Positions 1 to 64,000 of a DNA stretch of 64,000 nt are shown here, piece by piece. The first letter of the stretch is position 1, and every line of letters begins with the position of its first letter. This stretch comes from Octopus sinensis (lineage: Eukaryota): positions 162,316,001 through 162,380,000 of the forward strand of contig NC_042997.1 in the NCBI RefSeq assembly GCF_006345805.1. The letters are read 5' to 3'. Made by a program: the position numbers and the translations under genes. The notes beneath the pieces were generated by a model. The model was not told the DNA's origin. It saw only the letters and a list, made by a program, of their open reading frames with translations, and did no database searches.

Positions 1-32
1 CAAGCCAAATTTATGTTTATCTTCCTGAATGC

Positions 33-33
33 C

Positions 34-65
<32 letters not shown>

Positions 66-104
66 TGTATGTATGTATGTATGTATGTATGTATGTATGT
101 ATGT

Positions 105-146
<42 letters not shown>

Positions 147-168
147 GGTGTCGATAGGTGATATATAG

Positions 169-226
<58 letters not shown>
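33..226. repeat. (TATG)n/(TA)n compound microsatellite
   Basis: Visible tandem TATG then TA runs; one of dozens of such arrays in the window. Confidence 0.95.
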
Positions 227-229
<3 letters not shown>

Positions 230-487
230 GTGTGAGTGATTGTGTATAGAAGAATATATTAATAAAAAGAATTCCAACCTTGTCTGATTTTCACGTTTTA
301 TTTACAATCTTATAATGATATATTATAAGATAATATATTATAATTGAATAAAATAAAATGAAATAGTAGAATGTTAAATGTTCATTCTGATTGAACTAGT
401 ACTTTCATGCATTGAATTCTGCAATCTTCGGGTTCATGTAGTAGTGTTGACAGTCATGCTTCACAATTTTATATATATATATGTATC

Positions 488-790
488 AGCGTGACCGATC
501 AGGCTATCAGATGTTGGTACACATCGTTGGTCACAATGCGCTTCGTATTGTTTTAGCCTTCAAATGACGCCACCCCGCTAGCAAAGCGAGCAGGCTCACA
601 GAGGAAAAAGTGAGAGAAAGTTGTGGCGAAGGAGTACAGCAGGGATCGTCCCCCCGCCCCTACCGGAGCCTCCTGGAGCTTTAGGTGTTTTCGTTCAATA
701 AACACTCACAACGCCCGGTCTGGGAATCGAAACCGTGATCCTACGACCGCGAGTCCGCTACCCTAACCACCGGGCCATTGCGCATCCACA
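488..790 (-). mobile_element. tRNA-derived SINE, family B
   Basis: Minus strand begins GGATGCGCAATGGCCCGGTGGTTAG (A box) ... GGTTTCGATTCC (B box); closely similar copy at 47849-48155. Confidence 0.85.
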
Positions 791-850
791 TGTATATATA
801 TATGTGTGTGTGTGAGTGTGTGTGTATGTATATGCAGACATACATATACA

Positions 851-1691
851 CAGGATGCGATGGATAAATTGTCGCCCTTTTATATTTTTTTATTTCGTGC
901 ATGCGAATTGCTTTTGATTTTGTCAACTACTCAGTATAGTAGGGTCAGATGGGCACTGTCTGTGAGGAAAACAGCGCTCTGACGTAATTCACTCTGCCAG
1001 AAATTTAGAAACGACATGCTGTACTGTTTGTATTTGCACCAGAAACTCCAATACGAACATTTGAGAGTGTTTTGGTGTCAATATAAGGACAGTGCAGTGG
1101 ATTCAGAAAGAGTTGGATGAGTTTAATGGTGATTACGAAGGTGCCTGGCGTGATCAGTAGTGATGGCGACGTTATGCCTCTATTTATCTTCCCACACGGC
1201 CTCAGACTCAACACGGAAGCCTACATCAAGTGCCAGGACGAGGTAATACTGCCCTCAGTCAAGAGGGTGGCTGCTGGAAGATCCTATGTTTGGCTGAACG
1301 TTGCACCACACCACACAAGCAGGAGTATACAGTCATGACCGCCAGATAATTTCTATGACCACATCACCTCTAATATCTGGCCACTTAACTCCCCAGACTG
1401 CAACACTCTTGATTATTATGTGTGGGGTGCAGTTGAGCGAGAGATCAACAAAACTCTTTGTAACACCAAATATGAACTGAAGGCAAGAAGACCGTCCAGA
1501 AGAGTAGCAGGAGATTCCGAAGTCGTCCGAAGGCCGTTGTTGTAGCCAATGGCGATTTCATTGAATAAATTTACTCTTTAGTATTTCAAGATATTTTTAT
1601 GTAATTTTGGTAAATGTAGCTGTTAAAATGAGATGACAGTGTTATTTTCAGTTTTGCGTAATTTAGACAATAGTTTATTCACCGCACCCTG
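851..1691 (+). mobile_element. Internally deleted Tc1/mariner-superfamily (maT/DD37D-like) transposon
   Basis: Degenerate TIRs CAGGATGCGATGGATAAA and revcomp CAGGGTGCGGTGAATAAA, right end followed by TA. ORF 1117-1338 GVISSDGDVMPLFIFPHGLRLNTEAY continues past a stop into WPLNSPDCNTLDYYVWG (DDE/D transposase C-terminal motif). Confidence 0.8.
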
Positions 1692-1959
1692 TATGTATGT
1701 ATGTATGTATGTATGTATGTATGTATGTATGTATGTATGTATGTATGTATGTATGTATTTATGTATGTATGTATGTATGTATTTATGTATGTATGTATGT
1801 ATGCATGTATGTATGTATGTATATACATACATACATACATACATACATACATACATACATCAAATGGATGCGTCACGTTCAATGAAATAATAAATAATAC
1901 ATAATATATGATATATATCTATCTATCTATCTATATATATATATGCATAGATGGACACA

Positions 1960-2140
1960 GGGCGTTACGAACGGTGCAAATAACATGAAATACGTAAACA
2001 AACGAGTGAAAAACGATTGAAATACATAACGGGAAAAATCGGAAAACAGGACAAATAAACACAGAGAAAGGACCCTTCATCAGTTGTCGGCTGTCTATCT
2101 ACTCCTCATTTCGAGCATTCAACGACAATATGTGTCTTCA
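1960..2140 (-). mobile_element. Possible Penelope-like terminal repeat remnant
   Basis: CTGATGAAGGG core on minus strand near 2064-2074; rest of a hammerhead fold not recoverable. Confidence 0.35.
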
Positions 2141-2399
2141 AAGACAGTTGCTCCCATAAATTCTCAAATAGAATTTAGGAATTATGGAGGGTCAAAGTTG
2201 GGAACAAAAAAATTACAGTGGAGACATGTACATAGATACGTACACATATATCTACATATATTCAAAAGTGAAGTATTAGACCGAATAATAAATATGCTAT
2301 TTTACTTTAGGAAATTCCGGATAAGATATGATCTTATAGTGAATTTTAAACACTTTTAAGAAAGGAGTGGAGTGGGCTTAATTATTGAGTAAAGCAAAA

Positions 2400-3170
2400 A
2401 TGAGGTGGAAGGATCAATGAAATATGATACATTATCTTATTATCTACTTCTAATACATGTTAATTTATAGACGATTACGTACAATGTAATATGTTACTCG
2501 ATATTGCTAATAGGAAAGTAACAAAGGAAATTGAATTTATCTGTTCTTATCAGGGGTACGCTAATTATATTTATTAACCATGTTTATTTAATGAGTTAGG
2601 GTTGCATTTGAGAATCTGCAGCATTTCTTTGAGCATAATATGCATTTGGAATTCCCTCTATTATAACTTAGAGCGCCTACTAACCATTCTCTAGAATTTG
2701 ATATTATTCTCATTGAGGTTTCAAATATGCCCAGTGATCTCACGTTTTCTTTCCTTGTGTACTTAAAGGCAGGTGTATGGTTATGTCATCTTGACTTAAA
2801 TTATGTGTAACAAGCACCCATATAATAACATTTTTTTATGTGTTATCACGCACTATTTTATAAACTATATTTTTTCTTAAGAATTGGTCTTCCAGAGTGT
2901 AGCTTTGACGGTTCCTATAATTACGTAAGTTATCCAGTCTGTTGTTATATCAGTTTCTATTCTCGAGGTTTGCGTTTGGTTTAATTATCTATACGCATAC
3001 AAGCATCCCCCATATTTCGAATGTATAGACTTAACCACTTTTCCACACTGCGCTCCCTTTTCTCGGTTAACTGGTAGTTACTTTTAAAGGCTTTCTTGAA
3101 ATTATAACACTTGTTAATCGACTACATTACCATCCCAGAATCTGCAGAAGTTACGTTTTCTTATAGTTTC
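2400..3170 (-). mobile_element. Highly decayed L1/Tx1-like LINE remnant
   Basis: Minus-strand fragment IIGTVKATLWKT resembles the Tx1/L1 ORF2 C-terminal motif; many stops. Confidence 0.3.
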
Positions 3171-3744
3171 CCTCTTGTTAGCCATAACCGTTGTCTTTTA
3201 TTCTACACACGTGGTCGTTTCTGATGATGACGATGATGATGAGGTTGCTGTTGTTTTGCTATTATGTTTTTGCTTTTGTTTTCTAACACATAGAACGATA
3301 AATTTCACCACTTCTCTCCACCGATACAACCACCCCACCCACCCAGATCCTCGACTATAGCCAATTATGTGGCATTCAGATAACATTTTGAAAATCCATA
3401 CTTTCTTTTCTCACATGCCTCATATTTGCCTAATATTCGCCTCTCTACCCTCACTGTGACAAAAAGTGAGAAATCGTAACGGTGGGATTGGTGATGTCAA
3501 ATCAATATCCATTAAAATCTCACCATCGGCGACTAAACCGGCAATCCCATAGAAAATGTTCTATGAGGAGGATATTTTTCTTTCTATTTGGACATCAAGC
3601 AGGAAAAGAAAAGCAAACTGTCAAAAGGCGGACGAACACAGAAAAGTCAACTGCCTTCCTAATAGTACTCCTATGTCAGTATTGCTGCCGATGACGCCGT
3701 CACCAGCTCATGATAGTGTCAATAATCCTGTCTACAATAGGTAG

Positions 3745-4252
3745 TGGGGGGTAAGTTGATCACATCGAACCCAGTACTTGACTGGTCCTTAACTTATCAA
3801 CCCCGAAAGGATGAAAGGCAAAGTCGACCCCTGCGGAATTTGAACTCACAACGTAAAGAGGGGCCAAATACCGCTAACGATTCTACCAAGTTGCAACAAT
3901 GATAATGACATGAAGTACAAAACCTTTTTCACTGTCGCCTTTTCATTTCTGTCCTACAGATACCCCATAGATTGTGCATTTGACATAAAAGACCTTAGAA
4001 TATTCATATATTCTCCCTTCGTTGCATTCTTGTTTGAAAAGAAATATAATGGTTTTAAATTTTAGGAACAATGCCAACAATTTCGGGGAAGGAGTTGAGT
4101 CAACCCCAGTTCTCAACTGGCACTTATTTTATCAATCCCGGAGGAATGAAAGGTAAGGTCGACCATGGCGTAATTTGAACTCAGAGCATGAGGACAGACG
4201 AAATGCTGCTAAGCATTGCGCCCGGTGTGCTAACGATTCTGCCAGATCGCTG
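3745..4252 (-). mobile_element. Two old family-A tRNA-derived SINE copies (about 3745-3894 and 4061-4252)
   Basis: Both carry the conserved central block (plus strand CCCCGAAAGGATGAAAGGCAAAGTCGACC and a variant) and the B-box-like TTTGAACTC. Confidence 0.8.
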
Positions 4253-5171
4253 ATAAATAATAACAAGAGATTTGGTATTTTAGAACAGATGTGCAATATA
4301 TTACTTAAGATGTTATGCAAAATACTAAAAATTAGTAAATAAAATTACATGTTCTATAATATTTTGTATAATATTTTGACTTTCTTTTCTTTGAAGCTTT
4401 AATTTGTTTGAAAGTATATTTTGTAGTTTTGAAGACGGTGAAATAATGTTTGTGGTTAAAATGTTATCTTAGATTTAGTTTAAATTTAGTATTTTAGTCT
4501 TGTTCTTTATAAAATTTGATAAAAAGAAATATTGTTGTTTATATTGGTAGTCTACTATTACTTCTTGTAGATCAATAAAAATATAACTTTTAGGATATCA
4601 TATGCAGGTGTATTGTCCAATCATAAGTGGAATATATTTTATGGACTCGGATACTACAACGTGTCAATATTTCAACAGTAAAAACTGCCACAAACATTTT
4701 TTCCGTGAACGAAACTAGGTTGAGAAATAAGATAAACCGATATATTATCTCTTTAAAAATTAAATTTATTGTGTTGAAACTAATTGAAATTATTTCCGAG
4801 TATGCGATGATAAGTAACTGCTAAATTACAAAATAATCTATTTGTCTCTTCGGCATGGGTTTGAAATATTTCAAGTGGATAACACTAATTGCAAAACCAG
4901 TTATATCAATGGAAAATAACTTCATTCCAGCAACAGGCAAAGGGGATCACTTAATAAAGAATGATGAATCATACAGGCGAAATTGAAATGACTTTTACTA
5001 TATACGTAAATACCACATACTTAGTAATCTATATAAAATAAAGATGTTTTTGATACCATTAAAGTAATTAAAATTACTATGTTTAGCAAGTCATTTAATA
5101 TACATTCGTTAAATACTTCTCCTACAATTAACTAATTAAATTACCACATCTTGTTAATTATCATACAAAAG

Positions 5172-5264
5172 TATATAAAGTGGTAAGTTTCAACTGTAAA
5201 TTATTACTTTCGAGAACAACCGTTCTTGCCTGTTCTTCGCTCGCTTCAAACCTTGTTTGTTAAG
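5172..5264 (+). promoter_or_regulatory. Predicted reflectin-1 core promoter and non-coding exon 1 (about 5206-5264)
   Basis: TATATAAAG at 5172-5180, Inr-like TTACTTT (A at 5206), GAGAAC at 5212, strong donor AAG|GTGAGA at 5264/5265, no ATG in the exon. Same motif order and spacing as 31855-31950. Confidence 0.55.
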
Positions 5265-5860
5265 GTGAGACAAATTTATTATTATTCTACAAAACAATTT
5301 ATCGAAGCATAGCTAAATTCCTTCATTTAGTAAATGATCGATATTTTCTATATTTTATCGTTTCGATGTTAATTCATATCTATCTCTTTGTATTTGAATT
5401 TTAAATGATAAAACATATTCTTTTAAACTTTTATTGGGTGGAATTGCAAGAATTCTATATGAATATATTTTATTCTTTACATTTTGCAAATATAAGGTCC
5501 AGTACATTCTAATCATGCATGTTTCCTTTCATAAATTAACTTCTCTCTTACATTAGTTTGTTTTCAACTCAATTTCATAGTCGCTAGTTTGTAATTGATT
5601 CCTATTCAATAATAATGCATTTTAGTGACTTTTAACACACAAATTAACAGATAATTTTGATATTATCTAAACACGTGATGCGCTCATAGACGCTAATTAT
5701 TATAGTGGGGATAATTCATACTAGATTAAACTAAGTTGAGCCAAGTTTGAAAGTTTGGAATTTAGAATAAAAAAATAAAGAAGGGTACAAAGCATATACA
5801 TTTAATTTGCTTTCTAGACATTATAATTTCTTAAAGTATCTACTCATTGATAGCTATATT

Positions 5861-6520
5861 ATTTACATTCGACGGATATTTGTCCTCATTTTGTTTGTTG
5901 TTAACACAACGTTTCGTCTGATATACCCTTCTGCCTTCTTGAGGTGTCTTGGGGGAAATTTCGAACCTGGGTTCTCATTCCTAAGCTATTTTTCGATGTT
6001 ATTATTATTGTTGTTGTTATTATTATTATTATTATAATTATTATTATTATTATTATTGTTGTTGTTGTTGTTCATGTCACTGCTTGGAATCGAACTCGGA
6101 ATCGTGCAGTTAGTAGCCCGCGCTTTTAACCACTATGCCATATGTCCACGGGCATATGGCATAGTGGTTTTTTGATACCATCAAAGTAATTAAAATTACT
6201 ATGTTTAGCAAGTCATTTAATATAATGACTTGCTAAGCATAGCTGTGGGCTTATGGCGTAGTGGTTAAGAGCGCGGGTTACTAACCCCAAGATTCCGAGT
6301 TCGATTCCAAGCAGTGACCTGAACAACAACAACAACAACAATAATAATAAAAATAACAACAACAATAACATCGAAAAATAGTTTAGGAATGAGCACCCAG
6401 GTTCGAAATTTCCCCAAGACACCTGAAGAAGGCTGGAGGGTATATAAGCCGAAACGTTGTGTTAGCAACAAACAAGATGAGGACAAATATCCGTCGAATG
6501 TAAATAATGATATAGAACTG
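5861..6520. mobile_element. Inverted dimer of a tRNA-headed SINE with Penelope-type hammerhead tail (family E), 16-bp TSD
   Basis: Minus copy about 5861-6152, plus copy about 6245-6520 (A box TGGCGTAGTGG 6254-6264, B box GAGTTCGATTC 6297-6307). CATTGATAGCTATATT flanks both sides at 5845-5860 and 6521-6536. Confidence 0.85.
6418..6463 (+). ncRNA. Minimal type-I hammerhead ribozyme motif (PLE type)
   Basis: Stem I GACAC/GTGTT, core CTGAAGA, extra A, stem II GGCT/AGCC, GAAA, palindromic stem III AACGTT, GUU triplet with predicted cut after 6458. Confidence 0.7.
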
Positions 6521-6883
6521 CATTGATAGCTATATTTAGAATTATTTCATCCTCCTTTGGAATTGTCAACACAGCATAACTTGAGACAAATAAATTAAGC
6601 TAAATTTAACATTTTACGAAGTGATGTATATCATCGAGTAAAGATAGGTCATAGTTTAAAAGAGATATTTGAGTTTTTTCTTCATTCTATATCGTGAATT
6701 GTTCAGCAATAGAGAAGAGAAGGGAAGAGAGAGTGAGTGAGTGAGAGAGAGAGAGAGAGAGAGAGAGATTTCTTACATGTAGTTTAACATTTCCATAGTA
6801 TTTGAAAAATGAAAAACTTAAATTATTCAGCATATTTTATACTACTTCATTAATATACGACCACAAAAATATCATTTACTTTC

Positions 6884-7245
6884 TCGTTTGCTTCCCAACC
6901 ACATGTTTTCGGCTTTGCACTTTGGGTGTCTGCTATTGTAGCTTCAGGCCGACCAAAGTCTTGTGAGTGGATAGAAACTGAAAGACACCTGTCGTATACA
7001 CACACACATACATACATACATACATACATACATACATACATACATACATACATACATGCATGCAGGCATACATACATACATACTTACATACATACATACA
7101 TACATGCATGCATACATGCATGCATGAATGCATACATACATACATGCATACATACATGCATGCACGCATGCATACATACATACATACATACATACATACA
7201 TGCATACATACATACATACATACATACATACATACATACATACAT
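6884..7245 (+). mobile_element. Family-D SINE fragment running into a (CATA)n array
   Basis: GCCGACCAAAGTCTTGTGAGTGGAT...GAAACTGAAAG matches the minus-strand copy at 48665-49145; followed by about 240 bp of CATA repeats. Confidence 0.7.
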
Positions 7246-7865
7246 TAAATAAAACGACAACAAGCGGAAAATATGAGATACCTGTATATATATGTACGAG
7301 CAAAACGCCCCCCCCCCCGTCCAATGGACGGTGCTGAGTTGTCAAACATTTAAATTAAATTTTCTCAAAACAACTTGTCCGTATAGTGTGTGTAAAAAAC
7401 ATCCTGATGAGGGGAGTTTCAATTTTGATAACATGAAATATATCTGACACATCTCTGAAACTCTAAATCTTTAAATCTTTAAACTCTAAATCTTTAAATT
7501 TTTGTTATTTTCGGAGGTTTTTAATACGTCCTTTTAATGTTTCATCATCCCAAATTTTTAATTATACCAATATTTTATAACTTTTAAAATGTAAATTCAC
7601 GGTGTTTTGTGTATAACATTGACTTATATCTATTTATATATATTTTTATATCTTTATATCTGGAATTTATACATCCGTTTTGTAAATGTGGAAGAATATA
7701 TGAATATATGTATCTATTTGGTCTTCGAGTGTTGGTCTTAATTATGTTCCTCTAGTTTCCGCTTGCATTACCTCCGTTCAAATTAAGAAGTGAAATATAG
7801 TTCACTTGGAGCACTACAACTCCAGTCTGTATTTTTGCGAGTATTGTTAACACTAGCAATCTCAA

Positions 7866-8207
7866 AATAAAGCAAGCATAGGAGAGCGGGTAAATGAGCA
7901 TTGGAGACAACTCAAGTAAGGTAAAAGCTCTTCGATTCTGTACCTACACGCCGAACAGGAACACGGGGGATCAATCAATAACATAGAAATTAAAATATTA
8001 TCCACACATAGATCAGATGCAACAATTAGACAAATTACAGAAGCTACACACATAATAGAAAATAAACCTAGCCTGAATAGAAAACTAGAAAGGAGCACTA
8101 ACACACACCACAACATATGACGATAGAGGATGCTGAAAACATAATAAATAAACAGATAAATAAACTAATAGAAATAAATAACTATATATATATATATATA
8201 TTATATA

Positions 8208-8252
<45 letters not shown>

Positions 8253-8750
8253 GTATATATATATGTATATATATATATTTTTTTCGAGTCGATTTATTAT
8301 TATTATTACTAGTATTGTTGTTATACATACATACATACATACATACATACATACATACATACAAGCATATGTAATGATAATAATAAATGGATGTAAACAC
8401 ATGAACAAAATAAGAATAAAGAAAAACAACAAAAACAAAAAAACAAAATACAAATTACATGAAAATTACATGAACATATATAAACAGAAGATACAAATAT
8501 TACAGGCATCCCCCCACATACAAACACTAAATAAACATAGACGCACATAGAGATATAAGCATGCGCAAATGAAGACATACAATAGAAATACAAAATGGCT
8601 GACGGTTAGTAAGGAGAGACACAAATAAGAAAGAAGAAAACAAAGGACCACTGATGCGGTCACAGGAGTGTGACGAAAGAACTCTGGCCGAAATAAGATT
8701 AAGATTAATGTAAAAATAAATAACACTGAAGCAAAATAACACCAAATATA
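7866..8750 (+). mobile_element. Penelope-like element 3' remnant: GIY-YIG endonuclease C-half plus decayed hammerhead
   Basis: 7866-8120 translates NKASIGERVNEHWRQLK*GKSSSILYLHAEQEHGG...IKILSTHRSDATIRQITEATHIIENKPSLNRKLE (R-x-x-EH ... H ... R-x-x-x-E ... P-x-LN pattern). Decayed hammerhead at 8645-8689 with stem II GTCACA-GGAG-TGTGAC then GAAA. Confidence 0.75.
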
Positions 8751-9044
8751 TAGTGCGTGTGTTTTTATTGGCTAAATGTGTGCATGTATGTTCCCTTTCT
8801 CTTTTTTAATTCTGAGTTAATTCTGACTGGCTACTTGCTTGGTAGCAAAGTTGTGAAGGAAAGCGTCTTGTTTTGTTTATTATCTTTAAATCTTAAGAAG
8901 GCCTTGCAAAATTTTATAGTCCCAGATATTGTGATCATTTGTAGTGTATGAAGAAGTTGTGTTCTCTCCCCGAGAACCAGTTGAGCCATACTTTGCTCTA
9001 GAGAGATTGATACGTAAATTATTGCTGCAATAACAAAAAAAGTA

Positions 9045-9383
9045 TGTGGAAGGCTCATGGCTCAGTGGTTAGAGCGTCGAACTCACGACCGTGAGGTTGT
9101 GAGTTCGAATCCTGGACCGGGCTGCGTGTTGTATTCTTGAGCAAAACACTTTATTTCACGTTGCTCCAGTTCACTCAGCTGTAGAAATGAGTTGCGACGT
9201 CACAGGTACCAAGCTGTATCAGTTTTTGCCTTTCCCTTGGATAACATCGGTGGCGCGGAGAGGGGCGGTTGGTATGCATGGGCGACTGCTGGTCTTCCAT
9301 AAACAACCTTGCCCGGAATTATGCCTCGGAGGATAACTTTCTAGGTGCAACCCCACGTCATTCGTGACCAAAAGGGGTCTCCG
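9045..9383 (+). mobile_element. tRNA-derived SINE, family C
   Basis: TGGCTCAGTGG A box, GAGTTCGAATCC B box, then TTCTTGAGCAAAACACTT and CTCCAGTTCACTCAGCTGTA central block; related minus copies near 14214-14399 and 30455-30860. Confidence 0.8.
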
Positions 9384-9744
9384 AATAATAAGTATAAAAC
9401 TTAAAGTGTACTTTGGGTATTGGATTTGTAAATCCCTTATTAATGATTCATAAATGTCCTCTTTCTTTTGTATCTTACTAACCACACTGATATCCAGAGG
9501 CAGCTAATTTCCAGAGCATGTTATTTCATCGTGGTCCCATACAACGATATGTGTTCGGTTGTGTTTTTATTTGGTGGCTGCTTTAATTTTTAAGTTTCAC
9601 CAATATTCTTTTAATCTATCGGTCACACTATAGCCAACTTCATCTGTTGGTGATTTCTTTTTTGTATGTGTGTATGTGTGTATACATACACATACATACA
9701 TACATACATACATACATACATACATACATACATACATACATACA

Positions 9745-9776
<32 letters not shown>

Positions 9777-9777
<1 letters not shown>

Positions 9778-9967
9778 GACGGAGATGTATTTGCATAGCA
9801 AGTGACCTGATCTGAGATCGTGTGCTGGAACGAAAACAATTGCAGCGTGAGAGGTGTTTATAAGCCATTTAAGAAACACACAATTTAAATTTAAATGTTA
9901 AAGTGAATCTAATGGTTTTTGTGTGTTTCTTAAATGGCTTATAAACACCATCCACGCTGCAATTGTT
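9777..9967. repeat. Fold-back repeat (family G) with 48-bp inverted arms
   Basis: Arms 9835-9882 and 9920-9967 are reverse complements with 3 mismatches; same family at 17537-17887. Confidence 0.85.
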
Positions 9968-9992
9968 TGGATATATATATATATATATATAT

Positions 9993-10039
<47 letters not shown>

Positions 10040-10530
10040 GATATATAGATGGGTAGATACATTCATACATACATAAATATACACATACATGTATATATAT
10101 ATTTATACATATATATGTATATATAGAGATATATGCACACGCATACACATACATGAATATATATGTGTATATATTTGTTATGATATTAGAGTTGACTAGT
10201 TTATTTAACCAGTGATCAAAGCTTCATTTCTAAGGTTTATTTAGCAGTGATACCTCATTAAAAAGTCAGCATGATCAGGTAGTAATTTGCTTTGGATGTA
10301 AAAGTTACAAGAAATGAAGTTTTAATATTTAAATTTCTTGTTGGTAGAATTCTTATAACAATCTAATGTTGAAAAAGCAAGTATAATGGTAGATGGTAGC
10401 ATTTGCATAGGTAACAAAATATTACAAAGCGAGGTGAAATAGATGTATTTGAGCATAAGTATTGTATAAGTATTTACACTCACAGAAAACCTTCAGAAAA
10501 TAAATATCCTATTGTACTTTTCACTAATTC

Positions 10531-10553
10531 CTGCATTTATCCTTCAATTTCAG
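10531..10553 (+). other. Splice acceptor of reflectin-1 5'-UTR intron
   Basis: Pyrimidine-rich tract ending TTCAATTTCAG, 32 nt before the ATG; same arrangement in the other two reflectins. Confidence 0.75.
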
Positions 10554-10585
10554 ACACAGAGTTTGGTAACCAATTCTCTTCCATC

Positions 10586-11692
10586 ATGTACGGGCACGGA
10601 TACAACGGTAGAATGGAACCAATGCACATGATGTCAATGGACTTCCAAGGCAGATACATGGATTCTTATGGAAGAATGGTTGATCCCAGATCCTATGGCT
10701 TCTCTGGCAGATATCATGACCAAGACAGGTACTATGGTAGATCTATGTACAACTATCACGGTTTCCATGATTTCAATAGGTTCCATAGATTTGATTATTT
10801 CATGGATTTCCCAGATATGTTTATGGATATGTCCGGTTATCAGATGGACATGTATGGAAGGTGGATGGACATGCACGGACACTACTCTAGCCCCTACTCC
10901 TACATGTTCAATTCTTCAAGACATGGCTACAACACTAGCTACTACTATGGTCGTTACGGGTTCTATCCAGAGAGATTCATGGACATGTCCCACTACCAAA
11001 TGGACATGAATGGCCGATATATGGACAGAAACGGACGTCACTGTAGCCCATATAACAACTATTACAGGCGTTATATGAATTTCCTTCATATGTACCATCC
11101 CGAGAGATCCATGGATATGTCCCATTACCAGATGGATTTTAATGGTCATTGGATGGACATGTATAATCATTACTCCCATCCTTTCTTTGGTCACAACCAT
11201 TACTATAGGGGGAGCCACTACTACCACAATTATTATCCCCACTCTAACTACAGCTGGGGACATAGATTTTACAACTACCCAGAAAGATACTTTGATATGT
11301 CCCACTACCAGATGGACTTCAATGGTCACTGGATGAACATGTATGGTCATGGCTATCAACCTTTCCATTCATTCAATGGCTCCAACGGTTATCATCATTC
11401 GGGTAACAGTTACAGTTGGGGACATAGGTACCACAACTATTACGACATGTTCAATGATATGTCCCATTACCAAATGGATTTCGACGGTAACTGGATGGAC
11501 ATGTACAATCAATACTCCTATCCTTTCTTTGGTTATAACCATTACCAAAGAGGGAGCCATTACTATAACTATTATCCCCACTATAACTACAACTGGGGAC
11601 ATAGGTTCCACGACTACCCAGAAAGATTCTTTGATATGTCTCACTACGAGATGGACTTCAATGGGCGCTGGATGAACATGCACAGATTTTAA
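10586..11692 (+). CDS. reflectin: Reflectin (368 aa, His-rich; N-terminal motif plus 6 reflectin motifs)
   Basis: N-terminal motif MEPMHMMSMDFQGRYMDSYGRMVDPR and six (M/F)D-X5-MD-X5-M(D/N)-type repeats such as PERFMDMSHYQMDMNGRYMD; Met/Tyr/Arg/Asp/His-rich with almost no Ala/Leu/Lys/Ile. Confidence 0.97.
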   Translation: MYGHGYNGRMEPMHMMSMDFQGRYMDSYGRMVDPRSYGFSGRYHDQDRYYGRSMYNYHGFHDFNRFHRFDYFMDFPDMFMDMSGYQMDMYGRWMDMHGHYSSPYSYMFNSSRHGYNTSYYYGRYGFYPERFMDMSHYQMDMNGRYMDRNGRHCSPYNNYYRRYMNFLHMYHPERSMDMSHYQMDFNGHWMDMYNHYSHPFFGHNHYYRGSHYYHNYYPHSNYSWGHRFYNYPERYFDMSHYQMDFNGHWMNMYGHGYQPFHSFNGSNGYHHSGNSYSWGHRYHNYYDMFNDMSHYQMDFDGNWMDMYNQYSYPFFGYNHYQRGSHYYNYYPHYNYNWGHRFHDYPERFFDMSHYEMDFNGRWMNMHRF

Positions 11693-11807
11693 TTTTGTAA
11701 TCAGACAAACGACAAAACTTTTCGGAAATTCTACTGGCTAATGTTAATTGGAAACTTGACACATTTTTTTAACGTCCTCAGTATTCGGACACATTTAAAT
11801 TTATATC

Positions 11808-11813
11808 AATAAA
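11808..11813 (+). terminator. Probable polyadenylation signal of reflectin-1
   Basis: First AATAAA after the stop, followed by a GT-rich tract (TTGTGTTGTGTTT) about 25 nt downstream. Confidence 0.6.
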
Positions 11814-12534
11814 ATTTTGTTGCAATATATGAATATCTTGTGTTGTGTTTCAATATTTTCTTTACAATTTTGTTTAATTCGTAAAATAAAAAATAATCAA
11901 TGTAAGACTGACTGCTTTCATAAACTTATTAGAATTATATTTATTAAGGTAATTCAAGTTTCCTTCCTATCCAATTTGTTACCACTATATTTAAGTAAAG
12001 AAACTATAGTTTTATACGATATATAAATTGTATTGCCATTAGTTTGCAACCGCAGGTGACAGACTTAGATTAATTTGAAATGTTTAATTGCTGCTTGAAC
12101 TCCTTTACCTTTAGAAATTGAAGGCATACGTTGTGACTTTTTAAACTTTCTACACCTTTTTGCTGATTATTGAAAGGTATGACCATTTTTTTTACCAATG
12201 TGTTTTAACAAATAAAATGCAGCAATTTTAGAGTCATTCAAAAAATACAACAGAGTTACTGCAATGATAATACAATGAAATGAAAAAGCAATTCTAGCAA
12301 GTAAGAATAATGGTGTGATAAAATCACAGTAAAGAATATCTGAATAAGTGTTATTAAATTTGAAAGGGCGTCATAGTCACATCGTCGCTTTTTACTGTAG
12401 TTGTATATAAAATAGAAACGAACTGATAAATTTGGTTTATATTTGGGATAAAAGTTACGAAATGTAATAAATACTCTAAAATTAATTTACTAGCATTGAG
12501 CTTTTGATCATCTTCTGGATATTGACTGAAGTGA

Positions 12535-12536
<2 letters not shown>

Positions 12537-12601
<65 letters not shown>

Positions 12602-12602
12602 A

Positions 12603-12684
<82 letters not shown>
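12537..12684. repeat. (TATC)n microsatellite
   Basis: Long near-perfect TATC array. Confidence 0.95.
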
Positions 12685-12685
<1 letters not shown>

Positions 12686-14213
12686 ACACACATATATATA
12701 TGTATATATATGTACATAGATACAAACATATATAAGCATGTGTATGTGTGTGTTTCTCTGTGTGTGTGTGTGTGTGTGAGTGTGTGTATATAAAATGGCA
12801 TCATTCATAGACCACACTTAAAGTAAGTCTGTTGGTTGTGGTTGGAGCTGAACTTTGTTTATGGGGGTGAAAATATATATCATATTACTTCAAAATATCA
12901 TATCAGATAAAAGGTAAAAAACAAGTTTAATGTTGTATTTAGACATATTTAGTCACACGTATTACGTATTTGCTTTGTAATGGAGGAAAGCCAGTATATC
13001 AGTGATCATTTCAGTTGATACAGGAGCTATCTTGATAGTCCAAAAGCTGTTGTCTTGTCTATGGGCAATTAATATAATCGGACGGTTAGCAAAGGCTTCT
13101 CATATTATAATCAAAAGATTTTCTGATAATTGAAGCTTAATTATATTTTTACTGAAATCTGCAAAGGTAAGGAAGTAAAGTTTTTAGCGATATATGTAGT
13201 GAATCTTGCTTTAAGCTGTAAAAAATTGACAATCTGCTATAGAAGATATGTCTGATACAGAAAGTACTAATGTACAGCGGTGGCTATGATTAAAGATAAT
13301 GCGCTTGCAGACTTATAAGGTCATTGCAATCTGTATAAAATACCGACTGGAATGTATATTTCACTTGTATTCATTGTGAGCAACCCGAATATCAAAAATG
13401 CCGTAGATGGTACAAAAGTATCTATTTCAACTGAATGGTAATGCTGGCGAAGCAAGCCATGCGATTCAAAAGATATTAAAATGTTTATGAAATAATTCAT
13501 AGCAGACAATAAGTGGAAAGCTGCGTTTTTCTACAAGAAATAATCCGCAGAAGTGTAAAGCAGGAAAGGATTTGTGTGAGGGTGGATGTGCGTGTTTGGG
13601 AGTCCATATAAGTGAAACCGCATAAATTGTGTGTCCGTACAAATGAGACTGTATGAACTTCGTTCATATCCATAAGTGTATATTTCTGTGTAACGTCATC
13701 ATTATGAAAATGAGCTGGAAACTAATGAAAGTAGGTTATCTGCCCGGGTACCACAAAGAAAGTAAAGTGACATCAATCCCTCATTGGTTAATAAAACCCT
13801 TATCACCTTCCAATTAAATTGCTGGCAATGGTCTCTGTTCGTAATTGGAAAGGACGCCTTCTTTGAGGATACTCCATGGCTGCGTGTATTCTCAAAATCT
13901 CCTCTAAACCCGATTTTATTAACTAGATATATCTCAAAAGAGATGAATTCTAATGACAACCTAAATAGATCGACGGGATTCTCTGTACTGAAGTAAACTA
14001 CCCATTCCTACTATTTAGATTTTCGGTAAAATGATGGAAAATAATTTTTGAAATGTGTTCTCGGAACTTAAACCCGTCAACAGCGTCAAAGCGCATATTG
14101 TTAAAGAAAAACTATAACATTTTATCAGCATAACTAAAAAAAAAAGAAAAAAAAGATCAAAGGTCCTTCACAAGCCTTCGGCGATTTCCTGGATTCTGTG
14201 ACGTATATATTTG

Positions 14214-14675
14214 ACTCCAGGACGGGACGCTAATCTATCGCAGGATTACTCATTTTTGCCAGCTGAGTAGACTGGAGCAATGTGAAATGGAGTGTTTATA
14301 TCACAACAGCCGAACGAGAACATCGCCCGCTCTAGGAATCGAAACCATAATCATATAATCATGAGTTCAACACTCTAACCACTAAGCCATGCGCCTCCAG
14401 TTCATCGTCATTCCAAGATATTCTGATCATACACCTTTTTAATTTAAAATACTTCCTTTAGGCGGCGAGCTTAGCAGAATCGTTACTGCACTGGACAAAA
14501 TTCTTAGTGACATTTCTTCCAACTTTGTGTTCTGAGTTCAAACATCGCCGGGGTCGACTTTGCCTTTCGTACTTTCAGCGTCGATAAAATAAGTACCATA
14601 TGAACATTAGGGACGATGTAATCGACTTATCCTCTCCCCCGAAATTGCTGGCCTCGTGCCAAAATTTGGCACCAA
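14214..14675. mobile_element. Family-C SINE (minus, about 14214-14399) and old family-A SINE (plus, about 14461-14675)
   Basis: tRNA-like heads pointing away from each other; central blocks match the other copies of each family. Confidence 0.75.
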
Positions 14676-14981
14676 TTTAAAATGATTCCAATACAAAAAA
14701 CTCTATGTCAAAAGTTGTTTCTTCGCCAAGAACAGAAAATACTTCAACATAAACAGGTGGCAGGGAAGCGGCATGTTGAATCGTATCGTATATTCATAAG
14801 CACTTATTCTTGAACAAATCCGAGAGAAAATAACGCCCAGCCTCTTTAATACAAACATTTCTAATTCTATATGAAAAAATTTTCCTTTCTCAGATGCAAT
14901 CATAACAGTAGAGAAATAATCCATTCATAAGTGTCGTCCTACGGAGTAGTATGTATGTATATATATATATATATATATATA

Positions 14982-15166
14982 GTTAATCCAAACAAGAAAA
15001 CACAAAAAAAACACAACAACGCGAGAACGTGGAACAAATATAGTATTATTGGACGCTCAGGAAAGAAGGAAAGAAGGAGGTTTTAACGTTTCGAGCGGAG
15101 CTCTTCGTCGGAAACATAGGAGAAGGAAAGATCCAGAGAAGGGAAGACAGAGGAAAAAAATCGCCA
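14982..15166 (-). mobile_element. Penelope-like terminal repeat fragment with hammerhead-like motif (15081-15115)
   Basis: Minus strand GTTT-CCGACGA-A-GAGC-TCC-GCTC-GAAACGTT; near-identical plus copy at 52119-52326. Confidence 0.7.
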
Positions 15167-15256
15167 ATATATATATATATATATTTTTAATAAAAGGGTT
15201 AAATTAATTAATTAATTAATTAACTAATCAATTAATATATATATACATATATACAA

Positions 15257-15486
15257 GGCGGCGAGCTGGCAGAAACGTTAGCACGCCAGGCGAAATGCGT
15301 AGCCGTATTTCGTCTGCCGTTACGTTCCGAGTGCAAATTCCGTCGAGGTCGACTTTGCCTTTCATCCTTTCGGGGTCGATAAATTAAGTACCAGTTACGC
15401 ACTGGGATCGATGTAATCGACTTAATCCGTTTGTCTGTCCTTGTTTGTCCCCTCTGTGTTTAGCCCCTTGTGGGTAGTAAAGAAAT
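15257..15486 (+). mobile_element. Young full-length family-A SINE
   Basis: GGCGGCGAGCTGGCAGAAACG head, GTGCAAATTCC B-box-like motif, GTCGACTTTGCCTTTCATCCTTTCGGGGTCGATAAA central block, tail ending GTAGTAAAGAAATA. Confidence 0.9.
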
Positions 15487-15509
15487 ATATATATATGTAT
15501 ATGTATGTA

Positions 15510-16034
15510 CCTCTGTGTGAAAAGTCTGGCTGCATCCGAAAAAATATACATTATAAAACAAAAATATAAACAAAATTTATTACACGAATCTGTTACCACC
15601 ACGACAGTCAACTATTTGACGTCGAACACGATTTTGATGTTGTTTCTACCAAGTTGTCTACTGGTTGCAGTACGCCTTTCACGAATAGCATTGACCATTC
15701 TTTCTTGCATAGCAGCATTTTTAACAAGGCTTGGTCGCACAGAACGCTGTTTTGGCTGTATTGCTCCACGAAGAGTTGCATTTTTATAAATTCGCGCTGG
15801 TATATTGCGGTCTAATTGAAAGGCATTGCAAAGATCCCTCACTGCTTCATTTGCGAACCCATCTTTAATTTGCTGGTAGCGTAGAAGTATTGCCAGTCTA
15901 TCTCTCTCACTAATTTGTTCCCTCGCCTGCGAGCCATCTAAAGTTAATGATGATTCTGCTAATTCCACGTGTTGTCAATTGTATGCACCTGACATATGCT
16001 AACGTGCATGCAAGCCAGACTTTTCACACAGAGG
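15510..16034 (-). mobile_element. Non-autonomous TIR transposon carrying a transposase N-terminal fragment
   Basis: Perfect 22-bp TIRs CCTCTGTGTGAAAAGTCTGGCT (15510-15531 and 16013-16034), TA on the left. Internal ORF 15612-15968 reads like a Tc1/mariner HTH region. Confidence 0.8.
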
Positions 16035-16076
16035 ATATATATATATATATATACATACATATACACACACACGCAC

Positions 16077-16149
<73 letters not shown>

Positions 16150-16155
16150 ATATAT

Positions 16156-16297
16156 ATTTCTTTACTACCCACAAGGGGCTAAACACAGAGGAAACAAACA
16201 AGGACAGACAAACGGATTAAGTCGATTACATCGACCCCAGTGCGTAACTGGTACTTAATTTATCGACCCCGGAAGGATGAAAGGCAAAGTCGACCTC
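16156..16297 (-). mobile_element. 5'-truncated young family-A SINE
   Basis: Reverse complement of the tail and central block of 15257-15486, cut at GTCGACCTC. Confidence 0.85.
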
Positions 16298-16371
16298 ATA
16301 TATATATATATATATATATATATACATGAATACATACACACACATATACGTACACATACATATATATACGC

Positions 16372-16526
16372 ATTATTTACATTATTTACATTTGAGGGAT
16401 ATTTGTCCTCATCTTGTTTGTTGCTAACACAAAATTTCGGCTGATATACTCTCCAGCCTTCTTCAGGTGTCTTGGAGAAATTTCGAACCTGGGTTCTCAT
16501 TCCTAAGGTATTTTTCGATGTTGTTG

Positions 16527-16574
<48 letters not shown>

Positions 16575-16676
16575 TATTATTATTATTATTATTATTGAGG
16601 TCACTGCCTGGAATCGAACTCGGAATCTTGGAGTTAGTAGCCCGCGCTCTTAACCACTACGCCTATGCCTGTGGGC

Positions 16677-16740
<64 letters not shown>

Positions 16741-16920
16741 CAACATCGATAAATACCTTAGGAATGAGAACCCAGGTTCGAAATTTCCCCAAGATACCCG
16801 ATGAAGGCGGGTGGGTATATCAGCCGAAACGTATTAACAACAACCAAGATGACAAATATCTGCCAAATGTAAATAATGTAAACAATGCACATAATTCCTC
16901 ATCTCTTAAATATAGAACTG
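16372..16920. mobile_element. Second inverted dimer of the hammerhead-tailed family-E SINE
   Basis: Minus copy with tRNA head about 16372-16672; headless plus copy about 16671-16920; joined at the palindrome TATGCC-TGTG-GGCATA. Hammerhead motifs at 16426-16471 (-) and 16793-16833 (+). Confidence 0.8.
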
Positions 16921-17492
16921 CCTAGTCATATACATACATATATATATTTATATATATATATACATATATATGTATACACATACATATATGTACATATATA
17001 TGTATACACATATATATATGTACATATACACAAGCATACTGATACAACACACACACTCACGCACACACGCACAAACACACACACACACACACACACACTC
17101 ACACACACACACATATACATATGCAAGTAGGTTCGCGGAGGAACTGACCAAAGACCTAAGGTCCCAAGGACTGATTGGGAAATGTCGTCATGGACACAGT
17201 GGGAGGCGTCGGTAGAGCCTTGAATACATTTATTTTCGTAAATGCGTTGGAACCTCCATTGTTGAATGATTTATTTCCTAGCTATATATTTTTGAAAATG
17301 CATACCGTTTTTCTGGGTGTATATTCTTTTATTCCGTTCTGTGCCTTGGTGTTTTTGTTTTGTTCTGTTCCCAAATTCTTTGCTCATCTACAAACGTACT
17401 TATTCATACATACATTTATCCATATATAGACACCTTCGCCCACATCCTGACACACACCCACATATACAACACACACACGCACTCTCACACAC

Positions 17493-17536
<44 letters not shown>

Positions 17537-17540
<4 letters not shown>

Positions 17541-17696
17541 TACGGTGATGTACTTGCATAGCATGTGACCTGATCTGAGATCGTGTGCTGGAACGAAAAC
17601 AATTGCAGCATCGAAGGTGTTTATAAGCCAAGTGTTTCTTAAATGGCTTATAAACACCTTCCACGCTGCAATTGTTATATACATACATACATACAT

Positions 17697-17739
<43 letters not shown>

Positions 17740-17891
17740 ATATGTATTACGGTGATGTACTTGCATAGCATGTGACCTGATCTGAGATCGTGTGCTGGAA
17801 CGAAAACAATTGCAGCATCGAAGGTGTTTATAAGCCAAGTGTTTCTTAAATGGCTTATAAACACCTTCCACGCTGCAATTGTTATATACAT

Positions 17892-17945
<54 letters not shown>
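17537..17945. repeat. Exact tandem duplication (207-bp period) of a family-G fold-back fragment
   Basis: 144-bp cores at 17537-17680 and 17744-17887 read identically; separated by microsatellite. Confidence 0.9.
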
Positions 17946-17953
<8 letters not shown>

Positions 17954-18464
17954 ATACACACAAACACGCACGCATGTACGTCTGCACACACATTTGCACT
18001 TAAACACGCCCAGATATGTATGTGTCTATCCTAGTGGTGCTGGAGCACATGTATCCATATGATGGCAGAGGAGTCGTTGCCAGTTCTGATTACCATTTAT
18101 GCTTATGAATCTACATCTATAATCTTATAAGTATGTAGGAATAACTCCTACATAGACACAGAGTTGAGAATTAGAAGAAAGAGGAGAACGGTTGATCTCA
18201 TCGACTACACAAGTTGTCCATTGATTGGCGACTTGTTCATTGATCTCATTCCGGGATAAATGTATATTAGTATCTAACACATGAGGTTTCATGTTCCCGT
18301 TTGTGTGTTAGTGGTGGGGGCGACAGCAGTGGTGATGTATCGATGTCATTTCTCCCGCATTTTGTTGGTTATTGTTCTGTTTAACAGACGCTCAATTAAA
18401 TTATATAGCTGCTGCCCTAATATGAAGAGCATCATTACCCGTTAGTACCACCAAGTGCCCACTT

Positions 18465-18875
18465 CCAATTGTAACTGTCTAAACCCTGGAGATTGCCTAC
18501 TTGACAAGGTGTGCATGATAAACTCCGTCGTATATAAGGCAGATGTTACAGCAACGCTACATGATAATTCTAATCGGGCTATGCGAAGGTGATTTCAAAG
18601 GACTCTATGTTAACCACCAATCTTCCTTCCGGCACATGGACAAAAGTAAAGCCACTAATTTGGATAACTTAGGCTTGAAGACCAACTACATGCCACACAC
18701 AATCAAGTGGAAAATCGTAGAAAAATCCATGCCATATGTTAATGGATCTAAAAAAATGCAAGTTATGTGTAGATGAAAGATAGCATATTCTTTTTAGTTC
18801 TAAGAATTCCACCGTACTGCTGAATTCTAGATGAGAAATTTTCTGCAAATGCATATGGACAAGCTTCTTTAGGCG
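18465..18875 (+). mobile_element. Penelope-like GIY-YIG endonuclease remnant (frameshifted)
   Basis: CNCLNPGDCLLDKVCMINSVVYKADV then IGLCEGDFKGLYVNHQSSFRH ... IKWKIVEKSMPYVNGSKK, matching the PLE Cys-rich linker plus VVY/YIG endonuclease layout. Confidence 0.8.
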
Positions 18876-19248
18876 AATTTGAGAATATCGCTTTCTCCGG
18901 ATTGAACAGCTGTATCGCACACTTTAGAACTCTGCTATTGGTTCTACACTAACTCGCTTTATGGCTTTACAGTGAAAGGGGACATAACTCTGATTCTCTC
19001 ACTTCTTTCCTTTTTTTTCACCCTTCCATTTTTTGTGTCCTCCAGCTGTTCATTTTTTCTCATGATTTCTCTTGTTCTATTGTCTTGACTTGTAACTTGT
19101 ATAGACCGTGTGCTCAGATTTGGAAAATCGCTTGAAGACATTAAGCGTGTTATTAAAACCTGCCTAGACAACATCACCAATGTATGTAACTATTAGGGGC
19201 TCATAATTATATACAGTGTACACTAAACAATATATGTATGTGTGAATG

Positions 19249-19322
<74 letters not shown>

Positions 19323-19328
19323 ATATAT

Positions 19329-20148
19329 CATAAGGGCACACAAAGGTGCCTACCTGCTAGAAAGAGGAGTTAAAATCCTCATTTTAACCACCAATAATAA
19401 CACTGAAATATACAACAGAAAAACAACAGAAGTCGGGCGAACAGGCCAAAAGAAAAAAATCTTTCACTTACCTATATAGCCCAATGCTATATATTTCTTG
19501 GTATTTGGATATACATGTACCATGGTTTCTGATTTGGCAAACAGCCTCACCTTCCTAAGCATGTATTATTGGTTGAAAATCCTTTTTAACCCATCACGTT
19601 GAAGTCTGCCGGTGATCTGAATTGTTTTGCTCCAAAATCAGAACAGCCTCAGTGTAAATATACCAATAAGGAGCAAATATTCAGGAGTGAATATTTACAT
19701 AGATATTAGTATTGTTATAATTATCCACGGTGATATAAATCGTTGATAATAACAACAACAATAATATAAGTGGTTGCAGGCCTAAAATAGCATTAGATAG
19801 CTATAGAATTCAAATTCAATCATAAGGGCACACAAAGGCGCCTACGTGCTAGAGAGAGGAGCTAAAACCCTCTTTACCAAGAAATATATAGCATTGCACT
19901 ATATAGGTATGTGAAAGATTTTCTTTTGTCCGTTCGCCCGACTACTGCTGTTTTTCTTTCGTATTTTTCAGTGTTATTATTGGTGGTTTAAATGAGGGTT
20001 TTAACTCCTCTTTAACTCCAATAATATATATGGCCTGCAGCCACTTATATTATTGCTGTTGTTATTATGAACTATGTAGTTTACCGTGGATAATAATAAC
20101 AATAATAATATCTACATAAATATTCACTCCTGAATATTTGCTCCTTAT

Positions 20149-20150
<2 letters not shown>
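19329..20150. repeat. Complex inverted/direct duplication block
   Basis: 19364-19502 inverted at 19876-20010; 19664-19782 inverted at 20032-20150; 19329-19380 repeated directly at 19821-19872. Confidence 0.85.
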
Positions 20151-20212
<62 letters not shown>

Positions 20213-20429
20213 ATTAATGGTAAAATAACTCTTTGCCCTCACCCATTTATTACACTCGGTAATGTAAATGCCATGCAATGAAAAAGCACTTGTGTATTAA
20301 TAATTGGGTATTCTACCAGCAGTATATTGGATAGATATTATCCCTTAGTTGGTTGGATTCACAACCTCTAACTTTCTTGGAATTATATACATACATTCAC
20401 CCATATATATATATATATATATATGTATG

Positions 20430-20461
<32 letters not shown>

Positions 20462-20511
20462 TGTATGTATGTATATATGTATGTATGTATGAATGTATAG
20501 GGAGATACATA

Positions 20512-20711
20512 CGAAGGGATGTTGAAAAATTCTTGTCTTCAAGGGTATTGCGAAAGGCCTGATTGGAGGCCTAGCATTCCGAGTTCTTTAGCAGGGCTTG
20601 GAGAAATCGAAGGACCGCTTCAGTAAGTATGAATCTGAGAATAAAATCATAATTAACTGATCCTCCTGTATTTTCTTTTACTCAAAGTCAAGGACTTTTC
20701 AGCACCCCTCG
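20512..20711. mobile_element. Mariner-type MITE
   Basis: TA-flanked TIRs CGAAGGGATGTTGAAAA and revcomp CGAGGGGTGCTGAAAA. Confidence 0.75.
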
Positions 20712-21103
20712 TACATACATACACCCGCATATATACATACGGATATGTTAGTATAATATAATATAATATAATATAATATAATATAATATAATATAATATA
20801 ATATAATATGATATAATATAATACATGTACATACGAGGTAAAAGTACTTAATACGAACAGTTGAGTGACAGCAAATTTTGCATAAGTTGAAACTTCCCTA
20901 GTGCAACTCTGAGTTTTGCTTCTCGGCTCGTTCGGCTGTTGTGATATAAAGTAGAACGTTCCCTTATTTTCATATAATTTGGATATGTGAAAGCTGCATA
21001 TAACAGTGTATCTGTATAAAATTATATAAAGGGATACAAATTCATAGAAGCAGCGCGGATATTGTGATGTACTGAGCAAGTTGAAAGCAATTTTATTGTC
21101 TTA

Positions 21104-22050
21104 CTAGCAGCATAGCCCGGCGTTGCCCGGGTATGTAAGAGCTCCTAGTAGGCAACGACTAATCCCAATCTAGTCCTTTCCCTCTAGGGAACGAAGGCGC
21201 ATGTGTAGGTTGCAATGTCTTCTCTTCACTCGAATACTTCTGTGTATACGATGTTCCTAGCTGTCCCTTTGGGCGAAAACATGAAAACATCATTGCGCCT
21301 CCCAACGCGTGAACAGCCCACGTAGAGTTGACCGTGGGCGAAGCACTGTTCGCCCAACTGTAACCCAGCGACTTGTAGCGTTTGGCCTTGGGATTTATTG
21401 ATGGACATTGCGAAGCAGAGTTTAACAGGAACCTGAGAACGCCTGAAGTGGATTGGTAGGTCAGCGCCCGACGGTTGAAGGTGCATGGGTGGAATGAAGA
21501 CGTCCTCTCCCTTCCCACAACCGGTAAGTATTGTGGCCGTTATTAAATGTGGTGGCAAATGTTTCACAACCAGACGTGTGCCGTTGCACTGTTTAGGTGG
21601 AACCAAATTCCTGATGAGCATAATGGCCGCACCGACTTTTAACTTCAGGATGTGTGGCGGCAGGCCTGGCGGTTCAAGTGAATTCAGGAATTCAACAGGA
21701 TAATCGGCAAGCTCGGCGGGGTCTGCTGTCCTATCAATAGATTTATAGACGTGGACATCACCAGGAATAGCTTCAAGTAGCTGGATATTGATGGAGTTAA
21801 GAGTTAAAAAGGTCGAGTTGAGCTCCCTAGACAGTCTGTGGTTTGTGTTTCTGATTCTCGACCCATGTCGAATTTATCAATTTTTTTTAGAACTGGGGGA
21901 ACTTTTCAAAATTTTCGCTGCGTTAGTTTTGAATTATGACATTGGGCTATGTGTGTGTCAAGTCTCATCAGAATCGGTTGAAAGCCGTGGTCAGGGTGAG
22001 GGTACAACCTGACAGACACAAAGACAGAAAAACTGCCGTTTATATATAGA
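21104..22050 (-). mobile_element. Non-autonomous Helitron retaining a PIF1-helicase C-terminal fragment
   Basis: Minus-strand 5' TCTATATATAAA; 3' hairpin CCCGGGCAACGCCGGG then CTAG|T. 21226-about 21830 encodes LNSLEPPGLPPHILKLKVGAAIMLIRNL...CNGTRL...FAMSINKSQGQTL...HGQLYVGCSRV. Confidence 0.92.
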
Positions 22051-23314
22051 GAAGATTACTGTAATGCAATATACAATTGTACGTTATATATGTTTAGTTA
22101 AAATAAATTTATGAGTCTCAAAAGAGATGCGAGTCTGGAATTTCTATTCTCTGGGACTGAATAAAATTTCGCTCTTTTATGAAAGGCATAAACCAAAAGA
22201 TCTTGAAAACTGGTTATATGTTTTCGTATGGCTAAAATTTTGCATTTGGTATCGAAATTGGTGTTTATACCTCAAAACCCACTACACATCAGAATCGCGC
22301 GAATGAGTATCTTATCAAATACATAGCGTTGTGTGGTTGCACAAAAAATACAACAAATACAGTAATATTTGTACATGTATACATATTTTTATTGCAGTTT
22401 CTTTTTACATTTTTATCAATTTCAGTGCATATACCTGTTCGGTGATGAAAATAATTGTTACAGTGATATAAAATAACAACTTACGAGTTACATAAAGCAA
22501 AAGTTCGAAGTGATTAAAACAACAATTCATGAGTTACTAATACGTTCGTGTATCAATCTTCACAAAGTGATTCATCTGTAGAAAGTATACTCTAACAGGA
22601 TGAAAGTGAATTATATTTTACTTTTGAAAGAAAAGGAGCGAAAATTACATAATTTTATAGGAAATGGTAGAAATAATTTACTGCTTTAAGTATTCATTCA
22701 GATAAGAACACGTGTAGTTTTGAGAGAGTCTGCCCGAAAATGTTCCATCAGAAATAGATGAAAGGTGGTATAAATATAATACATAAATTGCAAAATGACT
22801 CGAGTCTGTAATTTCTTCGAACGTTGCAAATTGGCTTACGGCTGTAAGTTGTGCATCCGGTCATGTACCAGTGTTCGTGCAACTTATTGAAGTAACGCAG
22901 TGTATACATGGAAACGAATGATTCACAAACTGTATAACTCGAATGTAGTTGTGGTTAGATGTTGGTTGTTGTGGTGATTGCTGCAAGGTCGAGATGTGAA
23001 GCGAAATTAAATAGTCGACGCATGTATTGACTCATAAACCGTATAGTTGGAGAGAGCGTTTGTATCGTATCCGATAGGCTTCGTAGCTGGTGATTCCGGA
23101 ACTTACTGCTGTTGGTAAAAGAGTTATCGAGAGTTAGTGATAAAAATACTTGAATGTTAATTGACTTGTTCTACAGACAACATACAACAAAGCCAGTTGC
23201 AGGACAGTTCGGTAAAGAAGCGTCAGTCTGTGGGGATGCGAAGGACTCTGAAATAGAAAGCTGGTAACTAATTCTAGCTATGTGATGACTTCGACTTTGA
23301 TCGAATAAATACAG

Positions 23315-23379
23315 CAGTGGTCCCCAAACCTTTTATTTAAATGAATTTTCCTACGGACCCCTTTTAATATGCTTATCCT

Positions 23380-23461
<82 letters not shown>

Positions 23462-23465
23462 CGTG

Positions 23466-23499
<34 letters not shown>

Positions 23500-23597
23500 A
23501 TATATATATATGTGAAATTTTGAATTTAGTTCACGGACCCCTAGCACTACATTTTCTGACCACCAGGGGTCCGCGCACCCTAGGTTGGGAACCACTG
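23315..23597. mobile_element. hAT-type MITE with internal (TG)n/(TA)n
   Basis: TIRs CAGTGGTCCCCAAACC / GGTTGGGAACCACTG and perfect 8-bp TSD AAATACAG (23307-23314, 23598-23605). Confidence 0.92.
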
Positions 23598-23724
23598 AAA
23601 TACAGAGGTACATGTTACTAACTACTACATTGAAAGTCAACAATAATTAAATGTAGTTTATACTAATATAATCATAGAAGATGCGTCAAACCCTAGTTAA
23701 AGTTTAACAAGAGGAAAAAGAATG

Positions 23725-23762
<38 letters not shown>

Positions 23763-24430
23763 TGTACGTGTGTGCGCGCGCGACCCATATATATAAACAT
23801 ATGCATTTATATATATATTGTACCGTGTGAGTTGTATAATATATATATATTAGAAAAATTGCCCAAGCAGCTTAAAAAGAATGGTGACTTCTGTAATGAT
23901 AAACTTAACATTTTCAGTTGTTCTGGAGATGAGGAAAGTTTATCAAATTACTTTCATCTCGGGGAAAGGGAAACTCTGGGAAAGGATTTCTTCAGAGCAT
24001 GATCAGAAGAAGAATGCCAATTTATAAATTAGCTGAGTTGCAGAACGTAGTTATTTTATGTCGCGGAGAGCAAAATGCTTTTGCAATCTCATGGCTCATT
24101 GCTGTGGATCTTGCCTTATTAGCATCATAACAGCTTCTGGTGTTGCTATGTCCGCTTTTGCTCGTCAATTAACTTTTTCTAAAGCATATCCGAATTCTGT
24201 TTATTTACAGTTTTTACTGGTAAAAATTGCAAAAACAGATGTGTTCTTCTCAGCAGATTAAGTCAATAACAAAGATACGACACGTCAGTTTGTGATTGGC
24301 TGGAACACTACAAAGAGGCAATTTCTTTTAGTTATGTAAAAGAAATCGCATGACATAACAAAGCAATGACATAAAGCAAATGTGTTTAAAAGCGAAATAA
24401 TTCATTACCAATATACACTGCAATTCGTAA

Positions 24431-24660
24431 GGCGGCGCGCTGGCAGAAACGTTAACGCGCCAGGCGAAATGCGTAGCCGTATTTCGTCTGTCGTTACGTT
24501 TTGAGTTCAAATTCCACCGAGGTCGACTTTGCCTTTCATCCTTTCGGGGTTGATAGATAAAGTACCAGTTACGCACTGCGGTCGATGTAATCGACTTAAT
24601 CCCTATGTCTGTCCTTGTTTGTCCCTTCTATGTTTAGCCCCTTGTGGGCAATAGAGAAAT
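24431..24660 (+). mobile_element. Full-length family-A SINE
   Basis: Same head, central block and tail as 15257-15486. Confidence 0.9.
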
Positions 24661-25061
24661 ATATACTCTGCAATTCATCAGTTCAAAACACCTGATGTGG
24701 TCGTTGATCAATTAAGGGTAGTTCAAATCTTAAGCAGATTGCAAACTACCACAACTATTTTTGTTCATAATAATTTTCAACTTTAATTCTAAATGAAGCA
24801 ATTTTATAGTAGCAAACATTTTCCGTAAGAATGTGGCAATGAGTATCGTTCTCGCCACACTAACAAATTGCTAGATGTAATGCCGTTGCTGATACACAAA
24901 TCAAAAATGCTGGTGTGAGTTATTATCGCTGATACACCTCGAGTGTAGTTATCTTTTTTTTATGTAAGCGATTTGCTAATTTGCATGGCGAATAACCAGT
25001 TGTACATGGTTAAGTGTTTACTTTCATTGTCTCTCTGTCTGTGGTTTTATCACTCTCTCTT

Positions 25062-25104
<43 letters not shown>

Positions 25105-25273
25105 ACACACACACACACACACATACACACTTGTTTTGTCTGTCCCCCTATCGTCCCCTCTTTTTCTCAACCTCATGGTTATTAAAGAAATTCTCTTTGT
25201 CTTTTTTTCTCTCTCTCTTTTTCTATCTCTCTCTTTTACTCTTTCTCTCTCTCTCTGTCTGTCTCTCTCTCTC

Positions 25274-25306
<33 letters not shown>

Positions 25307-25580
25307 CTGTCTCTGTCTCTGTCTCTGTCTCTCTCGCTCGCTCGTTCGCTTGACCGCTCGTTGTGCGCATAATTCACCAGTATCATCAGAAAGACAAGCT
25401 ACTGTTACTTTCATTAAATGTATCAAAGTATTACAACTTGATTCTTGTAAGAATTCACACCGATAATATAAACGATATTACATATCACATCCTCTAAGAA
25501 CGACTAATTTGAGTTGGTAAAAAAAATTGCACAGAAGCGGCGTAATCGAGATAATGTTTAATATGATTTTGTGTATGTAT

Positions 25581-25612
<32 letters not shown>

Positions 25613-25751
25613 AAGAAAGAGAGAGAGAGTGTGTGTTTCTATGTGTGCGTCTGGATGTGCATGCAAGTATGTCCATGTGTGTATGCATATATATATACAT
25701 ATATAAATAAATGTGTGTGTGTATATATATATATATATATCTGTATATGTA

Positions 25752-25794
<43 letters not shown>

Positions 25795-26012
25795 AATAAA
25801 AGTTCAAATAAAGGTTACAAACCTCAATAAGGGATAATAAGATCAAAAGAATACACTGGTTTATTACCTATTACAAGAAGTGTTGAATATTACAATTAAT
25901 ATTCAACTGTAAGGTAACTGGATACACCGGGATTTATATATATATATTTAAGAAAATAAGAAAATAGAGTGATAATTAAATTGATTATTATTTATGAATT
26001 ATAACAAAGGAC

Positions 26013-26103
26013 ATCATCTCTGACAGCTGTTTCAATTCAATACTTTTAGAAATTAATTAGAATAATTAAAAACATTTTAAAGCTGAATTTCATCGGAGAT
26101 GAC
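26013..26103 (-). ncRNA. Hammerhead-like motif with long AT-rich stem II (PLE type)
   Basis: Minus strand TCATCT-CCGATGA-AATTCA...TGAATT-GAAA-CAGCTG-TC-AGAGATGA: 6-bp stem II, palindromic stem III ACAGCTGT, GUC triplet, stem I offset by a small indel. Confidence 0.55.
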
Positions 26104-27273
26104 TAAAGATATACCATCAGATTTCCATGTTCCAGTGAGTTGAGTGTACGGCTCCAAACCGTATATCTCTCTATTTTCTTATTTTCTTATATACATGTAT
26201 ATATAATAATTACGTGTAAAGTACATGTTATCATTTGAATATGATTCATTAATCGCATTTGAACAATCAGACGTATTTCACGTGTGTAAGAAACTTTAAG
26301 TAATGAATGAGTGAATCGTTCTCTCAATACATAAATTATGCAGTTTGTACTAAGTACTGTTCTCTTGTACATTTAAATATATGTACGTAAGAGCGTATGC
26401 ATTTATGTGTGTGTTTGTGTGTATTTATGCATTTCTTTACAGACGTAAGAAAAAAGGAAAAGCTGATCTTAACGTTATTGTTATTCAAACCGCTTTATAT
26501 TTGTATGAAGGTAGGAAACATCCTACTAAATTTAGAATGCTACAGGATATATTGATGACAACTTTATGGAAAATGGTGGATTAAACCAGGTTACTGTTTC
26601 TTCCCGACTCTAAATGAAGATGCTTCTAATATACTTTTTGATAAATCTTCTTGATATTTCTTCCTCTCTCTGTCTCTCTTATTCGCGTTCTCTCTGAGTA
26701 TGCTTTTGCAATCTGTTGGCTCATTGCTACGGATATTGCCTTATTAGAAAATACACACACGTAAGTGTGTGTATCTGTATGTGTGTTCGTGTATACGTGT
26801 ATGCGAACCTGTGATCGTGACTGCGTTCGTGCTTGCCCGTGTAAAGCAGGACATTGCTTAAAATGTTTAACCCCATGATCCATTAAATGTAGATTGATAA
26901 ATATTACTAGACTAAAATAAGTGGTGAGTTACATATGATCGAGTAAAGAGTACAGGGCACCAGTCTGACGACAGTTCAATGATTGAAGCCAATGAAAGAA
27001 TAGAAAAAGAAAGTAGCAAATATACAAATATAGCAGAATAAAAAATATAAGACAATTCACTCGATAACTCGAATTTATTTGTATGCAATTCACATTACAA
27101 AGATTTGTTGTATCCTTCTTAACAAATGAAAGCGTTTTCACACCAACGTCCTTTCTATCAATATTATTGTTACTATTACACTGTTCATCAAGTATCAAAG
27201 CTATTTTTTGTTGTTCATCACGATGTTACTGCCCATTATATCTGCAAAAATTATTCAGAGTTATAGAGTAATT

Positions 27274-27279
27274 TTTATT
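27274..27279 (-). terminator. Probable polyadenylation signal of reflectin-2
   Basis: First AATAAA on the minus strand after the stop; an alternative lies at 27074-27079. Confidence 0.5.
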
Positions 27280-27373
27280 AGTTATGATCTGCTTTACGTA
27301 TTGAATTCAGAGTAATTTTCAAACGAGAAAACGACTGCCATCAACAACAGTTGGTCGATAAATGGCACTATGT

Positions 27374-28843
27374 TTAATAGTTGTAATTATCCCAAGAAGA
27401 GTAGAAATTCTGACCATCCATCCAACGGCCATCGAAATCCATTTGATTATTGAACATATCAAAGTTTCTTTCTGGATAGTCGTAATACCTCTGTCCCCAG
27501 TTGTAGTTGTAGTAGTTTGGGTAAGAGTTGTAATAGTGCCTGTTATGGTAGTTATAGCCATGGAAATTACGGCCATAATTATCCATCCAACGGCCTTCAA
27601 AATCCATCTGATAATTTCCCATATCAAAGTATCTCTCTGGGTAGTTGTAATATCTTTGGCCCCAGCTGTAGTTATAGTAAGGATAGTTATGGTGGTATCT
27701 GCCATGGTAGTTGTAGAAGGGGCTAGAATAACGGCCATAATTATCCATCCAACGTCCTTCAAAATCCATCTGGTAGTTTCCCATATCAAAATATCTTTCT
27801 GGGTAGTTGTAATATCTTTGGCCCCAGCTGTAGTTATAGTAAGGATAGTTATGGTGGAATCTGCCATGATAACTGTTGAAGGGGCTAGAATAACGGCCAT
27901 AATTATCCATCCAGCGTCCATCAAAATCCATCTGGTAGTTTCCCATGTCGAAATATCTCTCTGGGTTGTTGTAGTATCTTTGGCCCCAGCTGTAGCTATG
28001 ATAAGGGGAGTTATGTTGGAATCTACCGTGGTAGTTATAGAAAGGTGTGCAATGACGGCTATACGTATCCATCCAACGACCATCAAAATCCATTTGATAG
28101 TTTCCCATATCAAAATATCTCTCTGGGTAGTTGTAATACCTTTGGCCCCAGCTATAGTTATAATAAGGGTAGTTATGGTAGTATCTGCCATGATAACTGT
28201 AGAAGGGGCTAGAGTGACGACCATAATTATCCATCCAGCGGCCATTCATGTCCATCTGATAACCAGACATATCCATGAATCTCTCGGGATAGTACATATG
28301 AAGGAAATTCATAAATGGACAATTCATATAACGCCTGTAATAGTTGTAATAAGGGCTACAGTGACGTCCATATCTGTCCATGTATCGACCATTCATGTCC
28401 ATTTGGTAGTGGGACATGTCCATGAATCTCTCAGGATAGAACCAGTTGCGACCATAGTGGTAGCCGGGGTAGTAACCATGTCTTGAAGAGTTGAACATCT
28501 GCCAGTGGGGGCTGGAGTAGTGTCCTTGCATGTCCATCCATCTTCCATACATGTCCATCTGATAACCGGACATATCCATAAACCTCTCAGGGAAGTCCAT
28601 GAAATTACCATATCTATGGAACCTATCGTTATCATAGAAACCGTAATAGTTGTACATAGATCTACCATAATATCTATCATTATCAGAATATCTGCCATAG
28701 AAGCTGTAGCATCTGGGATCTACCATTCTTCCATAAGAATCCATGTATCTGCCTTGGAAGTCCATGGTCATTCTGGACATTGGTTCCATGATACCACGGT
28801 ATCTTCTGCTGAAATTATTTCGTCTGCTCATGTATCTGTTCAT
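27374..28843 (-). CDS. reflectin: Reflectin (489 aa; canonical N-terminal motif plus 8 reflectin motifs)
   Basis: MEPMSRMTMDFQGRYMDSYGRMVDPR plus eight PER(F/Y)(M/F)DM..YQMD...GR(W/Y)MD-type repeats; Tyr/Met/Arg/Asn-rich. Confidence 0.98.
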   Translation of the reverse strand: MNRYMSRRNNFSRRYRGIMEPMSRMTMDFQGRYMDSYGRMVDPRCYSFYGRYSDNDRYYGRSMYNYYGFYDNDRFHRYGNFMDFPERFMDMSGYQMDMYGRWMDMQGHYSSPHWQMFNSSRHGYYPGYHYGRNWFYPERFMDMSHYQMDMNGRYMDRYGRHCSPYYNYYRRYMNCPFMNFLHMYYPERFMDMSGYQMDMNGRWMDNYGRHSSPFYSYHGRYYHNYPYYNYSWGQRYYNYPERYFDMGNYQMDFDGRWMDTYSRHCTPFYNYHGRFQHNSPYHSYSWGQRYYNNPERYFDMGNYQMDFDGRWMDNYGRYSSPFNSYHGRFHHNYPYYNYSWGQRYYNYPERYFDMGNYQMDFEGRWMDNYGRYSSPFYNYHGRYHHNYPYYNYSWGQRYYNYPERYFDMGNYQMDFEGRWMDNYGRNFHGYNYHNRHYYNSYPNYYNYNWGQRYYDYPERNFDMFNNQMDFDGRWMDGQNFYSSWDNYNY

Positions 28844-28862
28844 ACTGGATATTAGTAGTGAT

Positions 28863-28885
28863 CTGAAATATATATAAAAAAAGAT
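28863..28885 (-). other. Splice acceptor of reflectin-2 5'-UTR intron
   Basis: Minus strand T-rich tract ending TATATATTTCAG, 19 nt before the ATG. Confidence 0.75.
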
Positions 28886-30454
28886 GTTTCAATAATGGAA
28901 AAAGTTAATTTTACAAACTAATGAAATAATAACTATACAATAAATGTTTGTATCACATACTTGACTAGTCGTAATTAACAGCTTACCTAAAATATATTAA
29001 CCCTAATTTGCTGAAATTTTTTAATATAATAGATAAATAAATACTGGGATTGATTTTCAAGCTCTTTCTAAAGTTAACAGCTAAAGAAATGTAATTAAAA
29101 GTATTATAGTCGAAAACTGAAACGAGATAGCGAACTTGCACTGATTGATGTTCATTGTATTATAAAGTGAGAAATATTTCATGAATGCCAAACTCGAATT
29201 AAATAGCATACAAAACTGACATTATATTCAGAAAAGCATTTGGTTTTTCTACATCATGGTTTGAAAGCTTACGAAAGCTACAATTTAACTATACTGTGAG
29301 ACTAACTTAAACGTTAAATCGTCCCTTACAAGTAAAATTAATATATTTTACATTTAAAGGATTCAATCACGAAGCTTTCGTTATATGAATAGAGTTTGGA
29401 ATATATAACAACAACTATCTAGAATAACAGTCGCAATTTATAGAAGGAAAGTTATGTTGCATTAGTATTTTCATATACTACATATTTTCATGTACTTCTT
29501 CTTCAAATGCTCATGTAAACATATAAAAAATACGTTTATAAGTAATTACGTCTTGGACTGGTTTCTTGCTTATTAAGAACAGAATTTGTTATTTCACAGT
29601 GTTCACTCGAGATAACTAAGAATCAAGATAACTAAGACGAGATAAGATTAAAATTGTGATTCGTGAATAATTGAATATTTTTGTTGTTTTATGTTATTAA
29701 GAGCACAGTGATTCTAGAATTCTACTCAAGGCCTTCTCATTTCTCATAATGTTGTCACTTGTCAATTTTTTACTAATAAGCGGCTGAACGAATGCTTATT
29801 GTCTTAACTACAAATAACTCCTGGAGTTTCATGCTAATTTAGACAAAAGTTTCTCTGAGCTATTGTTGTCTATTGCCTACCCAGAGAAAAATTCTCCTAA
29901 AACCACAGCCTAAACACTTGTGGAAAGAGAGAACCCATTAGGTAAAGCAGTTCGACATACAGGTCATGAATAGAATTCCTTTGATCATTGGTACAAAATA
30001 TCAACAACAGCAACAACAATAACAACAAACGAATTCTGTACTTAAAAGACAGAATATATGAATTAGTAATATACTGCTATTTATGTCATCAACCATGAAG
30101 AAACGATCCAAAAGAGAGCTTCTGTATTATTACCCGCCCAGTTAAAATGACAACTAAACTTTCCCCAAACACCCCTTACCATCTCATTAGAAGATACATT
30201 AGCTAATGTCACCAAAAGTATTATAGGTGTATCTACTTATCAGGGCTTATGTGGGACCGAAACAACAAAAGAACGGCCGCCCTCAAGAAAAAAAAAACGG
30301 GATGAAAAATAAACACTACATCAATAAGACAACGTAATGGACTTAGAACTTATAGAAACCCCAGGAATCATAAAGCCAGAACACCGCCTAGGTTCCATGG
30401 CATATAATTGAATAAGGTTGCAATATTCTTTCCTGAACGGAATACCGGTCCATC

Positions 30455-30860
30455 GCAGGATTAACTTCCAAACTATTGTTGGAACTTATTTACAGCTGAG
30501 TGGACAGGAGCAGCGTGAAAGGAAGTGTTTTACTCAAGAGCACAATGCATTGCATACTCCAGGAATCGAAACCACAATTTTCTTTTCTACTCTAGGCACA
30601 AGGGTCGAAATTTTTAGGGAGAGGTCAGTCGATTAGATCGACCCCAGTACGCAACTGGTACTTAATTTATCGATCCCGGAAGGATGAAAGGGAAAATCGA
30701 CCTCGGCGGAATTTGAACTCAGAACGTAACGGCAGACGAAATACCGCTAAGCATTTCGCCCGGCGTGCTAACGTTTCTGCCAGCTCGCCGCCTTATCGAA
30801 ACCACAATTTTACGATCGTGCATGTAATACTCTATCCTGTAGGCCACGTGCCTTCATTAA
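30455..30860 (-). mobile_element. Family-C SINE interrupted by a nested family-A SINE (30582-30794)
   Basis: 17-bp TSD ATCGAAACCACAATTTT at 30565-30581 and 30795-30811, duplicating part of the host B-box region. Confidence 0.88.
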
Positions 30861-31854
30861 AGTAAATGTATGACCTTAAATAAAGCAAGAGGGGAAAGCT
30901 ATAGTAGATTTTGATCAAGCCTAGTACTTTTTTAGATACACATTTTATGAAACCTATCCAGTTTTCTCAGGATTAAAATTCTGTGTTTCTGCCATTCCAC
31001 TGCATAGATGTGTTGTGGAAACATTGATGAAACAATAACGTCCTAGTAAAATACAAGGGTTTCGTTATGTCATAGGGTGTTTAATCGTACAGTTCTTATA
31101 TTTGGCCGAAGTAACAGATCGCATTCGGTTAACACAGAAAAATCAGTATAGATTTAGTAGAAACATCATTTTACCACAATATGTAGAATACAATATATAT
31201 AATTAAACAACATATATTACATTTTCAACAAAAAATACTTTCTGTTTATGATATTTCTTTATCAAATGAAACTACAAATAGATGAATGAAAAAATGTAAA
31301 TCATGACGAAACTGAATGCTTTAAAAGTAAAAAAAGATATATAAATATTATTGAAATTACAACAATGTAGTATTTAGATTTTGGAGGAATCAAAATTGAT
31401 TTCAAGAATCAAATGCCTCGATGGTATCTTTGGTTTACATAGTACCATGTTCCTTAGACATCAAAGACGCTTTAATATTATGACTGTTAGAATATGGTTT
31501 TTAACACCAAGTACAAAGTGAAAATATTTTGTATTTGGACCATTTGCATAAATATGCAAATATTCATTCAATATGTGAACCATCTTATGAATAATTGGCA
31601 ATTTTTAAAGGACCTTATTAGAAATATAGTTTTAAAAAATATTCAAATAGCAGTATCAGAATGTGTATTGGCATTGAAATTCAAACATTATTCCTCGACT
31701 GTTACTCAGTTGGTTCAATACAATTTATAATTAGTTAAACAAGAGATGCCCTAATTCAAGAATTAAAACTTTTTAGCAATATATATAAAAATAAATAAAT
31801 GAAACAAAATTTGTGGAGAAAAAAATTGAAGAATTGCTTTTAAAACAAACTCAC

Positions 31855-31950
31855 AGACTGAAGAACAACCTTAGCTTCTGCTTACGCTAGTAGGACAGAG
31901 ATGTGGTTCTCAACTGAGACAAACTTTCTAACTTACAATCCCTTTATATA
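31855..31950 (-). promoter_or_regulatory. Predicted reflectin-2 core promoter and non-coding exon 1 (about 31915-31855)
   Basis: Minus strand TATATAAAG from 31950, GTAAGTT, Inr TCAGTT (A at 31915), GAGAAC, candidate donors GC|GTAAGC (31885) and CT|GTGAGT (31854); no ATG in the exon. Confidence 0.6.
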
Positions 31951-32353
31951 GGAATTAGTAAAAAGCGGACAGCTGGTTATTTCAACAGGAATTATTTTTA
32001 GTAAGGAGAAAATTAATTTGATGAAACAATCAACAAATAATGACAAGAATTTAATCTTTAATTAATTGTTTTTGGAATTCCTTATTCAATGTCTTTTAAT
32101 TAACATAGCTGTTAATACATGGCTTTGAAGTTTGATGGACATATGAATAATATGATTGGTTACTATAGTCTTTTCATCTGAAATCATTTACACCACATCA
32201 TTGCGCGGGATGCAGAATTGATTATCTTTCTAAAAAAACAAAATGTTTCTTCTACAATTTTGCTTTCTCCTCAGCAAATATTCAGTGTCATAATAATAGA
32301 GTAATATAAGGCAATTATAGCCATCTTACATAATCAGCACCACTTTTTAAATA

Positions 32354-33006
32354 TTGGTTTCAAATTTTGGCGCAAGGCCAGCAGTTTCGGGAAAGAGGTT
32401 AAGCCGGTTACATTGATCTCAATGCTCGACTGGTACTTATTTTATCGACCTCGAAAGGATGAAAGGTGAATTTGACCTCAGAACATGCGGATGGACGAAA
32501 TGCGATTAAGCATTTTGTCCGGTGCGATAACGATTCTGCCAGTTCACTGCCTCAAACGCACCTTCTCAAATTGCTCCGAATATTAAGATATTTTTCATGT
32601 AAGATAATCACCACGTTCAATATTACAAAATTTTCAAAAATATGATGCACATTCTATGATATATAGTGAAATCCCAAATAATAAATAATCCTTATTCTCA
32701 CAAGGAAAACTGGCGCTTTTCATATCCCCCACCCACCAAAAGTAAAAAAAAAGCAGGTGTGACAAATTAAACGTAATGAAAAAGTTTGATTTCAAATTTT
32801 GGAACAAGGCCAGCAAGTCCTAGGGAGAGGGTAAGTTGAACTCATCAACCCTAGCAGTCGAATAGTACTTATTTTATCGACCCAAAAAGACGAAAGAGAA
32901 AGATGACTTGGGTGGAGTTTGAACTCCCACCAAAAAAGAGATGAAAGAAATGCCAGAGTGCATTTATTGTCCGGCATTCTTAACGATTCCGGCAGCTTGC
33001 AGTCTT
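32354..33006 (-). mobile_element. Two old family-A SINE copies (about 32354-32552 and 32790-33006)
   Basis: Central block and AAATTTTGG(C/A)(A/G)CAAGGCCAGCA tail variant recognisable, heavily diverged. Confidence 0.75.
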
Positions 33007-34363
33007 TTACAACGAAAGGAACAATAAATTACTTTTCTCCCACTAAGGAAAATGTTTTTATTAATCTGAAAAACAGAAACTACATTCCCAACTATTATGC
33101 TCCCTTCTGAAATGGTTATTCATAACCATTGTATTTCATTCTAGACTGGTGAGATAGATGAAAGATCATGTTCTGCTTAGACTCTTAAGTCGACATTTAC
33201 ATGCAAAAAAAAAAAAAAAACATCAGAAGGGTGACTTACAGATTTCAGTATGTGAAGGTGAGTGTTTTTAATGGGAAAACTGACAAGATAAATCATGGGG
33301 AAAGACTAAGATAACCATATACAAAGAGTAGGACTAAATTAAAATTTTTGTGCATATCATAACACATTCAAGTATTTGGCTCATTTATAATGATTAAAAT
33401 TTCTGATCGAAAAGATTTGATATTCGGGAATTTGTTCTAACCAACACTAGGATCAATCGAATTTTCAGTACTTCAAACACTGGATATATGCTTTTTTTTT
33501 CTTAGTTTGGTGGAGCATCAGAAATATGAAGTTGGAAAATGTTGATACAAATTTTCTAGGTTACTATGTTGCTGTAACCAGGCTCATTCAATACTGTTTA
33601 TGCGTAACCGACATAATTTCTAGTATGTTTTTAGTTAGGCATATTGGTCTGCTTAAAGCAGCACGCGAAGATAGTATTGAAGAAATTCCTCGATTCAGCT
33701 CTTTTAATGAACCTTTCTAAATATGCTACCTTCATCTGTAATGAAGTATGATGCCCTTGTTTATTTTTTTATCCTCTTTTACGTGTTACATTTTAAGAAG
33801 ATTGATAAGATTATGTCTAGAGAGAGTTTCGCTTTTGCATTCGTTTGAAAGATTCTTGCTTTGAATTCGTGTGATGAGATTATGGCGACTTAGAATTTAC
33901 TGAATTTGTTTCAAATTGTGAACAAAGGTTGTTTTCTTGGGTGGATCAATCTTAAATGATTGGTTCTGCCCGATAAGTCGCACTTCTTTTTCTCACGTTG
34001 AATAAATTTATTCCACTGTTTAACAGTTTATAACTACTGACACAGACCACCAATATCTTCTTACAATCCTAATACTTATTTCAATTTTGAGAGGCGAATT
34101 TTAGCATATAAATGCTCAAAATTTTGGAGATACATCAGAAAAGACGCTTTGGGATATTTCTTCCGACATTTTACATACTGAATTCAAATCTCACCAAAGC
34201 CAAGGTTGGATTTTATCCTTTCGCGATAAAATAAAGTACACGTCATTTACGCATGTACTTATGTCGATGCAATCAACTCACATTCCCCAGCAAACGTCCG
34301 GGCTTGTATCTGTAGTAAAAATAAGATTTGGGAATGATATACCTGCGCAGTTCATTGTTATAT

Positions 34364-34578
34364 ATTGGTCTTAAATTTTGGCACAAGGTCAGCAATTTGG
34401 TGGCAGGGGGTAAGTCGATTATATCGGCCCCAGTGTTCGAATGGTAGTTATTTTGTTGACCTCGAAAGGATGGAAGGCAAAGTCGACCTCGGCGGAATTT
34501 GAATCCAGAACGTATAAACGGATGAAATGCCGCTAAGCATCTTTCCCGGCGTGCTAACGATTCTGCCAGATCGCCGCC

Positions 34579-34579
<1 letters not shown>
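34364..34579 (-). mobile_element. Family-A SINE
   Basis: Head ends TCTGCCAGATCGCCGCC; central block GGAAGGCAAAGTCGACCTCGGCGGAATTTGAA. Confidence 0.85.
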
Positions 34580-34641
<62 letters not shown>

Positions 34642-34655
34642 TGATAATATTAATA

Positions 34656-34805
34656 ATGCAAGTGTATGTAACATACAGAAAATAACACTACTAGGCACCG
34701 CACACATCCTACATAAAACACTTTCAATACAGTGAAAATAAGAATACCCAAGACATAGAGCTGTTCTCGCTAGTGCAGTGAAAGTACGTGACAAAAACAA
34801 GCCTA

Positions 34806-34810
<5 letters not shown>
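34656..34810 (+). mobile_element. 3' tip of an R4/Dong-like LINE between (TAA)n arrays
   Basis: 34670-34735 translates NIQKITLLGTAHILHKTLSIQ*, homologous to the end of the element at 35361-37754 (IQKTALLGTALILRRVWSL*). Confidence 0.75.
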
Positions 34811-34873
<63 letters not shown>

Positions 34874-35094
34874 GATTGTCTTAACTGGTACATCACACGT
34901 ATTGAGAAGAGCATTGTCGATGTGAGAACTGTTGCTGCTCATGTATTTTAATTTAACTTTTAAAAAAAAAAAAAATGAACGAACTACTGAGTTTGGTTTA
35001 ATGGCCTACCAATGTATACTATGAGTTTCTTTGCCCTAGGAGTCGGGAAGACACTCGGCAAGAAATGGAAGCAAATTTGAAAGAAGAAAAAAAA

Positions 35095-35131
<37 letters not shown>

Positions 35132-35196
35132 TAAAAATAATATATAGTTATTATTATATTTATTATTTATATTTATATTATTATAAATTATATTTA

Positions 35197-35346
35197 TCTT
35201 GATATGAGATCACCATGTCGCGCACATATGGTTGTGATGCATGTGCCTAGTGTACCCTTATAAGACGGGTAGTCTTGATGGGTATACTGGGCTTCGAATA
35301 TTTTACCCCAGTGTCACTTTGATGGCAAGCACTGCTCTCTCACTTA
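35197..35346 (+). repeat. Family-F repeat 3' fragment ending in (TAA)n
   Basis: Matches the last 150 bp of the longer copy at 37893-38450. Confidence 0.8.
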
Positions 35347-35360
35347 ATAATAATAATAAA

Positions 35361-37754
35361 AAATTCTGGTCAAAGATTCTGGTCAAACATATGGTCCCAG
35401 GAGAAACAACACGAAACTGAAGCAGAGCGGTTAAAGACACTCAAAGAGGAGAGTAGAGAGTATCAGCTAGAGGATTTAAGAATAACCGAGGAGATGATTA
35501 GAGATCAATGCAGAAAAATTCCTAACTGGAAAGCGCCTGGCCCAGATGTAGTTCAGGGCTTTTGGCTTAAAAACTTGACAGCTCTGCACAGGACAATTGT
35601 GAGACAGCTGGATATACTGAATAGTGACATTCAAGTACCGACCTGGATGACAAAAGGAAGAACGGTACTATGCCAGAAGGACCCAAGTAAAGGGAATGCG
35701 GTTGGAAATTTCCGACCAATATCTTATTTGCAACTGATGTTGAAACTGATGACAGCTGAAATACTGAATAGTGACATTCAAGTACCGACCTGGATGACAA
35801 AAGGAAGAACGGTACTATGCCAGAAGGACCCAAGTAAAGGGAATGCGGTTGGAAATTTCCGACCAATATCTTATTTGCAACTGATGTTGAAACTGATGAC
35901 GGGCATCATATCAAACTGCATCTTTAAGTACCTAGATGAGAACGATCTACTACCAATGGAACAAAAGGGATGTATACGTAAGAGCAGAGGAACAAAGGAT
36001 CAATTTCTAATCGATAAGACTATCCTGGCTGATTGCAAGAAGAGACACAAAAAATTGGCGATGGCATGGGTAGACTACAGGAAAGCATATGACATGGTCC
36101 CACACTCGTAGATTATTGAATGTCTTAAACTGCTTAAGGTCTCACACAATATCCTGAAGCTAATACAAAAGTCAATGACAACGTGGTGCGCTGAACTCAC
36201 AGCATGGAGAGATAAGCTGGGAGAGGTAAATATCAAAAGAGGAATTTTTCAAGGGGACAGTCTGTAGCCTCTCATATTTGTTGTCTGCACACTGCCACAA
36301 ACGATCGTTTTAAGAAAGCTGCGTGTAGGGTACATGCTAAGACTGAGAAAAAATTGAGAGTTTGACGACATCTGTGCAGGTGATTAGCAAGAATATTGCC
36401 ATGGAATTTTGGATTGAGAAATGTTGTACAATGATCCTCAATAGGGGGAAAATCAGTAAAAGCTATGGGATCAAGCTGGAAAATGGTGAAACTATAAGGG
36501 AAGTCGGAGAGGAAGGACATAAGTACCTAGGTATCATTGAAAGAAATAAGATGAATGAACACAAGGTGAAGGAAATGTACAGGAAAGAGTATTTGAGGAG
36601 AACTCGGCTTCAGCTCCAATCGAAGCTAAATGGCCGCTATAAGATTGGGCAGTTGCTTTGATGAGATATGTGGAAAGAATAGTATCTTGGAAGAAGCATG
36701 AATTACGAGAGATAGACCGGAGAACACGTAAATTAATGACAATGAATAAGGAACTACACCCCAAGAGTGATGTGATAAGATTACATGTAAAGAGGAGGGA
36801 AGGAGGACGGGAATTAGTGTGATGTGAAGGTTGTGGAAAGGAAAAGGAGAGTAGCCTGGCCTGGTATGTCAGGGAAAATTCAGGGAACCTTTAGAGTGAA
36901 CGAAGCCATAGATCCAAAACAATTTAAGAGAGACCAGAGAGAGCAGATGAAGAAAATATGGCAGGACAAAAAAAATGCACAGTCAGTTCTTGAAGAATAA
37001 AGATGAGATTAATTAGAATAGAACCTGACAATGGCTGCAGAAAGGAGACGTAAAAGGGCCAACTGAAGCATTAGTGTGCAGCGCTCAAGAACAAGCTCTC
37101 AGAACAAACTACTCCAAATATCACATTGATAAAAACACTGACTCGCCACAGTGTAGGATGTGCTCTGAGAAGGGAAAAAAGTATAAGCCATATTGTTAGT
37201 GAGTGCTGAAAGCTCGCACAACGCAAATATAAAAGGAGATACGACAATGTGGCCAGATATATCCACTGGCTGTTGCACAGTAAAGCAAACCTCGAGAGAG
37301 TCGAACAATGGTATGAACACAAGCCGGTATGAATACATGCAGTGCGACCAAGTCATAGAGGCGAGAGGACCAGATATCATCTCATTCATAAAGATGAGAA
37401 AGAAGTAAAGATACCAGGCGACTCGAGGGGGAAATGTAAGGAAACAGAAAGATTGAGAAGTACCAGCCACGGCGGGACGTTATGGAGCATGAGGAAAGTA
37501 ATGATGATACCGGTGGTAGTAGGAGCATTAGGAGCAGTTTCCAAGGGCTTTGAAAGACATATAAAGAATATTGGAGCTGCTGTCAAGCCCGAGGTGATCC
37601 AGAAGACAGCATTGTTGGGTACAGCTCTCATTTTAAGGAGAGTATGGTCTCTTTGAGTCACAGTAATCACTACTTGAAACCTTTGGTGATTTGTTGTTGC
37701 TTGCTTTCAAGTAAAGAATAACTTGTAATTAAGAACTATCTGAGAGTATTTCAT
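35361..37754 (+). mobile_element. 5'-truncated, decayed R4/Dong-clade non-LTR retrotransposon (RT plus restriction-like endonuclease)
   Basis: NWKAPGPD, NFRPIS, EQKG...GTKDQFLID, AWVDYRKAYDMVPH, RGIFQGDS, CRMC zinc knuckle, RPDII, IPVVVGALG motifs with stops and frameshifts; begins in (TAA)n and ends in (AGT)n. Confidence 0.93.
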
Positions 37755-37800
37755 AGTAGTAGTAGTAGTAGTAATAGTAGTAGTAGTAGTAGTAGTAGTA

Positions 37801-37868
<68 letters not shown>

Positions 37869-37892
37869 ATGCCTTGAAGTAGTAGTAGTAGT

Positions 37893-38450
37893 AATGCCTT
37901 AAAGCAGTACCAGGCAGTGGCTCTCATCGCTTCTGATCTTAAATGATTGGAAGTGTTATCATGTACATTGTTTTGTATTGCTATAAAAGATGGGCTACAG
38001 CAAATATTCTGCTCAATACCACATATTTGCTTGTCAGTTGTTTGTCCTTAATCAGTTGAGCATGTCCCTTGGTGGATGGTGATATGTGCATCTCTGATCA
38101 TGAGCAGAAGTTGTGGGGGAGCATCATAGCTGTGTGTTGAAAGGAATTCTTGGAGGTTTGGATAATTCACATATGTAAACATGGGTGGTTCGTTCAACAT
38201 CCTTAAACAACCCTTATTCGGGGACCTTTTGAGCAGGATGGGCTACTCGACTTGAAAAAATTCGTAACTGGGCCCCACCTACAAGGTCACGCGCTGTTTA
38301 TCTTGATATGAGATCACCATGTCACGCACATATGATTGTGATGCACGTGCCTAGTGTACCCTTATCAGACGAATAGTCGTGATGGGCATACTGGGCTTCG
38401 TATATTTGCACTCCAATGTCACTTTGATGGCATGCACTGCTCTCTCACTC
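37893..38450 (+). mobile_element. Family-F retroposon-like repeat, longer copy
   Basis: Shares 3' 150 bp with 35197-35346 and ends in CTCTCTCACTC-(AAT)n; no coding capacity recognised. Confidence 0.6.
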
Positions 38451-38473
38451 AATAATAATAATTATAATGATGA

Positions 38474-39024
38474 TGATTTCATTTATTTCCCACAAGGGCG
38501 ACGGATGAGGGGGCACAATACAGAGACAGACATAAAGTGTTGGGGCGGGGTTTAAATATAATAATGAAATGATAAAAGTAAGTAAAAGAAAAAAATTAAA
38601 GTATAGGCGGTATACACTGGAAAAGACGGGACATGGGAATAGCATACAAAGATAGAAAAAAATGGGGAGAGGATGATAGAGATGTGGCCCTCCTGATACA
38701 GGAACGCCTCTAGGGATAATCGAGGAACCCCACTGTCCGATATTTCCCTGAAACCCTAGGAGCAAGTGCTCTCACCAAATCCTTCTCTCCGACTCACACT
38801 TAGACAGGTACCATCTACTCTTGCCATTTTCGCAACTTTCACCCATCTTTCAATAAACTCACTCGAGGACAGCACTTCCTCTCTACTCACGATTTTTTTT
38901 CAAGTGAAACTTAAAAAAGTCAATGAGAGCTCTACCAAAGAGGAATGTATCTGTCCTTATGACTTTCAGCCTTCTCCACCAAACAGGTTTTTCCGCCACA
39001 GCTACCTGGCAAAGGAAAGCTGTC
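38474..39024 (-). mobile_element. Tx1/L1-like LINE 3' end
   Basis: Minus-strand REEVLSSSEFIERWVKVAKMARV resembles the L1/Tx1 C-terminal F-x-x-x-W motif, followed by a pyrimidine-rich 3' UTR ending AAATAAATGAAATCA. Confidence 0.5.
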
Positions 39025-39899
39025 TTAATAATAACTAGCTAACGCACTCGTCCTTTGGACGGTTTAGGTTGCTTTGGTGGTTTTTTTAAAACCAAATAAT
39101 TGAACTACCGAGAAAGTTTATTAATAGCACAGTAATCTATGTTTCCGATTAGCCTAGGAACAGAAAACCAAACTGAAGGCTGGTTATTGTGGATGTCGTT
39201 GCACTTTAATGATCAAAGAACATATAAGTTTACAATCGATGCAAAGTAGAGCTACTGAAGTGTTTTGGGAGTAGATTACGGATAATGACTACAAAATATT
39301 GTTGTTTTACATGAAAGCGAAACTTCTTGTTAGAAACAGCCACATAAATGGTGTAAGGAAATTGAAGAAAGACGTTGAAACTTCCTCTCTGCGAGTTTAT
39401 TTTATTCAACAGCAAAGGGAACTATTTTTTCGGAGAGAAGTATGATTGGTATGTCCATAAAAGTAGAGTGTACAACCACTCTGAAAATGACTTCAGGTAA
39501 CGAAAAACGAAGACATGAAGAGTTTTGATTTCAGTTCACGAATACTGCTTTAAACCTTTAGCAGTTCGAAGTGAAAAGATGTCTCGTTGTAAGGCAGACA
39601 AATAATAAATAAAAAAAATGTGAAAACAACTGAAAAGTATTCTGTAATGCAAATATACGACCATATAGATAAAAAAAAGTATGGAAAACAGTCGAAATAA
39701 ATAAATAGACAAAATCTTTTCACTTTTATAATATTCTCTAACCAAAATACTTAATCACAAAATACACACCAATATACATATAAAAAATACAGAAAGTAAT
39801 AACACACAATTACAACATATAAATATATAAAAAATAAAATAAATGTGAAAACCACTAAAAATATTCTCTAATGCCAATATCCGAACATATAGATTTAAA

Positions 39900-40142
39900 A
39901 AGTATGGGAGACCCTAAATACCAAAAAAGTAACTATGCACTGACAACGAATTAGAGAAAAACCCATGTAGACCACCGTTTTTCCAGTTTTTTTTTCCATT
40001 TACGCGGGTTATAGTGCATGACCATGCTTGGGACATAAGTGATGTGTGTGTAAAATTTGGTGAAAATCGGTTGAGAATTGTGGAAATGCATACGTTAATC
40101 AAAATACACACATATACTGTGATTTATATATACCAGATAGAT
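39900..40142 (-). mobile_element. Possible Helitron/Helentron-type non-autonomous fragment
   Basis: AAATTTGGTGAAAATCGGTTGAG followed by ACACACAT and TTTATATATA...AGAT, a layout typical of HINE-like elements; ends not defined. Confidence 0.3.
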
Positions 40143-40379
40143 TGTCATACGCAAAGTGAACGGTGAGATTAAAAAAAAATGATTGACTTATTCTTAATAC
40201 GTTCTGGTAGATTCTCAAGTGAATATGCTAATCGTTGTTGTGTCTGTCATAGGATAGCAACTTCTTTCTGACGAATAACGCACTCAATTCATTAGTACGA
40301 GAGATTCTGAGATATCATTGTCTCGAGAGGTTATGTCCCGTCAGACAGAAGCTTCTTCTTAAGATGTTGATGATGAGAC

Positions 40380-40549
40380 TGAAGAAGAAGAAGAAGAAGA
40401 AGAAGAAGAAGAAGAAGAGAAGAAGAAGAAGAAGGAAGAAGAAGAAGAAGAAGAAGAAGAAGAAGGAGAAGAAGAAGAAGAAGAAGAAGAAGAAGAAGAG
40501 AAGAAGAAGAAGAAGAAGAAGAAGAAGAAGAAGAAGAAGAAGAAGAAGA
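40380..40549. repeat. (GAA)n microsatellite
   Basis: About 170 bp of GAA repeats with few interruptions. Confidence 0.95.
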
Positions 40550-40720
40550 GTTTCTTTATTTGTAATAGGGTGATGAATGATGCAAAATGCAAAGACAGGT
40601 TTTTAGAAACTGTTCTTTAAACACCAAGTAAAAAAGAAAAGAAAAAGAACATTAACAGTATTTTTATGAATCGAAATGAATAATATACAAATATATAAAT
40701 ATTTAAAAGTATATTACATA

Positions 40721-41596
40721 CAAGGGGCGTTCAATGAGTGCCCGACTTTTTTCCCACCAAAACTAATATTGCGGGGGTAAAATTTTCTGTGCGGAAAGTG
40801 ACACCACCCTTCCTGAACATGTATGAAAATTTTCGCGCTGGCTGGCCGTGTCAGTTTCCGGCCGTTGCATCTAAAGTACAGACGTGTAGTGCACCTTCGT
40901 TGGATATTCATTTTCACCGAACCCATCGAGCAGAAATATTGCATCAAGTTTTGCCAAAAGCTTTGTGATACTCAAGCCCAAGCCATCCAGAAGATTCAAC
41001 AGGCTTTTGGTGAAAGAGTTCATGGAGTGGTACAACCGTTTCAAACATAGCTGTACCCTAGTGGGGAGTGAGGTACGCCCAGGCATGCTACTCACAAGTA
41101 GAAACGAGGAGACGATTCAGAAGGTTCGGCAAATACGACCGTCCAAGATATTGCTCACGGAGCGGGAATAAGTACAGGATCAGTGCATTCCATTTTAACG
41201 AAAGATTTGTGCATGTGGAGAGCGTTGGCGAAACTCATCTTCAAGGTGCTGGTGGAGCAAAAGAAGCATCTCTGCATGGAAATCGCTTAGGACATGCTAG
41301 ACTGTGCAAACCACGACCCAGACTTCATGAAGACCATTATCACTGATGATAAGACATGGGTTTATAGCCTGTGTTCGATGCGTTGGGTCGTCTTGCGGGA
41401 AAACGAAAATCCGACTAGCGCGCACTACATGCCTGTACTTCATGCGTAACAGCCGGGAACTGATGCGACGTACTGGTGCGAAACTTTTCACGCATGCGCA
41501 GGAAGGGTGGCGTCACCATCCACTCAAAGGATTTTACCCACACAACATTAATTTTGGCGGGAAAAATAAAGTTGAATACTTTTTGAACGGACCTCC
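40721..41596 (+). mobile_element. Internally deleted mariner with long degenerate TIRs
   Basis: TA-flanked ends; about 190-bp inverted arms; internal fragments EQKYCIKFCQKL, RPGMLLTS, DPDFMKTIITDDKTWVY (first catalytic Asp motif), then truncated. Confidence 0.88.
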
Positions 41597-42347
41597 TATG
41601 TCCCAACACAATGACAGTTAATCAGAAAAAAATAGAATGTCTGCGTATCCCCAAATGCTCTTCAATGCTAAAGTGAGTACCTTCTTGTTATAAAATTGCT
41701 CCCGAAAGTTGAGAGCGAAACCAAAGAATCACATCAGGCTTTCTGTTCTCACCCACTTTCAGGAGATTTATAGGAGAACTACACTTCGTTAGTCACGATC
41801 TCTTACTAATAATCGAAAAGTTAAAAGTTTCAAACTGAAAAAAACAACCAAATTGGTGTTGAAACAGCATGGACGGTGAAAAGTTTTTACATGAACAGAA
41901 AAGATTCAATAATATTAACAAGGTCTCGTTTCTAAAAAATAATATCCACCATGATAAAACGAAAACTATAAGGGATTAATGAATTAAAGAACAATATCTC
42001 TAACGTGTTACACGCATCCTACACTGCAACAATATTCTTCATATACGAGCTAGTGAGAAAAAAAGTTGGAAATGTAAGATAAAACTAAACTTGAATATAT
42101 TAGCAAATGTCTGCGAATTTACAGCAATAAAAATATCCCAGAAAAAATAGAACCCATGCAAAGAATACCTATGAAATATAATAAAATGCAACCAAATACC
42201 CATCCACCCATTATCACACGCAATGTAAGCTGCTTAAAAGAATTTCTCATAAAATCCCACAATAGAAGAAAATAATGCAAATAATAATAATAATAATAAT
42301 AATAATATAATAATAATAATAATATAATAATAATAATAATAATAATA

Positions 42348-42405
<58 letters not shown>

Positions 42406-43657
42406 CCTCAGAATACATTGAAATATCGCATCACACATGAGAAGGACAAAGGCATCATACCGAAACGAAATGCGAGGTTGGAGAAAAAAGAACAAAAACA
42501 TGAAACAGTGATATAAAAATATCAAAGACTCCAATCACAAATATATATCTTCTTTGGAGTACTTGATGTGGAAGACCATAAAGCTATAAATTATCCTTTC
42601 TACTATATGTAAAAGGACTAAAGTTTTTGGGGATGGGATAGTCGATTACATCGACACTAGTGCTCAACTGGTACTTAATTTATCGATCCCGAAAGTATGA
42701 AAGGCAAAATCTAACTCGGTGGAAGTTGAATTCAGAACGTAATGAGGCACGAAATACCGCTAAGCATTTCCCTAGCTTCAAAGAAACAAACCTGAACATT
42801 AACAGGCTGATTGGCATCATTCACTTAGTGATTATCTCAGAGCTGGTTCGGCAAGTAAGGTGAAGTCTCACTTTCGCTGATGAAGTAATAATAAGATTGA
42901 AACATGTTCTGAAATGTTTCTCAGATCTGCTAGAGCAATTAAAATACCATTAGCCAATTACTAATATTGCTTTTTCCACAATGCATAAATATATCTTGTT
43001 AGGTTTTTAATACTCTCCTGTATTAATTATATTAGCATTAACTTAATCGTTTTCTATGTGGATGCTCAGGGTAATTTATTTTATAAACAATTAAATTTTT
43101 CTACATAGCCAATGTGCAATACTGTACATTTACTTGGTCATTCTCTCATTACCATTTCGCCAAGTATGGTAAAGTTTGTACATCATCAATGAAGTGGCTG
43201 CGATACGCGTGGCGTTGTTACTCGTACTTGCCGAAATAATTAAAATAATTAGTCAACGACTAATATTATTTTTAGATCAACGTATAATTATTTCTAGTTA
43301 ACTTTTTAAAACTCCCAGCATTGTGTATGTTAACACTTTTAATCTATTCTGAAGTCACGATAATGTAGAGGAAAAATGGTTTCATTTATAACAATAAGAT
43401 TTGCTTCAGTCAAGCTTCTCAAACCACAAAAAGTAGGAAAAACATGTTATATAACATTGAAAGCAAACCCGGGAGAAGCAATTCTCACTGTGCGACAGAG
43501 AAAGAGAGGAGTATTATATAAAAACTAAAAAAAAAAACCAAAAAAAAAAACCAAAAGCAAAACTAAATATGAAGAAAATATATCATTAAAAAATGAGGAA
43601 ACTTTAAATATCTTAGTAAAAGTCATGCGGAGTAAGATGCACCGAAAAGCAAGCAGT

Positions 43658-45671
43658 CAATTATAAGGCGTAAAAGATTCTGGATTTTGCTTAATTGCTT
43701 AATTTATTTATGTTTAAATATTTCTTTGCACATAAACACACACACTCACACTCATACACACACGCACACGTATACACAGACGCACACATATACACACACG
43801 CATTCGTTATCTGAAATACTGAAAAATTTTTTCATCGACGATGGAAAAAATGGTAAGAATGAAAACTTTCTGCAGTCAAACCGCACGATTAGAATTGGAA
43901 TAGAAAGACAAAACTGGCTGTACATTTCTGAAAATTCTTGATTAAAGTACATATCCTGTATCAACAGTTCTCTGTGAATTATTAAAGCAATACCAGAATT
44001 ATGAGAGGAGAAAACTGTATTGACCCACATACACCAGGAAACCCCTAAATTTACAAAGCAATAGACACTATTCGCCAAAAATATACAAAGGTCAGTATAT
44101 CGATAACACCTCTTACTGGAAGAGCAGCAGCTGAGTTAAAAAAGACGATGTAAGATCATAAACAATAGCTATTGATTAACAGGAAAATTATTGAATTCTG
44201 CAGGAAGAGAAGGGAAAAATCTAAGGACTGTAAAATTTAACAGTATAACTTACTCCTAATTATTAGAGAGACTATTAAGGTTTATCCTTATAAGAAGAAT
44301 TCTTTTTCGAAGAAAGACATTACTCCTTTGCACTTTTTTGATTCAATTTGAATGAAACGGACAATGGCTACGCATTCTATATACAAATTATCCTTTACAT
44401 GGAAGAAAAAAAAACTATTTAAACCTGCCTCGTGATTGTTTCAATTTCTGGCTGAAAATTTTCTTTCCTACTCTATACATAAAGCTCGAAATTTTGGGGG
44501 AGAGGGTCAGTCAATTAGATCGACTCCAGCACGCAACTGGTACTTAATTTATCTACCCCGAAGGGATGAAAGATAAAGTCGACCTCGGTGGTTTTGCCTT
44601 TCATCCTTTCGGGGTCGATAAATTAAGTATCAGGTGCGTCCTGGGGTCGATCTAATCGACTGGCTCTTCCCTCAAAATTTCGGGCCTTGCGCCTAGAGTA
44701 GAAAAGAATTTCTGGCTAAAAGTATTTTTATGTCTTCATTTACATACATGAACGTAGTTAGGAAAGAAACGGGCATTACAAAATTCCGTTTCTTCTTTTA
44801 AAACATATGGACTTAGCACTAATTGAAATAAACAAGTATTAAACACTAATTGAGAGTATGTATGTATATGTGTCTGTATGTATGTACGTACGTATGCACG
44901 TATGTATGTATGTATGTATGTATGTATGTATGTATGTATGTATGTATGTATGTATGTATGTGCGCTTGTTTACAGGCATAAAGCAGTATGGCGAGATGTG
45001 GTCCATTATATCAATTCGAAAAGATATCATCAGTACGATCGCTTTCAACATTAATTTTGTACATCAGCACGTCAGCAGTTCAATGACCGAAAGCAATAAA
45101 AAAAACAAAAAGGATAAAAGGATGTAAAGTTAATGAGAGAAAGCGAGTAAAAAGCCAACTATAACATTTAATGATTTTCACATTGTTGATTAAACTCTGA
45201 GACAATAACTGATAATTTTATATTCTGTTTCACACAGCTGTTTAAGTCGTTAGGATGTAAGCCTGTCGACGTATGGTTTATTGTCCTCCATTGTTGTATT
45301 TAAATTATCACGTAGACAAAACCTACCATAGGCGCTATGCCTACCATAGGCGGATTATCTGGAATGTGGGCCAATACTTATTTCTTACTTTGAATGTCTC
45401 TGAAGCTGGTGAGGAATATTTGTTCTGAATGATTCTGCTCAAATTAGCTTCCCTGAAAATGACTCTCTGGCATTCTTTTCATTCTCTGAACATTCCGTTA
45501 CCTGGTTTTGTGCTGATTCAATTATAAGGCGTAAAAGATTCGGGATTTTGCTTAATTGATTAATTTATTTATGTATAAATATTTCTTTGCACTTAAACAC
45601 ACACACTCACACTCATACTCATATACACACGCACACGTATACACAGACGCACACATATACACACACACGCA
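43658..45671 (+). repeat. About 145-bp direct repeats flanking 1.7 kb
   Basis: 43658-43803 and 45518-45671 share ATTATAAGGCGTAAAAGATTC...CACACGCAT with a few substitutions. Confidence 0.85.
44487..44682. repeat. Palindrome made of two family-A SINE 3' halves
   Basis: Arms 44487-44577 and 44593-44682 are reverse complements (roughly 85 percent by eye), 15-nt loop. Confidence 0.88.
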
Positions 45672-47038
45672 TATATATTAATACATTTGTAATTATCAGC
45701 TTAATCTAAAATGAATGCTACGCAAAGTTTCTAACGTGCAGGTTTCGATTATCAACAAGAACAATTTTACTTCACATATATTGTGAGGTTTCTTTTCTTC
45801 CCGCCCAGAAATCTGATACCATCATGAATGCAAATAAGGAATTTAGCATTTTTCTTGAAATAAATAACTTCTAAAATCTTCCTACAACAAGAATGACGAG
45901 ATTTGTAGTCATTAATATGCTTAAAATATGGAAGTCTTCAAACACCTACCCAAGCACATATCTTATCTCTTACGAGCTCATACTGGATATTTCTTTGATA
46001 GTAATTTGGATTTGTACACACCAATGTTTTATAATTCAGAGATATTCGTAATCCGGTGGTAAAATATGAAATCTCCGTCCAATTATTTGTTTCCTTCGAC
46101 TCCTACACTGACCTGCCATTAGATATATTTCTTCCTAATCTTCTGCTGAAAAATTAAACACCTTGATTCAGTAATATTTATTCTCACTCGTAACATAATT
46201 TCTCTTGTGTTATTTTCCCTATCATTCATTAAAATACTTGGACAATTTCTAGCCATTTAAGTAGTAATAAAACTCATAATCACTTGCCGTTACAAATCTC
46301 CATCAAACCGACAATTTTATTTTTGTTTATTTCCTTCAGTTGCAATCCTCTTCTCTTTCATAATCTCACTCTGGTTGTTTCTATTGCACCTGTTTTGCTT
46401 TATCTATATTTACTCTGTGTTTCAACTCCATTCTAAAATATACATATTTCTGTTGTTAATTTAAAGCATTACTATTTATTTCTCACTTCAAATTTCAGTT
46501 GATACCTCCAAATTTTTGTTTATTTCTTTTTGTATCAGTAACTTTTTCCTTCATAATTTCATTAGGAATATATGGTTCTTCGTCTATGTCCGTTTGACTA
46601 AAAAATTACAAATCGAACACCAACAAAATCATATATGTTATTATTTACCATTCCATACTGAATATATCTATAACATTAATTTCTATCTGTACATCCTGTA
46701 TGTGTTTGAATTCGCTTCTAAAATATTCTTAATCGGGTCGTAAAATATATTCCCAGTTTATTAAGTCATTTTTGTTCAATATGTAAAAAGCATGTATTTT
46801 GTGACACTACACATTTCATCCATGATTTCTTGAAATTATTTTTCCCTTTCCACGAATAGTTGCTCATAGTTTATTCCAACTTTCTCGTTCTTTCATAATA
46901 ATTTAAAGATAATTTCCTTTGTATTATTTCTTTGCTATTCCATTAAAAATATCTTTTAGTTTTTGATCTCAGTCAGTAAGTGAAAATTGACAGCAAAATC
47001 TATATTCACGATGAGACATGAAAAGTGACTCAAAATTG

Positions 47039-47087
<49 letters not shown>

Positions 47088-47625
47088 AAATGAGAACCAG
47101 CTCCGTCTCGATGTGATGCTTCTGGACACGCCAGGAGCAGGCAGAAAAAAGAAAACAAGAGTGCTTGTACGCAACATAACGGTTACCAGATAGAATTATA
47201 TGATCAGTGTGAGCCGATATCCTCTTGAAGTTTTCTCATTTTCTTTTCCTTTTCTTCCTGGACACTTATGATGTTAGTCATCCCATTGCATGTTGGTTCA
47301 TTAGCGCAGGCCGATTTTGTCTTTGTGACAGTTAAACTACAACAATGACAACTTGGATGACCATTGTAGAGCAATTTATAGTACTTACTCAAAACTTTTA
47401 CATATCATATATGGTTTTAAGATATTTAACAAATTCTCCATACTAATACACACACACACACACCATTTCTACTATAGGTACAAGGCCTGAAATTTTGGTG
47501 AGGGTGTTAGTCAATTACATCGACCCCAGTGCTCGACTGGTATTTTATCGCCCCCGAAAGGCTGAGAGACCAAGATGATCTCGGCAAATTTGAACTAAAG
47601 AAGTAGATCCGACATGCCAGCTCGG

Positions 47626-47666
<41 letters not shown>

Positions 47667-47815
47667 AAATATAATATGTAACAATTATTCGGTAGCCATG
47701 ATAAAACACCGATGGCTACCGAATAATTGTCACATATCCTATTGACAGATAAATTCCTCTATTTGCATAATATCGCGGTCTCTTTCATTCATTTGTTGTC
47801 TTGCCATTTCTATCA

Positions 47816-47848
<33 letters not shown>

Positions 47849-47849
<1 letters not shown>

Positions 47850-48155
47850 CACGTGATCACGTGACCGACCAGACCATCAGATGTTGTTACACATCGCTGG
47901 TCACAATGCGTTCGCATTGTTTTAGCCTTCGAATGACGCCACCCCGCTGGCTAAGCGAGCAGGCCAACAGAAGAAAGAGTGGGAGAAAGAGTGTTGAAAG
48001 AGTACAGCAGGGATCACCCCCCCCCTGTCGGAGCCTCGTGGAGCTTTTAGGTGTTTTCGCTCAATAAACACTCACAACGCCCGGTCTGGGAATCGAAACC
48101 ACGATCCTGCGACCGCGAGTCTGCTGCCCTAACAACTTGGCCATTGCGCCTCCAC
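47849..48155 (-). mobile_element. Family-B SINE
   Basis: Closely similar to 488-790. Confidence 0.85.
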
Positions 48156-48664
48156 ACACACACATATATATATGTATGTATGTATGTATGTAAGAATGTA
48201 TGTATGTATGTAGATGGATGGATGGATATATGCTCGTCCCACCCCCACCCCCACCGCTTAACAACCAGTGTTGGTGTGTTTACGTCTCTGTAGAATAAGT
48301 ACCAGGTTTTAAAACAAAAGTAAGTACTAGGTTTGATTCGCTCGAGTAAAATTCTTCAAGGCGCTACTCCAGCATGGCCGCAGTCTAATGACTAAAACAA
48401 ATAAAAAGTAGTAGAAAGGATCCTCTTGAGGTTTGTCCAGAGATTTCAGATAAACGTGGCATATTTTTGCAAGATGTATACGATCAAAATTTCCTTAACG
48501 CTCTCACATCTTTAGAGAAATATAAGGAAATCACTCATCTCAACCAATACGTGAGCTCATTTTGATGGAGATACATTTTCAAGGCGATTTCAAAATAAGG
48601 TAATTGAATAGTGAAACTAGATAGGAAAGGAAGAACTGGTATGGAAATAATCTGTATATAAGCA

Positions 48665-49145
<481 letters not shown>

Positions 49146-49321
49146 ATTGAAAGAAATATTGTTTTCAAACATTTCTGAATACTAGTAGAATTGCGGGCGC
49201 CTGAGTCAAAAGACAATATAAGCTCTAAAGAACAATGCTGTTAATATTGTCAACGTTAAGGCTTTACAGCAGCTCCCTGGTAAGAACTACTTTTACGCGT
49301 CAATTTACACAGTTCGTGGAA

Positions 49322-49881
49322 GGCGGTGAGATGGCAGAATCGTTTGTACGCCGGGTGAAATGCGTAGCCCTTATTTCGTCTGCCGCTACGTTCTGAGTTC
49401 AAATTCCGCTGAGGTCGACTTTGCCTTTCATCCTTTCGGGGTCGATAAACTAAGTACCAGTTACGCACTGGGGTCGATATAATCGACTTAATCCGTTTGT
49501 CTGTCCTTGTTTGTCCATTCTGTGTTCAGCCCCTTGTGGGTAGTAAAGAAATAGGTATTTCGTCTGCCGTTACGTTCTGAGTTAAAATTCCGCCGAGGTC
49601 GACTTTGCCTTTCATCCTTTCGGGGTCGATAAATTAAGAACCAGTTACGCACTGGAGGTCGATGTAATCGATTTAATCCGTGTGTCTGTCCTTGTTTGTC
49701 CCCTCTGCGTTTAGCCCCTTGTGGGTAGTAAAGAAATAGGTATTTCGACTGCCGTTACGTTCTGAATTCGAATTCCGCCATTCATCCTTTCGGCGTACCA
49801 GTTTCGCACTGGGGCCGATGTAATCGCCTTAATCCCTTGTTTTTCCCTTCTATATTTAGCCCCGGTGGGCAATAAAGAAAT
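49322..49881 (+). mobile_element. Head-to-tail trimer of family-A SINE
   Basis: Units 49322-49554, 49555-49739 and 49740-49881; units 2 and 3 both start at GTATTTCG directly after AAAGAAATAG. Confidence 0.9.
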
Positions 49882-50009
49882 ATATATATATATATATATA
49901 TTAGATAATAAATCGTATGCTATACACCTGGAAGCTTACCAGTGATGCTCGTTCACTTTCACAGTGTTCGTTGGGTATTTAAATAATGAGAGAGAGACGG
50001 AAGATGGAG

Positions 50010-50095
50010 TTACCTGAAGGGCCACATCTAAACCAGTTGTTAAGTATCCAACCCATGAGGGATAGATGCTAGATAGGTCGAAACAATTGTAGTGA
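50010..50095 (+). ncRNA. Decayed hammerhead-like motif (PLE type)
   Basis: TTAC-CTGAAG-GGCC-ACATCTA...TAGATG...GGTC-GAAA-CAATTG-TA-GTGA followed by AATAAA; core lacks A9. Confidence 0.4.
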
Positions 50096-50472
50096 TTAAT
50101 AAACATTCTCGTATCTTCTAGCTTCTGTGTCTCTCATTATTCATATACACACGCGTTCGCATACACATACACACACACACACACATATATATAAAATTAA
50201 ATAAGGATAGAAATTGATATTAATCAATTAAAACCAGTGGCTTAGTATATTTTAAAAAATCCGAAGATTAAAAATTGTTTTACCTACAAAATTTAGAGGA
50301 CTGACCACTAAAAGTGGTACATAGGTAATCGTTTTTTTATTTCGTATATTTTCATGTGTCTTGCTTACTTTTACACTTTGGTTTTTGCCGAGATGCTTCG
50401 TGGTAAATGGCGATTTGACGTCTATGTTTAGCATATAGGCTGTTCACTTTTAGTGGTCAGTCTTCTAAATTT

Positions 50473-50523
<51 letters not shown>

Positions 50524-51265
50524 TATATAATCCAGTAAGTATATATACATATATACATCTAGTAAGTATCGAAACTTCAATGGTGTAGAGCATGAGATTT
50601 TTTGCTAGTCAGATTTCAGTAAATAAGCATGATGGGACCCAGCTTACGAGTGAGCATAATGAGCGTTCTTACTTCAAGATTAAAACAATGCGGCGGGGCA
50701 TGAATATGTACTTAAGCTGAAGCACTAGAATTTAGTACGGTATTATCCATACAATTTCAAAACAAGGTGATTAAAATCAAAATAAGCAAAGATAGCCTTG
50801 TTGCTTATTTTGATTGTTTATGTGTGTGTGTGTGTGTGTGTATTGATTACCGGAATTTTTGTCATTCCTATATCTTTGCCAAATTCCTATTTGCTGTGTC
50901 CGTCAATAAATCCTTGTGTCACATATTGACGGTAGCTGGCTGCAGTTGGAGGTTACTTGTTATATGTTCACGTGTAGGAAGCAAGAACAAACTTTATGCT
51001 AATGTTCAAAGTGGAAAAGCTAAAAAAAAAAAAAAATTGTTTGCCGTGAATCAATTAGCTGAAAATAGTTTGTCTAAGTCCTGTCATAGGCAAAGGAAAG
51101 TATAAAACGCAAAGTTTTTAGTACTCTGTGACTACCTTCTGCTCCAAGTTCTCTTAAGTCAGCACATCTTCCTCGCAGATTTATTTATGTTTCGCAATAA
51201 TACAATGCTACCACAGACTTCTTCTTTAGTCTATATCTTGTTTTAATCGCTACTTTATTTATTAA

Positions 51266-51562
51266 CTAGCAGTATCGCCCGGCGTTGCTCGGGTTTGTAA
51301 GGGAAATACCTATATAAGCATTTTTAGAGAGTTACTTCCCTTATATAATAGCAAGAAAATGCATTAAAAATGGGAAAAAATGATGGTAATTTTTTTAAAA
51401 AATCGTAGACTCGTCGTAGACGCGCTAATACCCAGTAGGGCTCGATATGAATCACGACTACAAGATACCCGCTTTTGGTTAAACTGCACCGCAAAATGTG
51501 GGAGTAGTTAGGAATCTAAATCGTAGGAGACAGACACACAACTTCACTTTTATATATAAAGA
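51266..51562 (-). mobile_element. Short non-autonomous Helitron
   Basis: Minus strand A|TCTTTATATATAAAAG 5' end; CCCGAGCAACGCCGGG hairpin and CTAG|T 3' end; termini resemble 21104-22050. Confidence 0.9.
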
Positions 51563-52061
51563 TATTTTTTTCAGATAATAATCAATGTGTCAATATTGTA
51601 GAATTTTCAAATATTCAAAGGTGATTAAATCCGCAGTCTGTTTTCCGATATAGGGGAGCAATAGATTTAATGTGCATAAAACAAACTTAACGGAAGAGCC
51701 TTTACGAAGTCATTTGACCTGCTAGAAATAACAGCCAAATCTCCCTTATCCAAAAGAAGAGCTTGCTTGGGTAATGTAGTTCTAGATATATATTATTTAG
51801 TTAGAGAATCTTGAACTAATCACTGTTGATCATAGATTTGTTCAGTCAAAATTGTATTAACAAGATCTAGAATTCTTATTTACATTCTTTAATCTTCGAA
51901 TAGCTTCAATTGAAGAGGCACAACCATGATGAAACAGCGCGGTGCCTGAATGCCTCCTTACTTAAAAAAAAAACCCCAAAAACCCAATATGCTATGATCT
52001 GAAACTTGTTCTGCATTGACTTTAAAAGCAGCGATTAGTATATTCACGTCTGAATCTAATC

Positions 52062-52118
<57 letters not shown>

Positions 52119-52119
<1 letters not shown>

Positions 52120-52326
52120 GTGACCTCGTGTGTACCGTTGGCGATTTGTTTTCCTCTGTCTTCCCTTCTCTGGATCTTTCCTTCTCCTATGTTTCCGACG
52201 AAGAGCTCCGCTCGAAACGTTAAACCCTCCTTCTTTCCTTCTTTCCTGAGCGTCCAATAATACTATATTTGTTCCACGTCCTCGCGTTGTTGTGTTTTTT
52301 TGTGCTTTCTTGTTTGGATTAACTAT
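52119..52326 (+). mobile_element. Penelope-like terminal repeat fragment with hammerhead-like motif (52191-52225)
   Basis: GTTT-CCGACGA-A-GAGC-TCC-GCTC-GAAA-CGTT-AAAC: all three stems pair, core has U4C. Confidence 0.7.
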
Positions 52327-52334
52327 ATATATAT

Positions 52335-52378
<44 letters not shown>

Positions 52379-52759
52379 ATGTACATATATGTATATGTGT
52401 GTGTGTGTATATATATATATGTATGTATGTGTGTGTACAAAGCTAAGTCACATGTCATTTATGTTTGTTGGTTTTGTCAGGGTTTAGGAATATTACCCGA
52501 AGGATTAGGTCCTTCACTGAACGGAATAGAAAACACCTAACTGGAAAACTACGTTGCTCATAAAAATTCTGTTTCAGAATCCATATTCAACGCTGCGACT
52601 TACATTCGTTTCCGTTCTCTCGGTTTTCCTTCTTCATAACACTTACTGTACTTTGCACTTTCTTCTTATCTCAGTGAGATAATTCTACCTTTATTGTTTA
52701 ATTTTTGTTTGCAAATATCTGTTTCGCTCTAGCAACATTTGTGAAATAATCTTCGTATC

Positions 52760-53060
52760 GTGGAGGCACATGGCCTAGTGGTTAGAGCAGCGGATTCGCG
52801 GTCGAGGGACCGTGGTTTCGAATCTCAGACTGGGCGATGTGTGTGTTTATGAGCGAAACATCTAAGCTCCACGCGGCTCCGGCAGAAGGTAATGGCGAAC
52901 TTCTGCTGACTCTTTCGCCACAACTTTCTCTCACGCTTTCCTCCTGCATATTGCAACTCACCTGCGACGGACCGGCGTCTCGTCCAGGTTGGGAACCTAC
53001 ACGCTAAGGAATCCGGGAAACCGGCACTATTGAGCCAAGCATGGCTCGAGAAGGAACAAT
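52760..53060 (+). mobile_element. Family-B-related SINE with a different tail
   Basis: TGGCCTAGTGG A box, GGTTTCGAATC B box, AAACATCTAAGCTCCACGCGGCTCCGG block shared with 488-790. Confidence 0.75.
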
Positions 53061-53104
53061 CTTCGTATCTGTCAGAGAATAGAGTAATCAGAGGATTATT
53101 ATAC

Positions 53105-53819
53105 TGGTTTCACATTTTGGCACAAGGCCTGCAATTTCAGAGAGAGGGGTAAGTCGATTACATTGACCCCGGTATTCAAATGGTACTTATTTGATCGATT
53201 CCGGAATAATAAAAGACAAAGTCGACCCCAACGACATTTGAACTCAGAACGTAAAGATAGACGTGTCGTTAAGCATTTTCCCTGGTGTGTTAAAGATTTT
53301 ACCAGCTCACCACCTTAGGGGATTATTGTACAAAATATTTTTATTGTGCCCTTGGTAGAAGGTGGCGAGCTGGCAGAATTGTTAGCACGCAGGGCAAAAA
53401 TGATTAACGACATTTCGTCTGCCTTTGCGTTCTGAGTACAAATTCCGCCGAGGTCTACTTTGCGTTTTATCCCATTCGGGGCCGATAAACTAAGTATTAG
53501 TTGAGCACCGGGGTCGGTGTAAACAACTTACCGTCTTCCGTGAAATTGCTGCCCTTGTGTCAAAATTTAAAACCAATAAGATGGGTAGAAGAGGTAGTGA
53601 GCTCTGGCAGAATTGCTAGCGCGCTAAACAAAATGCATAGCAATATTTCGTCCGACTTTACATTCTCGGTTCAAATTCCGCTGAGGTCCACTTTGCTGTT
53701 CATCCCTTTTGGGACAATAAGATAAGCACTAGTTGAGCACTGGATCCGATATGATCGACTGCTCCGCCACCCACAAAATTTCAGGCCTTCTACCCATCTT
53801 ATGCCTGTAATAGAAAGGA
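53105..53819. mobile_element. Cluster of three old family-A SINEs (minus 53105-53316; plus 53361-53578; plus 53593-53819)
   Basis: Diverged heads and central blocks; first two are head-to-head, about 45 bp apart. Confidence 0.8.
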
Positions 53820-54466
53820 GTATTTAGTAGGTTGGTAGACTCATTACTGCGTCGAACAAAATGCCTTTTTGGTATATTTTTCGCTTTCATCTTTCCTAGT
53901 TCAAATCACACCAAGGCTAAATCAATTTTACTCCATCTAGAATTGATGAAATAGAGTACAAATTTAGTACTAAATAATTTCCCACTAAATTTAAGGTTTC
54001 TGCCTATATTAGCAAATAAGCATCCCCATTCCCGAAGTCACACTGTTTCAGCTGGTGCCCTCTCTTGCCGGTCGCATTTACCTTAGGGGCCGGTCGCATT
54101 TTCTGACATTCTAATTTTCTGGCACTCTAATTTTCTGACATTCCTATCAAGATCACTCTCTCCCACCTGGAATACCCACTTTACTTATATCTACATATGT
54201 GTGTGTGTGTGTGTGATGGTCAGTTTATGGTATACATCTATGTGTGCTATATATGTGCCGTGTCTGTGATTCCCTTTTACCATGATAAATATGATACATT
54301 CGGATCGGTTATATTTGGAACTCATTGCAATTATTTGTCGCTATTTCTGTTTGTAAGAATCATTGCAGTGTTGTATCCTTCCATACATATTCACGTTTAT
54401 GTATTCACACAATAATACAGTAGTTAATAATATTTTTTTTCTTATTAATATTAATTGGAGCGATAA

Positions 54467-54867
54467 GGCGGCGAGCTGGCAGAAACGTCAGCATGCCGGG
54501 CGAAATGCCTAGCGGTATTTCGTCTGCCGTTACGTTCTGAGTTCAAATTCCTCCGAGGTCGACTTTGCCTTTCATCCTTTCAGGGTCGATTAAATAAGTA
54601 CCAGTTACGCACAGGGGTCGATATAATCGACTTAATCCGTTTGTCTGTCCTTGTTTATCCTCTCTGTGTTTAGCCCCTTGTGGGTAGTAAAGAAATAGCA
54701 GAATCATTGCCGCGACGGACAAAATGCTTAGATGTATTTCGTCCGTCTTTGTGTTCCTTGTTCAAATACCGCCGAGGTTGATTTTGCTTTCATCCTTTCG
54801 GGGTCGAACGCGACTTAATCCTCTTCTCCCGAAATTGCCTACTTTGTACCAAAATTTAGAAACAATA
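54467..54867 (+). mobile_element. Young family-A SINE (54467-54697) abutting an older copy (54698-54867)
   Basis: Tail AAAGAAATA joins directly to GCAGAATC of a diverged copy with the other tail type. Confidence 0.85.
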
Positions 54868-57539
54868 TTAAGTGAAGCGTTTTTGCTCTTTTAAAATTTA
54901 CCAATTAAGTAGAAAATTTTTGAAGTAATTCAGAAATATTTCCTAATTATAATTTCACGAGAAAACCTTCGATAGCATTCTCTCAGAATATACGAATAGT
55001 ATTATTGATATTTCAGAATAACAGTATAATACTTCTAGAGACTACGGTATTCTAGCAAATGTGCTTACCTAACCGTTTTCTGTACCTGTGTGGCGTGTGA
55101 GCGATTCTAATGTACAGAAGATTAAGAAGAAATAAAACGGGAAATCGTTGGCATATTAATATATATGTAGTGGTTAGAAGCAACTAGAAGTAGATAATTA
55201 ACGTCCATAACAAACAAGAAAAATTGTAGGAAACCGATCCTTGCGTTACAGCAAAGGTAATAGAATATAAGTCGGAAATAAATCATCAGCAAACTTTGCT
55301 GTGATTTGGTCTCACAGTAAACAGCCAACTTAAGTGATGAGTGGTGCATTAGACGTAGAAGTAGTTTTTATATCTCCGAAGTTGTTATCATACGACCAAA
55401 GATAACAGATTTGGTTTTGTAAAATTCTCATGAGTGAGAAACAATTAGGACCTAACGTAAAGAAGTCTCCGGCTCCAAAGGTTTGTTGTCACAGAGCAGG
55501 GAGAGATACTGAAGTTTGTTACCAACCGATTATTCAACTGCTTGAAGTTGCTGCGTGAAGGAGACGGAACCGTTGTTAGCAGCGTCAGATAATTTTTTTT
55601 TGTTAAATGGCCCATATTGCTATATATTTCAATATTTGTTTCATGATTCCTGTCGAGATAGAAATAGTGAAGAGTCTGGGGAAGATACAAGCTTGCTCTG
55701 TAGCAAAATGTTAAGGGAAAGATCAACAATTACACTTTATGGGACTAGTGACTTATCTATCGTTTACCGGGCGACTGCGTTGCCTGTTAAAACACATTGA
55801 ATTTGATCACATTTATCACCTTTAAGATGCTGGTGCGAAAGACATCGGTCAACAGTTTGTAGGTTCGAAGATATTGCAATTACTGTTTCCAATTAGTGGC
55901 TATACGTACCTGTAAAAAGGTAAAATTAAGCTTGTTGGCTAGAATAGTAGACACCTCTGGCAAATATTGTGGCAAAGTGATAAAATTCATCAACCGAGGC
56001 CAGTTTGTTGAAAGCTGACATCAATAGCAACTTCGCTTGCAATGGTTTACCTGTGCAGATCTGTAAATTCAAGAACTAGAGTGGAAGGATCCACTAAAGG
56101 CAGACGAGAACTCTCATCGCTTACATTTATTGAATAATTGGTGTCTGTAGAACATTTTAGAAATGGTTGCTTTCCTGACTTAAATTTCATTTTACCAAAC
56201 TTTCATTTACAGATGTCTAGTTTATTAATAAGCAACTTATTCCAATTAATTTGAATAATTACTGGCTGTATGTCTTAGTAAATTTTCAAAAAAATCTACT
56301 TCTGAACACTATAATCAAATAAAGTATGGGGGAACATAAAAATAAAGAGCTTTCTCAGACTCATAAATAATTCTCATTCGATGGCATGGATAATCAACGT
56401 AGAATTGGCTTAAAACCAGTGGAATAACCAAGAGCATCGTATGTATTCTTTCATAAGTTCGAACTTAGGATTACGGCCATATAGGAGCACCACTTTGAAA
56501 AGTATTAGTCAACTGTATAGACTCCAGCGTTTATTTCAGCTTGGTACATATTTTATCAATCTCCAGTCATCGAATCCCTGAGGTACGTTCTTTGTCAAAA
56601 AGTAGCTTAACTTCATATGCTGATAACAAAGACACACATGAGAATTATTTGAAATCCATTCTCCCCGATTGTGCAATTCTTATTGACATACAGTCATAGC
56701 ATCGACTACCAAGTGAGTCATTTTACTCATTCAGGGATTAAATACCTCGGTCAGATGGACTAAGAACGAACTGCTTGGAGTCAAGTATATCTATCTGTTC
56801 CATAACCACTGGCATGTATTTAAGCGTCCCAACTTATTTACAAAGTAGAGAATTCTGAAGATATTTTACTACCATTATAAGACAATTATTATTTCTTGAT
56901 GGAATATGAAGCGATCACGTCTTTCCTTTGTCCGTCTCTGTTGATTTATATTCAACCATTATCTCATTAGTTCAACAACGTCTGATAAGGTGAATAGTTA
57001 TTGAAGCATCTTGATATTCCGCTAGGAAATTTTTGACAAATATTTCATATTTTCTTCATGTCATATATTTCTTTCCATTTGTTTAATTCTCATTGATATA
57101 GAGTCATAGCATCGACTACCTGTTGAGTAATGCACTTTCAGTGAATAAATATCTCGCATAAATTAATTAATGTTGTTTCGCCTATGTTCATGTGTGTGTA
57201 TCGTTTATCCAATATGTATGTGTGTCTGAGCACATGCTCGTGCGCATATGTATGTATAATTATGTGTGTGTGTGTGTGTGTGTAGGTTGAATAAGTCGCC
57301 ATTATGTGAAGTTCTAGTCAAAATGAATTTGATAATAAATTTGACTCTACCTTCAATATTTAATCTTCTCATTAGTAAGTGCTCTGTTATTCTTAAATTT
57401 ATATTGAAATAGTAACCTAAATATACCACACACACACACACACACACACACCTAGTGAAATTTTATGATGGTGCCTCCAGCATGGCCGCCCTGTAGTAAC
57501 CGAAACAAATGAATAATAAATACATGGGCATTTTTATGC

Positions 57540-58680
57540 GTTAGTTAGAAAAGGAAGGACAGTGCCCATTAGTTTTCTAAGCTTTCCTAGAAAGGAGACC
57601 AGTTGAACACCTGCAATAAACATTTGAAAACAAAATTCGAGCAGGGAAAGAATTCCAAAGGATTACTTCTCTGTAGAGGAGTGATTGGGTGATGGAACAC
57701 AGACAGCAGCGGGATTACATGAATGAGTTGAGTATGTGTAAGTACACGTGGTATGTGCTCTTCAAAGGGCCAGAGACTTGCAGTAGCAGTTAAAGTGACA
57801 AAGAGCATCATATTTCTCAGCTAGGTGTTGTTGCGTGGTTCTAAAGATTGGAACAGATTCTTGTTGAGGGAGAAATATTGAATAGTTTGGAAAGTAGGGG
57901 TATTAGGTATGGGATATACTATTTGAACGAAATAGTTTGGACATTGTGACGACCTGTGTGTACATGATTGTTAGGCATCTGGGACGGACAAAGAAAGTTA
58001 TCGAGAAGATTTAGCAAGCCTACGCAATGTTAGAGGTAAAGTGGTCTGCGATTGTTGTAGTTTTCTCAGCAAGAGAGCCACTTACAGAACCATTTTGCCA
58101 AGATGTCAGACATTTCTTAGAAAGTGAAGAAAAGGAATTGAAGGCTGTGATGAAAGTTTCTCGTGCTGTTCTGGGGGTTGCCTTGCAGGCATTGCAATCA
58201 TGAGTAAAAACCTCCCAAATGTTGAAAATGGGCGATTTCTTCCAGGTATTTCAGAGAGTTTTCTTTTATTTGCCAAAACTGCTACAATACATACAAGCAG
58301 TTACAGGGAACTCATTTAGCAGATTTTGAGTCTTAGGATTTGATTGCGTGGGGAACAAAAGAGAACACGCTTATGTGGTTGGCTTCGATCACTCGTTTAA
58401 TTGTCTCAGACAGGTTGAAGACAAAGTAAAATTCTGGTCAGGTATAGTTGTCATGGAAACCGACGGAAGTCCCCGGTCATTTCACTGGCTTGAATTACCA
58501 ATGAGTATAAAAGATGGCAGGGGTTGTGAAGCATGAGGTTTTCTGGAAGTTGGTCCGGTGGGTACATAAGTGTTCTGTAGGTATATGCTAAAACATAATC
58601 AATGATGTTTGTAGTGTCATGAATTTGGATAGCTGATGATATTATATGGTGTAAGCAGTTGAAAATGGCTCCAGACATTA
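57540..58680 (-). mobile_element. Decayed CR1/L2-like LINE fragment
   Basis: Microsatellite-free, more GC-rich stretch; minus-strand GAIFNCLHH resembles the AP-endonuclease GDFN-x-HH motif. No clean ORF. Confidence 0.4.
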
Positions 58681-58681
58681 T

Positions 58682-58719
<38 letters not shown>

Positions 58720-59169
58720 TATTATTATATAGAATAAGAATCACTTTTAACCATTTAAGAACACACATAAATTTCAAATTTCTTCTATTTTTTAATGTTC
58801 TTCCTAATCTTGGCACAAAGCCAGCAGTTTTTAAGGAATGGTGCAAGTCGATCACATCGATCCCAGTACATGACTGGTATTTAATTTGTCGACTTCGAAG
58901 GATAAAAAGCAGAGTCGACCTTTTGAAGTAAGATAAAAATTTCCTTCCACTTTGAGACCAGCTTGAGTGATATTAATACAGCTTAGTCGTTTTAAAATTA
59001 GAATGTACACTTATACTTAATCTTGATGTCCGTGCTTAAGCATATTTAAGTCAGTGTTTCATATTTAGAATATAAAGTTCCCATAGCGTTTACTGAATAT
59101 TCTTAGGGATAACTGATGAAGCGGCTTACATTAAAAGTGTTGGTAATACGATCGTACGTCAGGAGTTGG

Positions 59170-60170
59170 TGACAAATGTGTCCTTTTTAAACGCCGCACG
59201 GTTGCCCCTAACAGAATAAAAATCCAAATACATGATATAAAATACAGTGCCAAAAGGAATAAATGAGGACGACAACCGTTCTACTGTTTGAGAGAAGAGA
59301 AGACTTTATTTACGAATGTGTACAAAGAGAGAGTATGGGTACTAGCAAAGTGGAGTGTCTATGAGCATGTGACAAGTGTTTGTGTCTGTGTGTTCGTTTG
59401 TGCGACAGAAGCTGTATGCGTATAAAACAGAATACAGAGCATGAGATGAATCTCTCAGCATATTGAGTTAGATGGAATTAGTTTACCAGTTCGTGAGTTT
59501 ATAGCAATAGTTCTGTAACAAGATGTTGGGGTCACGAGGCAGAATGCTGGTTGGACACATGTCGTGTAGCGGTTGTAGCTTCAATGCCGTGCCGAGTCTC
59601 TTGATACAGGAAGTTCTTTCAGGTAGACTGGAACTGTTTACCTCGTTGAAATATTCACAACAGCATGGAATTTAAACCTGAGCGAATGCTGTGTACGTAT
59701 TTGAAGTTGACGGTGTTAATGGCGACGGTGGTGGAGACGTCCTACGTTGCTGGAGTATATTAGCGTCGTCATGGCTAGATCAGGAACAGGATTGGCTGAC
59801 TGGTCGTCTGTCGCTAGAACTGGAACATGACTGAATCGCTCGGTGGTCAGAGGTTAGTCCTGAAAAGGACTGGAACCTAAGACTGGTGTTGTTGGAACAT
59901 GGTTGAGTGCTCTGTGGTTAGTGACTAGACCTTAGAAGTTCTAGAGCCAAAGACCTGGAATAGTGAATGCTGGCGCCTTATAAAGCCGGGGGTAGGCTCA
60001 AACAAGGCATGAGAAAAAACAATGTCACGAAACCTTATCCAAAGATGGTGATTGGTTGGCTTGCACACTGGCGCGAAATAAGTTGAGAGACAAACTGTGC
60101 CAATGCCAACCAATCAGAGCAGTGGACACAACAGGGTCAAACTAGCCAAACATGGTTGTTATCTCACACA
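59170..60170 (-). mobile_element. Solo-LTR-like unit
   Basis: About 1 kb, GC-richer, TG...CA ends, CCAAT boxes at 60051-60114, TATA-like at about 59976-59984, minus-strand AATAAA at about 59304; no TSD found. Confidence 0.4.
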
Positions 60171-60408
60171 AGATCATTTCTAATATATCTCTCAAACAGT
60201 GAGGATATCACTGACGCTACAGAAGTATTGAGTCTCAGTGAAACGTTTTCACGAAAGTCAAGTAATTAGCTTTGACATCAAGGACAATGTGAATTCAGAG
60301 AATTCATTCTTCTGACGAAAAAAAATTACATGCTATAACAAAGTTAAGAACAATAACAAAAGTAACAAGGACAAAAACAACAAATATTCGAAATATTCAA
60401 TAATTAGA

Positions 60409-60418
60409 TTTATTTATT
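60409..60418 (-). terminator. Probable polyadenylation signal(s) of reflectin-3
   Basis: Two overlapping AATAAA on the minus strand about 130 nt after the stop; another overlaps the stop cluster at 60540-60545. Confidence 0.5.
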
Positions 60419-60546
60419 TCAGTTATATAATAGATTGATAATATTTGTTGAAGCACTGAAGAAGGAAATAATTACGTTTCATTTCAAATTTTGGTATAAG
60501 AAATAAATATTCGTTCTTATAGGATTTCCTGTACGCTGATTTATTA

Positions 60547-61869
60547 TTACCAGAAGTTATCGCTGCTATAATTATTCGAATCCATCCAACGACCATCAAA
60601 ATCCATCTGATAACCGGACATATCAAAGAACCTTTCAGGGTAGTCTTGATATCTCTGACCCCAGTTGAAATTATGGCTTTGAGAGGGATTGCTGTTTTGT
60701 TGGTATCTATTAGAGTGATTGTAGTTACCGGAGAAAGGCTGACACTGACGATCATCCATATCCATCCAATGACCATCGAAATCCATCTGGTAGTTACCCA
60801 TATCGAAGAGCCTCTCTGGGTGCTGGATATATCTTTGACCCCAATTGAAATGATGAGGGAGGCTGTGCTGATATCTGCCATGAAAGTTATTATAGCCATA
60901 GAAAGGATTAGAATAACGACCATACATATCCATCCAGCGACCGTCAAAATCCATCTGATAATTGCCAATATCGAAGTTCCTATCTTGGTATCTTTGACCG
61001 TAACTGAAACTGTTTTGAGGTTGGCCATGATGCTGTCTTCCTTGGTTGTTGTTGTTATAACCATTGAAAGGCGACTGATTACGGCCGAACATATCCATCC
61101 AGCGACCATCAAAATCCATCTGGTAGTTGCTCATATCGAAGTATCTTTCTGGGTAGTGGTAATATTTTTGACCCCAATTGTAGTTGTAGTGAGGGTACAT
61201 GTTATAACTGTATTGTTTACCATAATAATTGCTATTATCATAGAATGGGTGGCAATGGCGACCGTAGGTATCCATCCATTTTCCATCAAGATCCATCTGA
61301 TAGTTGCTCATGTCGAAGAACCTATCTGGGTAGTTAACGCCTCTTTGACCCCAGCTATAGTTAACATGAGGGTAATTCTGATGGTGTCTGCTACCATAGT
61401 TGCTGAAAGGGCTTGAATAACGACCATTTGAATCCATCCAGCGTCCATGCATATCCATTTGGAAGTTGGACATGTCCATTAATTTCTCAGGGTTGTACAT
61501 ATGGTAGTTTTCATAGTTGTTGCTTGGATAATTCATATGACGTCTGCTATAGGGATTGCAGTGACGACCGTACTTGTCCATATAACGGCCACGCATGTCC
61601 ATCTGGTACCCAGACATGTCCATATGTCTTTCAGGGAATTGCATAAAGCGACCATGCTTTTGGAATTTATCATTGTCATAAAAGCCAGTGTTGTGCATCG
61701 ACCTGTAGTTGGAGTTTCTACCGTAGTAATCATTACACCTAGGCTCGACAAGTCTTCCGGAAGAATCCAAGTATTTTCCTTGGAAATCCATTGTCATTCT
61801 TGTCATTGGTTCCATGACACCTCTGTGTTTTCTGCTGCTATTACGAAACATATTTCTGGAACGATTCAT
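60547..61869 (-). CDS. reflectin: Reflectin (440 aa, divergent; N-terminal motif plus 7 reflectin motifs)
   Basis: MEPMTRMTMDFQGKYLDSSGRLVEPR plus seven motifs such as PERYFDMSNYQMDFDGRWMD; ends with TAA TAA TAA. Confidence 0.97.
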   Translation of the reverse strand: MNRSRNMFRNSSRKHRGVMEPMTRMTMDFQGKYLDSSGRLVEPRCNDYYGRNSNYRSMHNTGFYDNDKFQKHGRFMQFPERHMDMSGYQMDMRGRYMDKYGRHCNPYSRRHMNYPSNNYENYHMYNPEKLMDMSNFQMDMHGRWMDSNGRYSSPFSNYGSRHHQNYPHVNYSWGQRGVNYPDRFFDMSNYQMDLDGKWMDTYGRHCHPFYDNSNYYGKQYSYNMYPHYNYNWGQKYYHYPERYFDMSNYQMDFDGRWMDMFGRNQSPFNGYNNNNQGRQHHGQPQNSFSYGQRYQDRNFDIGNYQMDFDGRWMDMYGRYSNPFYGYNNFHGRYQHSLPHHFNWGQRYIQHPERLFDMGNYQMDFDGHWMDMDDRQCQPFSGNYNHSNRYQQNSNPSQSHNFNWGQRYQDYPERFFDMSGYQMDFDGRWMDSNNYSSDNFW

Positions 61870-61887
61870 TCTTGGGAAATTGTTTTA

Positions 61888-61910
61888 CTGAAATATATAG
61901 AACAGAATTA
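61888..61910 (-). other. Splice acceptor of reflectin-3 5'-UTR intron
   Basis: Minus strand TTCTGTTCTATATATTTCAG, 18 nt before the ATG; shares TATATATTTCAG with the reflectin-2 acceptor. Confidence 0.75.
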
Positions 61911-63248
61911 TTGATAACCACATGAATTCAGATGCTATCATATAAATGTGTAATGTTTACATATGTGCGATTTCATATGATTTATAATGTAAAGGAAATA
62001 ATGGCAATCAAGAGTGAAAGTTGTATAACTAACAGCTTTTGTTTCTCAGAATAAAAGATTTGTCTTCGTATCCTGTCACTGGTAATGCGTCCTGTTCTCG
62101 GACAAAGTATTGAGCTTTTAATGCTCTTGTCTCTAGTTGAAAGTAGGTATCATGATAAGGATGCTTCTATTTATTGGATGAACAATCCTTCTGTGGTAAT
62201 GTGAATTACTAGGTTTGATTTATTAGTGCCTGACAAGGGTATGAATAATAACATTGCTATTATAGTTATAGAATATAGCTAACTGTTTTAAAAGCTATAT
62301 AATTGAACATAGACTCACATATGTCGAGAATAGGGAGATATCTCTCACACTGAAATCATGAAATATAAGATATCAAATCTCATCACGAAAATATTGTAAA
62401 TCTGAAAGATCATCATACACATTTTGTAATGAGGATCAGATTTAGAACAGAATCAGATTAAGATGGACTAAGACGAGGTGTGAAAGTTATTCATTAAGAT
62501 TATTTTGAAACTACATAAGAAATTAAAGCAAGGCAAAACACCTCTTTGATAGATTGAAGTAAGGTTAGGTATATGATGGATATCAAAAATTTTTTTGCCA
62601 CAAGGATTGCCCGAGAATTAGATATCCTTCAAGGAAAATTAGTCGCAATGGCTGTCCTAAAAAGATAAGAATTTATAATTGACTTGAGATGCATAGAGCC
62701 AGAGATCAACATCTGTCACAGTCTTGATTCAGCGGAAGCTAACTTTTAGCATTTGGTGCTCATCAGCAAAGAAAAAAAATACATGCATAAAAGAATAGAA
62801 AATATCAAAATACTATGAACAGATTTTTACTTTTAGCTAAGACATAGTATAAGCTATGCGTGTTTTTTTTTAAGACGGAACTGTTTAACTTATAACGCAT
62901 CGATATGAAAAGAAAAATATTTGCGAATAAAAAAGCAGTAAAAAAGAAAGAAGGGGTGAGAGAGAAAGAGAGGGAGACGAAAAAAAAAAAAGAAAACTTT
63001 AGTTGTCTCTTTAGAACAGCCTGCTATAGGATTCGTCAGTGAGCTCTCATATTAAATAGTTTAAATCATAAAAGTCGTTGCTTGTTTCGATATCCTTATG
63101 TTATGTTAATACACATCGTGGACAATATGCTACTAGTGAATTTAATTCAAAGTTAAAATTTTCAAGCATGTATATAAGCTATAGGTGCACATAAAAAATA
63201 AAACGTAAAAAGAAAGGAGTAGAACAATGAGAATTTCCTCCAGATATA

Positions 63249-63712
63249 CAGTTATACCTCACTTCACGAGGACCGGCTTTACGACACTCCGAGATTACGA
63301 GTTTTATTTTTCAAGCACAAGATCCAAGTTCTGAACGAAGTTCAAAAGTTTCCAGTGCCATAACAAATGCTTCTGCGTGGTACCGAAAAATTTATAGTGA
63401 GCGAAAGAGAGCTTCTAAGCAAACAACTCTAGACTGGTTTTTCAAAAAGAAATCTACAAGTCCGTCTAGGAGTACATGTAAATCGGCGATCGCGTCTTCA
63501 AGTGATGGTCTGCGCGAGTCTAGTGCTAGAGGAAGTGATTCAGAAAACGATTATAATAATAATATTTTTTTTATTATAAATGATCTTGACCATATTGTTT
63601 ACTTCACATAAAATAGTCTTAAAATTCTACTGTTGTTTTATTGCCATTTATTTACGAGTATCATAAATTTTATAGATGAAATATTCATATGATTTATATC
63701 GAGGGATTACTG
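63249..63712 (+). mobile_element. Tigger/pogo-like non-autonomous element
   Basis: TA-flanked degenerate TIRs CAGTTATACCTC / GAGGGATTACTG; internal DPSSERSSKVSSAI...YRKIYSERKRASKQTTLDWFFKK matches the pogo/Tigger C-terminal motif. Confidence 0.7.
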
Positions 63713-64000
63713 TATATCATTGCTCTAACCTTGATTTATTTTTCTCTTTGGTATGTATCATGACAGGAATGTATGCATTTATGTACGAATTTATACATAC
63801 ATAGATACATACATACACACATGCATACATAATTACATACATGCATGCATCTGTGTATGTGTGAGCGAGCGCGTGTCTGTCTGTATGTATATATGTATGT
63901 ATACGTACAGCTTTGTATGTTTTGCTTTATGTATGTCATCTCATGCATATACTTGCATATTTAGACATGCTAAACCTCTGAAAAGTTTTACAGATTTTTA

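Follow-up and report, generated by a model that had tools for sequence, protein, structure and literature searches.

Reflectins are proteins of skin iridescence, and three loci encoding them, designated here g1, g2 and g3, were recognised from open reading frames, motifs and named protein matches within a 64-kb stretch of Octopus sinensis DNA (the window). Two of these genes, g1 and g2, lie tail to tail in opposite orientation, ~15.7 kb apart, and they raise the question of how the 5' half of g1 came to resemble g2 far more closely than the rest of the gene does. A preliminary description of the locus offered two answers, partial gene conversion between the inverted genes or a chimeric origin of g1. 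The bounded tract of similarity, its silent divergence, the trees and the informative sites that we report here support the first of these: with a probability of roughly 65%, the tract is the footprint of one or more old interlocus gene conversions in which a g2-type gene was the donor and g1 the acceptor.

All three genes are members of the reflectin family. The N-terminal motif MEPMxxM(T/S)MDFQG(R/K)Y(M/L)D occupies amino acids 10-26 of g1 and 19-35 of both g2 and g3, and the repeated reflectin motif, [M/F]D(X)5MD(X)5MD(X)3-4, occurs six times in g1, eight times in g2 and seven times in g3 (Table 1). The best named match was Sepia officinalis reflectin 1 (P0004; E = 3e-59 for g1 and 4e-76 for g2), and other named matches were to Doryteuthis reflectin-like A2 and Acanthosepion reflectin 14. 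Pfam holds no reflectin family model, and a sub-threshold match there to Formyl_trans_C_2 was discarded as spurious. We found that g2 is the collinear orthologue of an Argonauta hians reflectin (P0002) through unit u5, and that g3, whose silent sites are saturated relative to both g1 and g2, has orthologues in SRA assemblies (L003-L005) that are 90% identical in amino acid sequence, with a dS of ~0.2 that is uniform along the gene. The g1 protein, an N-terminal motif followed by six reflectin motifs, is His-rich (10.6%) and acidic to neutral (pI 6.7) and has neither the MNR leader nor a C-terminal tail; it is a derived, fast-evolving protein. A tblastn search of the window found no further reflectin copies or pseudogenes, which would have been possible donors, beyond the three loci. 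An assembly artefact was ruled out as the source of the g1-g2 similarity, since a divergence of 12% is too high for collapse.

Table 1. Positions of the reflectin genes and of the features discussed in the text (window coordinates).
Feature	Position	Strand	Remarks
Putative g1 5'UTR-intron splice acceptor TTTCAG	10548..10553	+	32 nt upstream of ATG; read directly
g1 reflectin	10586..11692	+	Single coding exon, 368 aa; from ORF, motifs, named matches, composition
g1 copy of shared tract	10613..11122	+	MEPM N-terminal motif to first 11 nt of repeat motif 3
HMMS patch	10625..10636	+	g1; 6/12 nt differ from g2
44-nt exact run common to g1 and g2	10637..10680 (g1); 28722-28765 (g2)	+ (g1); - (g2)	Covers MDFQGRYMDSYGRMV of N-terminal motif
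Single TATGAATT at 15-bp deletion site	11074..11081	+	g1
g1-specific 3' half	11123..11689	+	Rest of motif 3 and units u4-u6; 13.8% His
g2 reflectin	27374..28843	-	489 aa; N-terminal motif and 8 reflectin motifs
g2 tandem array, 162-bp period	27416..28262	-	Units u4-u8; 5.2 copies, 82% matches (TRF)
g2 copy of shared tract	28265..28789	-	Probable donor; both sides collinear with Argonauta orthologue
TATGAATT-GTCCATT-TATGAATT direct repeat	28306..28328	-	g2; encodes (Y)MNCPFMNF
SRMT patch TCCAGAATGACC	28766..28777	-	g2; resembles canonical and g3 state TRMT
g2 splice acceptor TATATATTTCAG	28863..28874	-	Ends 19 nt upstream of ATG
g3 reflectin	60547..61869	-	440 aa; 7 reflectin motifs; outgroup paralog
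g3 splice acceptor TATATATTTCAG	61888..61899	-	Ends 18 nt upstream of ATG; also in orthologue L003

The divergence between g1 and g2 is strongly non-uniform along their alignment. Within the shared tract the two genes are 88.4% identical in nucleotides and 81.8% in amino acids (dS 0.37, dN 0.09, pS 0.30), whereas outside it, in the N-terminal leader and the 3' half, nucleotide identity is only ~50-63% and silent sites are saturated (3' half: ~63%, pS ~1.0). Similarly, codons for the same amino acid are identical in 117/135 cases in the tract, compared to 52/89 outside. The preliminary description had called the 5' half of g1 near-identical to g2; the similarity is there, and the limits then given (10613-11130) agree with those of the tract delimited here, but the wording was too strong for a tract with this much silent divergence. 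Nearly identical does apply to the DNA of motifs 1 and 2 (47/48 and 46/48 matches, compared to 37/48 in motif 3, where the first 11 nt are identical and the remainder diverges). For each of the g1 units u1, u2 and u3, the nearest g2 unit is 87% identical, while the g1 3' units reach at most 73%. The 44-nt exact run noticed earlier is indeed present; none would be expected by chance, but given the density of differences in the tract it is ordinary (simulated P ~0.2), and cross-species orthologues have common exact runs of 38-39 nt, and we rejected it as a sign of recent exchange. We saw no shift in GC3 that might mark biased conversion (0.56 vs 0.57; 0.54 vs 0.51).

More divergent sequence borders the tract at both ends, as expected of a conversion tract. 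After motif 3, identity between g1 and g2 drops from 0.94 in one 25-codon window to 0.63 in the next, a divergence as sharp as had been described, and the max-chi2 method places the 3' breakpoint inside repeat motif 3, after alignment column 199/200 (~window position 11120), with a permutation P <= 0.0005 for all sites and third positions alike. At the 5' boundary, which rests on 8 codons and an unalignable UTR, mismatches number 12/24 in the leader compared to 59/510 in the tract (Fisher P = 9e-6), a ratio of 4.3, relative to 0.9-2.0 in orthologue pairs. Beyond the coding sequence we found no g1-g2 flank homology in Smith-Waterman comparisons against shuffled sequences (z = 0.7 for 400 bp upstream, including the 5'UTR, and 0.2 downstream, including the 3'UTR), and blastn over 6 kb revealed only SINE-like dispersed repeats in common and no collinear similarity. 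By comparison, orthologous flanks still score despite a larger dS (0.55-0.83): z was 3.5 and 13.8 between Ah and Ob (the g2-type orthologues of Argonauta hians and O. bimaculoides, respectively) and 4.2 between g2 and Ob.

These boundaries bear directly on a chimeric origin of g1, in which the 5' part of a g2-type gene would have been fused with a 3' array from a different reflectin, either by one unequal or non-allelic crossover or by a partial segmental duplication. The sharp 3' junction within a conserved repeat motif is what such a fusion would leave, and the g1 3' half does look like an orphan lineage, with no closer relative above 50% amino acid identity among 1.84e9 representatives. However, a fusion should have brought with it the g2 leader, 5'UTR, intron and upstream flank, and the similarity should run on past the end of the gene and into flanking sequence, as it does not in g1. 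We consider a chimeric origin by single crossover distinctly unlikely because g1 has none of the g2 leader, 5'UTR and upstream flank. Moreover, a crossover between inverted genes would be expected to invert the interval and swap the 3' halves, without making the 5' halves alike, and no second gene bearing a g1-type 3' array was found in the window. The 5'UTR-intron acceptor that we assign to g1 is putative, by analogy with the acceptors of g2, g3, Argonauta and O. bimaculoides, which lie 18-19 nt upstream of the ATG.

Separate trees of the two halves with orthologues are incongruent, with high bootstrap support. In the tract, g1 groups with g2 (90% bootstrap) and this pair with Ob (99%), to the exclusion of Argonauta; in the 3' part, g2 groups with Argonauta (100%) and it is g1 that is excluded. 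At third positions, support for a g1-g2 clade excluding O. bimaculoides is only 79%. Informative sites for g1, g2 and Ah switch accordingly, from 53:34:19 in the tract to 31:82:26 in the 3' part (Fisher P = 3e-6), and they do so at third positions alone (P = 2.6e-4). Conversion is expected to leave a tract whose tree conflicts with that of the remaining gene; since dS is non-uniform and the trees disagree, the pattern is not the uniform dS with congruent trees that would speak against an exchange.

We considered that no exchange took place, and that the 5' module only looks younger because it is under stronger constraint, whether on protein, on codons or through a low mutation rate. No part of any reflectin is more conserved than the N-terminal motif, which reaches 77-82% nucleotide identity even between g1 or g2 and g3, and orthologue pairs, too, are more identical overall in the 5' module than in their tails. 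Silent sites of orthologues, however, are no slower in the tract: g3 and its orthologue are uniform (dS 0.22 in the tract vs 0.18 in the rest), and between Ah and Ob the proportion of identical codons among those for the same amino acid is 76% for the tract, compared to 73% for the tail. Silent sites in the tract are therefore not slow in themselves. Furthermore, both g1 and g2 are silent-saturated relative to g3 within the tract, and constraint cannot yield well-supported incongruent topologies. The chance that constraint explains the tract is close to negligible.

Turnover of repeat units offers another way to do without conversion. Specifically, g1 might be a whole-gene duplicate of g2, about as old as a dS of 0.37, whose 3' array then lost g2-type units and expanded older unit types, or evolved fast towards His, and whose leader decayed once its start codon was lost; if so, comparisons beyond motif 3 are between non-orthologous units. 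Turnover is certainly active. Units u4, u6 and u7 of g2 are 90-94% identical to one another, and u4 and u6 of g1 are an internal duplicate pair (88% of nucleotides, dS 0.56), relative to cross-gene unit identities of 51-73% between g1 and g2 and 63-78% between g2 and g3 (39-67% at third positions). Units are therefore more alike within than between genes, the mark of intragenic concerted evolution, which accounts for the arrays but not for the shared tract. In addition, the O. bimaculoides orthologue is without u4-u5, and its alignment to g2 also breaks by max-chi2, at column 200-206, such that unit turnover alone can create a breakpoint there. The g2 array, for its part, starts 3 nt from the end of the tract, and its homogenisation could therefore have erased former similarity, while the g1 5'UTR retains an in-frame AACCAATTC that matches the N-Q-F codons of the Argonauta leader. 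Against this duplication, u4-u5 occur in Argonauta and hence predate the coalescence of the g1 and g2 tracts in g2-type genes, so that g1 must have lost both and regrown three units absent from g2, Ah and Ob. The best match of any g1 3' unit to a g2 unit reaches 73% of nucleotides (61-64% at third positions), no better than the matches to g3; the UTRs and flanks of g1 and g2 are dissimilar (z 0.2-0.7), even though orthologous flanks remain detectable at higher dS; and 50% mismatches in the leader are more than a dS of 0.37 would allow. No vestige of the C-terminal unit specific to Ah and Ob (QVEFGGKWPSQEYE) was found in the window. On balance, we think it unlikely that g1 arose as a whole-gene duplicate of g2.

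The resemblance between g2 and g3, which had been described as part of the same mosaic, proved to be of a different kind. All of the features cited are present in both genes: the MNR...RG(I/V)MEPM.RMTMD start, GNYQMDFDGRWMD, WGQRY and the 12-mer TATATATTTCAG, whose only two occurrences in the 64 kb are at the g2 and g3 acceptors. But the MNR leader, the xRMT motif, WGQRY and the position of the 5'UTR intron acceptor are also found in Argonauta, O. bimaculoides and/or Sepia reflectins, and for that reason the resemblance consists of retained ancestral features. Third-position informative sites for g1, g2 and g3 in the 3' part describe a star (18:22:23), and a g2-g3 mosaic is thus not supported.

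As for the direction of the exchange, searches of 5.8e9 clusters and of 1.84e9 representatives yielded no orthologue of g1 that might show its pre-conversion state, and the g2-to-g1 direction is therefore a deduction. A word-indexed search with g1 returned 10 matches, the best at 51-60% identity, an exhaustive phmmer search of the 1.84e9 representatives gave the g3 orthologue as best match (50%), and searching with g2 added nothing new; nor was a second reflectin found within +/-10 kb of the Argonauta hians and O. bimaculoides orthologues. On either side of the tract, g2 is collinear with its Argonauta orthologue, both in the leader (74% of nucleotides, compared to 65% between the g2 and g3 leaders) and in u4-u5 (79%). 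Within the tract, g2 is closer than g1 to O. bimaculoides (dS 0.55 vs 0.65), and its dN to both Ah and Ob is also lower. Both observations speak against a third g2-type reflectin outside the window having converted both g1 and g2, and against conversion of g2 by g1. The cluster does probably extend past the window, with 8-9 reflectin sequences reported for O. bimaculoides and O. vulgaris, and g1 keeps the orthologue-like patch, in that its HMMS corresponds to NMMS in Argonauta and O. bimaculoides while g2 has SRMT. The SRMT patch is nevertheless a later change in g2, explicable by 5-6 changes, and a third donor or the reverse direction seems very improbable.

We infer, then, conversion from g2 to g1 with homology-anchored resolution. 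The two genes would be old paralogs in the octopod reflectin cluster, in which the corresponding segment of g2, or of a g2-type gene, replaced ~510 bp inside g1 through non-reciprocal interlocus gene conversion, in a single event or in the last of a series whose earlier exchanges homogenised only this non-repetitive module. The last exchange would have occurred ~0.37 synonymous substitutions per site ago, probably once this lineage and that of O. bimaculoides had separated. The tract begins and ends in the most conserved islands of the family, MEPM...MDFQG and MDMS, where a broken end may have found a homologous partner in the course of gap repair or by synthesis-dependent strand annealing. 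Against conversion, the ~63% identity outside the tract is low for homologous recombination. This low identity would be less of a problem if earlier exchanges had kept the module similar or if only the ends had paired.

Since the exchange, the tract has accumulated 29 nucleotide changes derived in g1 compared to 14 derived in g2; synonymous changes are about equal in the two genes, and the excess in g1 consists of replacements, five of them to His. Thus g1 would have diverged about twice as fast as g2 after the exchange, mostly through replacements. The 15-nt CPFMN indel has the bounding microhomology that had been reported, with two copies of TATGAATT in g2 and one in g1. Because the outgroups keep the five codons, the change is polarised to g1, and comparison of these sequences makes it a deletion in g1, not an insertion in g2; slippage between the two repeats would have removed the 15 bp. 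The 3' arrays of g1 and g2 would have been remodelled independently, through unit duplication.

A conversion tract of this sort is real but ordinary, an expected type of event in clustered paralog families. It matters nonetheless for how the cluster is read: whole-protein reflectin trees serve both to put dates on cluster expansions and as an argument for lineage-specific duplication, and since a bounded tract gives the two halves of g1 different histories, whole-gene trees and Ks ages for the cluster would mislead. The block from the N-terminal motif to repeat motif 3 (RM3) may be viewed as an exchangeable module, and g1, as an atypical His-rich, near-neutral reflectin, may merit expression. 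A broader and rather doubtful idea is that a reflectin is a modular gene with two speeds, in which recurrent, possibly selected conversion keeps the non-repetitive block through RM3 alike across cluster members that otherwise differ greatly, while the 3' arrays diverge freely. If that were true, a canonical assembly module would have been grafted onto an acidic, His-rich (pH-switchable) reflectin, a natural domain swap implying separable functions of the two halves.

Classical interlocus conversion between dispersed or inverted paralogs is known from the human gamma-globin genes, from segmental duplications and from palindrome arms, and inverted orientation favours conversion without deleterious deletion. 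The g1-g2 tract resembles these cases in being a patch of a few hundred bp with low silent divergence, incongruent phylogenies and a non-reciprocal appearance; it differs in that the event is ancient, the tract is no longer identical, donor and acceptor are deduced, and the genes differ unusually strongly outside the tract. As in Lepore-type fusion genes, which arise by unequal crossing-over, the g1 junction lies in a conserved repeated motif and separates modules with different histories, but such fusions share everything on one side of the junction together with the flank, whereas g1 shares an internal segment only. Like canonical reflectins (Crookes et al. 2004; Sepia officinalis reflectin 1), g1 combines an N-terminal MEPM..M(T/S)MDFQGRYMDS with repeated [M/F]D(X)5MD(X)5MD and a composition rich in Y, M, R, N, G and D and devoid of A, I, L and K; unlike them, it has a near-neutral pI and abundant His, is N-terminally truncated and has no C-terminal tail. 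A close parallel is the tandem reflectin cluster of Argonauta argo, for which gene conversion and concerted evolution have already been proposed (Yoshida et al. 2022, Genome Biol Evol, PMC9635652). Its genes have a single coding exon each, and one of them is inverted and divergent; the stretch common to paralogs, 97% identical over 760 bp and ascribed by those authors to gene conversion, lies in the C-terminal repeat region of genes in the same orientation (PMC9635652). The O. sinensis genes likewise are octopod single-coding-exon reflectins with an inverted, divergent member and a long stretch of high DNA identity between paralogs. In contrast to the recent A. argo stretch, however, the g1-g2 tract is old (88%, dS 0.37), joins inverted genes and does not extend beyond the non-repetitive N-terminal module, with a boundary at either end; tree incongruence was tested here against orthologues.

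The window, octopod nuclear DNA that is AT-rich and rich in microsatellites and transposon fragments, holds exactly three reflectin loci by tblastn across its 64 kb (g1, g2 and g3; see table). All three carry the conserved N-terminal motif MEPM..M(T/S)MDFQG.Y.D and match named reflectins (Sepia officinalis reflectin 1 at E 3e-59 for g1 and 4e-76 for g2); there is no reflectin family model in Pfam. The coding region is one exon in each gene, preceded by a TTTCAG acceptor that lies 18-19 nt (g2, g3) or 32 nt (g1) before the ATG. Genes g1 and g2 converge, lying tail to tail with ~15.7 kb between, while g2 and g3 are in tandem (~31.7 kb between). Long ORFs overlapping the reflectin coding sequences were rejected as genes, being stop-poor artefacts of extreme codon composition and repeats.

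Features of the window (window-relative coordinates)
Feature	Position	Strand	Description
Reflectin g1	10586-11692	+	ORF, 368 aa; N-terminal motif and 6 reflectin motifs
Reflectin g2	27374-28843	-	ORF, 489 aa; N-terminal motif and 8 reflectin motifs
Reflectin g3	60547-61869	-	ORF, 440 aa; N-terminal motif and 7 reflectin motifs
Tract, g1 copy	10613-11122	+	Codon-alignment columns 20 to 200
Tract, g2 copy	28265-28789	-
Exact run, g1	10637-10680	+	44 nt
Exact run, g2	28722-28765	-	44 nt
HMMS, g1	10625-10636	+
SRMT, g2	28766-28777	-
3' half of g1	11123-11689
g2 tandem array	27416-28262	-	162-bp (54-codon) period, 5.2 copies
Open frame before g1 ATG	10553-10612		Putative acceptor to ATG, TEFGNQFSSI-M
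AACCAATTC	10568-10576		Upstream of g1
Inverted repeat	9834-9968		50-nt arms, 94% complementary, 35-nt spacer
Reverse-transcriptase fragment	35494-36111	+	Pfam RVT_1, E 7e-8; internal ~47-aa duplication
ORF	21226-21621	-	No Pfam match
Antisense or out-of-frame ORF at g1	10916-11368	-
Antisense or out-of-frame ORF at g2	27362-28486	+
Antisense or out-of-frame ORF at g2	27319-28245	-
Antisense or out-of-frame ORF at g3	60423-61112	-
Antisense or out-of-frame ORF at g3	60646-61416	+
Antisense or out-of-frame ORF at g3	61501-61914	+
SINE-like repeat copies (approximate)	~14460-14690, 15250-15500, 16150-16300, 24430-24670, 30600-30800, 32300-32550, 34400-34600, near 53200-54700		~170-240 bp

The mosaic of g1 and g2 is real. 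The preliminary description is accurate in its items, but its term near-identical for the 5' half of g1 and g2 is too strong, since identity over the shared tract is 88.4% nt and 81.8% aa. The reported 44-nt exact run is present, although such a run is expected in ~20% of tracts at this difference density, and cross-species orthologues have exact runs of 38-39 nt in common. Motifs 1 and 2 are indeed nearly the same (47/48 and 46/48 matches), and divergence sets in after the start of motif 3 (first 11 nt identical, 37/48 overall). By the Nei-Gojobori method, we obtained pS 0.30, dS 0.37 and dN 0.09 in the tract, compared to pS about 1.0 (saturated) and dN 0.30 in the 3' half; identical codons among same-amino-acid codons likewise fell from 117/135 to 52/89. 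The maximum chi-square breakpoint follows column 199/200, about window 11120, whether all sites or third positions alone are used (permutation P<=0.0005 in each case), and the nucleotide-level junction lies within repeat motif 3, where ATGGATATGTC is common to both genes and is followed by g1's own SHYQMDFNGHW type. When all linker-plus-motif units were compared against all, u1, u2 and u3 of g1 each matched their g2 counterparts at 87%. Since no 3' unit of g1 is well matched by any g2 unit (<=73% nt, or 61-64% at third positions, no better than against g3 units), repeat misregistration does not explain the drop.

The similarity also ends abruptly on the 5' side. In the eight alignable leader codons (those before MEPM), 12/24 positions differ, versus 59/510 in the tract (Fisher 9e-6), a mismatch ratio of 4.3-fold, compared to 0.9-2.0 in orthologue pairs. 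In the flanks (5'UTR, 400 bp upstream and 600 bp downstream), Smith-Waterman scores of g1 and g2 cannot be told from those of shuffles (z 0.7 and 0.2), whereas orthologous flanks score above shuffles even when silent divergence is larger (Argonauta vs O. bimaculoides, z 3.5 and 13.8; g2 vs O. bimaculoides upstream, z 4.2), as do those of g3 and its orthologue (z >100). Over 6 kb of flank there is no collinear similarity, dispersed SINE-like repeats alone being in common. Thus, the similar segment is exon-internal and bounded on both sides. A chimeric g1 made by a single crossover, also proposed earlier, is unlikely: g1 has no g2-like 5' flank, and crossover of the inverted genes would exchange 3' halves, not make 5' halves equal.

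The SINE-like repeats lie around all three reflectin genes (72-93% between copies) and in the O. bimaculoides locus (77-87%), and are the sole sequence common to the gene flanks. Gene g1 is without the MNR leader, but its upstream frame is open from a putative acceptor to the ATG, and AACCAATTC there is identical to the codons for N-Q-F in the leader of the Argonauta orthologue, which suggests either that an ancestral start codon was lost or that the first exon is coding. A near-perfect inverted repeat, probably a foldback or MITE-like element, sits ~0.6 kb upstream of g1 and directly precedes a (TA)n/(GA)n microsatellite.

Database searches provided three useful relatives: g2-type genes of Argonauta hians (Ah; P0002, locus L001) and Octopus bimaculoides (Ob; P0003, L002), and a g3 orthologue in SRA assemblies (P0001, L003-L005; 90% aa), whose loci are genomic because the intron acceptor is included. 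Gene g2 is collinear with the Argonauta gene through u4-u5 (79% nt, windows 86-88%). Tract dS, 0.37 for g1-g2, was 0.55 for g2-Ob, 0.65 for g1-Ob, 0.89 for g2-Ah, 0.90 for g1-Ah and 0.83 for Ah-Ob, and was saturated for g1 or g2 against g3. Neighbour-joining bootstrap trees of the tract joined g1 with g2 (90%) and this pair with Ob (99%), while columns 201-325 joined g2 with Ah (100%) and excluded g1. Informative sites for the triplet g1/g2/Ah shifted from 53:34:19 in the tract to 31:82:26 in the 3' part (Fisher 3e-6; third positions 2.6e-4). Instead of uniform dS and congruent trees, we clearly found stepped dS and conflicting halves.

A slow-evolving 5' half was rejected as an explanation, as silent-site controls were level: the g3 orthologue pair had dS 0.22 on the 5' side and 0.18 on the 3' side without a breakpoint at third positions, and identical synonymous codons of the Ah/Ob pair made up 76% in the tract against 73% in the C-terminal tail that the two genes share. 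There was no GC3 shift between parts. Thus, heterogeneity of constraint or mutation rate is not the cause of the g1-g2 step. As a caution, the comparison of g2 with O. bimaculoides likewise breaks, at column 200-206, because the latter gene is without u4-u5; gain or loss of repeat units therefore does make junctions at this motif, and the g2 tandem array also begins close to the tract end. We consider it improbable that g1 is a whole-gene duplicate with later array turnover: it would have had to lose u4-u5 and regrow three units whose type is otherwise unseen, with every trace of UTR and flank similarity erased.

The Ah and Ob genes (L001 10001-11344; L002 10001-11035) have in common a degenerate C-terminal extension ending ...NYQVEFGGKWPSQEYE, with no counterpart in the window. 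Unlike this extension, the 3' end of g2 consists of canonical units and a g3-like tail; thus, one of the two lineages remodelled the 3' end of this type of gene. Two further database proteins (P0011, P0012; >1100 aa) contain several reflectin-like repeats, PERYMDLSxYTMDFxGRF, within a much larger Met/Pro/Gly-rich protein; they may be remotely related to the reflectin motif or result from the merging of gene models.

Interlocus gene conversion of an internal ~510-bp segment is the best explanation; the partial conversion proposed earlier is supported by the dS step, the two-sided bounds and the conflicting trees. We infer that g2, or a g2-type gene, was the donor and g1 the acceptor, because orthology of g2 to the Argonauta gene extends to either side of the tract, whereas g1 outside it forms an orphan lineage. 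In a search of 1.84e9 representatives, the 3' half of g1 had its best relative in the g3 orthologue, at 50% aa. Both tract ends fall within the family's most conserved islands (MEPM...MDFQG, and the MDMS start of the repeat motif), where homology-anchored gap repair or SDSA could have operated; outside the tract, g1 and g2 are at present ~63% identical. In a plausible variant, repeated conversions kept the non-repetitive module alike for long and ended about dS 0.37 ago.

Polarised with both outgroups, Argonauta and O. bimaculoides, the tract differences comprise 29 g1-derived, 14 g2-derived and 16 ambiguous changes. Synonymous changes are about equal (8 in g1, 8 in g2); g1 has ~21 replacements, five of them to His, and g2 changes are mostly silent, the SRMT patch excepted. 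As described earlier, direct TATGAATT repeats (15-nt spacing) bound the 15-nt indel in g2, with one copy left in g1, and both outgroups keep the five CPFMN codons, so the difference is a g1 deletion between the repeats. The SRMT/HMMS patch (NMMS in orthologues, TRMT in g3) has 6 differences within 12 nt, which g2 acquired and which are not significant alone; its g2 state also resembles decapod reflectins and may reflect either point changes or micro-conversion by a canonical paralog. The g2 tandem array, which begins 3 nt from the tract end, is young: u4, u6 and u7 are 90-94% identical, u5 being older. With unit-pair dS of 0.36 (u6/u7), 0.58 (u4/u6) and 0.78 (u4/u7) in g2 and 0.56 (u4/u6) in g1, array remodelling is of similar age to the exchange.

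The composition of g1 is atypical. It has 39 His (10.6%), rising to 13.8% in the 3' half, where Arg is down to 4.8%; its motifs read SHYQMDFNGHW, not GNYQMDFDGRW, and its linkers WGHR, not WGQR. The pI is 6.7, compared to 8.4 for g2 and 8.1 for g3, and the net charge is about -3 at pH 7 and +13 at pH 6. Judged from composition, g1 could be a strongly pH-switchable variant.

The likeness of g2 to g3 noted in the preliminary description exists (MNR leader, xRMT, GNYQMDFDGRWMD and WGQRY), but a g2 mosaic with g3 is not supported, as these features are ancestral. The MNR leader and a 5'UTR intron acceptor at about -19 also occur in Argonauta and O. bimaculoides, and Sepia reflectin 1 also has the leader and an SRMT motif. 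The g2 leader is nearer Argonauta's (74% nt) than g3's (65%). Units of g2 and g3 are 63-78% identical (third positions 39-67%), with a longest exact run of 27 nt, and the maximum chi-square test detected the conserved N-terminal motif alone, not significantly at third positions. Third-position informative sites for g1/g2/g3 in the 3' part are star-like (18:22:23); all positions mildly favour g2 with g3 (36:53:41), as expected if g1 is the fast-evolving protein. Sharing of the 12-mer TATATATTTCAG, present in the 64 kb only at the g2 and g3 acceptors (0.02 expected), is non-random, yet reflects a splice signal conserved over 20 nt, where the intron position is conserved too, and no g2/g3 similarity continues further upstream.

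Reflectins have been described in tandem clusters from Euprymna, Doryteuthis, Architeuthis and octopods (PMC6386654, PMC9068888), and conversion between g1 and g2 would not surprise a specialist; we found no published description of such a bounded mosaic in reflectins in open-access text. The tract is a caution for reflectin phylogenies, and the case points to an unusual His-rich reflectin. In Argonauta argo, four reflectins are clustered, one inverted and divergent, with 97% identity over a common 760 bp, for which gene conversion and concerted evolution were invoked (Yoshida et al. 2022, PMC9635652). The g1/g2 tract extends this type of process to another octopod, but it is old, limited to the non-repetitive module at the N-terminus, delimited at both ends, and backed by orthologue-based incongruence.
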